Part shown: piece by piece, positions 1 through 64,000 of the stretch
How positions within the stretch are numbered: the stretch's first letter is position 1
Layout of the letters: the number at the start of each line of letters is the position of its first letter
Source: Squalus acanthias
Taxonomy: Eukaryota
Assembly: GCA_030390025.1 (NCBI GenBank)
Contig: CM059432.1
Coordinates: forward strand, 28,088,001 to 28,152,000
Length of the DNA: 64,000 bases
Direction: 5' to 3'
Notes under the pieces: generated by a model
What the model was told of the DNA's origin: nothing
Database searches by the model: none
The model's input: only the letters and a program-made list of their open reading frames with translations
Program-made: the position numbers and the translations under genes

Positions 1-119
1 GCAGTATAACTCAAGAGTCAGGCCCCAATCTGACTCCCAAGAATACCAAAGCTGAGTGGTGTGAGGCCCACTCCACACCAGGTGTTGTATAACTCAAATC
101 TAGTGTGAAGCAGCACACA

Positions 120-287
120 CCAACCCAAACACCCCACCCACCCGCCCCTTCAACCACCGTCTGCCCCACCTGTGACAGAGACTGTAGGTCCCGCATTGGG
201 CTCATCAGTCACCTGAGAACTCATTTTTAGTGTGGAAGCAAGTCATCCTCGGTTCCGAGGGACTGCTTAAGAAGAAGAAGAAGAAGA
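120..287 (+). mobile_element. RTE-clade LINE, 3' end fragment
   Basis: Translates ...VCPTCDRDCRSRIGLISHLRTHF* (C2H2 C-terminus typical of RTE, stop at 228-230), followed by a short 3' UTR and an (AAG)n tail. Confidence 0.8.
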
Positions 288-804
288 TAAAGTGCTTAGG
301 TAGCTCATTGAAGCTTTATAAATTAATGTTGAGTCTTCTAATGTTAGGATAAAATGGACACTGCTGCCTGTTCTTAAAATATAAAAAAATTAGTCTGTAA
401 AACACACCTACAGAGGTTTCCTGATAGGAAGGAGTGCAAGACACAACCTACAGTATAACTATAGTCTTGCTCATTTTGCTTTGCTCTCAACAGCCACTGA
501 TCTCAGTGGATTGTAACTGAAGCCTAAATTAACTATTTTATGTATCTAATCTATCTTTTTCAGCATTTACCTAACCTTAAAAATAACCCTAAAATCGTTT
601 ACTTTCTTCTGCCTCCAAGCTCTTGCTGTTCACCTAAGACAGAAAAAAATCATTAAAAAAAAATCTGGATTTGCATTGGCTGAGAAACTGTTTAAAAGTG
701 TTTATTTAACCAATCAAAAGCATAGAATGTATAGATTGTCCTGGTTGTATCATGCATGACCAAAGGACAACCTATAGAATGTAATGTGCTCACTGCAGGC
801 AACA

Positions 805-1243
805 GTGTGCGCTCAGGGGTATCACTCTCGCCTCTGAGTTAGAAGATCGTGGGTTCAAATCCCACTCCAGAGACTGCAGCACATAATCTAGGCTAACACT
901 TTAGTGCAGTACTGAGGGCGTACTGCACTGTTGGAGGAGACGTTACACCTAGGCCCCATTTGCCCTCTCAGATGGATGCAAAAGATCCCACGGCATTATT
1001 TGCAGAAGAGCAGAGGAGTTCGCCCCAGTATCCTGGCCAATATTTATCCCTCAACTAACATCATTAAAGCAGATTATCTTGTCATTATCTCATTGCTGTT
1101 TGTGGAAGCTTGCTGTGCGAATTAGCTGCCACATTTCCTACATTGCAACAGTGACTACACTTCAAAAGTACTTCATTGGCTGCAAAACACTTTGGACATC
1201 CTGAGGTTGTGAAAAGTGCTATATTAACGCAAGTTCTTTCTTT
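805..1243 (+). mobile_element. Deu-domain tRNA-derived SINE (SacSINE1-like)
   Basis: tRNA-like head (gggttcaaatccc B box), Deu core gatcccacggc..gaagagcag..cctggccaatatttatccctcaac, L2-type tail gctatat..gcaagttctttc. More than 15 copies in the window. Confidence 0.85.
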
Positions 1244-1739
1244 TAACAGGAGGTGGCTCAAATACCCAGAAATAAATAACAGCAGTTGCAATTCATGAGG
1301 TTTTGACCTCTTATAAATAGAGGTTTATTGTTGACCACAGAGGCTTCTACGATATGATTGGAGCAAAGACTACAATAACCTGGACATCATTTAGAAGATT
1401 GATAAGGAGCAGCTTAGAAAACAAGTATGAAGGGCTCTCAGTGTCTTACAGGTCTGGTTGATGATAACATAAGACTGCAGGAATGAGAAATAGATATTTT
1501 ACCCATAAAGCTGCTCTGTCATCCAGGATTTGCTTGATGTCCTGCGCAATACGTGATCTATCAGGCTATTTAAGGTGACAGGATAAGACAAGAACTCTGC
1601 GGATGTGGCTCTAAATGTGGCCTTGAGATTCCCTCTCTCACCAGTGCAGGAGTCTGATAAGAGGTCAACAGAAACTTGGGTCAGACCACCTGCACAAGTG
1701 GCAAGCCTCCTTCAGACAAAAGGGGGGGAAGGGATTGGA

Positions 1740-1761
1740 ACTTCCTGTTGAGTCAACCACA
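1740..1761. promoter_or_regulatory. Candidate ETS/AP-1/RUNX composite enhancer element
   Basis: ACTTCCTG, TGAGTCA and AACCACA packed into 22 bp of non-repeat DNA. Confidence 0.45.
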
Positions 1762-1917
1762 AGACAAAAAGCGAGCACGTTACTGAAGCACAAAAGCCGC
1801 AGAGAGTATGCACGCCCAAGTTATGTCTACACAGATCAGATGTATGAAAATCCCAGCTGAGTAGAAAGAATTCATTCTAAAAATACCTTGTATCCAACTG
1901 GTCTTTGGTCCTGAGAA

Positions 1918-2305
1918 AAAAAAGAAAGACTTGCATTTATACAGCGCCTTTTGTGAGCGCAGGACGTCCCAAAATGCTTTACAGTCAATGAAGTACTTTT
2001 GAAGTGTAGTCACTGTTGTAATGTAGGAAATGCAGCAGCCAATTTGGTCAAAGCAAGGTCCCACAAACAGCAATGTGATAATGACCAGATAATTTGTTTT
2101 AGTGATGTTGATGGAGGAATAAATATTGGCCAGGGCACTGGGAGAACTCTCCTGCTCTCCTTCGAATAGTGCTGTGGGATCTTTTTCACCTACCTGAGAG
2201 GGTACCTGACGGGGCCTCATTTAATGTCACAACTGAAAGACGGCACTGAACCCACAACCTTCTGACTCAGAGGCGAGAATGCCATGGCTCTTTGAAGCCA
2301 AGGTG
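1918..2305 (-). mobile_element. SacSINE1-like Deu SINE
   Basis: Reverse complement of the 805-1243 family. Confidence 0.85.
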
Positions 2306-2329
2306 CAACAGTCACAATGTTGTCATTGT

Positions 2330-2665
2330 GATGACATGGTGGGTCAGTGCATTGTTCTTTCACTTCTGCGATCTGGGTTTGAATTCAGCCCAGATGTTTA
2401 TTGTGAAAGTCACCTCACTCTGTCCGTCCTGAGGCCCTGAACTATGAGTTTGGGGCTGCCTCAATGTAGACCTAAAGTCAGCACAAGTTCACAGCACAAA
2501 ACTGTCAACGGTTCAGTACAAATTGGTACGAGATGAATCATTTCACTCAGAGAAGTCACACAACATGGCTGAGGTGGGAAACAGAAATATCACACTGATG
2601 CAGTTGGTAATGCTCTTCTGAGTACGGGGCAGAGTAGAGTGAATTTTGCTCTGCATCTGATCTGG
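2330..2665 (+). mobile_element. Old LF-SINE-like element
   Basis: ctttcacttctg..ctgggtttgaattcagcccag head and cacagcacaaaactgtc..aaattggtac body resemble the LF-SINE consensus as recalled. Related fragments near 37775-37920, 52525-52600, 53700-53790, 54060-54190 and 60320-60660. Confidence 0.5.
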
Positions 2666-3389
2666 AAATGCATGATAACTTTACGGGATGTTAAAAGCAA
2701 ACAAAAAAAGGGTCATTGCCCAAGAGCTGTCACTTTCATGGGCACAAATATCTCTAAAAATAAATGAAATAGAAGCAGAAGGAATGAGTGATGCAGTGGG
2801 CTTCCACGATACCTTTTCACTTCTTGGACCTGGGTTGAGTCTAACCTGGACAGATAAGAGGAAAAGCTATGAGCTCCCTGCATGAGGCTCTCGGAATGCA
2901 AGGGTCACTTCAATCCCAAAAGGTTCTTGTGCACACACAGCAGCCAGCTACCTCACGCAATCCAAACATGCGGGTAGCAGCTAGACAAAGAAAGATGAGG
3001 TTAAAAATATATACACAGTAAGTACGCAGAAGTAATGTCGAATCACACACTAGGCACGCACAGAACAGTTTGGATCCTAGTACCTTGAGGCCCCATTGGC
3101 CCTGTTCCAGTCACAAATCGGTTACGTTTGATTATGCTGATTCACGAGGGACTTTACTTTCAGGCTTATGAGTTTAATGAGTTTGTGCGGAAACTTGGGC
3201 GTAACTTCACCTCGGCAAAAATGTTGCCTATTGCGTCCTTAGAGGAAACTCCAGGCCAAGCTGTTTAAAATATACTTACCTGAATGTGGAGCCGGGTGGA
3301 GCAGGCGTGCTCATCGTGACCCCACATTAAAAGCATCGCGCCCCCCCACCCCCCCTTCAATTACCGTGGCTACCCCTGCCTCCCGTGGA

Positions 3390-3612
3390 TCCCGACCTCT
3401 GGCCCTCCCCAATCCCGACCTCTGGCCCTTCCCAATCCCGACCTCTGGTCCCCCTGATCCGGACCTCTGGTCCCCCTGATCCGGACCTCTGGTCCCCCTG
3501 ATCCTGACCTCTGGTCCCCCTGATCCTGACCTCTGGTCCCCCTGATCCTGACCTCTGGTCCCCCTGATCCTGACCTCTGGTCCCCCTGATCCTGACCTCT
3601 GGTCCCCCTGAT
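3390..3612. repeat. 22-bp minisatellite (gacctctggtccccctgatcct)n, about 10 copies
   Basis: Directly visible tandem units; explains the repetitive ORFs 3311..3652 and 3357..3791. Confidence 0.95.
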
Positions 3613-4194
3613 CGCTGCTGAAGTGCAATTGCCACAATGTGCTTACTCTCATCAGGGAGCCGCCCAGTTTTCAATGAACGATATGCAGGTACAACGCATA
3701 TCAGAACCGCCATTGATGTTGTGAAATGCAGCCCAAATGTGTGAATGAGGCAAGTTCCCCCCAGTACCAGGAGCCCCCGCATATTACACACCTGTTTCTG
3801 CTCAAAGTGGTTCCATGATACGAGGAGACCACAACACGAAAGCTAATTAATAATAAAACTCATTTTGATACAGAACTAGCAAAATTCAATCACGCTTTTC
3901 TAGCATTTACCAAAATGAGTGTACATGTTCACCGCAGGTTCAGCTACATCACCTCCTCCGCCTTCTTTCCATGCCTCGTTTCTATATCTTATCAAAGTTA
4001 TGAAAGCTCTTATTGTGTTATTTCTGCTGCCCCCGATGCTGCTCGCCTTGACTCTGATCAGCGAATGCTTAAAGGGGCATCATCTTCACAACAAAATACA
4101 TTTGGAAAACCTTTTTCTTTGTTGGCAAATACGTAGTTCAAAAATATATATTGCCCCGTGATATGTGATCACGTTATTTGTGTGTGGCAGCACT

Positions 4195-4602
4195 GGCAAC
4201 ACGGTGGCATAGTGGTTAGCACTGGTGCCTCACAGCGCCAGGGACCCGGGTTCGAATCTGACCTCGGGTGACTGTCTGTGTGGAGTTTGCACATTCTCCC
4301 CGTGTCTGCGTGGGTTTCCTCCCACAGTCCAAAAATGTGCAGGTTAGGTTGATTTGGCTATGATAAATTGACCCTTAGTGTTAGGGGGGGATTAAATATG
4401 TGGGGTTATGGGGATAGGATGGGATATGTTAGGGGGAATTAAATACGTGGGGTTACGGGGGTAGGGTGGGATATGTGTACTGTGAGGATTAAAGCAGGGA
4501 CAGGGTACTGGATTTGGATGATCAGCCATGATCGTATTGAATGGTGGAGCAGGCTCGACGGGCCGAATGGCCTACTCCTGCTCCTAGATTCTATGTTTCT
4601 AT
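4195..4602 (+). mobile_element. Full-length young V-SINE (HE1-like) with CR1-derived 3' tail
   Basis: A box (ggtggcatagtgg) and B box (gggttcgaatc), V-domain tgtggagtttgcacattctccccgtgtctgcgtgggtttcctcc, CR1 tail gggccgaatggcctactcctgctcct..ttctatg. Near-identical to the copies at 11191 and 63393. Confidence 0.88.
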
Positions 4603-4839
4603 AACAATAACATACAGCTTTTATTCTTCCCTAAAGAAAAATCAACTTCTCCAAATGTTTGTTTTCTGTTGAGGCCTGGTTCTCTGCATCGCCTACAACT
4701 TTCACATGAAAGTGGAGGAGACAGGCTGAATGAGTTGTAAAAAATAGCTCTTGAGGCATAAAAACTCTTTTGTCACTCAAACAGAACTCTTCTCTCTCTC
4801 ATTTGGTATGCAATGCATCACGGCTGTCTAGCTCATAGA

Positions 4840-5790
4840 CTGCTGCCCAAGCACTTCGACAATACATCCCAACCCCACAACATCTACCACCGAGAAGAAC
4901 AAAGGCAGCAAAATCCTTAGAATACCATCACTCCCATGCTTCCTTCTACATCACGCACCATCCTGACTTGGATACATATTTCTATTCCGTGGCCATCACT
5001 GGGTCAAAATCTTGGAATTCCCTCACACCATCATGGAATTACCATCACCACAAGGACTGCAGCAGTTCAAGAAATAGACCAACTGCCACCTTCCCAGGGC
5101 AACTAAGGATAGGCAATAAAAGTGGTCTTGCCAGCAAAGCACACAGTGGTGAAGGTGCTCCCACATGTTGTTAGGTAGGGAGTTCCAGGGGTTTTATGAT
5201 CTGTGACTTGGAGGGGAACCTGGAGGTGGTGGTGTTCCCATGTACCTGTTGCCCTTGTCCTTCTAGGTGATGGAGGCCGTGGGTTTGGGAAGTGCTGCTG
5301 AAGAAGCCTTGGTGACTTACAAGAGTGCATCCTGTAGATAGTACACACTGCAGCCATGGTATGCCAGTGGTGGAAGGAATGGGTGTTTAAGCTGGTGGAT
5401 GGGGTGCCGATCAAGCGGACTGCTTCATCCTGGATAATGTTGAGCATTGAGTGTAGCTTTACCCATGCAGGCAAGTAGAGAGTGTTCCATCACACACCTG
5501 ACTTGTGCCTTGTAAGTGGGTAGAGGCATTGAGGAGTCAGGAGGTGAGCCATTCGATGCAGAATAACCAGCCTGCTCTAGTAGACACGGCATTTATGAGG
5601 CAGGCCCTGCTCTGAGTTTCTAGTTATGTTGATGTTGGGAGATTCAGCGATGATAATGCTCTCTCTTGTTGGAGATGGTCATTGCCTAGCAATTATTACT
5701 TGCCATTAATTAGGCCAAATTTGGATTGTGTCCAGGTCTTGCTGCATGCAGGCATGGACTGCTTCATTATCTGAGGAATTGCGATTGAGA
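4840..5790. mobile_element. Two tail-to-tail fragments (+ 4840-5145, - 5146-5790) of an older CR1-group LINE family
   Basis: Both match the + copy at 51720-52255 (gggtcaaaatcctggaactccct; tail gggcaa..gatgggcaataaatgctggcc). The - ORF 5103..5474 is an RT C-terminal remnant. Confidence 0.7.
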
Positions 5791-6021
5791 TCCCTTGAGA
5801 TCTGTCAAAATTGGAGTGGATCCGTGGGGATGTGCCAATATTGGCAGAGAGGCTCTAGGGGTGTGTAAATATTGGCAGAGTCCTAGGGTGTGTCAATATT
5901 GGCAGAGAGTCGCTAGGGGTGTGTCAATATTCATGATGCGGAGATGCCGGTGTTGGACTGGGGTGGACAAAATTGAGAGGTCGCACAACACCAGGTTATA
6001 GTCCAACAGTTTTATTTGAAA

Positions 6022-6064
6022 TCACAAGCTTTCGGAGCTATCGATTTGCTCCTTCCTCAGGTGA
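6022..6064 (-). ncRNA. Minimal hammerhead ribozyme motif (second copy)
   Basis: Exact reverse complement of 6924-6966. Confidence 0.7.
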
Positions 6065-6923
6065 AGTAAATTAGATACAGAATCCCCAAAGCATATATAG
6101 ATAGAAAACAAAGCATGTGTACTTTACAATTGCAGACCAATAAATTAAATCATCCTGACTATCTGCCAAGGTGTGATAAAGTTAATTAAGTCAGCCAGGA
6201 AGGTACCACATCAAAGACATAGCAAGATACAACTGAGACAATGAGGTGTAGTTGCAGGGGTTCTAACGTGTCAAAAGCTGCCGTCTGTATGTAAAACGAA
6301 AAGCTTTAACATTTTTTTACTTTTTTACTGGGAAAATTTTTACTTTTTTACTGGGAATCACATCTGTGAACAAGCTAACGACGACTCGAGTCCGGATCAC
6401 GTCATGTATCGTGACATAAACCCAAGATCCCGATTGAGACCGTCTTCATGAGTGCGGACTTGGCTATCAGTTTCTGCTCGATGATTTTGCGTTGTCGTGT
6501 GTTTCTAAGGTTGCCTTGGAGAACGCTTACCCGCAGATCCGAGGCTGAATGTCCTTGACTGCTGAAGTGTTCCCCGACTGGGAGGTAACAATCCGGACTC
6601 GAGTCGTCGTTAGCTTGTTCACAGATGTGATTCCCAGTAAAAAAGTAAAAATTTTCCCAGTAAAAAAGTAAAAAAATGTTAAAGCTTTTCGTTTTACATA
6701 CAGACGGCAGCTTTTGACACGTTAGAACCCCTGCAACTACACCTCATTGTCTCAGTTGTATCTTGCTATGTCTTTGATGTGGTACCTTCCTGGCTGACTT
6801 AATTAACTTTATCACACCTTGGCAGATAGTCAGGATGATTTAATTTATTGGTCTGCAATTGTAAAGTACACATGCTTTGTTTTCTATCTATATATGCTTT
6901 GGGGATTCTGTATCTAATTTACT

Positions 6924-6966
6924 TCACCTGAGGAAGGAGCAAATCGATAGCTCCGAAAGCTTGTGA
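6924..6966 (+). ncRNA. Minimal hammerhead ribozyme motif in Penelope pseudo-LTR
   Basis: ucac-CUGAGGA-a-GGAGC(loop)GCUCC-GAA-AGCU-U-guga: conserved core, stem II, palindromic AGCU stem III and a 4-bp stem I, as described for PLE minimal hammerheads. Confidence 0.7.
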
Positions 6967-7779
6967 TTTCAAATAAAACTGTTGGACTATAACCTGGTGT
7001 TGTGCGACCTCTCAATTGTGTCAATATTGGCAGAGTCCTAGGGTGTGTCAATATTGGCAGAGAGGCTCTAGGGGTGTGTAAATATTGGCAGAGTCCTAGG
7101 GTGTGTAAATATTGGCAGAGTCCTAGGGTGTGTCAATATTGGCAGAGAGGCTCTAGGGGTGTGTAAATATTGGCAGAGTCCTAGGGTGTGTAAATATTGG
7201 CAGAGTCCTAGGGTGCGTCAATATTGGCAGAGAGTCGCTAGGGGTGTGTCAATATTGGCAGAGAGTCCCTGGGGCTGCATCAATATTGACAGAGAGTCCT
7301 TCGAGGTGTGTAAATATTGGCAGAATCCCTAAGGGTTTGTCAATATTGGCAAAGAGTCCCTAAGGGTGTGTAAATGTTGTCTGAGGTGATTGGGAGTGTG
7401 CTTGCTTGGGGTTTCTGGGAGTGTATCAGTATTGACAGGGAATCTCGCACCCAGAAAGTTTTGAATCCATGGCAGATAGACCGAAGCATTTCATAAGGTA
7501 GAAAAAATACGTTGCAGCTAATAAACAGCTTATTTAATTACGCTGTTGTTTGTATTAAGCATTCTGCTGAGTGTGCCAAGGTAGGCAGTTTTCTCTTATC
7601 AGCCTTTAGCTGCAGAAGACGTCTAAACATTTCCTGCTGATTCGGAGGAACAGTCACATTATTTACACAACAGTGATAGTATCTCCAGTCGAGTGATATA
7701 ATCAAAACTTCAGAATATCCCACCACCCCAGCCCACGTACTCATGAGGTAACAGTTAGCGATAAAAATTTTCAATGTTT

Positions 7780-8008
7780 TTGATCCTAGGTCTGTGTGGA
7801 GTTAGTAGATCTCAACTAGAGCAATAGTAGGGATGCTAAATTGACCTAAACTCTCTTGGTGAATTGAGGGGAAGATCAGCCAGGATTCCCACCCCAATTG
7901 CTATCCAGTGACCCCTGTTTGAAAGTGCGTGTGTGTGGATGTTGGAGGACAATGGGGTTGGGCTTAAATAACCCACTGACACTCACTGTCAAGGTCATGA
8001 ACAATGAC
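7780..8008 (+). mobile_element. Ancient SINE family resembling AmnSINE2
   Basis: ggtctgtg.ggagttag..gatctca..aagatcagccagga..gctatccagtgacccctg..gaaagtgcgtgtgtgtgga. Other copies at ~14900-15280(-), 16400-16660(+), 18830-18930(+), 19420-19680(-), 20245-20520(+), 57590-57760(-), 58950-59260(+), 63248-63800(+). Family name from memory. Confidence 0.55.
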
Positions 8009-9259
8009 CATAGGAATATAGGAACGTAGGAACAGGAGTAGTCCATTGAGCCCCTTGAACCTGTTCCACCATTCAATGAGATCATATCCCCATATCCCTT
8101 AATAACTTTGGCTAACAAATATCTATCAATCTCAGATTTGAAATCAACAATTAACCTAGCATCAATTGCCATTTGCAGAAGAGAGTTCTAAACTTCTACC
8201 ATCCTTGGTGTGTAGAAGTGTTTCCTAACTTCACTCCTGAAAGGCCTGGCCCTAATTTTTAGACTATGCCCCCTAGTCCTGGACTCCCCAACCAGTGGAA
8301 ATAGTTTCTCTCTATCTACCCTTTCTGTTCCTCTTAATATCTTGAAAACTTTGATCAAATCACCCCTTAACCATCTAAATTCCAGGGAATACAACCCTAG
8401 TTTGTGTAATCTCTCCTCGTAATTGAACCCTTGGAGTCGGCTATCATTCTGGTAAATCTACGCTGCACTCCCTCCAAGGCCAATATATCCTTCATAAGGT
8501 GTGGTGCCCAGAACTGCTCACGGTACTCCAGGGTATTGTCTAACTAGGGCTTTGTATAGCTGTAGCATAACTTCTACCCCCTTGTATTCTAGTCCTCTAG
8601 ATATAAAGGCCAGCATTCCATTAGCCTTTTTGATTATTTTCTGTACCTATTCATGACATTTTAATGATCTATGTACCTGGACCCCTATGTCTCTTTTGAC
8701 CTCCACTGTTTTTAGCTTTTCACCATTTAGAAAGTACCCAGTTCTATCCTTTTTAGGTCCAAAGTGGATGAACTCACATTTGGCTACATTAAAATCCATT
8801 TGCCACAGTTTTGCCCATTCTCTTAATCTATTAATATCTCTGTGTAATTTTATGCTTGCATCTACACTGCCTACAATGCTGCCTATCTTTGTGTCATTGG
8901 CAAACTTGGATATGCGGCTTTCTATCCCATCATCTAAGTCATTAATAAATACGGTGAATAGTTAAGGCCCCAAAACAGATCCTTGTGGGACACCACTAGT
9001 CACTTCCTGCCAATTAGAGTACCTGCCCATTATCCCTACTCTCTGTCTCCTGCCGCTCAGCCAATTTTCTAACCAGTTAATAATTTGCCTTCAATTCCAT
9101 GAGCTTCATAATTAGCTAACAGTCTCTTATGAGGGACTTTATGAAATACTTCTGGAAATAGCATCCATAGACATTCCCCTGTCCACTACTTTAGTTACCT
9201 CTTCAAAAATTTCAATCAGGTTTGTTAGGCATGACCTACTCTTTGCAAATCCATCCATG
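8009..9259 (-). mobile_element. CR1 LINE, 5'-truncated, decayed
   Basis: RT remnants GFAKSRSCLTNL and YSLEFRWLRGDLI..SRTRGH; CR1 3' tail at 8009. Confidence 0.9.
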
Positions 9260-9430
9260 CCACTAGCGATACACGGAGGGCAACTGATAACCAAGGAACC
9301 ATACCCCAAAAAGATGGTGTCAATGATGTAAGAAGAGGAGGATTGCAGCAAATTGATGGAGAACATTAATAAGGAAAAAAGATGACTTTTATTTATATTT
9401 ATCTATAGTTATCTATCTATAGAACATATT

Positions 9431-10174
9431 GGCCCAGAAATTGATCTCGCTCTGTTCCCGCGGGGGTAAGGAGCAGGCGCGATCTCTCACTCCGCGTTGG
9501 CTTTTTCAGATCCAGCTCGCACGAACTCGATGTTCCAGACATCAGCTGGGCAGTGCTTGCGTATCCCACCGGCGTAGTGAATTTGTGCGAGCTGTGGGAT
9601 CACGTGACTCAGTTAGAGCCAATGGCAGCACACCATCTTCCATTCATAAGTTTCACATACGTGCTGTGAAAGCTATGAATCTTACACCCCCCCAAAATAA
9701 CAGCTAAACCTCAATTAAATTTTTAAAAAAAACCATCACATTAATAAAATAAGTATAGTTAAATAAATTAACCATTTTAAATAAAAAATTAAATTTTTGA
9801 AAAAATTTAAAATCTTTTAAAAAGTTATAAAAATAAACTTACCTGTCTTTAAAGTCTCTAAAAAAGATATACCTGTTAAAAAAAGTTCAAAAAAATACTT
9901 AATTCACTACTTACCTTGTTAAAAGTGGGTCTTACTCCTCCTTTTTCCATTTCTAAAATCTTCTGTCCTTACCTGCGCGTCCAAAGCACTAAGTGCACAG
10001 CGTGCGCGCAGCCTGTAGCGCGCACGCGGTGCACCGAGGAACCGCCCCCTTTTCCAAAGACCAAGTGCCGGTTTTCAGCGCATGCGCAGGGCATGCAGAA
10101 AACCGGCAATTGGAGAGAGAATACGCGAGAGTACGCAGTGCGTACTCTCGCGCAGCGGGATCAATTTTTGGCCC
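9431..10174. mobile_element. Non-autonomous TIR element (MITE, probably PIF/Harbinger-like)
   Basis: TIR ggcccagaaattgatctcgct / agcgggatcaatttttggccc, ATT on both flanks, AT-rich core with GC-rich subterminal regions. Confidence 0.75.
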
Positions 10175-10348
10175 ATTAGTTTGGGCTAGAACTGGGGAAG
10201 TGTGAAGTTATCCACTTTGGTAGGAAAAACAAAAAAGCAGAATATTTTTTGAATGGTGAGAGACTGAGAAATGTTTGCATTCAGAGGGACCTGGGTGTCC
10301 TTGTACATGAATCACAGAAAGTTAACATGCAGGTACAGTAAGCAATTA

Positions 10349-10798
10349 AAAAGAAAGACTTGCATTTATATAGTGCCTTGCACGACCATCGGACGTCTCA
10401 AAGTACTTTTGAAGTGGAGTCACTGTTGTAATGTGGGAAACGCGGCAGTAATTTGCGCACAGCAAGATCCCACAAACAGCAATCTGATAATGACCAGCTA
10501 ATCTGTTTTTGTTTTGTTGGTAGAGGGATAAATATTGGCCAGGACACCGGGGATAACTCCTGCTCTTCTTCAAAATAGTGCCATGGGATCTTTTACATCC
10601 ACCTGAGAGATCAGACAGGACCTTGGTTTAACACCTCACCCGAAAGACAGCACCTCCGACAGTGCAGCACTCACTCAGCACTGCACTGGATTGTCAGCCT
10701 AGCTTTATGTGCTATAAGTCCCTGGAGTGAGACTTGAACCCATGATCTTCTTGAACTCAGAAGGCGAGCGTGCTACCAACTGAGCCACAGCTGAGACT
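10349..10798 (-). mobile_element. Full-length SacSINE1-like Deu SINE nested in CR1
   Basis: CR1 sequence aagcaatta|ggaaag is split by the insertion. Confidence 0.87.
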
Positions 10799-11190
10799 GG
10801 AAAGTAAATGATATGTTAACTATTGTTACAAAATGATTAGAGTATAAGAGTAAAGAAGTCTTACTACAATTATACAGGGCATCGGTGAGGCCACACCTGG
10901 AGTACTGTGTACAGTTCTGGTCTCCTTACCTAAGAAAGACATACTTGCCTTAGAGGGAGTGCAACGAAGGTTCACCAGACTGATTCCTGGGATGAGGGGA
11001 TTGCCCTATGAGGAGAAATTGAGTCGACTAGGCCTATATTCCCTAGAGTTTAGAAGAAGGAGGTAATCTCATTGAAACATACAATACTCTTAAAGGGCTT
11101 GACAGGGTTAATGCTGAGAAAATGTTTCTCCTGGCTGGGGAATCTAGAACACGGGGTCACAGTCTGAGAATAAGGGGTTGTTCATTTAAA

Positions 11191-11471
11191 AAACATAGAA
11201 ACATAGAATCTAGGAGCAGGAGTAGGCCATTCGGCCCGTCGAGCCTGCTCCACCATTCAATACGATCATGGCTGATCATCCAAATCCAGTACCCTGTCCC
11301 TGCTTTAATCCCCACAGTACACATATCCCACCCTACCCCCGTAACCCCACGTATTTAATTCCCCCTAACATATCCCATCCTATCCCCATAACCCCACATA
11401 TTTAATCCCCCCTAACACTAAGGGTCAATTTATCATAGCCAAATCAACCTAACCCGCACATTTTTGGACTG
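11191..11471 (-). mobile_element. 5'-truncated young V-SINE nested in CR1
   Basis: Near-identical reverse complement of 4325-4602. Confidence 0.9.
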
Positions 11472-13202
11472 AGATGAGGAGAAATTTCTTCACTCAAAGG
11501 ATTGTGAATCTTTGGAATTCTCTACCCTGGAGAGCTGTGGATGCTCAGTCATTGAATATATTCAAGACAGAGATCGATAGATTTTTGGATATTAAGGGAA
11601 TCAAGGGATATAGGGATAGTGCAGGAAGGTAGAAGTTGAGGTAGAAGATCAGCCATGATCTTGTTGAATGGCCGAACAGGCTCGAAGGGCCAAATAGCCT
11701 ACTCAAGCTCTTATTTCTTATGTTCTTATGAGGGGCAGGAAGTAGGGAAGCAATTCTGCCCATCAACTTTGGACTGTCACTGACCCTATACCCAACCCTG
11801 GTATGGAGGGAGGGGGTCATTTGAATATTCCGAGTGGGCACCTGCACCCATGGTAGTGCATCAGAGAGGCACCAGTCCGGATGAAGAGGCGAAAATTGGA
11901 GTGGTACCTTACCACTACGAAAGAGTTCCAGAAAGTACCCGATGTCCAGAAAGTGCCGAAGGAAGAAGTCTAACATTTTTAAGATTTCCTCTCAGGTAGC
12001 ACAAGGCCAGCCTTGGAAAACTAATTGTTCCCTCTGAGATCAATTACCGATGGTTTTTTTTGGTATCAGGACTTCCTCAAGGCCCAAGACGAACCAACAA
12101 ATGCTCCTGAGGCCTATCAGGCTGATTTCCCGGAATAGTCTGGGATGCCCCGCAGACATGCCCCATAGGAGGCAAAAGGGGCGGGCTTAATAAGCTTTTC
12201 TACCTATAAATTTGTGGGGGATTTTACATGGGCCAGAAACCCAGCAGACCTGGATACCACCCCAAAATTGCGCCCCTTCCCATGGACTGGGATTGTGCCA
12301 GATTTGTCTGCTTTCCAGGCTTTTGTGTACTCTGTGGACCAGCCCATGCTTACTTTAACACTATTGTGTAACACTTCCAATAACACTTCTCAGTCACACT
12401 TAACCAGAATCAGATTAATGCTAACCGAGGAAAAATTACGAGACAAATTTATTCTACCACACCTGATTGGCTCATTCTTCCCACGTCACTGATTCCCAGC
12501 CCTGGTCTGCCAACCCTGACTATCACTAAATCACTGGCTGTAACCGGCCTAAGTTAAACAGACTTAAAACAATTGAACAGCTCCAAGATAGGTGTAAACA
12601 TAGGAAAGTTAAACTTTTTTAACACTGATTCTTACAGTTAGGATAACTGACACTTTTTATGTCCTGCTCTTGGCTCTGTTTTTTACAGAAGCAAAACAAT
12701 CTTAAATTGATGTGTGCCTCAGCTTTCTCTCTCCAACATCATAGTGCTACTGCTATGTTTCCCAATTCAATTGTCCTGTCAATCAAACAGAGCCAAGGTT
12801 CTGATCTGCAGCTTGTAACTAACAAGAATGTAGAGTAATTAAGCAATCTGGCAGTAAAAGACTCTATTTCACATGTTACTGTCCTTATAAAAGAGAACAT
12901 CATCTAAATTGCTTAGGAACAGGAGTAGGCTATTCAAACCCTCAAGCCTGTTCTGCCATTCAATTAGATCATGACTGATCTGTACCTCAGCTCCCTTTAC
13001 CCGCCTTTGTTCCCTATCCCTTGGTGCCTTTACTAAACAAAAATCTATCTATCTCAGTTAATCCAACATCTACTGCCTTTTGTGGGAGAGAGTTCCAAAG
13101 TTCTACTACCCTTTGTGTGATTTCATTTCTAAATGACCTAGATCTAATTTTGAGATTATGCCATCTTGTTCTGGATTTCCCCCACCAGAGCATTCACTCG
13201 TG

Positions 13203-14035
13203 TATAGAATCATAGAACGATTACAGCACAGAAGGAGGTCATTCGGCCCGTCGAGCCCGTGCTAGCTCTCTGCAAGAGCACTTCAACTAGTCCCACTCCC
13301 CCGCCCTTTCCCCGTAGCCCTGCGAATTTTTTTCCTTCAGGTACTTATCTAATTCTCTTTTGAAAGCCACAATTAAATCTGCCTCCACCACCCTCTCAGG
13401 TAGTGAATCCCAGATCCTAAACACTCGCTGCGTAAAAAAGTTTTTCCTCATGTTGCCTTTGGTTCTTCTGCCAATCATCTTAAATCTGTGTCCTCTGGTT
13501 CTTGACTCTTCCGCCAATAGGAACAGTTTCTCTCTATCTACTCTGTCTAGACCCATCATGAGTTTGAACCCCTCTATCAAATCTCCTCTCAACCTTCGCT
13601 GCTCTAAGGAGAACAACCCCAGCTTCTCCAGTCTATCCACGTAACTGAAGTACCTCATTCTTGTAAATCTTTTCTGCACTCTCACTAAGGCCTTCACATC
13701 CTTCCTGAAATGCGGTGCCCAGAATTGGACACAATACTCCAGTTGAGGTCGAACCAGAGTTTTATAAAGGTTCACCATAACTTCCTTGCTGTTGTACTAT
13801 GCCTCTATTTATGAAACCCAGGATCCCATATGCTTTTTTAACCGCTTTCTCAACCAGCCCTGCCACCCTCAACAATTTGTGCACATATACCCCCAGGTCT
13901 CTCTGTTCATGCACCCACTTTAGGATTGCACCCTTTAGTTTATATTGCCTCTCCTCGTTCTTCCTACCAAAATGTATCACTTCGCACTTTTCTGCGTTAA
14001 ATTTCATCTGCCACGTGTCCGCCCATTCCACCAGC
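13203..14035 (-). mobile_element. CR1 LINE 3' fragment (short CR1 fragment adjacent at 12914-13190)
   Basis: ORFs 13287..13778 and 13762..14031 with [29 protein letters not shown] and TRGH. Confidence 0.92.
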
Positions 14036-16126
14036 GTATAGGGTGCATTTTATCTGTTGCTCTTCAGCTTCACACTTCATTTACACATTTCTGTGTCATA
14101 TTTGTCCTAATTAGCTCAAAGTTCTTATCCATAATACAATAAACAGGTAGGGATGAAAACAATCAAAAATACTGAAAGTGCGACGGAAAGCTACATTACG
14201 AATGATGCATGAAACCTAGCAATCCGAGGTATGAAAACTCCCAATCAAAATCAGCATTAAGCAAACAGCTACTAATACAACAACAGCAAGAAGGATAATA
14301 GGAACCAAGGAAAATCTTGGCAGCGACCTCACAAGACAGCTATAAAAAAAAAGCCCTGAAATTCTACTCTGTCTGTAATTCATGTGCTCAAGACCCAGAG
14401 TGGGGCTTGAACTTTCAAATGAGCCAAGCTGAGCTTACACCTTAAGAGAATGAGGAAGAAAAGAAAACATACTTCCCTTTAATTCAAATTTCAATTTATT
14501 TAAGAATTCTAGTTTTTTTGAGCGCTAAATTCTTACTTTCCTGTGTCACTTACTTTGCTTCATTCAAATTCACACTTCTTAGCGCAAAAAACAAACTTTG
14601 ATTTATGAGCAGACATGAAATCATGATAAATGTGCATTATTGCTTATATTTCTGCTAAGTGGGGCGCTAACTTTTTCGGGGCGGGAGGTCCCTGCAAATA
14701 CTAACACACTTCTAGGGACCCCGTGACCTACCTTCCTCTGTGTCAGCTAACCAAACAAAAGCAGTGCAGAAAATATTTTTTGTCATTACACAGCAATAGA
14801 AGTGATATGCTAGCAAGTCAACAAATACAGAAAAATAAAGAATCGAGATTTCTCGAGATACTATGCTCGCAGTGCACGTCATGTATGGCCCCCAGATGAA
14901 CAGATATCTGAGGAACCTGTGGACCCCCGGGGATCCCCTCGATGACCCCACTATGGTCTGTACACCTCAAATGAAGATCTATCTGTGCAGCGAGTGTCAG
15001 CAGGCTATTCTGTCAAGATGGGTACAACAGCCCAGCATAATCTTGTCCTCACCTGATGTCCACACATGGATATTTTACAGCAATCAGGAGTGGGAATCCT
15101 GGCTAGCTGACCCTCCCACCCCCACTCAACACCAACAACCATGGGAGCTGAGGTCAATGGTCATGCCCAATACCACTTCAGCTGAAATTAGTTAACCCTG
15201 CACAAGCCAGGAATTGTACCTAGTACCTTCTGATATCTGTGGTTTAGTGGTATACTAGGCCATTCATTCACCAACTGAGAAGTGGGGATCTATAATGTTA
15301 TGAAGGAAAACTTCCACAGAGGTGCCTCTTTGTTTTTCATTGTATATGCTTTAAGACTGCACTTGAAAACAACCCAGAAGCAAAGACTTTGGGATAGGAA
15401 CATAGGCACATAGGAGCAGGAGTCGGCCATTCAGCCCCTCGAGCCTGTTCCGCTATTCAATTAGATAATGACTGATCTGTATTTTTACTCCATCTACCTG
15501 CCTTGATTCCATAACCCTTAACACCCTTGCCTAACAAAAAGCTATCAATCTTAATTTTGAAATTGTCAATTGACCTAGCCTTAACAGCTTTTTGGGGGAG
15601 CGAGTTTCAGTATTTCACTGCCCTTTGTGTGAATGGATACAATCCATTGTTCACGCACATTAAGAAGCACCTCTCCAGTGACATCATAAAAGTGTAACAG
15701 GACTGGGAAGGAGAGACAGCACTCCTGTCATCGCAAGAAACATTTTACAATATTGGGTGCTCCAAGACTGTCTCTAACCCACAATTTTAAAGCTTAAGAC
15801 ATTAACACAGAAAAACTGATAGACAGAGGTAATCATGAAGACATCTCCCTTTAGAGCAAATAGGATTGAGTGGTAGTTCAGATGAATGTACTTCCCTTTT
15901 AAATTAATATTGTTTCACTGTGTTTTCTTGTGTTTCCAGCCCTGTTTCCAGACATCTTTTGTGTAACATCTTACATGATGTCTACAATTGCAATGATGCA
16001 CCAGACCGCAGGAAACTAAAAGCTGTCTTAAACATGTCATAATTCAGAATAGAAGAATTAAGAGGAGCTGTCTCGGAGGGTATTTACAACGCCTGGTGTG
16101 GTACTGAGCTGTACAGACCTGAGTTA

Positions 16127-16396
16127 CAAACATATAAAATTGACGGGCAGGAAAAGACCGGCGGGTCCATCAAGCCTGCCCCACACCGGGGTGGCCGGAC
16201 CATCATGGCTAAACACTTCTTCCCTCCCCGACCGCACCACCCCCCACCCCCCGCCCCACACCCATGTAATCTCCTGGGAGAGGCAAAAAAAAAAAGAGAA
16301 AATACCCAGGGCCAATAAGGGAAAAAAATACTCTGGACAATTCCTCTCTGACGCCCTCAGGCAATCAAAGCCAGTCCAGGAGATCACATGGACCAA
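16127..16396 (-). mobile_element. 3' UTR fragment of a long-UTR CR1 family
   Basis: Matches 60945-61210, which continues into a CR1 RT C-terminus; a + copy lies at ~62100-62480. Confidence 0.65.
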
Positions 16397-16889
16397 GAGT
16401 TGTTCTCAGGCAAGGTGGTGTGGGGAGCCACTGCAGTTGCCCATAGTGCCCTTTGGACCAAGGAGGGGGAAACCAATGAAGGTTTTGGTTCCTGGCTGCT
16501 ACTGTAGTGATCTCTGTGTAGGGACAGGATTGGGCTTGGCTTATAGCCAATATTTATTGATCAGGCTTATAGATGGCCACTTGGGTGAAAGCCTGACAGC
16601 TCCCAGCGCCCATGAAACTGTCCTCCAACAGGCGTCATCACCTTCAGGAGGGGAGAAGATAAGCAAAAAGACTTCCAAATATACCAGATTATCTCTGACA
16701 AATTATCACTCGTGCCATCCGTCATATTTATGGATTTTATCACTTGCTACTTGGAAGGAAATAACTGTAGTCAATAAAGTTATATTTAATGACACTATTA
16801 TAATAATTGACTAAATACTCGGAGAATTGTTTTGGAGAAGCATTGCTGGGTATGTTACTTATTCTGATGAGTGCAAGAATAGCAAAGAA

Positions 16890-17455
16890 ATAAAGCACTT
16901 GCATTTATTTATATGGCACCTTTCATGACGTCTGGACCTCCCAAATTGTTTCATAAATTACAACAGTGACTACATTTCAAAAGTACTTCATTGGCTGTAA
17001 AGTGCTTTGGGACGTCCTGAGGTCGTGAAAGGCGCTATAGAAATGCAAGTTCTATCTTTCATAGCCAATGAATTACTACTTTTTAAAGTATAGTCACTGT
17101 TTTGTAGGCAAATGCTGCAGCCAATTTGTGCACTGATCCCACAAACAGCAATGAGATAAACAACCAGTTAATCTGTTTTTGGAGGTGTTAAATTGAAGGA
17201 TAAGTATTTGCCAGTACATCGGGAGAACGCCTCTGCTCTTCTTCAAATAGTGCCACAGGATCTTTTACCTTCTCCTGAAGCAGACAGAGAGGATCTTGGT
17301 TAATACCTCAATCAAAAGACAGCACCTCCGACACAGCAGCACTCCCTCACTACTGCACTGGTGCATCAGCCTGAGATTATGTGCTTATGTTTTGGAATGG
17401 GGCTTGAACCCACAACCTTCTAACTCAGAGGTAAATGTGGTACCACTGAGTCAAG
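16890..17455 (-). mobile_element. SacSINE1-like SINE containing an antisense 3' fragment of the same family (16956-17056, +)
   Basis: Insert flanked by tttcata duplication at 16949-16955 and 17057-17063. Confidence 0.8.
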
Positions 17456-18969
17456 AATGGCCATTTTGGCAAGGATCTGGAGCAAAGCCAGCACTCATGA
17501 CACCATACCTGGGTTTAAAAAAAAATATTCTCGGGATGTGGGCAAGGCTGGAAAGGCTGGCATTTATTGGCCATCCTTAGCTGTCCTTGAGAAGGTGATA
17601 GTCAGCCTTTTTCTTGCTGTAGTTCAAGAAGAAGGCTCACCACAAGGGTAACTAAGGAGGGTCAATAAATGCCTGCCTTGCAAGCAAGGCCCACATCCTG
17701 AGAATTAATTAAAAAATATCCCAGCAAGGAGGGGAAGAAAGGAAAAGCTGGAGAGTAAAAAACAAGGAACGTTGATTCTGGTGATTGGGTTTAGCTCACT
17801 GTGGCCATATTGCTGCTGTGCAGATTTCTGTCTCATGCTGATTTCCACATTTGTGTTTATTCTTTCTCAGTAAAGGCTGCTGAGAGGAACCATTCAGATA
17901 CTGTCTAGTGTGGTGCAATTGTGTAAGCTGAACTGTACCACAAGAGGTGTGGGGAAGGGCTAAAATAACTACATTTAATAATGGGTAGTGTGTAGGTGTA
18001 GTAGGTGGTCCAATCATCTGATTCCCTACAACGCTAATTCCCCATCCCAGCTTTGTTGTTAGTGAGAGACGAGGGGCAAGCTTCCCTATATGCAGGTAAT
18101 GAAAAATTGGTGGTTGATTCACCTTGGTGATCAGCCCTTGACTGGCATCGGAGGGTGAGTCAGTCTATCCAGGCCATTCTGGCACATTCTGCATTGACCA
18201 GATTTGGAGTGGCAATAATGGGTGCCAAGGAAGTTGGTTACCTATCTGCTGATGAAAAGCTATCCTCCTGGTGTGAATTACATTAAAAACGATACCAGGA
18301 GAAACTTCTTGAGTCAGAGAGAGATGCATTTTTGGAATACTCTACCAAGCAAGGGAATAGAAGCAAATGTGAGTATCTAAAGTACAACTGTACCTTATTG
18401 TACATTATGGGAGAGTTAATGTATTAGAGGGATGCGTTTTGATGGGATGATCAGTATCATTCTCATTCCTGACCTTTCTCATTCGTTGAGTGGTATGTGT
18501 CATGTCCAAATCCTGCTTTAATTGTGTCCATTTTGATTTGTATTACGCCTCTGTGAAGTGCCTTGGGACGTTCTTCTATGTTAAAGGCGCGATATAAGTA
18601 CAAGTTGTTGTTGTATAAAAGTTACACCGAAATTACAGCATCATAATGAGAAAAGATACGGGTTAAAAGCCTCCTTCACTCAGAGCAATGCATGTTTGAG
18701 ATCTGCAAAGGGAGGAACAAATTGCAAGAGAAACCTAAACAGCGGATGGCTCAGTGAATAATTGCCCAATGTGGTGTGATATTGTGCCATACAACAACAA
18801 CAACAACTTACATTTATACAGAGAAGGAGAGCCTCAGATCTGTGAAGATCCCAGGTTAAAAATAGGAAAAATCAGCCAGGATCACTGCTCCTGATTACAC
18901 TGACCCCTGCTGGAAAGTGTGAGTGTGACAAAAATGGATTTTATGTCGCTGTTGAACTTTTAACAAGAG

Positions 18970-19375
18970 GAGTGCCGGGCTGCCAGATTGCGGCACGGAC
19001 CCCGCGTTCAAAGACGCAACGGGCCGCGACAAGTAAGTCGGACGATTTTCTTCCCCCGCCCGCCACCTCCCCTTTACTTATTGCCCCGCGAGCCTCCTGC
19101 CACTCCGTTCCCGCTCCCTGAATCGGTCGCTGCCATCGCCCGGCGCAGATTCAGGGGGCACGGCAAATTTTACAGGCAGGGCGAAAACGGGGTGCTGCGC
19201 ACGGTGATGACGCTGTCATCGCCTATGCAGCGGAGCGGGGCGCTACCGGTTACCGCCGCCGCTGAACTCCCGCTGAATTCAGTGGGAGTCGTTAGCGGCG
19301 CCGCACCCGGGCGAAAAGTCGTTTGCGCCCCGTTAGCGCCCTCCGAGAGGCGCAAATGCACCGAATTTCTAGGCC
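18970..19375 (-). mobile_element. GC-rich MITE fragment, same family as 38510-39226
   Basis: Terminal caccgaatttctaggcc; shares aattcagcgggag..gcggcgg..ccggtagcgccccg..gtcatcaccgtgc with the 38510 element. Confidence 0.75.
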
Positions 19376-20689
19376 TTTGACTTAACAAGGAGAACTGGTG
19401 GCTATTTGAAATAGAGGGGAGAATTGCAGCTAGCAATCCTGTCTTCATGATGTCTACAAGTGCACCTACCAGTATAGTTCACTGGGCAGTGATCAGGAGC
19501 AGGAACCTAACCCAGCGACATCAATTGTAGTGAACCCAAGGATCACACCTCCCTAAACCAGCCACATCAATTGTAGTGCACTCCAGTGAGATCAGCTAAC
19601 TGAGTATATATTGGGGAAGGAGGAGAGGTTGAACATTGGAACTTCCTGGTCTGTATGAGTCAGGCAATGCATTTACCCAACAGGCCTTGTAGACGTAATT
19701 GAATATTTCTACATCTATATCCATTCCTCACTGTGCCAACCACAGGGAGCCTGGTGTTACACACGATCCATCACTCTTTCTCATACAAGCTTTTGACGTG
19801 GCTGTCCCGTTTTGCCTGCAGACTGACTGCTATATAAACTTTGGACATGTGGTGCACCGAGCCTATGATGTGGCATTGACTCCAATTATCACCAAGTGAC
19901 ACAATTCCATCCCTGACATTTAACTATATTATTGGACAGGGTGATGCCAGCAAACAGCAACATTTACTCTGCACATGTTAATTAAAAGAGACCAGAAAAA
20001 CCTCCAATACTGGCAGAAAGGGACAGGCAAGACTCTTTATAACAACCTGGTGAACTTTCCCTTCTGAGTAAAACACAGCGGCTGTGGCTTGATTTTCAAT
20101 GTGTATTTAAAGTATATTTTTACACAAATTATTGGCTATTCATGTCTGTATATGATTGCAGCCAGGGAGTGAAGGGGTGGAGCTTCATATGCGGTAGCTA
20201 GTTGCTTCAGACTGGGTGATACAACGTATTAAACATCAAGGACTTGGCAAATGGCTTAGTCGGTAAATACACTTATAGTATTGAGCCATACAGACCAAAA
20301 GGCCCCAAGTTCAACCCCCAGCCTGTGCTGAGGTAACTGAACTCAAGTTGGAGGGGGGGCCTGCTCCTAATGACTAACTAGTGACCTGTACACATATGAG
20401 AGCAGGATAGAGTGTTGTTGTGATGCATAATGTAGAAGAGCTTTTACCATCTTGCCTTATAAATAAAGCATGGTGACTTGATGTTGCCCATGGAACCATA
20501 CGCTAGCAAGAACCAGTGACTTGCGGTTTTATTTTCCTTTTAGAGGTTGAAACATCTGCTTTTTTTATATATATTATTTCCTTCCCTTCTTTTGGTATAC
20601 CTGTAAATGCATCATCAGCAGCTGAGAGGACTTGTAGATGGTCAGCTCCCAGGTCCCGGACAGTACTGCTCTGAAACCAGCTACCACCA

Positions 20690-21340
20690 CCAACAACAAC
20701 TTGCATTTATATAGCGCCTTTAATGTAGTAAAGTGTCCCAAGACGCTTCACAGGAGTGTTATCAGACAAAAAATGACACCGAGCCAAAGAAGTAGGCATT
20801 AGGACAGGTGACTAAAATCTTGGTCAAAGAGGTAGGTTTTAAGGAGTGCCTTAAAGGAGAAGAGAGAGGTGGAGAGGTTTAGGTAGGGAATACCAGAGCT
20901 CAGGGCTGAAGGCACGGGCACAAGTGCAGCTGCGACAGAAGTGGGGGATGCACAAGAGGCCAGAGATGGAGGAATGCAGAGCTCTCAAACTGTTGTAGGG
21001 CTGGAGGAGGTTACAGAGGTAGGGAGGGGCGAGTCCAGATAAGACATTTTTTTTAAATTGAGGCATTACTGGACCAGGAGCGAATGTAGGTCAGTGAGCA
21101 CAGGAGTCATGGGTGAACGGGACTTGGTGGAAGTTAAGATACGGGCAGCAGAGTTTTGGATGAGCTTAAATTTATGGAGGGTAGATGATAGGAGGCCAGC
21201 AGGAGAGCATCGGAGCTTCTGGAGGTCACAAAAGCATGGATGAGGGTTTCAGCAGCAGATGGGCTGAGGTGGGGCGGAGACGGACGATAAAACGGAGGTG
21301 GAAGTAGACAGTTTTAGTGTTAGGGAGGTAGAAGAGATCA
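20690..21340 (-). mobile_element. L2-clade LINE 3' fragment
   Basis: GLAPPYLCNLLQPY remnant; tail (caa)n-cttgcatttatatagcgccttt. Other L2 pieces at 29345-29590(+), 41030-41350(+), 43045-43125(+) and 62878-63228(-). Confidence 0.8.
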
Positions 21341-22761
21341 GTCTGTGCTGACTGTCCATGTGATTCTCGAAATCTCTCTGTGTATTCATTACGTACAAAA
21401 CTTTTGTGGTAAATTTCCACCAACGGTGTTTAGGCCATTTCTTTGGGGTTTCGGCAGATCTTCCGCCAAAGTTATGGTGGCTAATCGTGTGAACCCCCAC
21501 AGAAATCCATCGTCTTTGTATCTCGTACCTCTAACCATGCACAAATCATGGAAGGAATTGTAAGGCTGACTACACAACATTATGTGAGTTTTGGTTTACT
21601 GATAAAATGCTTCTTTTCTAACTATCACTTTAATTAATATCTGTAGCATCATCAGGTGAAGACCTGGATGAAGTCACTTCTATGGCAAATAAAAATAAAA
21701 AGTGTTTCCTTTAATAATATTCGGCTGATTGAGATTGAGAGAGATAGAGATAGAGAGAGGGGCAAAGGTACACTTCAAAGGAAAGTAATAAAACAAATGC
21801 AGAAACATACCACAGAGTATGCTTTGGAACCAACCAAATTTGTAACAGAAAGTAAAGGGGTCTTGTGCTACCTGTGACATCAGCTCTTATTTACTGGCCC
21901 AGGAGGACACTCAGCTTTGCTTTGAGAGTGCTTTCTCTTGTGATCTGGAGCGATGAGACATTTACTGATCACCCCTCACAGTGGAGGAGAGGCTGAAGGT
22001 GCTTTCAGTACAGGAGGCAAATATGGTCTTGGACAACTTGTACAAAGTGTCTTATAACAAAATAATTAAAAATATATTTTCCTAAATTAGATCGGATCAC
22101 TTAAATGTTGTTTATTAGTGAGAAACCTGGGTGGAGGCCCTAGGCTCATAGTGCAGGCACCACCGAGGTTGAAAAGAGTGGGAGCAAAGATGAGGTAAAT
22201 CAAGAAGTAATGGTGAGCTGATGTCAAGCTTGGGTTTTAAAAGCCTGCAGATTGTCGGAGAAAAGGAAGACTGAAGGAGGTGAGTAGTTCCACGATTTTC
22301 AGGTCTTGGGAATAGGAAGACCACTCAGCCTGTTTTGTGGTGGGGTTGGGGGGAACATTTCTCAATTGTGATATTTGTAAACTGGACATAATCTTATCAT
22401 ATATATTATCACATGGCGGCATCCTTTTTTTAATCATGCAAATGGGTTTTGGACTGGGAAAGCTGGTCCATGTACCAAGGAAAGAGTGAGTTAGCGTAGG
22501 AGACAGTGTGAGGGGATTTCAAGAAAATGAAGATGGAATGAGGAAGAAGAGCGTGTAGAATGTCATATTGGAAACTTGGGAGAATCGACAGAGGAAAGTT
22601 CAGAGCGTCAAAGCTCACAGTAGCATTGGTCAAACAGAAATTTAAATTGGATGATGATTGGTGGTTATTGGCAGCATCCCAACCTAAAACCTTCAGGGTT
22701 TGATTGCATACAGATTTATAATCTGTACTTCTTTCTCCTTGCGTGCTAGAACTGAAGAAGA

Positions 22762-23090
22762 GTTGCCATGGCAACAGTTAACAGCATATGGTCTAGGATC
22801 TCTCTGCTGAGAGAGGGGTGTCTCCTGAGATCAGGAAATAGTGTTTCCTGTGATTATTTGTAACATTTAATGAACGTGGGATAACACACAGTGTGCAGTG
22901 AGTTGCTGGCAACGCTTGCTAGCCTTGTGACCAGCAGGAGTTTTGTTGGCGCTCAAGATGTGGAAAGCTACATTTAAATTTTCCAGAAGAATTAAGAAAC
23001 ATATGCAACTTGTGGGGCTCACAATTGTGAGTTTTGGCCATGCTGACTTTGTGATACACTGAAACATCAAGGGGTAGCGATGACGTCATA
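22762..23090. promoter_or_regulatory. Candidate regulatory island (RFX X-box, ETS pair, CRE)
   Basis: GTTGCCATGGCAAC 22762-22775, CAGGAAAT/TTTCCTG 22832-22850, GTTGCTGGCAAC 22902-22913, TGACGTCA 23081-23088. Confidence 0.45.
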
Positions 23091-23179
23091 AACCACGAAG
23101 ATATAGCCCAAAAAGTCCATCAGCATCATCTCAATCCCATGATATGTATTCCAGGGTGGAGTAAAACATAGTTTTCTTA

Positions 23180-23570
23180 AGCCTTGGCTCAGTGCTAGTA
23201 CTCTCCTCTCTGAGGCAGAAGGTCATGGGTTTTTGTCCCACTCCATAGACTTCGCCACATAATCTAGGCTGACACTTCACTGCAGCACTGAGGAAATACT
23301 GCACTATCGGAGGTGTTGGTTTGGATGTGAAAGATCCCACGGCACTATTCGAAGAAGAGAAGGGGAGTTCTCCCCGGTGGCCCGGTCAATAATTATCACT
23401 CAACCAACATTACTAAAACAAATGATCTGGTCATTAAAAAACAGTTTAATTGGTCATTATCTCATTGCTTTGGATCCTTGCTGTGCGCAAATTGGCTGCC
23501 ATGGTTCCTACATTACAAGTGACTGCACTTCAAAAAATACTTAATTTGAGGTCACGAAAGGCAGGTCTTT
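23180..23570 (+). mobile_element. SacSINE1-like Deu SINE
   Basis: Same family as 805-1243. Confidence 0.82.
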
Positions 23571-23872
23571 CTTTCCTTCTTTCGCTTTAGTGTAATAATG
23601 GTTAATTTTCTCCAATTCAGTATAATAAACTTGTTTGCACGTGACATTGGCTGGTATTCAGGGCCATTTCTGAGTTGTCAGATTTTTTGAAGCTGTTCAT
23701 CATCATTGTCACAAACCAACACCAACTTGCATTTATAAAGCGCTGTTAACGTAGCAAATCATCCCAAGGCGCTTCACACAGGTGCAAGAAAATTTGGGCA
23801 CTGAGCCAAAGAAGGAAATATTAGGAGCGGTTACCAAAAGTTCAGTCAAAGAGATTTAAGGAAGGTCTTTAA

Positions 23873-25680
23873 GGTCTGCAGTCGGAAACAGGGGAAGTCG
23901 TAATGGGGAACAAGGAAATGGCAGATCAATTGAACAAGTACTTTGGTTCGGTGTTTACTGTGGAGGACACACACAACCTGCCGGAAATAAAAGGGGTCAG
24001 AGGATCTGGTAAGAGGGAGGAGCTGAGGGAAATCCTTATTAGTCGGGAAAAGGTATTGGGGAAATTGATGGGACTGAAGGCTGAAAAATCCCCGGGGCCT
24101 GATGGTCTGCATCCCAGACTACTTAGGGAGGTGGCCTTGGAAATAGTAGATGCATTGACGATCATTTTCCAACAATCCTTAGACTCTGGATCAGTTCCGA
24201 TGGAGTGGAGGGTGGCCAATGTAACCCCTCTTTTTAAAAAAGGAGGGAGGGAGAAAGCAGGGAATTATAGACCGGTCAGCCTGACATCGGTCGTGGGTAA
24301 AATGATGGAAGCAATTATTAAAGATGTCATAACAGACCATTTGGAAAGTGGCGACATGATAGGTCCAAGTCAGCATGGATTTGTGAAAGGGAAATCATGC
24401 TTGACAAATCTTCTGGAATTTTTTGAGGATGTTTCCAATAGGGTGGACAGGGGGGGAACCAGTAGATGTGGTGTATTTGGACTTTCAGAAGGCCTTCGAC
24501 AAGGTCCCACACAAGAGATTGGTGAGCAAAGTTAAAGCACATGGGATTGGGGGTAATGTGTTGACGTGGATTGAGAACTGGTTGGCACACAGGAAACAAA
24601 GAGTAGGAGTAAATGGGTACTTTTCAGAATGGCAGGCAGTGACCAGCGGGGTACCGCAGGGTTCGGTGCTGGGACCCCAGCTGTTTACATTATATATTAA
24701 TGATTTGGACGAAGGGATTAAATGTAATATCTCCAAATTTGCGGATGACACTAAATTGGGAGGCAGTGTGAACAATGAGGAGGATGCTAGGAGGCTACAG
24801 AGTGACTTGGACAGGTTGGGTGAATGGGCAAATGTATGGCAGATGAAGTACAATGTGGATAAATGTGAGGTTATCCACTTTGGTGGTAAAAATAGAGAGG
24901 CGGACTATTACCTGAATGGTGGCAGATTAGGGAAAGGGGAGGTGCAACGAGACCTGGGCGTCATGGTACATCAGTCACTGAAGGTGGGAATGCAAGTGAA
25001 GCAGGCAGTCAAGAAAGCAAACGGAATGATGGCCTTCATAGTAAGGGGATTTGAGTACAGGAGTAGGGAGGTGATGCTGCAGTTGTACAGGGCCTTGGTG
25101 AGGCCACACCTGGAGTATTGTGCGCAGTTTTGGTCTCCTAACTTAAGGAAGGACATTCTTGCTATTGAGGGAGTGCAGCGAAGGTTCACTAGATTGATTC
25201 CTGGGATGGCCGGACTGACATATCAAGAAAGATTGGGTCAACTCAACTTGTATCCTCTGGAGTTCAGAAGAATGAGGGGGGATCTTATAGAGACATTTAA
25301 AATCCTGACTGGTTTAGACAAATTAGATGTGGGCAGAATGTTCCCAATGTTAGGGAAAACTAGAACCAGGGGTCACAGTCTAAGGATTAAGGGGAAGCCA
25401 TTTAAGACTGAGCTGAGGAGGAACTTCTTCACCCAGAGAGTGGTGAATCTATGGAATTCTCTTCCACAGAAGGTTGTTGAGGCCAGTTCGCTAATTATAT
25501 TCAAAAGGGAGTTAGATATAACACTCACAACTAGGGGGATCAAGGGGTATGGCGAGAAAGCAGGAATGGGGTACTGCGGTAGCATGTTCAGCCATGAACG
25601 CATTGAATGGCGGTGCAGGCTCGAAGGACCGAATGGTCTACTCCTGTACCTATTTTCTATGTTTCTATGTTTTCTATGTT
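23873..25680 (+). mobile_element. Young 5'-truncated CR1 LINE with nearly intact RT
   Basis: ORFs 23903..24535 and 24423..25682 join across a single frameshift at the G run near 24450-24457. Motifs KSPGPDG, NYRPVSLT, HGFVKGKSCLTNL, LDFQKAFDKV, GVPQGSVLGP, FADD; (ttctatgt)n tail. Splits an L2 element (23720-23872 and 25681-26230, -). Confidence 0.95.
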
Positions 25681-26779
25681 AAAGGAGGAAAAGGAGGGGT
25701 TTAGAGATGGAATTCCAGAGTGTGAGGCCTAAGCAAATGAAAGTACAGCAGCCAATAGTGGGGTGAAAGGAGAGGGGTAGATAAGATTGGAGTCAGAGAA
25801 GTGGAGAGTTCTGGGAGGGAGGAGTTTGGAGGGCTGGAGGAGGTTACAGAGATAGGGAGGGGAAAGTCCATGAAAGGATTTAAAGACAGGAATGAGTATT
25901 GTAAACTTGAGGCTTTGGGGAACCCAGGAGTTAATGTAGGTCAGCAAGGACAAGGATAATGAGTGAGCAGGACTTGGTGTGGGATAAGATATGCACATCA
26001 GAGTTTTGGAATAGTTAAAGCTTATGAAGTGTAGAGGATGGGAGTAATCAAGTCTTGGGGTGACAAATGCATGAATGAGGGTTTCAAAGCAGGTGGACTG
26101 AGATAGGGGCAGAGGTGGGTGAAGTTATTTAGGTGGAAATAGGCGGGTTTGTGATGGAATGAAAATGGGGTCGGAAGCTCAGCTTGGGGTGGAATAGGCC
26201 ATCGAGGCTGTGAACAGTCTCGTGCTGCCTGAGACATACGGAATGAGCCTGGGACCATCCTGGTATGTATGGCTTAGTACCATAGTGCATTGCCTGTTTA
26301 CTCACCCATGAAGGCCCAACTAATTTCTTTACACCCAGAAATGATCACTATTGTACTTCTAAAGCAGTAGGTAAAAGGAACAATGATTTGTGAATATTGG
26401 AGGAGGAGATAGGATAGGAAGGGGATAGGAGATTTCTTAAGAGGCAAAAAACAATTTGTTCCCTGATTAAAAACCCGCCAGAGAAATATTGTACTTTATG
26501 GGGATTTTCACAAAACATCCCTGGGTTCTCGGAATCTCAGGTAGTGAGAGGAACCCAAGGTGCTTGCTCTATTGGTTCCAGTGTACAGCTCGAGCACAGA
26601 TTACAGAAGCTAGTTGCATTCGCCAGGGCTCCCTCCAGCACGGTTCCGTGGAGCATTCTCGTGTTTATCTCCTATGCACTTCCACACAAGAATACTAAAA
26701 TACCAGTTATCCTGCACAATGATTTCTATTGCGGTGCCTAACCGCTGCCTTTTGTTTCTCAGCAAATTGAGTGTCCTAC

Positions 26780-27200
26780 TGTCGTTCGGTGTCACCGTTA
26801 GTGTCGGTGTGATTCGGTATCACCGTTAGTGTTGGTGTGATTCATCACCATTAGTGTTGGTGAGATTCGGTATCACCATTAGTGTTGGTGAGATTCGGTA
26901 TCACCATTAGTGCTGGTGTGACTCGGTATCACCGTTAGTGTTGGTGTGACTCGGTATCACCATTAGTGTTGGTGTGATTCATCACCATTAGTGCTGGTGT
27001 GATTTGGTATCACCATTAGTGCTGGTGTGATTCGGTATTACCATTAGTGCTGGTGTCATTCGGTGTCACCAGTGGTGCTGGTGTCATTCGGTGTCCCCAG
27101 TGGTGGTGGTGTCATTCGGTGTCACCAGTGGTGGTGGTGTCATTCGGTGTCCCCAGTGGTGGTGGTGTAATTCGGTGTCTCCAGTGGTGGTGGTGTTATT
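26780..27200. repeat. 28-bp minisatellite (ttagtgttggtgtgattcggtatcacca)n
   Basis: About 15 tandem units drifting to gtggtggtggtgtcattcggtgtcacca at the 3' side. Confidence 0.92.
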
Positions 27201-27646
27201 GAGTGTCATCATGAGGCAGGTGGACTTTATGCCGCTGTTCCGGCTGCTGCCAGTTTTACAGCGGCCTAATGCTGGGCAGCTGAAGCGTCCACCTGTTTCA
27301 GATGGTAGGTCCCTTTTAATATGTAAATTGTCATGCATGACCAGATAATCTGTTTTAGTGATGTTGTTTGAGGGATAAATCTTGCTCAGGACACCGGGAG
27401 AACTCCCCTGCTCTTATTCAAATGATGCCCTGGGATCTCTGTGTCCATCTGAGAGGACGGAGGTAGCCTCGATTTAATGAGCTACCCACTATTGACCCCT
27501 TAACTTTTCCAGCAGCATCATTCTCATAAGAGAAATAGTATCTTGCAAAGCTTTTTCCACTTGTTCTGGGACCATAGAAATGACAACTGTGGAAACTTTA
27601 GCAACTGTCCAGTGTTGAATAGTGCAGGTGAAAGCGTAGACAGATT

Positions 27647-28535
27647 GGGGGAAAAATTCAGTTGGTTGCACCTCCCGTTAGCACCTTAAGAGGGCGCTAA
27701 TGGGGCGCAAAGCAACTAGTGCCCAGGCGCGGCGATGTTTGCGCTGCTCGCGAAATTAACTAGACATTTTGCGGCGGCGCTAAACACTACCGCCACAATC
27801 TCCTGCGCCGGCAGATCGTGACGTCAGTCGAGTGCGCAACGCCCCGGTAGCGCCCCAGAGCAGATATTGAGTGGCGCCCCCTGCCTTACCGCCTGCCGCT
27901 AGCAACGACAGGTTGAGGGGAGCGTTTTGCAGTCAGGAAGGGACTGGGGAGTGCTATTTAAAGGCGACCGCTTCCTGCCTTTTTTTGTTGGTGACATTTT
28001 TGAACCACGCATTCTGAGAGAACGAGAGAGACTTCTGAAGAGATTCAACGCTGTGTTAAGGAGTTTTGGGTACTGAGCAGCACTTTGCAGGTTCATTTTG
28101 ATTTGCCCTTCCTTTATCAATTTAGAACAGACTGTGGGGGTTGCACTCTGAGCTCTTTCCCTAGTTCTTTCCATTGTTCTTTCCAGCAGATTTGATGTAC
28201 AGGTCTCTCCAGGCCGAGATTCAAGGCTGCAATGAGCAGGATGTGGATGGAAAGCAAGATCAACCCTCCCCTTTAAGAACTGGCCTGCGCCATTGTGTCT
28301 GTGTTCCATTGCTGACTGACACCACATGAGCTTCGCCAGCGCTCTGAGGTAGCGCCTCGCTCCTTGGCCTTTGCGCCTTAAGACAGATGTGTAGCGCCTG
28401 ATTTAGCGCTCCAATCACCTCCAGGGGCGATAAAAGTCAAGTTTGCAGTCGGAGGCGATAATTAGCGCCAGGCGCTAATCTTTGCGCCCGGCCGATAATT
28501 GCGCACCAAACGGGGCGATACTGAATTTTTCCCCC
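27647..28535. mobile_element. MITE with perfect 16-bp TIR and ATT target duplication
   Basis: att|gggggaaaaattcagt ... actgaatttttccccc|att; GC-rich subterminal sequence related to the 38510 family. Confidence 0.85.
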
Positions 28536-28714
28536 ATTGTGTATAGATATTAATACTTTTGGCATAACAGATCATAATGCATATTCTCTGTAACTTGAAG
28601 CAACAGCTAGCAGTAACCCTGTGCACACTGTGACCAGCCAGATGGAATTTAATAAACAATCCAATAAATAATTCATCATAACCAAATTGGCTTAAGTTTT
28701 GTCACAAACACGAG

Positions 28715-28830
28715 CACAGACACGAGCATAAAGACAGACATACACGGAGGCATTGACACACACATATGCACAAATACACACAGAGACATAGAGAAACACA
28801 GACACACACACACACGCAGCAAGACACACA
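28715..28830. repeat. Degenerate CA-rich microsatellite
   Basis: Visible (CA)n-like tract; a similar one lies at 57555-57620. Confidence 0.8.
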
Positions 28831-28949
28831 AATGAAGTCATATGCTTACAACTATATTTTAATAGTGGAGTACCCAAACTCAAACAGGCCTCAAATCGAA
28901 AATAAAAATAAGGAAAAGGAACAAAAGCACCGAGTGCTTCTGCCTCCTG

Positions 28950-29215
28950 TAACAGGAAGCACGTGGAAAACAAAATAACCACCAATCATTCTGACATCAC
29001 AACTTCAAAAACAACAAGTGCTGCTGATCAGCAGATCGCACTGGCTGTTGCCACAAATTCCGCTCAGCACAGAGAGCTCGCGGCAACGATAAGCATCTTG
29101 TCTGCTGTTCTGCTTTACTTCGAGAGGTTTGGCTATGAGGCTAAAACTCCCGGTACGATGAGTGTCCCTCGGAAAGACCCCTGAAATGTCATAAGGAAGG
29201 TGCACTGTTCGAAAG
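28950..29215 (+). promoter_or_regulatory. Candidate promoter and 5' UTR first exon (possibly of SLA)
   Basis: CAGGAAG + CACGTG + CCAAT cluster, CpG-retaining unique sequence, donor AAG|gtaatt at 29215/29216. Confidence 0.35.
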
Positions 29216-29967
29216 GTAATTTTTTTTTATATGCCAAAAGAATATTTTATAAAAATATAAACTTGCTAACAGAAAGTAAAATTTTTTATTGTCAAATATA
29301 AACAAGTAGAGATGAGCTTCAGAGCCTTCAAAGTTTCTGTTTTGATTTGTTTTCAAATCCCGCCGTGGTCTCGTCAATCCCGATCACTGTAACCTCCTCC
29401 AGCCCTACAAGCCTCCGAGATCCCTGTGCTTCTCCATTTCTCGCCTCTTGCGCATTCCCAATTTTAATCGCTCCACCATTGGCGGCCGTGTTTACAGTTG
29501 CCTTGGCTCTAAGCTCTGGAATTCCCTCCCTAAACCTCTCCGCCTCGCTACCTCTCTCTCCTCCTTTAAGATGCTCCTTAAATAACTATTGAACAGCAGG
29601 ATTTTAACCATATACTTAAAAAATATTTCTCATCTCCTCACCCTGATGCTATTTCTTTACTTTGCCCCGCAGTCTGCACCGTCAGATAAGGGAGAGTAAT
29701 TTTTTTTGAACTGATAATATATATAAAGGCTGCAAATTATATTTTAAAGTTGATGTGAAAGGAGGGAAATACGTAACAAGGTTTATTTAAAAGGGAAGGA
29801 TAGTCTAAGGTGAGCACCTTAGGTTTACTACTTCCCTCTTTAATAGAACAAAATAATCTACATACTAGAGATTTCTTTGCCATTTTAGTGTATTTTTAAA
29901 TTAATTTTTGGGATGTGGACATCGCTAGCAAGGCTGAATTTATTGACCATCCCTGGTTGCCCTTGAG

Positions 29968-31131
29968 TAGAATCATAGAATCATAGAGAGTTACAGCACG
30001 GAAGGAGACCATTTTGGCCCATCATGTCCGCGCCGGCCAACAAAGAGCTATCCAGCCTAATCCCACTTCCCAGCTCTTGGTCCGTAGCCCTGCAGGTTAC
30101 AGCATCCCAAGTGCACATCCAAGTACTTTTTAAATGTGGTTAGGGTTTCTGCCTCTACCACCCTTTCAGGCAGTGAGTTCCAGACCCCCACAACCCTCTG
30201 GGTAAAGAAATTTCCCCTCGAATCCCCTCTAAACCTTTCACCAATTACTTTAAATCTGTGCCCCCTGGTTTTTGACCCCTCTGCTAAGGGAAATAGGTCC
30301 TTTCTATCCACTTTATCTAGGCTCCTCATAATTTTATACACCTCAATAAGGTCTCCCCTCAGCCTCCTCTGTTCCAAGAAAACAGACCCAGCCTATCCAG
30401 TCTTTCCTCATAGGTAAGATTCTCTACTCCCGGCAATATCCTTGTAAATTTCCTCTGTACCCTGTCTAGTGCAATCACATCTTTCCTGTAATGTGGTGAC
30501 CAGGACTGCACGCAGTACTCTAGCTGGGGCCGAACTAGTGTTTTATACAGTTCAAGCATAAACCCCCTGCTCTTGTATTCTATGCCACGGCTAATAAAGG
30601 CAAGCATTCCGTATGCCTTCTTAACCACCTTATCTACCTGGCCTGCTACCTTCAGGGATCTGTGGACATGCACTCCAAGGTCTCTTTGTTCCTCTACACT
30701 ACTCAGTGTCCTACCATTTAATGTGTATTCCCTTTCCTTGTTAGCCCTCCCCAAATGCATTACCACACACTTCTCCGGATTGAATTCCATTTGCCACTGT
30801 TCTGCCCACCTGTCCAATTTATTGATATCTTCTAGCAGTCTACAGCTTCCTTCTTCAGTACCAACCACACGGCCGATTTTAGTATCATCTGCAAACTTCT
30901 TAATCATACCCCCCATATTCAAGTCTAGATCATTGATAGATACCACAAAAAGCAAGGGACCTAGTACTGAGCCCTGCGGAACCCCACTGGAAACAGCCTT
31001 CCAGTCACAAAAACACCCATCAACCTTTACCCTCTGCTTCCTGCCTCCGAGCCAGTTTTGAATCCAACTTTGCCCTGGATCCCATGGGCTTTTAACTTTG
31101 TGACCAGTCTGCCATGTGGAACCTTATCAAA
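29968..31131 (-). mobile_element. CR1 LINE 3' fragment nested in an older LINE tail
   Basis: ORFs 30359..30955 (FADD) and 30057..30377; the host sequence cccttgag|aaggtggtgg is split. Confidence 0.92.
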
Positions 31132-31571
31132 AGGTGGTGGTGGGCTTTCTTCTTGATCCGCAGTAGACCGTGTGGTAAAGGTGCTCCTACAGTGCTTTTA
31201 GTTAGGCAGTTCCAGAATTTTAACCCAGAGACAATGAAAGAACAGCGATATATGTCCAATTCAGGATTGTGTGTATCGTAAAGGATAGACATTTCAGCAC
31301 AGAAAGAACCCGCTCAATTATTTTTTTAAGTGTTGCTCTCCAAGTTTCTCCCAACTTTTTCTAACTAACTCTGGATTATTAGTCCTGTCCTCTGGATTAC
31401 TAGTCCAGTAACATATATATCCTTAAACTGTAGTGATTGTTGTTTTGTACGCAAACACAGCAGCTATCTTGCAAACAACGAGGTCCCGCAAACTGCAATG
31501 AGATGAATGAACCAGACCATCTGTTTTTGGCGGTGTTGGTTAGGGGAGGAATGTTGTCTAGGGCACTGGGA

Positions 31572-32742
31572 GAATCATAGAATCATAGAAATTTACAGCG
31601 CATAAGGAGGCCACTCGGGCCATCATGCCTGTGCTGGGTCTTTGAAAGGGCAGTCGTGCTTAGTCCCACACTCCAACTTTTTGTCCGTAACCCTGTAAGT
31701 TCCTCATCCTCAAGTACCCGTCCAACTCCCTTTTAAAATTATTTATAGAATCAGCTTCCACCACCTTTTCAGGTAGAGCATTCTCTGAGTGAAAAAAATT
31801 CTCCTCATCACCCCCCTAGATCTTTTGCTAATGATTTTAAATCTATGACCTCTGGTTATTGACTCACTCACAAGAGGGAATAGTTTTTCTCTATCTACTC
31901 TAGCAAAACATATGATAATCTTGAAAACCTCTATTAGGTCACCTCTTAACCTTCTCTGTTCCAAAGAGAACAGTCCTAACTTTTTCAACCTCTCCTCATA
32001 ACTGAAGTCCCTCATCTGGTAAACCTCCTCTGTACCCTTTCTAAGGACCTTTAAATCTTTCTTAAGTGTGCTGCTCAGAATTGTCCAAAATACTCCTGCT
32101 GAGGCCTAACCAGTGATTAATAAAGTTCTAGAATGATCTCTTTGCTTTTATATTCTATGCCTCTTTTTATAAACCCAAGTAACCTATATGCTTTTTTAAC
32201 CAGCTTATCAACTTGCCCTGCCACCTTTAAGGTTTTATGTATATGGTCACCAAGGTCTCTCTGCTCATCTACACTTTTCAAAATCATGCCATTTATAGTA
32301 TACTGTCTTTCCATATTAGTCCTCCCAAAGTGCATCACTTCGCACTTCTCCGCATTGAACTCCATCTGCCATGCTTCTGACCATTTCATCATCCTGTCTG
32401 TCATCCTGAAGTCTACAGCTATCCTCAGCACTATCTATTATGTTGCCAATCTTCATATCATCTGCAAACTTTATAATGCTGCTCCCTGCACCCGAGTCTA
32501 GATCGTTTATAAAAATTGAAAGAGAAATGGAGCCAAACTGACCCTTGGGTAACACCACTGCAAACCAACTCCCAGTCTGAAAAACATCCATCCAGCACCA
32601 TCCTCTGCTTCCTGTCACTGAGCCATTTCCTTATCCATACCCCCACTTTCCCCTTAATTCCATGGGCTTCCATCTTCTTAACAAGCATCCTGTGTGGCAC
32701 TTTGTCGAATGCCTTCCTAAAGTCCATATATACAATATCTAC
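31572..32742 (-). mobile_element. CR1 LINE fragment nested in a Deu SINE (31420-31571 and 32743-32950)
   Basis: DFRKAFDKVPH, KFADD and KCEVMHFG remnants. Confidence 0.9.
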
Positions 32743-33312
32743 TCTGTGCTCTTCTTCAAATAGTGCTGTGGGAATTCTAACACTTGAACCACCTGGATAG
32801 GAAGATGGGACCAGAATTTTAATGTCCCATCCAACCCTAATGCAGCACCCCCTCAGTACTGCACGGAAGTGTCAGCCTGGATTGTGCACTCAATTCATGG
32901 AAGTGGGGTGGGGGGGCTTCAACCCACAACCTTCTGAATAAGAGGCAAGAACTCTTTGCATTCCAGCTCAGCTCAGCTTCAGCAGTAATAGGTTTGTAAC
33001 TGTGCATCTTGCCACTACACCCTCGGTGTTTCTGTGGAAGGTTAACGACTAGAAAATTGCATGGTAAGTTGAGTCTTTGGCCTGACAGCTTGCAAAAGTG
33101 TTGCCCAGCGTTAAGGATAGTATGATTTTACATTGCTGCTGTGGCACAGATGTTTCTGAAAGTGACAGGAAATTAAATCACCAGAGGCAGCATTTACTTA
33201 ACAACACTGCGGTCAAAAAAGGAGTCCCACCATCAGGACTCCCTTTTTAAGAACACTATTCTACTGAGGCCTCTTTTAAAGAGGAAGTCTCACCATCTTA
33301 AACTTTTTGAAG

Positions 33313-34830
33313 TATAGAACCATTCGGCCCATCATGCTTGTGCCAACTCTTTCCAATTAGTCCCATTCCCCTGCTCTTTCTCCATAGCCCTGCAAATTTT
33401 ACACCAAAGTATTTATCCAATTGCCTTTAGAAAGTTAGTATTGAATCTGCTTCCACCACCCTTTAAGGCAGCACATTCCAGATCATAACAACTCGAGGAG
33501 TAAAAGAATTTCTCCTCATCTCGCCTCTTGTTCTTCTGCCAATTACCTTAAATCTGTGACCTCAGGTTATCGACCCTTCTGCCAGTAGAAACTCTTTCTT
33601 CTTATTTACTCTATCAAAACCCTTCATAATTTTGAACACCTATTAAATCTCCCCTTAACCTTCTCTGCTCTAAGAAGAACCCCAGCTTCTCTAGTCTCTG
33701 TCTAGAAATCCCTGGTACGAGTCTCGTAAATCTTGTCTGCACCCTCTCCAAGGCCTTGGCATCCTTCCTAAAGTGTGGTGCTCAGAATGGGACACAATAC
33801 TCCAGCTGGTTCCTAACCAGTGATTTATAAAGGTTTAGCATGACCGTCTTGCTTTTGTATTGTATGGCCTGGATATTAACAGGGACGGGTTACGTAGGAG
33901 GGGGAGCGGAGTTTCGGACAGGAAGGCTTCCCCGCGTACTGTGAAGTTTTAACTCCACAGCGTGCACCTTTTGTCATTGACAGGTTCCCCGCCCGGATGT
34001 CAGCCTGATTGATAGGCATGGCTTCCAGTCGGGCGGGGAAGACTCCTGAGCAGACCGCAGGAGCGGGTAGGTCCGATCCCTGACTCCGGCGGCGGAGGGG
34101 GGGGGGGTGGTGGTTCCGGTCTTGGGGGTCTTTGTATGGGGCGGGTCTGATTTGGGGGGAGGGGGGAGCTTGCAGGCCGTGGGGAAGTACTTCTGCTCTT
34201 CCTGGCCCACAAGCAGTGCTGTAAAGGTACTTACTTTCTTCCCGAAGCTGTCCTTGCCTTCCTTCAGCTGCCCAGGTTTGCCGAGGCCTGGGAAACCCAG
34301 CCGGCCACTGTAATACCTGCAAAGCAGGTTAAATCATATGCTGCCAGCCTCATTAAAATATTTAAATTGGCAACCCGCCTCCTGGGAGCGGGTTGGCTGC
34401 CCGCCCCTTGTCCCGCCTCTGTTAAACCCGGAAGTGGGCAGGGTTGGAGGCGGGTTGGGGTCGGGCTTCAGTCTGTCTATATCCTCCTGAAGTCTGTTAC
34501 CATCCAGATCACTGTTGACTACATTTCCGAGCTTTGTGCAATCTGCAAACTTTGAAATTATGCCCAGTATATCCAAGTCCAGGTCATTAATATATATCAT
34601 AAAGAGCAGTGGTCCTAATACCGACCCCTGGGGGACAGCACTGTATACCTCCCTCCAGTCTGAAAAACAATTGTTCACCACTACTCTCTGCTTTTTGTCT
34701 CTTAGCCAATTTTGTATCCACGCTGCCACTGCCCTTTTGCAACAGGCTTCAAATTTTTGTAACAAGTCTGTTATTTGGTACTTTATCAAACTCCTTTTGA
34801 AAGTCCATATACAACATCAACCACCCTATC
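33313..34830 (-). mobile_element. CR1 LINE fragment interrupted by a GC-rich MITE-like insert (33866-34468)
   Basis: VPQGSVLGPLLF and ISKFAD remnants. The insert begins ggcctggatattaac; its right end and ~250 bp of CR1 are missing. Confidence 0.8.
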
Positions 34831-34834
34831 TTCA

Positions 34835-35185
34835 TGAACCTAGGACTCCCTTTCAAAAACAGTATTGTATTTGGATCCTTCTTAATAAGACAGGCTCACC
34901 CATCAGGAACCCCTGTAACAGAAGAACTTTCAGTGTCAGGATTAGAGGAAATATCTCCATCGAAATCCCTTTTAATGAGAGAATGTTTGCATTGGAACTC
35001 CTTTTTAATGGGCAGCTGTCACCATCAAAGCCTCTTTCACAATGGAAGTCTAGCTATCAGGACATTTTTTAAAGCGAGAGTATCACCATCAGGACTCCCT
35101 TTAAAGAGGAACTGTTGACATCAAGATCCCTTTTTAAATGAGGACCACCATCATCAATGCCCCCTTTTAAGAAGGGATTCTTGCT
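34835..35185. repeat. Degenerate ~32-bp tandem repeat (ccatcaggactcccttttaaagaggagtctca-like); remainder at 33210-33310
   Basis: Recurrent ccatca..actccct(t)n-aa..gagg motif on both sides of the CR1 insertion. Confidence 0.65.
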
Positions 35186-36582
35186 ATCAATATAACAGCA
35201 TCCGAATCTGATGGTGGTAGGGACAAGGTTAAATGCTGGGTGCTTTTTGAGACACCAAAATGCCAGTGCTGCTGGCTGCATGGTACTGAATAAACTACAA
35301 GGGCTGTAATATCACTTAAAGTCATTACAGATGGAACATAGCGCTGTCAAATGGGGAGGAGGGGATAGGATTGCACAAGGTAGTTGAGAGGCCCTAACAC
35401 GGTGTTGCACAAGAGAGTCATGTGAATGGAACACGACATCCCTCAAGGGAGCTTTACAGTAAATAACCTCACCAGTATTACACAGGGGAGCTCAATGGAA
35501 AGAGAATGAAGCAGAACTACCGCAGAGCGAAGTGTTTAAGAGATACAAACGCAGCATGTTTTTTTTGTCTTTGAGAAGTGCAATCACACTCGCATTTGGC
35601 TCCCCACACCCAAATATATCACAGATTTTCCATTTCTATTCTAGCTTAATTTGCATTCTTAAGAAAAGTACAGACACTTTCTGCTGTCAATAACCAGCAG
35701 CATCCACGCTCAGCATCAATATACTCATAAGGTTCAATTTCAACCTGCCTGGCCAGTGCAAACCGGGCAGGTGAGCAGTAAAAATCAGGGCAGCGACGTT
35801 CCCCTCCGATCCTTTTATTTTAACCTGCTGTTTTCAGTCGGCATGCGGGACCCTCGCCGGAAGACAGAGGGGTCCTGCTCTGGTGATGTCACCGGGGCCT
35901 GACTGCAATTCTAACCTCGGGTCTGCACAGTATAAACCGTTTTGGTTTCTCCACAAGGCCCACCTGGCAGCAAGTGTGATCCGAAGTCAGAAAACAAAAT
36001 TGTTTAATATTTTATTGGTTTCCTTTTGGACCATGAAGAGCAAGAGTGCTACTTTGGGCCCCACAAGGAAACTTTGAGCGTCCCCTGCCTGGATTCCCCC
36101 ACCTACCATCCCTCCCCCTCCATGACTACGATGTCCTTCCGACGCTCCACCAATGCAGTTATCTGACTGCCGGGACTGTTCCTTCGGGTCCCTGGCGACG
36201 GCCTCCTGCCACTCGATATCTAACTCCTGCCTGTCAGCCGCATTTGGGCAGGAGACTGACTGCCAGCAAGCAGCTGAGGCATGGGCGCAAAGGTCTCCTG
36301 GGCCTCAGCTGCAGGGGGACCGTATGGTTTGCTGCCAACATTGCCCCCGCCCAAAAGAGTCCCACCAGGGGTTAAAAATTAGGCTTTGTTTTTTGATAAT
36401 ATGAACAGTTCCCTCCGCCTACCATCGTCGAGTAGGTAAATACAACATGTGGTGCGGTACTGAGTCAGACAATAAAATCCCCAGCCTCTGCTGCTCTTTG
36501 CTGGGATGGGAGTCGGGGTTTCCCAATGGCTCCAGTGCCTTTGGTGGGAGGGGGTTAGGTTGTTACTCCTGGTCCAAGAACG

Positions 36583-37008
36583 AGGAAAGAACTTACATTT
36601 CTTCAACACCTTTCATGACCTCAGGACAACCCAAATGAAGTACTTTTGAAACGTGGTCACTGTTGTAATGTAGGAAACGCAGCATCCAAACTGCGCACAG
36701 CAAGATCCAAAAAGCAGCAATGTGCTGATGATGAGATAATCTGTTTTAGTGATGTTGGTTGAGGGATAAATATTGGCCAGGACATCAGACACTTTGAAAT
36801 AGCGCCATGGGATCTTTTATGTCCACCTGAGGGAACAGACAGGGTCTCAGTTTAACATCCCCTCTGGAAGTTGGCAGATCTGACTGTGCAACACTCCCTC
36901 AGTACTGCCCTGGAGTGTCAGCTTAGATTTTTGCGCTCAATTCTCTGGAATGGGACTTGAACCCACAACCTTCTGACTCAAAGGCACGAGTGAGCCACGG
37001 TTGACACT
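36583..37008 (-). mobile_element. SacSINE1-like Deu SINE
   Basis: Family match. Confidence 0.82.
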
Positions 37009-38509
37009 TGGTGCAAGTCCAGTGGGTGGGACATTGGGTGGGAGGCCGTTCCGCTGGCTCCCTTCCAGCCGCCACCACTTCCTGGAATTTTCCACTGGAC
37101 ATGGCATCGGCCGTTCAACGTATCCCCAGATGTGGACAGGCATAGCGAAATGATAAGAATACGTTATATGGCATATTTCCCATCATTTGCGACAAAGCAA
37201 CACTTGATGGGAGGAGCATTGTGCATCATTAAATTTCCTTTGGGTGCCCTAGAGGCCGCCTGCTAGGCCATGCTGCCGAGACATGTAGCAGTGAGTTCCA
37301 TCCCTCTCCCATGGCAGACTCTCCAACACACACAGGAATCCTGTCAGGAGTCCACCAAAATGACCAAACCAGGCCCGTAGCCTCTAATTATCCTGAGAAG
37401 TCACACTTTAAAAAAAACAGTAAAATTAAAAATGGAACATGGAGGGTGGAATCATTCCCCAAGCCAGGAGTCAATATCTGCAGGAGATGAGAGGAGGAGA
37501 GTGTAGCATGTTTGGGAGAAAAAAGGTGACTTTTGACCAATGGTTACCAAAGCTCTCCACCACTGGAGCTTTGTTCGTGTCATGTCTGGATCTACTGTAG
37601 ACTAATTGATAGAGAATGATTGCTATGATTAGCCAACAGCTCCATTTTCATGGTATCATACGACTACAAGGATGGTAGAAGGCAAACTAAATGAATTTGG
37701 TATTTTTTCGTCTAGTATTTCCTATGTTCCAATGAGAGGGAAGAAAACTAGCTGGGAACAATAATAATATGTTATATTATCACTCAGAGAAGCAATAACA
37801 TGGTTAGTGTGGGGAATGTAGTTCATTCGGTGCAGTATAGATGCTCTTCTGAGCCTGGGGTTAAGGCACGTTGTTGAGAAAGATAACAGGGAGCTTTATG
37901 CTGCACCTAACCAGTGCTTGATAGATGTAGAGGATGTTTTACTTCGTATCTAACCAGTGCTTGATGCAAACACCATGACAAAAAGTGGGAAAGTGTACCA
38001 TTCTCCAGCATTAACCTCCCTCAGTAAATAAATGTAGAAGATTTGAAGCATTGCTTGTGAATATAGCTGACTTGAATCTGATCACTTCCTTGGCACAAAG
38101 TATCTCCAGCTGTTTCCAGTACCGAAACAGCAACATGATCAGCAGTGTAGACTGACCGGGCAATGTGCTCCTTGCTGTGGCAGAGTGTGGGCGGAACTCT
38201 GTTTCATTTGTGTCATCACTTGGTGCAACAACGTTCAATTATCAAATTATTGAATGACCAAAGAAACACTTTTATTCTGTTTCCTTCAATTAGTGATAGA
38301 AACATAGAAAGAAACTTGGATGGATAAGCTTTTCGTTCAGCAACTTTGGAGAAAAGCAAGTCTTCCTTTCCGGTACTGGAGTTTCAGCTAAGGAGCATCC
38401 AGCAGAAGGAGCTCCCGAACCAGCATCATAGAATGTTACAGCACAGAAACAGCCTATTCAGCCCCTCAAATCTAAAACAGCGCTTTTGTCCACTAGGTGT
38501 AGAATCTAA

Positions 38510-39226
38510 GGGGGCGAAATTCAGTTGCTTTGTGCCTCCCGTTAGCGCCACCGGGGGGGGGGGGGCGCTAATGGGGCGAAAAGCGCCTAGTGCCTGGGCG
38601 CGGTGGCGCTAACGCCTCCCGTGAAATTCAGCGGGAGGTTAGCGGCGGTGGTAGCCGGTAGCGCCCCGTGGCGCTGTGCTGCCGGGGATGATGTCATCAC
38701 CGTGCACAGCGCCCCGCTCGCGCCCCGGCCGCAAACTTCGGTTGCGCCCCCTGACCTATCGCCAGACGCTATGTCCGACAGGATCAGGGTGGCGCTTTTG
38801 CAGCTACGGTGGTGCCATTTTTGTTTTGGCCGACTGCTAGCACCTGCCCCTTCCTCTTTTCTCTTCGGGGTGCCGGCCGCGATCACTCCTTGAGTGCCGG
38901 GCTGTTTTCCTGGCACCCCACTCCCCGATGGTCCAGCAGGGCTCCGGTGCGCGCTGTGCTAGTCCCCTCCCCTTTAATCAGGGGAGGGAGGCCTGCAATG
39001 ACGAGACGTTACGTGCCGATGCCCGTGGTGCTGTTGCATGTAGCACCACGAAATTGACTGGTAGCACCCCAAGAGGGAGGGGGAACGCTTCCAGTAGCGC
39101 CCCACCTCCTGCTTGGGGCGCTACCACTGACTTTATGGCGCAGGGGCACTAACTTTTTCGGGGCGCTACTTTTAGCGCCCCTGCGAAGTTAGCGCCCCAA
39201 AGGGGCCGCCACCGAATTTCTTCCCC
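38510..39226. mobile_element. GC-rich MITE (PIF/Harbinger-like)
   Basis: TIR gggggcgaaattcagttg / caccgaatttcttcccc, flanks ctaa / ttag, repeated gcgcccc and ggggcgcta subterminal motifs. Confidence 0.78.
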
Positions 39227-39499
39227 TTAGGCTTTAGCTCGGACACAGTTGGAGTATTGTACATTTTGGAAATGCATTCCTGTCTTCTTCCTTTTTAACA
39301 GCTATCTAATTTTCTTTCAAAATTTCATATGGATTCTGCTTCAATAATAGTTTGTGGCACAGAATTCCATGTTCTAGCCATACTTTGTGCAAAGAATTTT
39401 TTTCTAACTTCTGTAATTCTTTTTCTGATTATCTTAATAATGTGGCCTTCCATGGCTATCTCATTGACGAATAGAAATAATCAGTCACTATCACAAATA

Positions 39500-39925
39500 A
39501 AAGAAAGAACTTGCATTTATGTCACACTTTTCATGATCTCAGGACATCCCAAAGCACTTTACAGCCAATTAAGTACTTCTGAAGTGTACTTACTGTTGCA
39601 ATGTGGAAGCCAATTTGCGCACAGCAAGGTCCCACAAACAGCAATGTGATAATGACCAGATCATGTTTTTATAGTGATGTTGGTTAAGGAATAAATGTTG
39701 GCCATGTCACTGGGGAGAAATCCTCTGCTCTTCTTCGAAATAGTGCCTTGGGATCTTTTACATCCACCTTAGAGGGCAGACGGGGCCTCAGTTTAACGTC
39801 TCATCTGAAAGACGGCACCTCCGACAGTGTAGCACTCTCTCAATACTGCACTGGAGTGTCAGCTCAAGTCTCTGAAGTGGAGTTTGAACCCACAACCTTC
39901 TGACTCAGAGCCACGGCTGACACCT
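39500..39925 (-). mobile_element. SacSINE1-like Deu SINE inside a very old CR1 (about 39240-41500, -)
   Basis: Family match; the flanks carry decayed CR1 motifs (DIKAIEKVQ..FTGMVPGM). Confidence 0.75.
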
Positions 39926-41769
39926 CAAGATCTCTTTCAACCTTCTCAGCTCCAATGGAAATAAGGCGCAAACTTTCAAGTTTCTCTTGATGACTGCAAC
40001 CCTTCATCCCTGGTACCATCCCAGTGAATCCACACTGCACCTTTTCTATTGCTTTTATATCATTCCTAATAAAAGGGTTATCAAGACAGTACACAATGCT
40101 CCAATTGCAGCTTAACTAAGGTCTTGTATTAATCCAGCTTTGACACCCTGGTTTTGCATTCTATGGTTATGGAAATTCCTGTTCCCACTCCTGGGTTCCA
40201 CTTGCAGGACTGGACTCTTGCCTTTGTAAGGTGGAGTGGAGTCTTCCAGAGGTCCAAAATGGGAGCTATTCCAATTAGAGAAGGAAATCAATCTCTCCTG
40301 GGATTGGTTACCTTACTCTAGTGGTGGTTTTGGAGCTTTAGAAGGCCAGATCTCAAATGGTGTGCGTTCCACTGAGGCCTTTCAAAGGTGTAAAGGGAGG
40401 AATTTTCCAGGGAATCCCAGAAACTCACCCACCCAAAATGCCCCCTAGAGGTAGGGGGTGCAGGCTGAAGATCCATCCATGGCCCCCAACCGGAATTTAA
40501 ATGTCCTGTCCAAATGCGGTAGAATCTCAGCAGAGCCAGGATCTGATCCATATCCCAGACCCCCTCTAGATGTAACTGACTCTAACTGTCTTTAGCCCTA
40601 GGAATCTGAGAGCCTATGCCTCTAAATATAAAACCAAGGATTCTGTTTGTATTTTTTTGACATTTTCTATGAGCACTAACAACTGTATGTTCCTCCACTC
40701 CATTTAAAATCTTACCATTTAAGGTGTATTTCCTTTGCTTTACTTTATATTTCTCTACATTGAACTGCAGCTTCTATCTATCTGCCCATCCATCTACCCC
40801 ATCTTCATCCTCCTACGGTCTTTCACCGTCCTGGTCACAATTCACCATACCCCTCAATTTATTGTCATCAACAAATTTTGACTTTGCTTCATCAATTCAT
40901 AAATCTTGATCATTTATATACATTGCAAATACAAGAGCAGCCACAACATTGACCCCTGTGGATCATACCACCTTTCCGATCTGAGAAATGTTCTTTTACT
41001 GTTACCCTTTGTTTTCTGCCCTTTAAAGCCCTTTATCGCCAGCCCTTTCTATCTCCAGCCCTTCAACCTACACCCCTAAACTCTATTCTTCTGACTCTGA
41101 CGTTTTGCGCATCCCCAGTTCCTTTACCTCCACCATTGGTAGCTGTGCCTTCAGCTGTCTAAGTCCCATTCTATGCAATTCCCTGCCTATCCTCTGTATT
41201 TCCACTGTCTCTTCTCCTTTAAGGCCCTCCTTAAAATTCACCTCTTCCCTCCTTCTTTGTTTCGACATCCATTTTGTCTGATTACACCACTGTGAAGCTG
41301 TTTGGATGTTTTTCTAAATTAAAAGGGCTGTATAAATGCTAGTTGTTGTTGTTAGCTATTCTCTTTAATTCCATGTGCATTATTTTTGCCATAAGTATGT
41401 TATGTGACACCTTATCACATCCAGTGCATTTATTTTATCTATCATCTGTTACTTCTTCAAAGAATTCTATAAGATTGGTCGAGAATGACCTGCCCTTCTA
41501 GAAATCCACAACACTCTGAAGCAGAGCAGGGGAGTTCTCCCCGGTATCCTGGCCAATATTTATCCCTCAACCAACACCACTAAAATAGATTATCTGGTCA
41601 TATATCTCATTGTCTCATTGCTGTTTGTAAGCTGTGATGTGCACAAAATGGCTGCCATGTTACCTACATTACAACAGTGACTACACTTCAAAAGTATATA
41701 ATTGGCTGTAAAGCGATTTGAGACGTCCTGAGGTTGTGAAAGATGCTATATAAATGCAAGTTCTTACTT

Positions 41770-44700
41770 TAGTTTATGGGGTTAGTGTTTTTAGTGATTT
41801 GTGTTTTTTTTCATGGTTAGAGTTTTAGTGTTAGCTAAACAGTTAAATAGCCTTAAAGCTAAACAAACAGTTTGGAATAACTGTTAGTTAACATGACAGG
41901 GCAGCTGAGTCATATGAGAACTCAAGAACATTTTGTTTGTCCTGGATAACCACGTGGCAGGAAGTGCCACCAACTGCTTGAGCTTAAACTCAGAGTTTCT
42001 GAACTTGAGTGACGGCTGATGCCACTACAGTACATACGGGAAGTTGAGAGTTTCGTGGATAGTCTCAGTATGTGGACACCCCACAGCGACAGGGAGTTCA
42101 GGAGGAAAGGGAATGGGTGACCACCAGGCAGACTAGGAGGAACAGGAGGCAGTGCAGGATTCCCCAGGGAGTGTGGCATTGTATTCAGTGTTGAATCCAT
42201 TGAGGGTGGTAACACCTCGGGGAGTGCAGCCAGAAGTAAATCCACAGACTCGGCTACACAAGGTGGGCACAAGATTCGATAGTCAGGGGGATAGACAGGC
42301 ATTTGTGCAATGGCAGACGTGAGACCCGAATGGTGTGTTGCCTCCCAGGTGCCAGGGTAAAGGATATCACTGAACAGGTGCAGGACATTCTGCGAAGGGA
42401 AGGGGAACAGCCAGAAGTTGTGGTTCATGTTGGAACCAATGACATAGGTAGGAAAAGGGAGAGTTTCAGGAGCTAGGAAAAAGATTAAGAACAGGACCTC
42501 AAAGGTGGAAATCTCTGGATTACTCCCTGTGCCATGTGTGAGTGAACACAGAAGCAGGTAGATGGTGCAGGTGAATGTGTGGCTGGAGAAGTGGTGCAGG
42601 AATGAGGGCTTCAGATTCCTGGGGCATTGGGATCAGTTCTGGGGAAGGAGGGACCTGCACAAGTCGGACTGGTTGCACCTGAACAGGGCTGGGACCAACG
42701 TCCTCACCGGGAGGTTAACTGGAGCTGTTGGGGAAGGTATAAACTAATTTGATAGGGGAAGGGGAACCAGGACATAATATCAGAGAGGAGAGACCAGGTG
42801 CAGTGAAAATTAGGAGGGGAAAACAGCAACTGAGTAAAGAATAGTTTAGAAAGAACAAAAATTAGATAGAGGAAAAAAGAAAAGCCAACTAGCATGGTGT
42901 TGGAATGCATGTGTGTTAATGTGAGGAGTGTTACAAATGAGGTTGATAAGCTGCAGGCACAAATTGCCACATGGGGTTATGATATAATGGTTATAACAGA
43001 GAGCTGGCTTAAAGATAAGCGGGAATGAGAACTAAACATTTTTTTGTCTTAAAATACTCCTGTGCAGCACCTTGGGACATTTTACTATGTTAAAGGCGCT
43101 ATATAAATACAAGTTGTTGTTGTTGTGGGCTACAATGTATTCAGGAGGGATAGCAAAAGAAAAAAGAAAAAGTGGGCGGGGGGGGGGGGGGGGGGTGGGG
43201 TGGTGGTGGCAGTATTGATGAAGGGTAATATTATAGTTCTACAGAGGGACGATATACTAGAGGGTTCAAAGACTGAATCTATTTGGTTAGCGTTAAGGAA
43301 CAGAAAAGGAGCTGTTACATTGCTGGGTGTTTACTATAGACCCCCAAATAGCAAGAAGGAGATAGAGGAGCAAATCTGTCAGCAAATTTCAGAGAAATGT
43401 AAACATAATAGAGCAGTAGGGGACTTCAATTATGCTAACATAGACTGGGGAAAAAGCAGTGTAAAAGACAAGGAGGGTGAAGAATTCCTAAAATGTGTAC
43501 AAGAGAACTTTCTTACTCAGTATGTTTCTAGCCCAATGAGGAATAAAGCAGTGCTGGATCTAGGGGAATGAAATAGGGCACGTGGAGTGTGTTTCAGTGG
43601 GAGAACACCTAGGTAATAGTGAGCATAATATAATTAGGTTTAAAGTAGTTATGGAAAGGGACAAAGAAAAATCAAAGGTGAAAATACCCAACTGGAAGAG
43701 AGCCAATTTCATTGATTTGCGAAGGGATCTAGCACAGGTGAACTGGAAAAAAAGATTGGCCAGGAAAACAGTAAATGAGCAAAGGTAGACCTTCAAGGAG
43801 GAGATGGTTTGGATACAAACCAAGCATATTCCCACAAGGAGAAAAGATAGGGCATCCAAAGCTAGAGCTCCCTGGATGATAAAGGAAATAGAGGTTAAAA
43901 TAAAACATAAAAAGGAGACAAATGTCAGGTACAGAATACAGTAGAAAACCAGGCAGAATACAGAGTGGAAATTGAAGAAGTATTCAAGAAGGGTAAAGAG
44001 AGACTATGAGAAAAGAATAGTGGGTAACATAAAAGGAAACTCAAAATCTTTTATAAACATATTGAAAGTAAAAGGATAGTTAAAGAAATGGAGGAGCCAA
44101 TTAGGGACAAAGAAGGAAATCTTCTTGTGGAGTCAGAGGGCATGACTGAGGTACTGAATAAGTATTTTGCATCTGTCTTCACAAAAGAAGAGGATGAAGT
44201 TAATGTTAGAGTAGAGGAGGGGGCAGTAGAGATATTGGATAGGATAAAGATAGGTAGAAAGGAGGTGCTAAATAGGTTGGCATCACTCAAAGTTAACAAG
44301 TCACCCGGTCCAGATGGGATGCATCTTAGGTTGCTGAGGGAAGCAAGGTGGAGATAGCAGATGCTCTGACCACTATCTTTCAATCCTCCTTGGATATGGG
44401 GGTGGTGCCAGGGGACTGGAGGATTGCAAATGTTGCACCCCTGTTCAAAAAAGGGAAGAGGGATAAACCTGATAACTACAGGTCAGTCAGTCTAACATCA
44501 GTGGTGGGAAAACTACTAGAGACCATTGTCAAGGACAAAATGAATTCTCACTCGGAGAAGCATGGGTTGATAAGGGACAGCCAGCATAGATTTATTAAAG
44601 GAAAAGTGTGTCTGACTAACCTGATTGAGTTCTTTGATGAAGTAACAGGGAGGATTGATGAAGGTAGTGAAGGAATGGGATATATGGACTTTCAAAAGGC

Positions 44701-45825
44701 ATTTGATAAAGTACCACATAACAGACTTATTCGGAAAATAGAAGCACATGGTATTAAAGGGACGGTGGTAACTTGGGTATGTAATTGGCTAACGGATAGG
44801 AGACAGAGATTAGAGGTGAACAGATGTTTTTCTGACTGGAGTGAAGTGTGCAGTGGTCGGTATTAGGACCATTGCTTTCCTTGTTATATATAAATTACCT
44901 GGACTTCGGAATAGGGAGTACAATTTGGGAGTTTGTGGATGATACAAAATTTGGCAATGTATTAAATAGTAAGCAGGATAATAGCAGACTTCAGGAAGAC
45001 ATAGACAGACTGGTGAGAGAACACCTAGGTAATAGTGAGCATAATATAATGGCAGATGCAATTTAATGTGAATGTGTGAAGTGATGTACTTTGGGAGGAA
45101 CAACATGGAGAGGCAGTACAATCTAAATGGTACTATTTTGGGGGGGTGCAAGAGCAGAGGGACTTGGTGGTAAATATTCAAAAATCTTTGAAGGTGGCAG
45201 GGCAAGTTAATGAGGTGGTTAAGAAAGCTTATAGGATACTTGATTTTGTAAATAGGGGCATTGAATACAAAAACAAAGAAGTTATGCTAAACCTTTACAA
45301 ATCACTGGTTAGGCCTCAGCTGGAGTATTGTGTACAATTCTGGGCAGCACACTTTAGGAAGGATGTCAGGATCTTGGAGAAATTACAGAGGAGGTTTACT
45401 AGGATGATACGAGGGATGAGGGAGTTCAGTTACGTGGCGAGATTGGAGAAGCTGGGATTGTTCTCTTAGAGCAGAGAAGATTACGGGGAGACCCAATAGA
45501 GGTATTCAAAATTATGAGGGATTTTGATAGAGCGAGTAGGGAGAAACTGTTTCCACTGGAAAATGGGTTGGTAACCAGAGGTCATTGATTTAAAGTAATT
45601 GGCAAAAAAAGTAGAGGGGAAATGAGGAGAATTTTTTTCACACAGAGGGTTGTTAAGATCTGGAGTGCACTACTTGAAAGAGTGGTGGAAGTAGATTCCA
45701 CAGGAATTTTCAATAGGCAGTTGGACTAATTTGCAGGATTATTGGGAAAAAGCTGGGGTGTGGGACTAACTTGGACAACTTTCAAAGAGCCAGCACAGGC
45801 ACGATGTGCTGAAAGATTCTATGAT
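41770..45825 (+). mobile_element. Near full-length decayed CR1 LINE (ORF1 esterase-like + ORF2 APE-RT)
   Basis: ORF1 remnants VCCLPGARVKDI, VVVHVGTNDIG, DWLHLNRAG. ORF2 [44 protein letters not shown]. Many stops and frameshifts. Confidence 0.9.
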
Positions 45826-46402
45826 CCTACTCATTAGGAAATTTGATGGTGACGTTCCCTATTTCCTCTCTATGGAGAGGAAGTTGCTGCTGTCTGCTCA
45901 TTGCTCTTCAGCACGTAATTTGCACCCTCACATATGTTTTACAATTGAACCCAAAATGGAACAAGTTCAACTGAATTGTCAGATTCAGAAGCCTAAAAGA
46001 GTATGTCAGTAACAGTAGCTATTTTAGTGAGCAGATTGTTTTTAATAGTACTGTACCCTTTGTTCCTCTACTCTTCTGTCAATCAAGAGTGTTTGTGGCT
46101 CTAGTCTTCCTCTTGCAAGATCCCCACCTTCCAAACACATTCAACTTCTCCTTTATGTAGAGGAAGCCCTTTACACAACAGAGCTGATTGTGCAACACAC
46201 AGCGGAAGAAACTTGATGAGCACAACTCAAAGTCAATTAGACTGCAGAATCTAAAAGCTGAGAGCTCTCTCCCAGCTGGTTAATACGTGATTCCCACACA
46301 TCTCAGTGTCAGTAGCTCCTGATATATGTAAAGCGCATGCTGGGTTAAAGGAAGGTAACATTTTGTTTTTATATTTAGCATTATATAGCTTATTGATGTA
46401 AG

Positions 46403-47430
46403 GGGTACAGTAGTATAGTGGTTATTTTACTGAATTAGTAATCCAAAGGCCTGCACTAATAATACAGAAGAACGGGAGTTCAAATCCCACCATAGTCATA
46501 GTCATAGTCATAATGGCACAGAAGGAGGCCATTTGGCACATTGAGTCCGTGCCAGCTCTCTGTGGAGTGATCCAGTCAGTCCCATTCCCCCGCTCTATCC
46601 CCATAGCCCAGCAAGTTTATTTCCCTCAAGTGCCTATCCAGTCTCCCCTTGAAAACATTGAGTGTGTCCGCTTCCACCACTTCCATCGGCAGCGAGTTCC
46701 AGGTCCTCACCACTCGCTGCATAAAAAAGTTTTTCCTCACATCCCCCCTGTATCTCTTGCCCAAAACCTTAAATCTGTGTCCCCTAGTCCTTGTACCATC
46801 AACTAATGGGAACAGCCTTTCCCCGTCTAGCCTATCCAAACCCATCATAATCTTGTACACCTCTATCAAATCACCCCTCAACCTCCTTTGCTCTAATGAA
46901 AACAAATCCAGCTTCTCCAACCTGTCCTTGTAGCTAAGATCCCCCATCCCCAGAACCATTCTGGTAAATCTCCTCTGCACCCTCTCAAGGGCCTTCACAT
47001 CCTTCCTAAAATGTGGTGACCAGAACTGGACGCAATACAGTTGTGGTCTAACCAGCGCTTTATAAAGGTTCAGCATAACTTCTCTACTTTTGTATTTATG
47101 AAGCCCATGGCAGTTTGAGAATTTAAATGCAGTTTTTTAAAGATCTGAAAAATTAAAAACTGGTAAAAGTGACCATGAAGCTGTCAGATTGTCGTGAAAA
47201 CCCAATTGGTTCATTAATGTCCTTCAGGGAAGGCCACCACCTGTCCTTACCCAACAGTCTATCCTAAATGTGACTCTAGTCCCACAGCATTGTGGTTGAC
47301 TTATAACTGTCCTTTGAAGTGGCCTAGCAAGTCACTCAGGTGTAAGAAGGTGACCCACCAGTTTCTCATGGCAAATAGGGATGGGGAATAAATATCAGTC
47401 TTGTCAATGCCCACATCCCAAGAATAATTT
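46403..47430 (+). mobile_element. MetaSINE-like tRNA SINE interrupted by CR1 (46495-47105, -)
   Basis: Head gagttcaaatcccaccat; core aaacccaattggttcattaatgtccttcagggaagg..tgtgactc..cccacagca.tgtggttgact resembles the Meta domain as recalled. Tail shared with the 51720 LINE family. Confidence 0.7.
46495..47105 (-). mobile_element. CR1 LINE 3' fragment
   Basis: ORF 46576..47076 is an RT C-terminus. Confidence 0.92.
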
Positions 47431-47477
47431 TTATAAATAACATTCCAATTTTAAGTCTTGTATATTGGTATGGTAAA

Positions 47478-48090
47478 GAACATAAGAACATAAGAAATAG
47501 GAGCAGGAGTAGGCCATTCGGCCCTTCAAGCCTGCTCCGCCATTCAATGAGATCATGGCTGATCTTCTGCTTCAACTCCATTCACCGGTCCTATCGCCAT
47601 ATCCCTTGATGCCTTTACTAGTCAGAAATCTATAGACTTCTGTTTTGAATATACCCAATGACTGAGCCTCCACAGCCCTATGGGGTAGAGAATTCCAAAG
47701 ATTCACCACCCTCTGTGTGAAGAAATTTCTTCTCATCTCAGTCCTGAATGGCCTACCTTTTATCCTGAGGCTGTGGCCTCTGGTTCTAGACTCCCCAACC
47801 AAGGGAAACATTCTCCCAGCATCCATCCTATCAAGCCCTGTAATAATTTTGTATGCTTCAATGAGATCCCCTCTCATTCTTCTGAATTCAAGAGAATACA
47901 GGCCTAGTTTACTCAATCTCTTCTCATACGACAGTCCCACCATCCCAGGAATCAATCTCGTGAACCTTCATTGCACTCCCTCTATGGCAAGTATATCCTT
48001 CCTTAGGTAAGGAGACCAAAATTGTACACAGTACTCCAGATGTGGTCTCACCAAGGCCCTATATAATTGGAGTAAGACTTCTTTACTCCA
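47478..48090 (-). mobile_element. CR1 LINE 3' fragment
   Basis: ORF 47572..47955; (aacataag)n tail. Confidence 0.92.
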
Positions 48091-50412
48091 ATAAACTAGG
48101 TAAACTGTAGCCCGTTAAAGTGAAAGACCTACATTTGAGTGAACGAGTTATGTTGGAGCCAATAATTATTTGTCGGGTATAAGTGGGGGGACGACAAAAA
48201 CCCTCGATGCAATTAAATCATAAAGGTGGTTTATAAAGCACGGCTTTATGTTTTTGTTACACTATCCCCCTCCCGCCTCAGTTCAGTTCAGTAATTATTA
48301 ACCTCCCCCCACAAATGTAGCTATCTAACCCAAAAGGTAATAGAGTTGTGAAATAAAACTGTTGAAGCAGACGGTAAAAATTGGCTCAAGAGGGACAGTT
48401 AGATGCGCTTCTGGAGAGAACATGGATTGAGCTGATAGGCGGGGTGAAATCGCACTGAGATATTAATAAGTTAAAATAGCAGAGAAAAGAATTTCATATG
48501 AGTGTGTTAAGTGTCTGTATACTAAGATTGTACAATGGTGATAGCATGACCAGGGGTGGATTATTAAATGGGCCAAATAAATTCGGGTAAAACTCAACAT
48601 AATGCAGAAAAGTTACATGCGACTGCTGGCTCAGTTTTATTTAAGCATACCATATTGTTCAATGATTTAGGTTTCATTTGAGTGTAGTATATTGTATTAT
48701 GATTTGCTTTATTATTAATGTAAACATTCTACGGGCTAATTTCTTTGTGCATTTTACTACACGTTTGTGTTTCAATGGATATGTGGTGGGGGGCCGGGAG
48801 AGGGGTGAGGGAGAAGGATGGTTTGTGTGTTGGGTACGGAGAGGCCCCTACTGTTCTTGATTGCCAGGGCCCCAAGAACACCTACACCAACTCTGGACAG
48901 GACTCATATAGCAGTGGGTTCAGATTTAACTTAGCCAAAGGGTTCCGTTATCAGCCACGCCTGCTGCTGTCTGGTAGCAGACACAGCCTTGTGAGGGAAG
49001 TACACCTTCTCATAGAATCACACAGTATATAAGGAAGCCATTCAGCCCATCGTGCCTGTGCTGCCTCTTTGAAAGAGCGATCCAATTAGTCCCGCTCCCC
49101 GGCTCTTTCCCCATAGCTCTGTAAATTTTTCCTTTTCAAGTATATATCCAATTCCCTTTTAAACTTACTATTGAATCTACTTCCACCGCCCTTTCAAGCA
49201 GTGCATTCCAGACCATAACAACTCACTGCGTAAAAATAATTCTCCTCCTCTCCCCTCTGGTCCTTTTGCCAATTACCTTCTCAAGCATTTGGAAATAATC
49301 AGGTTCAAGTAGGCCTGCCTGGGTCTGCAGACACATGGCGTGGGCACCAGCTTAGGTTTTCTTTCAAGTATGACATGATTGCTTAGAAGATAATAAAGGA
49401 TTTTTAGCAACATGAAAATCCATCCTCAATTCCTTCTCTCACCAGGAACAGATCTAATTGCCTCTTGAATTGCCTGTTTGAATGGCCTTACCTGGTAACT
49501 TGGTTTCAACTTGACTCAGTTAATTGAGTGTAGAAGACTGTGGGTCCAAAACCAACTCCAATTTGAGTACATAATCTGGCCTGATATTTCAATCCAATAT
49601 TGAGGGAGTGGTGTACCATCAGAAATGCCATCTTTCAGATGAGAAATTAAGCCCTGTCTTGCTCAGGTGATTGTAAAAGTTCCTACAATTTGATGAATGC
49701 AGGAAGTTCTCCTGGCGCCCTGGCTAACATTCCTCCCTCAAACAAAACAGCTGAAATCAGATCAGTTAGCCATTCAGTCATTTACTGTTCAGGGGGCCTT
49801 GCTGTGTGCAAATTGGTTGCCACATTTACCTGCATAACAACAGTGACAAACACTTCAAAGCAATTAATTGGTTGTAAAGTGGTTTGGGAGATCCTGAGAA
49901 TCTGATGATGCGCGACATAAAATTTATTTCTTTAACATCCCATAACAGTGTTTCCCTTTGGGAGAAAAAGTTCCTCCTGACTTCTCTCTCCTAACTTCCT
50001 CATTTTAACTGGTATTTGAACTCTTCACCACAGTGAATCATTTAGCCAGATGAACTTTGTTTTGACATCTTCAATCAGGCTGGCTCTGAAGAATCGGTTT
50101 CCAAATGCATGTTACCAGCAGTGAGCCTCGCTCGCTCGCCGTGCATATCAGGAAATCGTGGCCGTGCAGTCCACAGTTTTCCCTACGTTTAGAATTTACA
50201 CATGACCAGCAAGCCAGATTCACCATCAGTAGCACACGTGCAGAATATCGGTCCTTGAGTCTGATCTTATTTCAAAAAAGTGAAGCCCAACTTCCAAAGC
50301 TTTTCTCACAGCCTAGATTCCTGACCTCCGGACATTCCTCTTGAATGTTCCTCTCTTCTATCGGTGCACCAGTTAATTTTTTTTGGCAATTTATTCCATT
50401 GTGCCAATCAAT

Positions 50413-50429
50413 GTCAGCCTTGGCTCAGT

Positions 50430-50460
<31 letters not shown>

Positions 50461-50878
50461 GCGGAATCATATCCCACTCCAGTAACTTGAGCACAAAATT
50501 CCAAGCTGACACTCCAGTACAGTATTGAGGGAGAGCTGCACTGTCGAAGGTGGTGCCTTTCGGATGAGATGTTAAACTGAGGCCCCATCTGCCCTCTCAG
50601 GTGGACGTAAATGATCCAACGGCACTATTCGAAGAAGAGCGGTGGAGTTCTCCCTGGTGTCCTGGTCAACATTTATCCCTCAACCAACACCACTAAAACA
50701 GATTATCTGGTCATTTATCTCATAGCTTTTTGTGGGATCGTGCTGTGCGCAAATTAGGCTGGTGCATTTCCTACATTACAACAATGACTGCACTTCAAAA
50801 GTACTTTATTGGCTGAAAAGCACTTTGGGACGTCCTGTGGTCATGAAAGGTGCTATATAAATGCAAGTTCTTTCTTTA
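50413..50878 (+). mobile_element. Full-length SacSINE1-like Deu SINE (older copy at 49510-49930)
   Basis: Complete head, Deu core and tail. Confidence 0.88.
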
Positions 50879-51719
50879 CATTATATTATATTATTTCTTT
50901 GTCTTGGATAATGCAGCAAGAGCATTGGAGCCAGTATATTCTATGTATGTAGAGCGAGATCAACCAATTCACATCATTTATCTGTTCTGTGGGGTGGGGG
51001 GGGGGGGTGTGGTTGCGGGGTAGGGTGTTAGGTCAACAGGGATGGGAGGGCACAAGGACACTAAGCGTGCAGAGTTTCTCAAATTTTTCAGGCCATACTT
51101 TAATGGTAGCCTCTCATTCTAAGCAGGCGCAGTACAGCTGGAGTGCTGCTCAGTTATTCTAGCCGTCTCACATCATTATGTCCATCCAAGTAGCTTAAAG
51201 GTCAACTCGTGATCACATAGATTTGCACCCCAGGAGATGAGGAAGGGAAAGAGAGGAAATTGGGGGAAGAAAGGAGGTGTGTTGGAAGGCTTTAATGCAA
51301 TCTGTGTTTTCCAGTAACTATAGCTTTAATCTCCTGATATTCTCCCCCTCCTTCTCCCATCTCCAGAGCCAACAATTGCTGCAATGGCTTTGTAACGTCT
51401 CTACACATTATCTTTCAACTCATCTGTCATGAGCTATGGTCCTTTCACAACTGATCACTAACTGTGGTGAAATGCTACTGATGCAATACACTGATAAAGG
51501 CTAAGGAAGAGTTCACAAACCCAAACATGGGCTGTACCAGCACGTGTGCAATGTAGCGCAGTACAATAATCCCACAATGAAATACCCTCCTCATCGCCTG
51601 CATTCATCACTGTGTGCACATTAGACACAGACAGACAATGTATCTATATTTCTATCGCACTTGTATGTTCTATGGCCTCATCTCTACCAACCCCGTCTGT
51701 ATATATGCACATAAACATT

Positions 51720-52255
51720 TACAAGTCAGGAGTGTGATGGAATACTCTCCACTTGCCTGAATGGGTGCAGCTACAACAACACTCAAGAAGTTCGACACCA
51801 TCCAGGACAAAGTAGTCCACTTGATCGACAGTCCATCCACCACCTTAAACATCCACTCTCTCTACTACTGGTGCACCGTGGCTGCAGCATGTACTATCTA
51901 CAGGATTCCATGCAACAACTCGCCAAGGCTTCTTTGACAGCACCTCTGAAGCCCATGACCTCCACCACCTAGAAGCACAAGGGCAGCAGGTGCATGGGAA
52001 CACTACCAGATCCAAGTTCCCCTCCAAGTCATACACCATCCTGACTTGGACATATATCCCCGTTCCTTCATCATTGCTGGGTTAAAATCCTGAAACTCCC
52101 TACTTAACAGCACTGTGGGAGTAGCTACATTGCATGGACTGCAGCGGTGCAAGAAGGTGGCCAACCATCACTTTCTCAAGGGCAATGAGAGATGGGCAAT
52201 AAATGCTGGCCTTTCCAGTGATGCCCATATCTCGAGAATGAATAAATAAAATAAC
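51720..52255 (+). mobile_element. CR1-group LINE 3' fragment (older family)
   Basis: RSVMEYSPLA..KFDTIQDK remnant; tail gatgggcaataaatgctggcc..gaatgaataaa. Confidence 0.75.
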
Positions 52256-52344
52256 CACATTTTGTTATTTAGCGGTCTTTCATTTGCATAATTTCTTCAC
52301 GTGTAAAGACCAGTAATAAATAATAACTGGGCAGATCTCTCGTG

Positions 52345-52415
52345 AGAAGTCGCACAACACCAGGTTATAGTCCAACAGCTTTATTTGAAATCACAAGCTT
52401 TCGGAGCGCTGCGGT
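52345..52415 (-). mobile_element. 71-bp Penelope pseudo-LTR stub with 10-bp TSD
   Basis: Matches 5976-6038; atctctcgtg duplicated at 52335-52344 and 52416-52425. Confidence 0.85.
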
Positions 52416-53164
52416 ATCTCTCGTGGTATTGCACATGGATAGTCTAGGGTCTGGAACAAGGTCCTGCATCACTCTAGCATAGCGTTTACGACGTCACTAA
52501 CACATAGCAACCAGAGGAAATATTATTGGGGCAAAGAGGAGCTTCACTCTGCATCAAAACCGCGTTGTACCAAACCTCGGAGTGCTTGACACTGACCAAA
52601 ATAGAAAATGTTCTGCTCCTCAGTGCGGACATTTCGTTGGCTCCATAGCCACAAAAAACACTTTTAAAAAGGAACAAATAAGCCCAAAACTAAAAAATAG
52701 AAGAGGACCACTGCATCTTCGACTTCTTGTAATATACCATTTAAATTCTTCTTGCTGCAAACTCACAACAAAAGCACAATGAAAATATACCTAGAGATTA
52801 AGCAAAGGTTCCAATTTTGCTATCTCTTTGAATAGTTTATAAAAATAAGCATGGTTTTGGGGTCTGGCACACAAAGTCTGCAAATGTGTAGTGCTGCTGT
52901 GTTTCTTTTCGAGAACTGGACTAATGGAAACTTTGGCCTGCACTTCAGCCCCAACTTCCCCATTTTGAGGTTCAGTCTGATCCATCTGATAGCACAGTAG
53001 TTACAGCTGGGAAACTGTCTTGAACTTTTTTTTGAAAAATAAGGACCAACATTCTTGCTCTGTTTGGTCTTTTCTTACAGTGGGTTTTAATTTTCTCTGT
53101 CTATTGTTTTTAACTCACTGGTTAATGTATTCATGTTCAACGCACTCTTTTAACCTGTTTAACA

Positions 53165-53555
53165 AGAAAGAAAGACTTGCATTTATGTAGCACCTTTTAT
53201 GACCTCAGGACGTCCCAAAGCGCTTTACAGCCAATGAAGTACTTTTGAAGTGTAGTCACTGTTGTAATGTAGGAAACGCGACAGTCAATCTACGCACAGC
53301 AAGCTCCCATAAACAGCAATTCAGATCATCTGTTTTTATTGATGTTGGTTGAGGGATAAATATTGGCCAGGACACCAGGGAGAACTTCCCTCTTCTTCAA
53401 AATAGTGCCACGGGATCTTTTACGTTCACCTGAGAGAGCAGACAGAGCCTCGGTTTAACGTCTCATCCGAAATACAGCAACTCTGACAGTGCAGCACTCC
53501 CTCAGTGCTGCACTGCAGTGTCAGACTAGATTATATGCTCAACCACTGAGCTACA
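53165..53555 (-). mobile_element. SacSINE1-like Deu SINE
   Basis: Family match. Confidence 0.85.
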
Positions 53556-54214
53556 GATTAAAGACAGCAATCTGCAAATGCAGAAGTGGTCAATAAAACC
53601 AAGAAAATGAAGGCTTAACATTGACTTTATATATCTAAGTAAAATGTGCTTATGAAATCTAGGCTTCATATGAAATCGTATTCTTGAAGAAAGCGCAGTA
53701 TTTAACTCCATGCACGCCATGGACCCTGAACCTTGTGAGATCAAGCAGGTCAGGTACAGCACAGTCAGATGTGGAATAAAGTTCAGTCTCGAGAGTTCCC
53801 TGCATAAATTTGCAATTGTGCAAGTCGGATTTTGCTACACGAGTCTATTGCACAACAGGACAGTGTGATCTATGCACTTGGTTAAAACTAAACAATGTCA
53901 AAACAACTTTCAATTCCTGCTTCTCTAAAGTACTTTCTTTTGAAAACATCACAAAGTAAAGAGACTGGAGGAACATTCCTTTGTAGTTCTTTTTTTCGGT
54001 GTCTGCACTTAACAGGAAGAAGTGATACTAATGCTGGGGAGCGGAACACTTGTCCACTTCAAGCACTCAGTGTCAGTCACAAGCACTCACAGGTCAGGTC
54101 CAGCAAGTACTGGAAGCAAAGTAAAGGTGTCTCAACAATGTGCCCTAAACTCCGATATCTGAAGAACATCCTTACTGCATCAGTGTGACATTTTTATTTC
54201 CCACACCAATTAAT

Positions 54215-54645
54215 AGAAAGAAAAAATAAAGGATTTGCATTTATACAGCAACTTTTACGACCTCCGGACATCCCATAGCACTTTACAGCCACTTTACTTT
54301 TTAAGTGCAGTTACTGTTGAAATGTAGGAAACACGGCAGCCAATTTGCACAGAGCAAGTGTCCACAAACAGCAATGAGATAATGACCAGATCATCTGTTT
54401 TAGTGATGTTGGTTGAGAGATAAATATAGGCCAGGACACCAGGAAAACTCCACTGCTCTTCTTCGAATAGTGCCATGGGATCTTTTACGTCCATCTGGAA
54501 GATGCCAGCTCCGACAGTGCAGTGGACCCTCAGTACTTGACAGAAGTGTTAGCCTAGATTTTGCACTCAAGTTTCTGGAGCGGGACTTGAACCACAACCT
54601 TCTGACTCAGAAGTGAGAGTGCTGCCACTGAGCCAAGGCTGACAT
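54215..54645 (-). mobile_element. SacSINE1-like Deu SINE
   Basis: Family match. Confidence 0.85.
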
Positions 54646-55494
54646 CTTAGCTAATGCCAAATTAATTTTTGCAACTGTCTTAACTCATTTCACAAAGGAC
54701 CCTACCAGCCTGCGGAGAGAGGAGATTTTCATCTCAGGTTCTGCTTACATTCGAACAGTTCTAAAGTCATCTGTTGATTGTGAAGTGCTTTGATATGATC
54801 TGAGGATGTGATAAGGTGCTATATAAATGCAAGTTGTTTCTTTCTATATTTCGGGACACAGTATATGAAAAAAGAAAAGACTTGCATTTATATAGTGCCT
54901 TTCACGACCACCGGATGTCTCAAAGCGCTTTACAGCCAATGAAGTACTTTTGGAGTGTAGTCACTGATGTAATGTGGGAATATGAGTAACATATGGTATG
55001 TGTAGCATGTTAGGGAGGACAAGGGGACTTTGGACCTATGGTTCCCAAAACTTTCCACCACTGGGATTTCCCTCGCCTCATGTTTGGGTCTGTTGTAGAT
55101 TAATTGATAGCGATTGATTGCCATGATAAGTCAACAGCTCCATTATTGTTGTATCGTATGACTACCAGGATGGTAGGAGGCGAACTAGACAGACCGCGGT
55201 CTTTTTCTGTCTAGCAATTTCAATGCTCCTATGATTTTTCATTAGACTGGGTGATCCCATGGTCCGTGGCTAAGCCACTTCATCATCCAGGTTCCCAAAT
55301 ATTTTGTACCTGTACCATACAGGCAGGTAAACACACCTGGTTTCATTAATACGTGAGGTTTCATTAACATGTGAGGACATGACTGTACAGTTAAGTGCCA
55401 GCTTCGCTCAGTTGGTCGCACTCCTACTTCTGAGTCAGAATATCTCATGTTTTCCTGCCCACAGTGTTTACACACAAATGCTGAGGATTAAGAC

Positions 55495-55558
55495 ATGGGG
55501 AACACCTTTAAGTCTGCACCAGTCGAAACAGAACCAGCTCTACAGGAGCCCCTTACAG
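55495..55558 (+). CDS. SLA: Src-like adaptor (SLAP), first coding exon; exon starts at 55465 after acceptor ttttcctgcccacAG
   Basis: Strong Kozak gacATGG with in-frame TAA 6 nt upstream. Encodes MGNTFKSAPVETEPALQEPLT, an N-myristoylation-type MG start like human SLA MGNSMKS. Ends in phase-1 donor G|gtaagc at 55558/55559 and joins the next exon in frame. Confidence 0.9.
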
Positions 55559-56004
55559 GTAAGCTGTGACTCAATCCCATAACTGGATGATGAACGCTGA
55601 TGAGGAAAATAAATGAATGGATGTTTCCCTTGGAGGCTGAGGTAAATTTGTAACTTACTAAATATTCATTGAGGGGCACAGTCCCATGCAGCATCTTGCT
55701 CAATGACCACTTGCAGAAATGCTCCACCACAGAGTGATGGGAAACAGAGCTACAATCTCAGTTCCCTGTCTTCAAACGTGCCAGTCAATGTAGTTTCCGA
55801 GCCATCCAGGGTACTTTCAAAAAAAGGGTGATTTCTCAACATTGACAATTTGATTCCCTTGTGAGGAATACAGTTCCTTGGACTTCAGGAACCCTCTAGT
55901 TCCTTGTCTATTTATTCGTGTGTGTGAACTTTGACAGTGAGTGACAGCCAAGCCATTTGACCATGAAGAAGCCCGACCTCGTCCTCGACTAATGTCCACG
56001 CACT

Positions 56005-56514
56005 CTGTTTATAAAGCCAAGGATCCCGTATGCTTTTTTAACAGCCTGATCAACTTGTCTTGCCACCTTAAAAGATTTGTGTATATAAACCCCCAGGTTC
56101 ATGCACCCCCTTTAAAAATACTATTTAGTTTATATTGCCTCTCCTCATTCTTCCTTCCAAAATGCATCACTTCACACTTTTCTGCATTACATTTCTGCCA
56201 TGTATCTGCCCATTTCACCAGTCTGTCTGTATCCTCTGAAGTCTGCTGCTATCCTTCTTACTGTTTACTCTATTTCCAAGTTTCAGGTCATCTGCAAACT
56301 TTGAAATTATGCCCTGCATACCCAAGTCCAGGTCATTAATACATATATATAATCTCAAAAAGAGCAGTGATCCTAATACCGACCCCTGGGGGACACCACT
56401 GTACACCTCCCTTCAGTCTGAAAAACAACCGTTCATCACTACTCTCTGCTTTCTGCCGCTTAGCCAAATTCGTATCCATGCTGCCACTTCCTCTTTAATC
56501 CCATGGGCTTCAAT
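56005..56514 (-). mobile_element. CR1 internal RT fragment in SLA intron
   Basis: GVPQGSVLG and ISKFADD remnants. Confidence 0.85.
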
Positions 56515-56918
56515 TGAGCTTGAGTATATAATCTAGTCTTGCATTTCAGTTGTAGCACTGAGGGAGTGCTACACTGTCGGAGTTGCTGTCTTTCAGATGA
56601 AACGTTAAACAGAGGCCTTGTCTGCCCTCTCAGGTGGACGTAAAAGATCCCATGGCACTATTCAAAGATGAGCAGGGGAGTTCTTCCTGTCTTCCTTGTC
56701 CTAGACAATAATTATCCCTTAACCAACACCACTAAAATGGATTATCAGGTCATTATCTCATTGCTGCTTGTGGGACCTTGCTATGCGAAAATTGGCTGCC
56801 GCTAATTCCTAAATTAAAACAGAGACTACACTTCAGCAAAAGTACCTCATTGGCTGTAAAGCACTTTGGGACATCCTGAGATCATGAAAGGCACTATATA
56901 AATGCAATTTCTTTCTTT
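56515..56918 (+). mobile_element. SacSINE1-like Deu SINE in SLA intron
   Basis: Family match; ends about 60 nt before the SLA acceptor. Confidence 0.85.
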
Positions 56919-56976
56919 AAAATGTTTTGAACAACAAGTTTGCCACAAGTTTCACCCAGATTTCCCTCTTTTACAG

Positions 56977-57076
56977 TGGACAGCAACGATGTGCTGGTTA
57001 CAATTTATGACTACCCGCCACCAACGATAAGCCAACCGATCTTCAGGATGGGGGAGAAACTACGCGTTGTAGCAGA
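56977..57076 (+). CDS. SLA: Src-like adaptor (SLAP), second coding exon, start of SH3 domain
   Basis: Acceptor ttccctcttttacAG, donor GA|gtaagt, 100 nt. Translates (V)DSNDVLVTIYDYPPPTISQPIFRMGEKLRVVA(E/D), matching human SLA GLDSDFLAVLSDYPSPDISPPIFRRGEKLRVISD as recalled. Confidence 0.93.
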
Positions 57077-58151
57077 GTAAGTAAAATCCTACCAACACAA
57101 TACTTAACAAGGAACGCAGGGAGGAACCTCAGTAATAAAGTACTGCTCTTTACTATGTTTTTACACAGTAGGCTAAATTCACCATGCTCCCAGCTTGAAA
57201 CCACACATGAAAGATGAATCAGCGCTACGGTATTATAGCTCTACCTCTGACTCATGCTCTCTTTGAGCGTTGTCCGGGATTGGTGAGTTTACCTTTGTGA
57301 GCACTCATGGCTGACAGTCAGGCACTTTAGGTGATCACCAAGAAATTGTACAAAATCTACCATTTCTCCCCCTCTCCAGCTCATCTCCTCAAGGCATTGC
57401 CTCATGCCAATTCCACTGGTGGCAACAGCACTTTGTCACCTCATGCAGGTGAGCCTAAACAGTGACCATCCACAAGTTATTTGACCATGGTGAAGGGGTT
57501 ATTGAAGCCTTGTCCACTGTTGTTATCACCCAATGTTCATGTGCTCATGCATGCCCACACACAGCACACACACACATGCAGACATACACACAGATGCATA
57601 CAAACACACGCACACATACTTTCTAGCAGGGTTTACTGGATAGTGATCAAGATTGAAAGCTGCTTGATTTCCCCCCCCCACTCATCCTAGTTAGATGCAC
57701 TGGGGCCAATTATAGTGTCTCTTCTGCCACCCCGGCTAAGATTGGTCAACTCAGCTCAGATTTCTCAGTAGCTTAATTTGGCGAGTCTTAAATGTGCTAA
57801 TGGGTTTCTGCACATGGCTGACCAAAATGAAAGGCAGTGTTAATCATCAGAGTCCTTTCATTGATTTTAAAGCCTTCAAGATCACTCCATGCTATTCTTT
57901 CTGTAAAATATGCAGGACTCTGAATAATATTTTTCTGTACTATTGCAGTTGAAGTTAGAAAAGTGGCTGTAGTTTCAACGTGAACCTCTTATTTTCTCAG
58001 CAAGCCAAGTGAAAGATCATTTTTTGGCACGTTGCTCAAAGAGGGTAAAAGCCTAATCAACCCCTCCCGTATTTACACAATTAACTTGGTCCAACTGGGG
58101 TCAAGGGGCCATCTCTAAAGCATGTACAGCAGCAGGAGTAGAAAATATTGG

Positions 58152-58304
58152 CGGGAATTACTTTGGGGGTTGTTCTGATCAGCTGCCTTAACTTTGAAGG
58201 AAGGTCGGCGGAAATTCTGAATAATCATGTAAGTGGTGTTTCTGGTGATCTTCCTCCAAAGTTATGGCAGCCGATCGGGAGAACCCACCCCGAGGAAATT
58301 CCCG
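58152..58304. mobile_element. Short palindromic (hairpin) MITE
   Basis: Arms of about 60 bp: cgggaatt..gatcagctgccttaactttgaaggaagg / cttcctccaaagttatggcagccgatc..aattcccg. Related half-copy at 21365-21510. Confidence 0.72.
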
Positions 58305-60944
58305 ATGTATGTACCCAAGAAATGAAGAGCAGGGCTTATGCTAAAGAGTATGGGGTTGAGGTATAGATCAACCATGATCTAATTGAATGGCAGAACAGGC
58401 TGAAGGAGCTGAATGGCCTCCTCCTGCTCCAATGTATGCTATTTTCCACCCCTGTTTATAATGTTCAGATTTAAAATGTTTTATTAAATGTTTGCTTTAT
58501 CTGGTGAAAAGTTGTACTGGAGATCTGAATTAATTGGTTTTGGTGATGCAGAGAGGTAAAAAGGTCAACTAATAAAAGGGTTCAAAAGGCCTACAATTGG
58601 CGGAGCAGAATGGCCTGAATAATCACCATGGACCTTTTGCTCAGCCCCTTCTGAGCTGTGGCTCCCTGCACCATTCTTGCTGACAGAAGAATACCACTGT
58701 AGACAGTGGGGAACACTGCTCAACCAAAGCAACAATGTGCAGGCGCAATCGCATTTAGCTGTCATTTCCTGTTGAGTATTGCTTTATTCAGGTTAAAAAA
58801 AAAAGTCCAACCCTGATAAATCCATCTAGTGTTTGAAAATGTGGATTAGAGTCTCTATTAAAAGACCAATAACGTTTAAAAAAAAAATTCAATCGTGCCC
58901 CAATAATTCAGTTGTCCAGCGTCCGATTTAGAATTGAGTCATAATGGTCCCAAATTCAACTCTAGCTCTGAGTGAGTTGACCTTAGCTCGGGGTGGCGAA
59001 AGAAGCAATACAATTGACTCATGGCTCAAAGGCCGAGGTGGAGAAAAAAGATCAGCAATTAATCTTGCTCACAATCGCTATTCTGTGGGCCCTCTGGATA
59101 ATGGATGTCAGGGTAGAGATTGGGTGAGGCTGTGATGCTTCCGCAATCAAGTAGTCCATTGATATATAAGAGCGACAGAGGTACCAGAGGGCTCACGGCA
59201 CCTGCGGAACTGTCTCACAGCAAGAGTCAATACTACAAGGACAGAAGGTAAGAAAGGGTGAAAATTATATGCAATATGTTTTGGAAAAAAAAATCAATTT
59301 TATGTAGACGTGACTCATTGTCTTCAGGTGAGGTATGGCAGATTTTGACTATATCATGGACTGAGCATGAATTAATTTTCAAACTGCTCGCATCTAATAG
59401 TTGGTGATGATTTTTCCTTTAAACTGCCTCCCCCACCAACTACCACCCCCCACCCGTATAACATTTGAATTGATACCACTGAAGATTCTGCTGCTCAATT
59501 TGCAGTAGCAGGTTTACTGAGGGGAGGGCTGGTAAAACTTGCTCACGCACTTGGTAACTCTTGAAATCCTAGACAGCACTGTGTATCCATTTTGTTGCCC
59601 TGTACACACATGAACTGCGATTCTTAGAAGCAGCCCACTGGCACTCTGTTTTCCTAATCAGTTCTTTGCAATTTGCACACAAGGTAGCAGTTTCATTACA
59701 TGAGTGAGAGGAGATTTTCAAGAAGATGATGGGAATTGACAAAGCTCATGCAGGCAAATTGCTCACAATAGTGAAAAGGTCAAATACAAGGGGACATAAG
59801 TTGAAAACTAAAAAATTAAGAATAAGAAGCAAAGGAATATCTTCACCCAAAAGAAGCGAAGGTTTTTGAAGTGGGCAGTATAAATGAGTTCAAGAGGCAA
59901 TTAGATATGTTTCTGGAGCAAGTTTCTGGGGTATGGCGAGCAGCTAGATGGGTTGGGTTGAGATCAGACAGAAAGGGTTAGGTTTTTTAGGACCTATTGC
60001 TAGGCCTTTTGCTGTTTCTATTATATTCTATTGTAAGCACAACTGTTGTACTACTGCTAGTACAAAAACATCACCATTGAAACTAGGAACAGTGGCATAA
60101 CAGTGGAGAAGGTATCTATCTTACCATTGTAGAGATGCACTAAACATGATGAAATGTGTCTATAAAAGTTTTGTGTAACAGGTACTGCTGTTAGGCTTGG
60201 ACCAAGGGAAGAGGTTTAGGTCATACAGTGAAAATGAATAGGACGTGCACGGTCTCATTGGAGATCTTAATCTCCACTCTGAATCTTTGTACTCATCAAG
60301 GTTAGGACTATCAGCATACTTGCATTATCCATTGCTGAAACCAATCACACCCAAGGTCAAATGCAGCATGGGTTAGGTTCAGAGCTAAGTCCCTTCTCCT
60401 CTAGTTGAGCAAATTTGCTTCAGGCCTATCCTCAAAAAAATCACCCTCTAACACACGAGTGTACCAACACCACCACTTGTGATCTCAGTGAGCAAGGTTG
60501 ACAATTCAATTCAGTGCAGAATTATGTCGGGCCTTCTGGGAAGTAGGGGAGAACTAGCCCAAACTCAGACCTCCTTACTATCCAGGATCAGATATGCAAT
60601 TGAACCAATTTTAGTGTATATTTGTGACCTCAAAACTCTGGAACACTTCATCTCCTTCAGTCTCCCATTCCTCCAACAATCTACAGGCTTTTAAAACACA
60701 ACCTGCCTTCTCTTTCCACCCGGGGTGGTGTCTCGCACCGTGGGCCTTGGGCTTTCAACTAGATTTCTCAATAATTAAAAAAAAACAGAAAATGAGACTG
60801 CATTTCTGCAAAGTCACAAACGAGATTCAGTACAGATTAATGCAACTGTGTGCTTATTGTATAACACATCACAACTGTTTTCAAGAACTCTGTGTGTGAA
60901 CTTAGAATTGCACAAGTTACGCCCTTGATTAAAACGGACGAGAT

Positions 60945-61405
60945 AAGAACTTACAAAAATGACAGGCAGGAAAAAATAGCCGATCCATCACGCCTGCCCC
61001 ACACTCATGATGGCTGCAGCAGCATCAGTAGACACTTCATACCCCACGCCCCATCTCACGCTCCCCGCCCCTACCCGCAGCCATGTAATCTCCTGGGGAA
61101 AAAAGAGAAAAACCCGGGGCCAATAAGGGGAAAAAATATTCTGATAAATTCCTTTCCCACACCCTCAGATGATTGCATCCAGTCCAGGAGATCACATGGT
61201 CCATGCGTTCATTATCTGTTGATCCACTTGCTGTCTATATGATGCAATCTCTGCCCCGGTCAGTTCCCTTTTGAAGTTATGTAGGGACACAGCACATACT
61301 GCAGCAGCTGGCAACGTATTCCAGAGGCTCACTACGCTGTTAGATAAGAAGAACCCCCCGGCATCCAGTCTATTCCTACTTTTGAGTTGTTTAAATGCAA
61401 GTCCC
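60945..61405 (-). mobile_element. CR1 family with long 3' UTR, 3' fragment
   Basis: FFLSNSVVSLWNTLP..SLHNFKREL remnant followed by a UTR shared with 16127-16396. Confidence 0.72.
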
Positions 61406-61794
61406 CTGATCCTGCCCAATCAGCATGAATTAACTCAGCATGAAGCAAGAAGTGAACCTGGAACCTTGCTGAGCTGTGTAAATGAGCGGCAGAGGGCTTC
61501 AGGGCCCATATCTTGGAAGTGGCACAAACATTCGAGGAAATTCTCATGTAGTGATGCTTCGACATAAAACTGGCGTAAATCAATTACGTGCAAATTTCAG
61601 TGGGAAAAAAACAGCGCAACTCTGCTCTTATGCTGTAGTTACACCAAAACTTTCCAGGAAATTTCAGACCATTATATCTCATGATAGTTAAAAGAATCCT
61701 CAAGATTCATTGTTTTGATAATGACAAAATCTAAACTCCTTGATTAGATTCCAGCCTTGTAACTCAAACCTAGGGATCCATTATTCTCGATATA

Positions 61795-62645
61795 AAAAGA
61801 AAGAAATAACTTGCATTTATATAGCACCTTTCACATCCTCAAGATGTCCCAAAGCATTTCACAGCCAATTAAATGTTTTTGAAGTGTAATCAATATTGTA
61901 GGCAAACTGGCAGCCAATGTCTGACAGACAGCAGTGAGATAAATGAGATAATCTGTTTTTGTGGTGTTGATTGAGGGATAAATCTTAGCCAGGACACTGG
62001 GAGAACTGCCCTGCTGTTCTTCAAATAATATCACAGGACGTTTTACAGGCTGACTGGACCTTTGTTTAACATCTTGTTTAAAATATCAGGTGGTATATAT
62101 AGGGTCCATGTGGTCCACTAGACTAGTTTCAATCATCTAAGGATGTCAGAGAAAAAAAATCCCAGGTTTTTTCATCCCTGATTGGCCTTGGTGGATTTCT
62201 TTGTTTAAATTCTCCCAGGAGCTTACATGACTGTTGGTGGGTTTGTGAGCTGGTGGGTATGGGTGCCTAATCGTGCTGCTCCAGGCTTTTTCTAAATTAT
62301 TCATTCATGGGATGTGAGCGTCACTGGCAAGGCCAGCATTTATTGCCCATCCCTAATTGCCCTTAAAACGGTGGTGGTGAGCCACCTTCTTAAACTGCTG
62401 CAGTCCAATGCTGTTGGGGAGGGAGTTCCAGGATTTTGACCCAGCGACGATGAAGGATGGTCTTTTCCTGCCCGTCGATTTTATATGTTTGCATCTCATC
62501 CAAAAGGTGGCACTTGCGACAGTGCGGCACTCCCTCAGTACTGCTCTTGAAGTATCAGCCTAGATTATGTGCTCAGTGGGGCTTGGAACTCATGACGTTC
62601 TGACTTAGAGGTGAAAGTGCTACCACTGAGCCAAGGCTGACACTA
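61795..62645 (-). mobile_element. SacSINE1-like SINE split by LINE 3' fragments (about 62080-62490)
   Basis: SINE halves at 61795-62075 and 62490-62645. Confidence 0.72.
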
Positions 62646-63392
62646 TAGTATTGAATAACTTGCCAAATACTTTACTAATATTCCTTAATAAAGTGGATGT
62701 TCCATTCATATCGATCTCTCTTTTTCTTCCAGAGAAGGTGATTGGTGGAGAGTGAGGTCCATTATTGCTGGACATGAGAGCTACATCCCACGTGCCTGTG
62801 CCGCTCGAGTTTACCATGGGTAGGTTTATTAGATACAGTTCACCTTTTCTTGTTTGTTTGTCTTGCATTTTCCTCCCCCAACAACAACTTGAATTTATAT
62901 AGCGCCTTTAATGTAGTAAAACATCCCAAGGCGCTTTGTTAGCAAACAAAAATTTGACATCACGACACATAAGGAGATATTAGGACAGGTAACCAAAACC
63001 TTGGTCAAAGGGGTAGGTTTTAAGGAGCATCTTAAAGGAGGAGAGAGAGGTAAAGAGGCGGAGCGACTGAGGAAGGGAAATCAAGAGCTTGGGTCCAAGG
63101 CAGCGGAAGGCACGGCCGCCAATGGAGGAGCGATCAAAATCAGGGATGCGCAAGAGGCCCAAATTGGAGGAGTGCTGAGATCTCAGAGGGTTGTAGGGCT
63201 GGAGGAGGTTACAAAGATATGGAGGGGCTCCACATTCAATCAAAGAACTGGCCTCAGCACTCCTGGGGCTAAGGAGGGGGAAAATTAATCAGTTTCTTCT
63301 CTTGAGTACTATCAAGTACCCCATAGTGGAAGGTGCATTTATGGGGTCACTTAGTGAGGACAAATTCAAGCTCAGCTGGGATGCACCTCCAT

Positions 63393-63678
63393 GTCCAAAA
63401 ATGTGCGGGTTAGGTTGATTTGGCTATGATAAATTGACCCTTAGTGTTAGGGGGGGATTAAATATGTGGGGTTATGGGGATAGGATGGGATATGTTAGGG
63501 GAAATTAAATACATGGGGTTACGGGGGTAGGGTGGGATATGTGTACTGTGGGGATTAAAGCAGGGACAGGGTATTGGATTTGGATGATCAGCCATGATCG
63601 TATTGAATGGTGGAGCAGGCTCGACGGGCCGAATGGCCTACTCCTGCTCCTAGATTCTATGTTTCTATGTTTCTATGT
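63393..63678 (+). mobile_element. 5'-truncated young V-SINE inside an AmnSINE2-like element
   Basis: Near-identical to 4327-4602; atgtc repeated at both junctions. Confidence 0.9.
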
Positions 63679-64000
63679 CGAATATCCTGCCAATCTAGGC
63701 CCGCATATGAAGGATTATTACTTGTCTGAAGTACCGAGCACTGACAGCTCCCATGGGACTATAGCCCAACATAAGTCAGCACTTTGAAGAAAGAAGAGGA
63801 ACAATTAGGGGGGGGGAAAGGAAACTGAGATCTGCCTGCATTGAGTTAATAGGATCAAACAAGCCCAAGTCTGTTCCTTCAGTCCCAGTTCATTATTTGC
63901 TAAAAGATACAAGGTCAGTTCAGACTAACCTCCTCCCCCCCCAAAAAAAACATAAACACCGTGGTTAGACAATAACCAGGCTGATCCTCCTGCTGCTAGA

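What the first reader, a model, noticed from the sequence alone, without database searches (positions are those of the whole stretch)
5932..7017. Fresh Penelope insertion forming a 427-bp inverted repeat with back-to-back hammerhead ribozymes
Seen: arms 5971-6397 and 6591-7017 are equal-length reverse complements, with no mismatch found by eye, and both carry the same internal ~23-bp duplication (ttttacttttttactgggaa x2). The inverted arm starts exactly at the last base of the GIY-YIG ORF stop codon. A 39-bp tail extends only the downstream pLTR. Established: Penelope-like elements can carry inverted pLTRs and minimal hammerheads. Inference: both arms came from one very recent event. Any transcript through the locus, on either strand, would carry one hammerhead and a long perfect dsRNA stem (ADAR/Dicer substrate, cruciform risk). 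This matters if SLA (+) and TG (-) both read through.
Basis: partly seen in the sequence, partly recalled or inferred. Interest (0 to 1): 0.75.

Follow-up and report, generated by a model that had tools for sequence, protein, structure and literature searches.

The report
Ordinary inverted Penelope retrotransposon insertion, shark
This is a real but ordinary dead copy of a Penelope-like jumping gene in a shark-type genome, laid down in the already described "truncated copy plus mirror-image end plus short tail" pattern, and its two small ribozyme motifs are probably silent.

Summary
Observation confirmed: arms 5971-6397 and 6591-7017 are exact reverse complements (0 of 427 mismatches), each with a minimal hammerhead, and a 39-bp tail lies on one side. 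The insert is a 5'-truncated, frameshifted Penelope-like element, 93% identical to a shark RT/GIY-YIG protein with a Neptune/Nematis-type linker. It sits in a minisatellite with an 11-12-bp target duplication, about 50 kb upstream of SLA SH3 exons. The architecture is published (inverted pLTR plus tail; dual hammerheads on opposite strands), and this scan noted it before in other shark DNA. Corrections: the centre junction is a 4-nt microhomology, so "exactly at the stop codon" is only the outer limit of an ambiguous breakpoint. The 23-bp duplication is a family trait. Arm identity bounds the age only to about 5 million generations. In any transcript the hammerhead is buried in the 427-bp stem and has no same-strand partner. 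Read-through by SLA or TG was not shown, and no TG exon was found. Most likely route: both target strands primed reverse transcription, at the element's two start sites, and the two cDNAs joined by microhomology. cDNA fold-back is the main rival. The centre junction was not seen directly in reads.

The parts
5827..5931 (.). Left part of the 27/31-bp minisatellite target array
5920..5931 (+). Left copy of the 12-bp target-site duplication (11 bp if 7017 is given to the element); ends in ATT
   Evidence: removing one copy restores a regular run of 27- and 31-bp units
5932..5970 (-). 39-nt PLE tail at the element's 3' end, left side only; ends on an ATG (its role as start codon not tested)
   Evidence: 30-40 bp tail described
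5971..6397 (-). pLTR / 3' region of the main (663-nt) copy = left arm
6022..6064 (-). Minimal type I hammerhead motif, predicted cut after 6026
6314..6357 (.). 23-bp tandem duplication, a family trait (mirrored at 6631-6674)
   Evidence: table 8 record 14
6383..6396 (.). Short palindromes (10 bp at 6383-6392, 6 bp at 6391-6396) next to the inner arm edge
6394..6397 (+). 4-nt partner of the junction microhomology; the only such 4-mer in 5932-6590
6397..6594 (-). C-terminal remnant of the GIY-YIG endonuclease ORF, 5'-truncated, one-base frameshift near 6457, family-frame stop at 6399-6397
6591..6594 (+). 4-nt microhomology at the inversion junction (both ORF and arm)
   Evidence: table 7: loose ends behind 6594 in 29 (X1), 28 (X5) and 3 (X18) records continue into the ORF
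6591..7017 (+). Inverted, tail-less pLTR copy = right arm
6924..6966 (+). Minimal type I hammerhead motif, predicted cut after 6962
7017..7028 (+). Right copy of the target-site duplication; its bottom-strand end matches element 5966-5971 at 5 of 6 bases
7017..7379 (.). Right part of the minisatellite array
52345..52415 (-). Second, solo and tail-less PLE end of a related subfamily, flanked by a 10-bp duplication (52335-52344 = 52416-52425); internal comparison for the tail-less start site
56979..57074 (+). SLA (Src-like adaptor) SH3 exon, context only
   Evidence: best hit 2cud SRC-like-adapter, E 4.9e-07
62692..62820 (+). ORF holding the next SLA SH3 exon, context only
   Evidence: best hit 2cud, E 6.1e-06

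Best explanation
A single integration event of an endonuclease-positive, Neptune/Nematis-type Penelope-like element (PLE) built the whole 1.09-kb insert. It is now an inert, truncated, frameshifted copy. Likeliest route, a two-primer form of target-primed reverse transcription: (1) the GIY-YIG endonuclease makes staggered nicks 11-12 nt apart in the AT-rich minisatellite unit (inferred from the duplication). (2) The top-strand 3' end, which ends in ATT, primes cDNA 1 at the outer start site, tail included; it runs 663 nt and stops at 6594 (extent shown, priming inferred). (3) The bottom-strand 3' end, 5 of 6 complementary to the RNA 39 nt further in, primes cDNA 2 at the inner, tail-less start site; it runs about 425 nt on the same RNA or one from the same source locus (inferred). 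(4) The two cDNA 3' ends anneal over 4 nt, each primes on the other, and host repair seals the ends (microhomology shown, step inferred). The hammerheads are passengers of the pLTR and probably do not cleave here. That it is a PLE insert with an inverted pLTR formed at integration is about 90% likely (this route plus the first rival); the confidence given is for this route.
For: Protein identity and domain layout. TSD that restores array phase. 4-nt junction overlap, with chance about 1.7% for a random join. The tail-less end is a real priming site: the solo copy at 52345 starts within about 4 nt of it, has its own 10-bp TSD and no inversion. Family joints and loose ends also fall at 5974-5976 (tables 5 and 7). 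In vitro, an anole PLE protein nicks and extends both target strands, prefers ATT, and starts reverse transcription at two sites that bound the tail (PMC11167929, parts 1-2 of 4 read). The same architecture with a 9-10 bp TSD is described in PMC3846280 (passages).
Against: The inferred bottom-strand nick is not at an ATT. Rare variants shared by both arms (6253, 6310-6312) are more simply explained by one arm being copied from the other. The in vitro data are from a Poseidon-clade element, not this one. One locus cannot separate the routes. The junction was not seen in reads (partial listing).
Confidence: 0.55

Rival explanations
1. Same element and same single event, but by cDNA fold-back. 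First-strand cDNA stalls at 6594, its 3' end pairs with the 4-mer at 6394-6397 on itself (193-nt loop), and it primes a copy of its own pLTR. The new strand is cut or stops at the tail boundary and joins the right target end.
For: Both arms share variants rare in the family. The partner 4-mer is unique in the cDNA and lies beside two palindromes. PMC3846280 infers self-priming on an antisense template from head-to-head repeats with junction palindromes (section 11 read). The right arm ends in ATT on the top strand, the preferred cut motif.
Against: It needs an extra step to stop 39 nt short, almost exactly where a solo copy primes. Four base pairs closing a 193-nt loop is a weak primer (inference).
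Confidence: 0.33
2. An older insertion, or a later rearrangement, whose arms are kept identical by arm-to-arm gene conversion.
For: The copy differs from the bulk of family contigs at several sites and has a frameshift in the spacer. Arm identity alone allows about 5 million generations. Conversion in palindromes is general knowledge (recalled; PMC6790999 seen only as a search listing).
Against: Clean TSD and intact array phase. Many near-identical records in the same organism label: 6,399 of 23,034 laid X1 records are at least 99% alike, though these include flanking repeats. CpG is not depleted (o/e 0.66 in the arm, 0.99 in the spacer, 0.37 in the window).
Confidence: 0.06
3. Assembly or library artefact (fold-back chimera, or arms homogenised by polishing).
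For: Perfect identity is what such artefacts give. PMC8557442 warns that these structures trouble assemblies. No listed record bridges the junction (24 pieces shown, 40,272 not shown).
Against: A chimera would not be expected to end at the family's second start site and resume the flank with a 12-bp duplication in array phase.
Confidence: 0.04
4. Functional cis-element: SLA or TG read-through is cut by a hammerhead, or the stem feeds ADAR or Dicer and alters host gene output.
For: The 427-bp stem is the predicted fold, -892 kcal/mol for 5900-7060. SLA lies on the + strand in this window. Human SLA lies in a 64-kb TG intron (PMC4539169 passage).
Against: The hammerhead is sequestered (+75 kcal/mol). 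A tested monomeric min-HHR was inactive, and the anole PLE hammerhead needed the PLE protein. Six other inverted pairs of at least 100 bp and 80% identity lie within 10 kb of each other in this window, so intronic dsRNA is commonplace here. There is no sign of selection. Passive editing of the stem, if transcribed, is plausible but is not a function.
Confidence: 0.02

Closest known systems
EN+ Penelope-like element insertion unit with inverted pLTR and tail (PMC3846280, passages and section 11 read; PMC8557442, passages read)
   Same: Head-to-head 5'-truncated copy plus adjacent inverted pLTR, 30-40 bp tail at one end, TSD of about 10 bp, palindromes near the junction, broken ORF.
   Different: Only size and host: a short 1.09-kb shark-type copy with 427-bp arms, a 193-nt spacer and an 11-12 bp TSD in a 27/31-bp minisatellite.
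Minimal hammerheads (min-HHR) of metazoan PLE pLTRs (PMC4209133, parts 1-2 of 4 read)
   Same: [quoted passage not shown] Dual motifs on opposite strands about 100-700 bp apart are reported there for Schistosoma.
   Different: Helix II is 5 bp (7-8 bp in Schistosoma), the cores are 868 bp apart, and position 17 is U (a poorer cleavage base by recalled knowledge, not tested).
Poseidon element of Anolis (PAc) in vitro system (PMC11167929, parts 1-2 of 4 read)
   Same: Two 3' end positions bounding a tail, ATT at the target, hammerhead near the tail.
   Different: PAc is Penelope/Poseidon clade; relatives of this element carry the CX2-5CxxC linker that this clade lacks.
LINE-1 twin priming
   Same: Works like it: both target strands prime, microhomology joint, TSD, 5' inversion.
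   Different: L1 inversions invert a segment without duplicating it; here the 3' region is present twice.

Membership tests
EN+ Penelope-like elements | Single ORF with PLE-type RT and C-terminal GIY-YIG endonuclease with CCHH motif | tested here: met
   The window keeps only the last ~65 codons; 39 of 42 residues are identical to P0001. P0001 has RVT_1 (E 5.2e-09) and a VVY..C...C..YIG core followed by the conserved R, H, E and N. Met through the relative. The remnant alone has no Pfam hit.
EN+ Penelope-like elements | pLTR, direct or inverted, adjacent to a 5'-truncated copy | tested here: met
EN+ Penelope-like elements | 30-40 bp tail at one end | tested here: met
   39 nt; tail-less solo copy in the same window
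EN+ Penelope-like elements | Target-site duplication, AT-rich or simple-repeat target | tested here: met
   11-12 bp in a minisatellite; a deletion of part of a unit cannot be formally excluded in a tandem array
Neptune clade | CX2-5CxxC motif in the RT-EN linker (shared with Nematis) | tested here: met
   C-X4-C-xx-C in P0001, P0005, P0006 and P0007; not retained in the window copy
Neptune clade | RT phylogeny groups with Neptune rather than Nematis | not tested
   No reference PLE set was fetched; reported only as Neptune/Nematis-type
Minimal type I hammerhead | Core CUGAnGA...GAAA...UH with helices I and II | tested here: met
   (2 hits; 0 in 100 random 64-kb controls); helices I and II form in the isolated fold, with weak z-scores of -0.07 to -1.33. 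Related copies vary at N7 and loop II but keep the core (loose end at 6038; solo copy).
Minimal type I hammerhead | Meets the Rfam hammerhead gathering score | tested here: not met
   0 matches in the window; the motif has almost no helix III
Minimal type I hammerhead | Self-cleavage, as a dimer or with protein help | not testable with these tools
   Predicted to be blocked in context
Non-LTR retrozyme | Non-coding head-to-tail tandem units with same-strand hammerheads | tested here: not met
   The units are inverted, not tandem, and include ORF sequence; the definition comes from the abstract listing and passages of 10.64898/2026.07.22.740005

The most novel reading that the evidence does not exclude
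The locus is a readable footprint of an undescribed PLE integration chemistry. An RT-endonuclease dimer primes from both target strands at the two tail-bounding start sites and copies the same RNA end twice, and the two cDNAs are joined by microhomology. That would explain, in one model, the inverted pLTR, the one-sided tail and the TSD. A very high-copy shark family would let it be tested on thousands of young copies. My two literature searches for a stated route (listings seen, and only PMC3846280 read) showed only the antisense self-priming proposal. Most subscription papers are not in that library.
Probability: 0.3. Interest if true: 0.5.

Novelty: new member of a known kind. Interest (0 to 1): 0.15.

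Why it matters
As a single locus it matters little: a dead retrotransposon end in a repeat-rich interval, of a shape already drawn in the literature. Its value is as a clean specimen. How PLEs make inverted pLTRs is still described as undefined (PMC8557442), and this copy shows all the junction marks together: a TSD, two start sites, a 5-of-6 match at the right end and a 4-nt overlap in the centre. A genome-wide tally of such copies could decide between two-primer synthesis and cDNA fold-back. If the insert is polymorphic and transcribed, it would also be a convenient natural reporter for dsRNA editing in a shark.

Tried and rejected
No whole genome is held for this window, so a master copy, copy number and other inverted copies could not be examined. 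Rfam at gathering threshold gave 0 hits. A conserved 22-nt motif of the element end found 0 matches in metagenome contigs and 0 in viral contigs. A protein-alignment scan of metagenomes gave only 2 distant loci (31-33% identity) out of 282 candidate stretches; neither has a long inverted repeat, so they are uninformative. Sequencing runs: no RNA holder listed. Reads laid on 5400-6640 from 4 of the 24 listed runs did not list a record across the centre junction, nor clear evidence of an empty allele. The joint 5931->5860 could come from the right-hand array, which was not part of the laid stretch, so I rejected it as evidence. Summed contig depth on the element is 4-5 orders of magnitude above the flank bins 5820-5903 in X1 and X5, but the tool states this is no copy number. 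TG exons: 283 minus-strand ORFs of at least 36 aa, outside within-window repeats, were scanned against Pfam with no cholinesterase-like or thyroglobulin hit. Shorter or repeat-overlapping ORFs were not scanned, so TG is neither found nor excluded. A search for papers with Penelope + shark + retrotransposon + Neptune gave 0. A hot spot at the stop codon was considered: landing there is unlikely by chance (about 1%, rough estimate) and palindromes adjoin it, but depth shows no step at 6397 and the overlap blurs the breakpoint; left open. Notes of this scan on Tx1 elements that target PLE tails do not bear on this locus. No supplementary files were opened; those of PMC4209133 and PMC11167929 may bear on cleavage-site identity and start-site positions.

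Full report
Observation. The inverted repeat is real. Arms 5971-6397 and 6591-7017 are exact reverse complements, with 0 of 427 mismatches and a 193-nt spacer. They stretch to 432 nt with one mismatch. Each arm holds a 23-nt tandem. A hammerhead descriptor of my own found two hits in the 64-kb window, with cores at 6928 (+) and 6060 (-), and none in 100 random sequences of the same dinucleotide make-up. Rfam found nothing at its curated thresholds. A 39-nt stretch, 5932-5970, extends the left arm only.

What it is. On the minus strand, the spacer encodes the end of a GIY-YIG endonuclease. 39 of 42 residues match P0001, an uncharacterised shark protein. [quoted passage not shown] PMC8557442 (passages) assigns that linker to the Neptune and Nematis clades of Penelope-like elements; I ran no phylogeny. 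The last 20 residues lie in another frame, so this copy is frameshifted near 6457. Contigs with the extra base exist in X1 (10 contigs, 34% of depth), X5 (14 contigs, 12%) and X18 (1 contig, all of its depth). Whether the deletion is private or shared by a subfamily is open. The insert is therefore a 663-nt 5'-truncated copy (tail, pLTR, ORF stub) joined head-to-head to a 427-nt tail-less copy.

Junctions. The insert lies in a 27/31-bp minisatellite. Twelve bases (5920-5931 and 7017-7028) are duplicated, and removing one copy gives a regular run of 27- and 31-bp units. In a tandem array a partial-unit deletion cannot be formally excluded. At the centre, family contigs match the window to 6594 and then go on into the ORF in 29 (X1), 28 (X5) and 3 (X18) records (19 loose-end rows shown, 914 not). 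So 6591-6594 is shared by the ORF and the arm. This 4-nt overlap has about a 1.7% chance for a random join, and its partner 4-mer occurs once in 5932-6590. The breakpoint may lie anywhere in those 4 nt, so the arm starting on the last base of the stop codon is only the maximal reading. Two palindromes adjoin that edge, and a hot spot there is not excluded. At the right end, the target's bottom strand matches element positions 5966-5971 at 5 of 6 bases. A second PLE end at 52345-52415 is tail-less, has no inversion, carries its own 10-bp duplication and starts within about 4 nt of the right arm's outer end. Both 3' end types are thus seen in one window.

One event, but how recent? Both arms carry variants uncommon in the family. 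At 6253 another base holds 92% (X1) and 99.9% (X5) of summed depth; at 6310, 76% and 68%. The arms therefore share one template. The 23-bp duplication is no evidence for this, since an X18 contig spans it with one other letter and a 2-base gap (record 14). Zero differences in 427 allows up to 0.7% divergence, or about 5.0 million generations at 7e-10 per base per generation (rate from PMC10587355, passages, a different species). Youth is plausible: CpG is undepleted, the TSD is clean, and 6,399 of 23,034 laid X1 records are at least 99% alike, although these include flanking repeats. It is not shown. No empty allele could be identified, and no listed record bridges the centre junction. Only 15 of 39 joints and 24 of 40,296 pieces were displayed, and the laid stretch stopped at 6640, so the artefact question is not closed by reads.

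Mechanism. In vitro, an anole PLE protein nicks and extends both target strands, prefers ATT, and starts reverse transcription at two sites that bound the tail (PMC11167929, parts 1-2 of 4). Read against that, the simplest account is two primers. The top strand, ending in ATT, primes at the outer site. The bottom strand primes at the inner site. The two cDNAs meet by the 4-nt overlap (0.55). The rival is fold-back of the first cDNA on itself, followed by a cut or stop at the tail boundary (0.33). It explains the shared rare variants more simply and resembles the antisense self-priming proposed in PMC3846280 (section 11). Against the two-primer route, the inferred bottom-strand nick is not at an ATT. 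Later conversion between the arms (0.06) and artefact (0.04) are minor. The extents, the TSD and the overlaps are shown; all enzymatic steps are inferred.

Hammerheads and dsRNA. The motif meets the marks listed for metazoan PLE minimal hammerheads: extra nucleotide after position 9, G10.1-C11.1, palindromic 15.2-16.2 (PMC4209133, parts 1-2 of 4). Related copies change N7 and loop II but keep the core. That paper already reports pairs on opposite strands about 100-700 bp apart (here 868), and found a tested monomer inactive. The anole motif cut only with the PLE protein. A transcript of either strand holds one motif and its exact antisense. The predicted fold is one 427-bp stem, and forcing the hammerhead costs about 75 kcal/mol. 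Isolated folding z-scores are weak. SLA SH3 exons lie on the + strand at 56979 and about 62.7 kb, some 50 kb away; SLA's 5' end was not located. Human SLA lies in a TG intron (PMC4539169 passage), but 283 scanned minus-strand ORFs gave no TG-type domain. Read-through is unshown. Six other inverted pairs of at least 100 bp and 80% identity lie within 10 kb of each other in this window. This one is the closest and most perfect.

Comparison and verdict. A truncated copy with an adjacent inverted pLTR, a one-sided 30-40 bp tail and a TSD of about 10 bp is called typical in PMC8557442 and PMC3846280. Unchecked notes of this scan describe the same pattern in other shark DNA. The finding is a correctly spotted new copy of a known kind; interest 0.15. 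The one open thread is mechanistic and needs a genome-wide tally of junctions.

Noticed in passing
window 52335-52425: A 71-nt solo PLE end with a 10-bp target duplication, tail-less, 5'-truncated inside hammerhead helix II, with a different loop II from the main copy.
   Followed up: yes
window 4325-4602, 11195-11471, 63393-63672: Three 98-99% identical copies of a ~278-bp repeat with an internal 47-bp tandem; the first two form an inverted pair that brackets the PLE insert 6.6 kb apart. They suggest another young retroposon family.
   Followed up: no
window 52975-53100 (-): Weak Pfam CARD hit (E 0.0023, 18.4 bits, below the cut-off of 23.9) in a 42-aa ORF; may be chance.
   Followed up: no
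window 18751-19500, 27501-28250, 38251-39250: CpG-rich stretches (o/e 0.7-1.1) that could be repeats or an SLA promoter candidate.
   Followed up: no
window 3388-3613 and 26785-27200: Two further minisatellites, periods 22 and 28.
   Followed up: no
P0004, P0008: Shark gene models named XRCC5 and septin 5a isoforms contain this PLE endonuclease end: either exonised PLE fragments or annotation errors.
   Followed up: no
window 5986-6474: Contigs from a run with a different organism label (X18) are about 99% identical to the arm, so the family is near-identical across labels or that run holds host-derived DNA.
   Followed up: no
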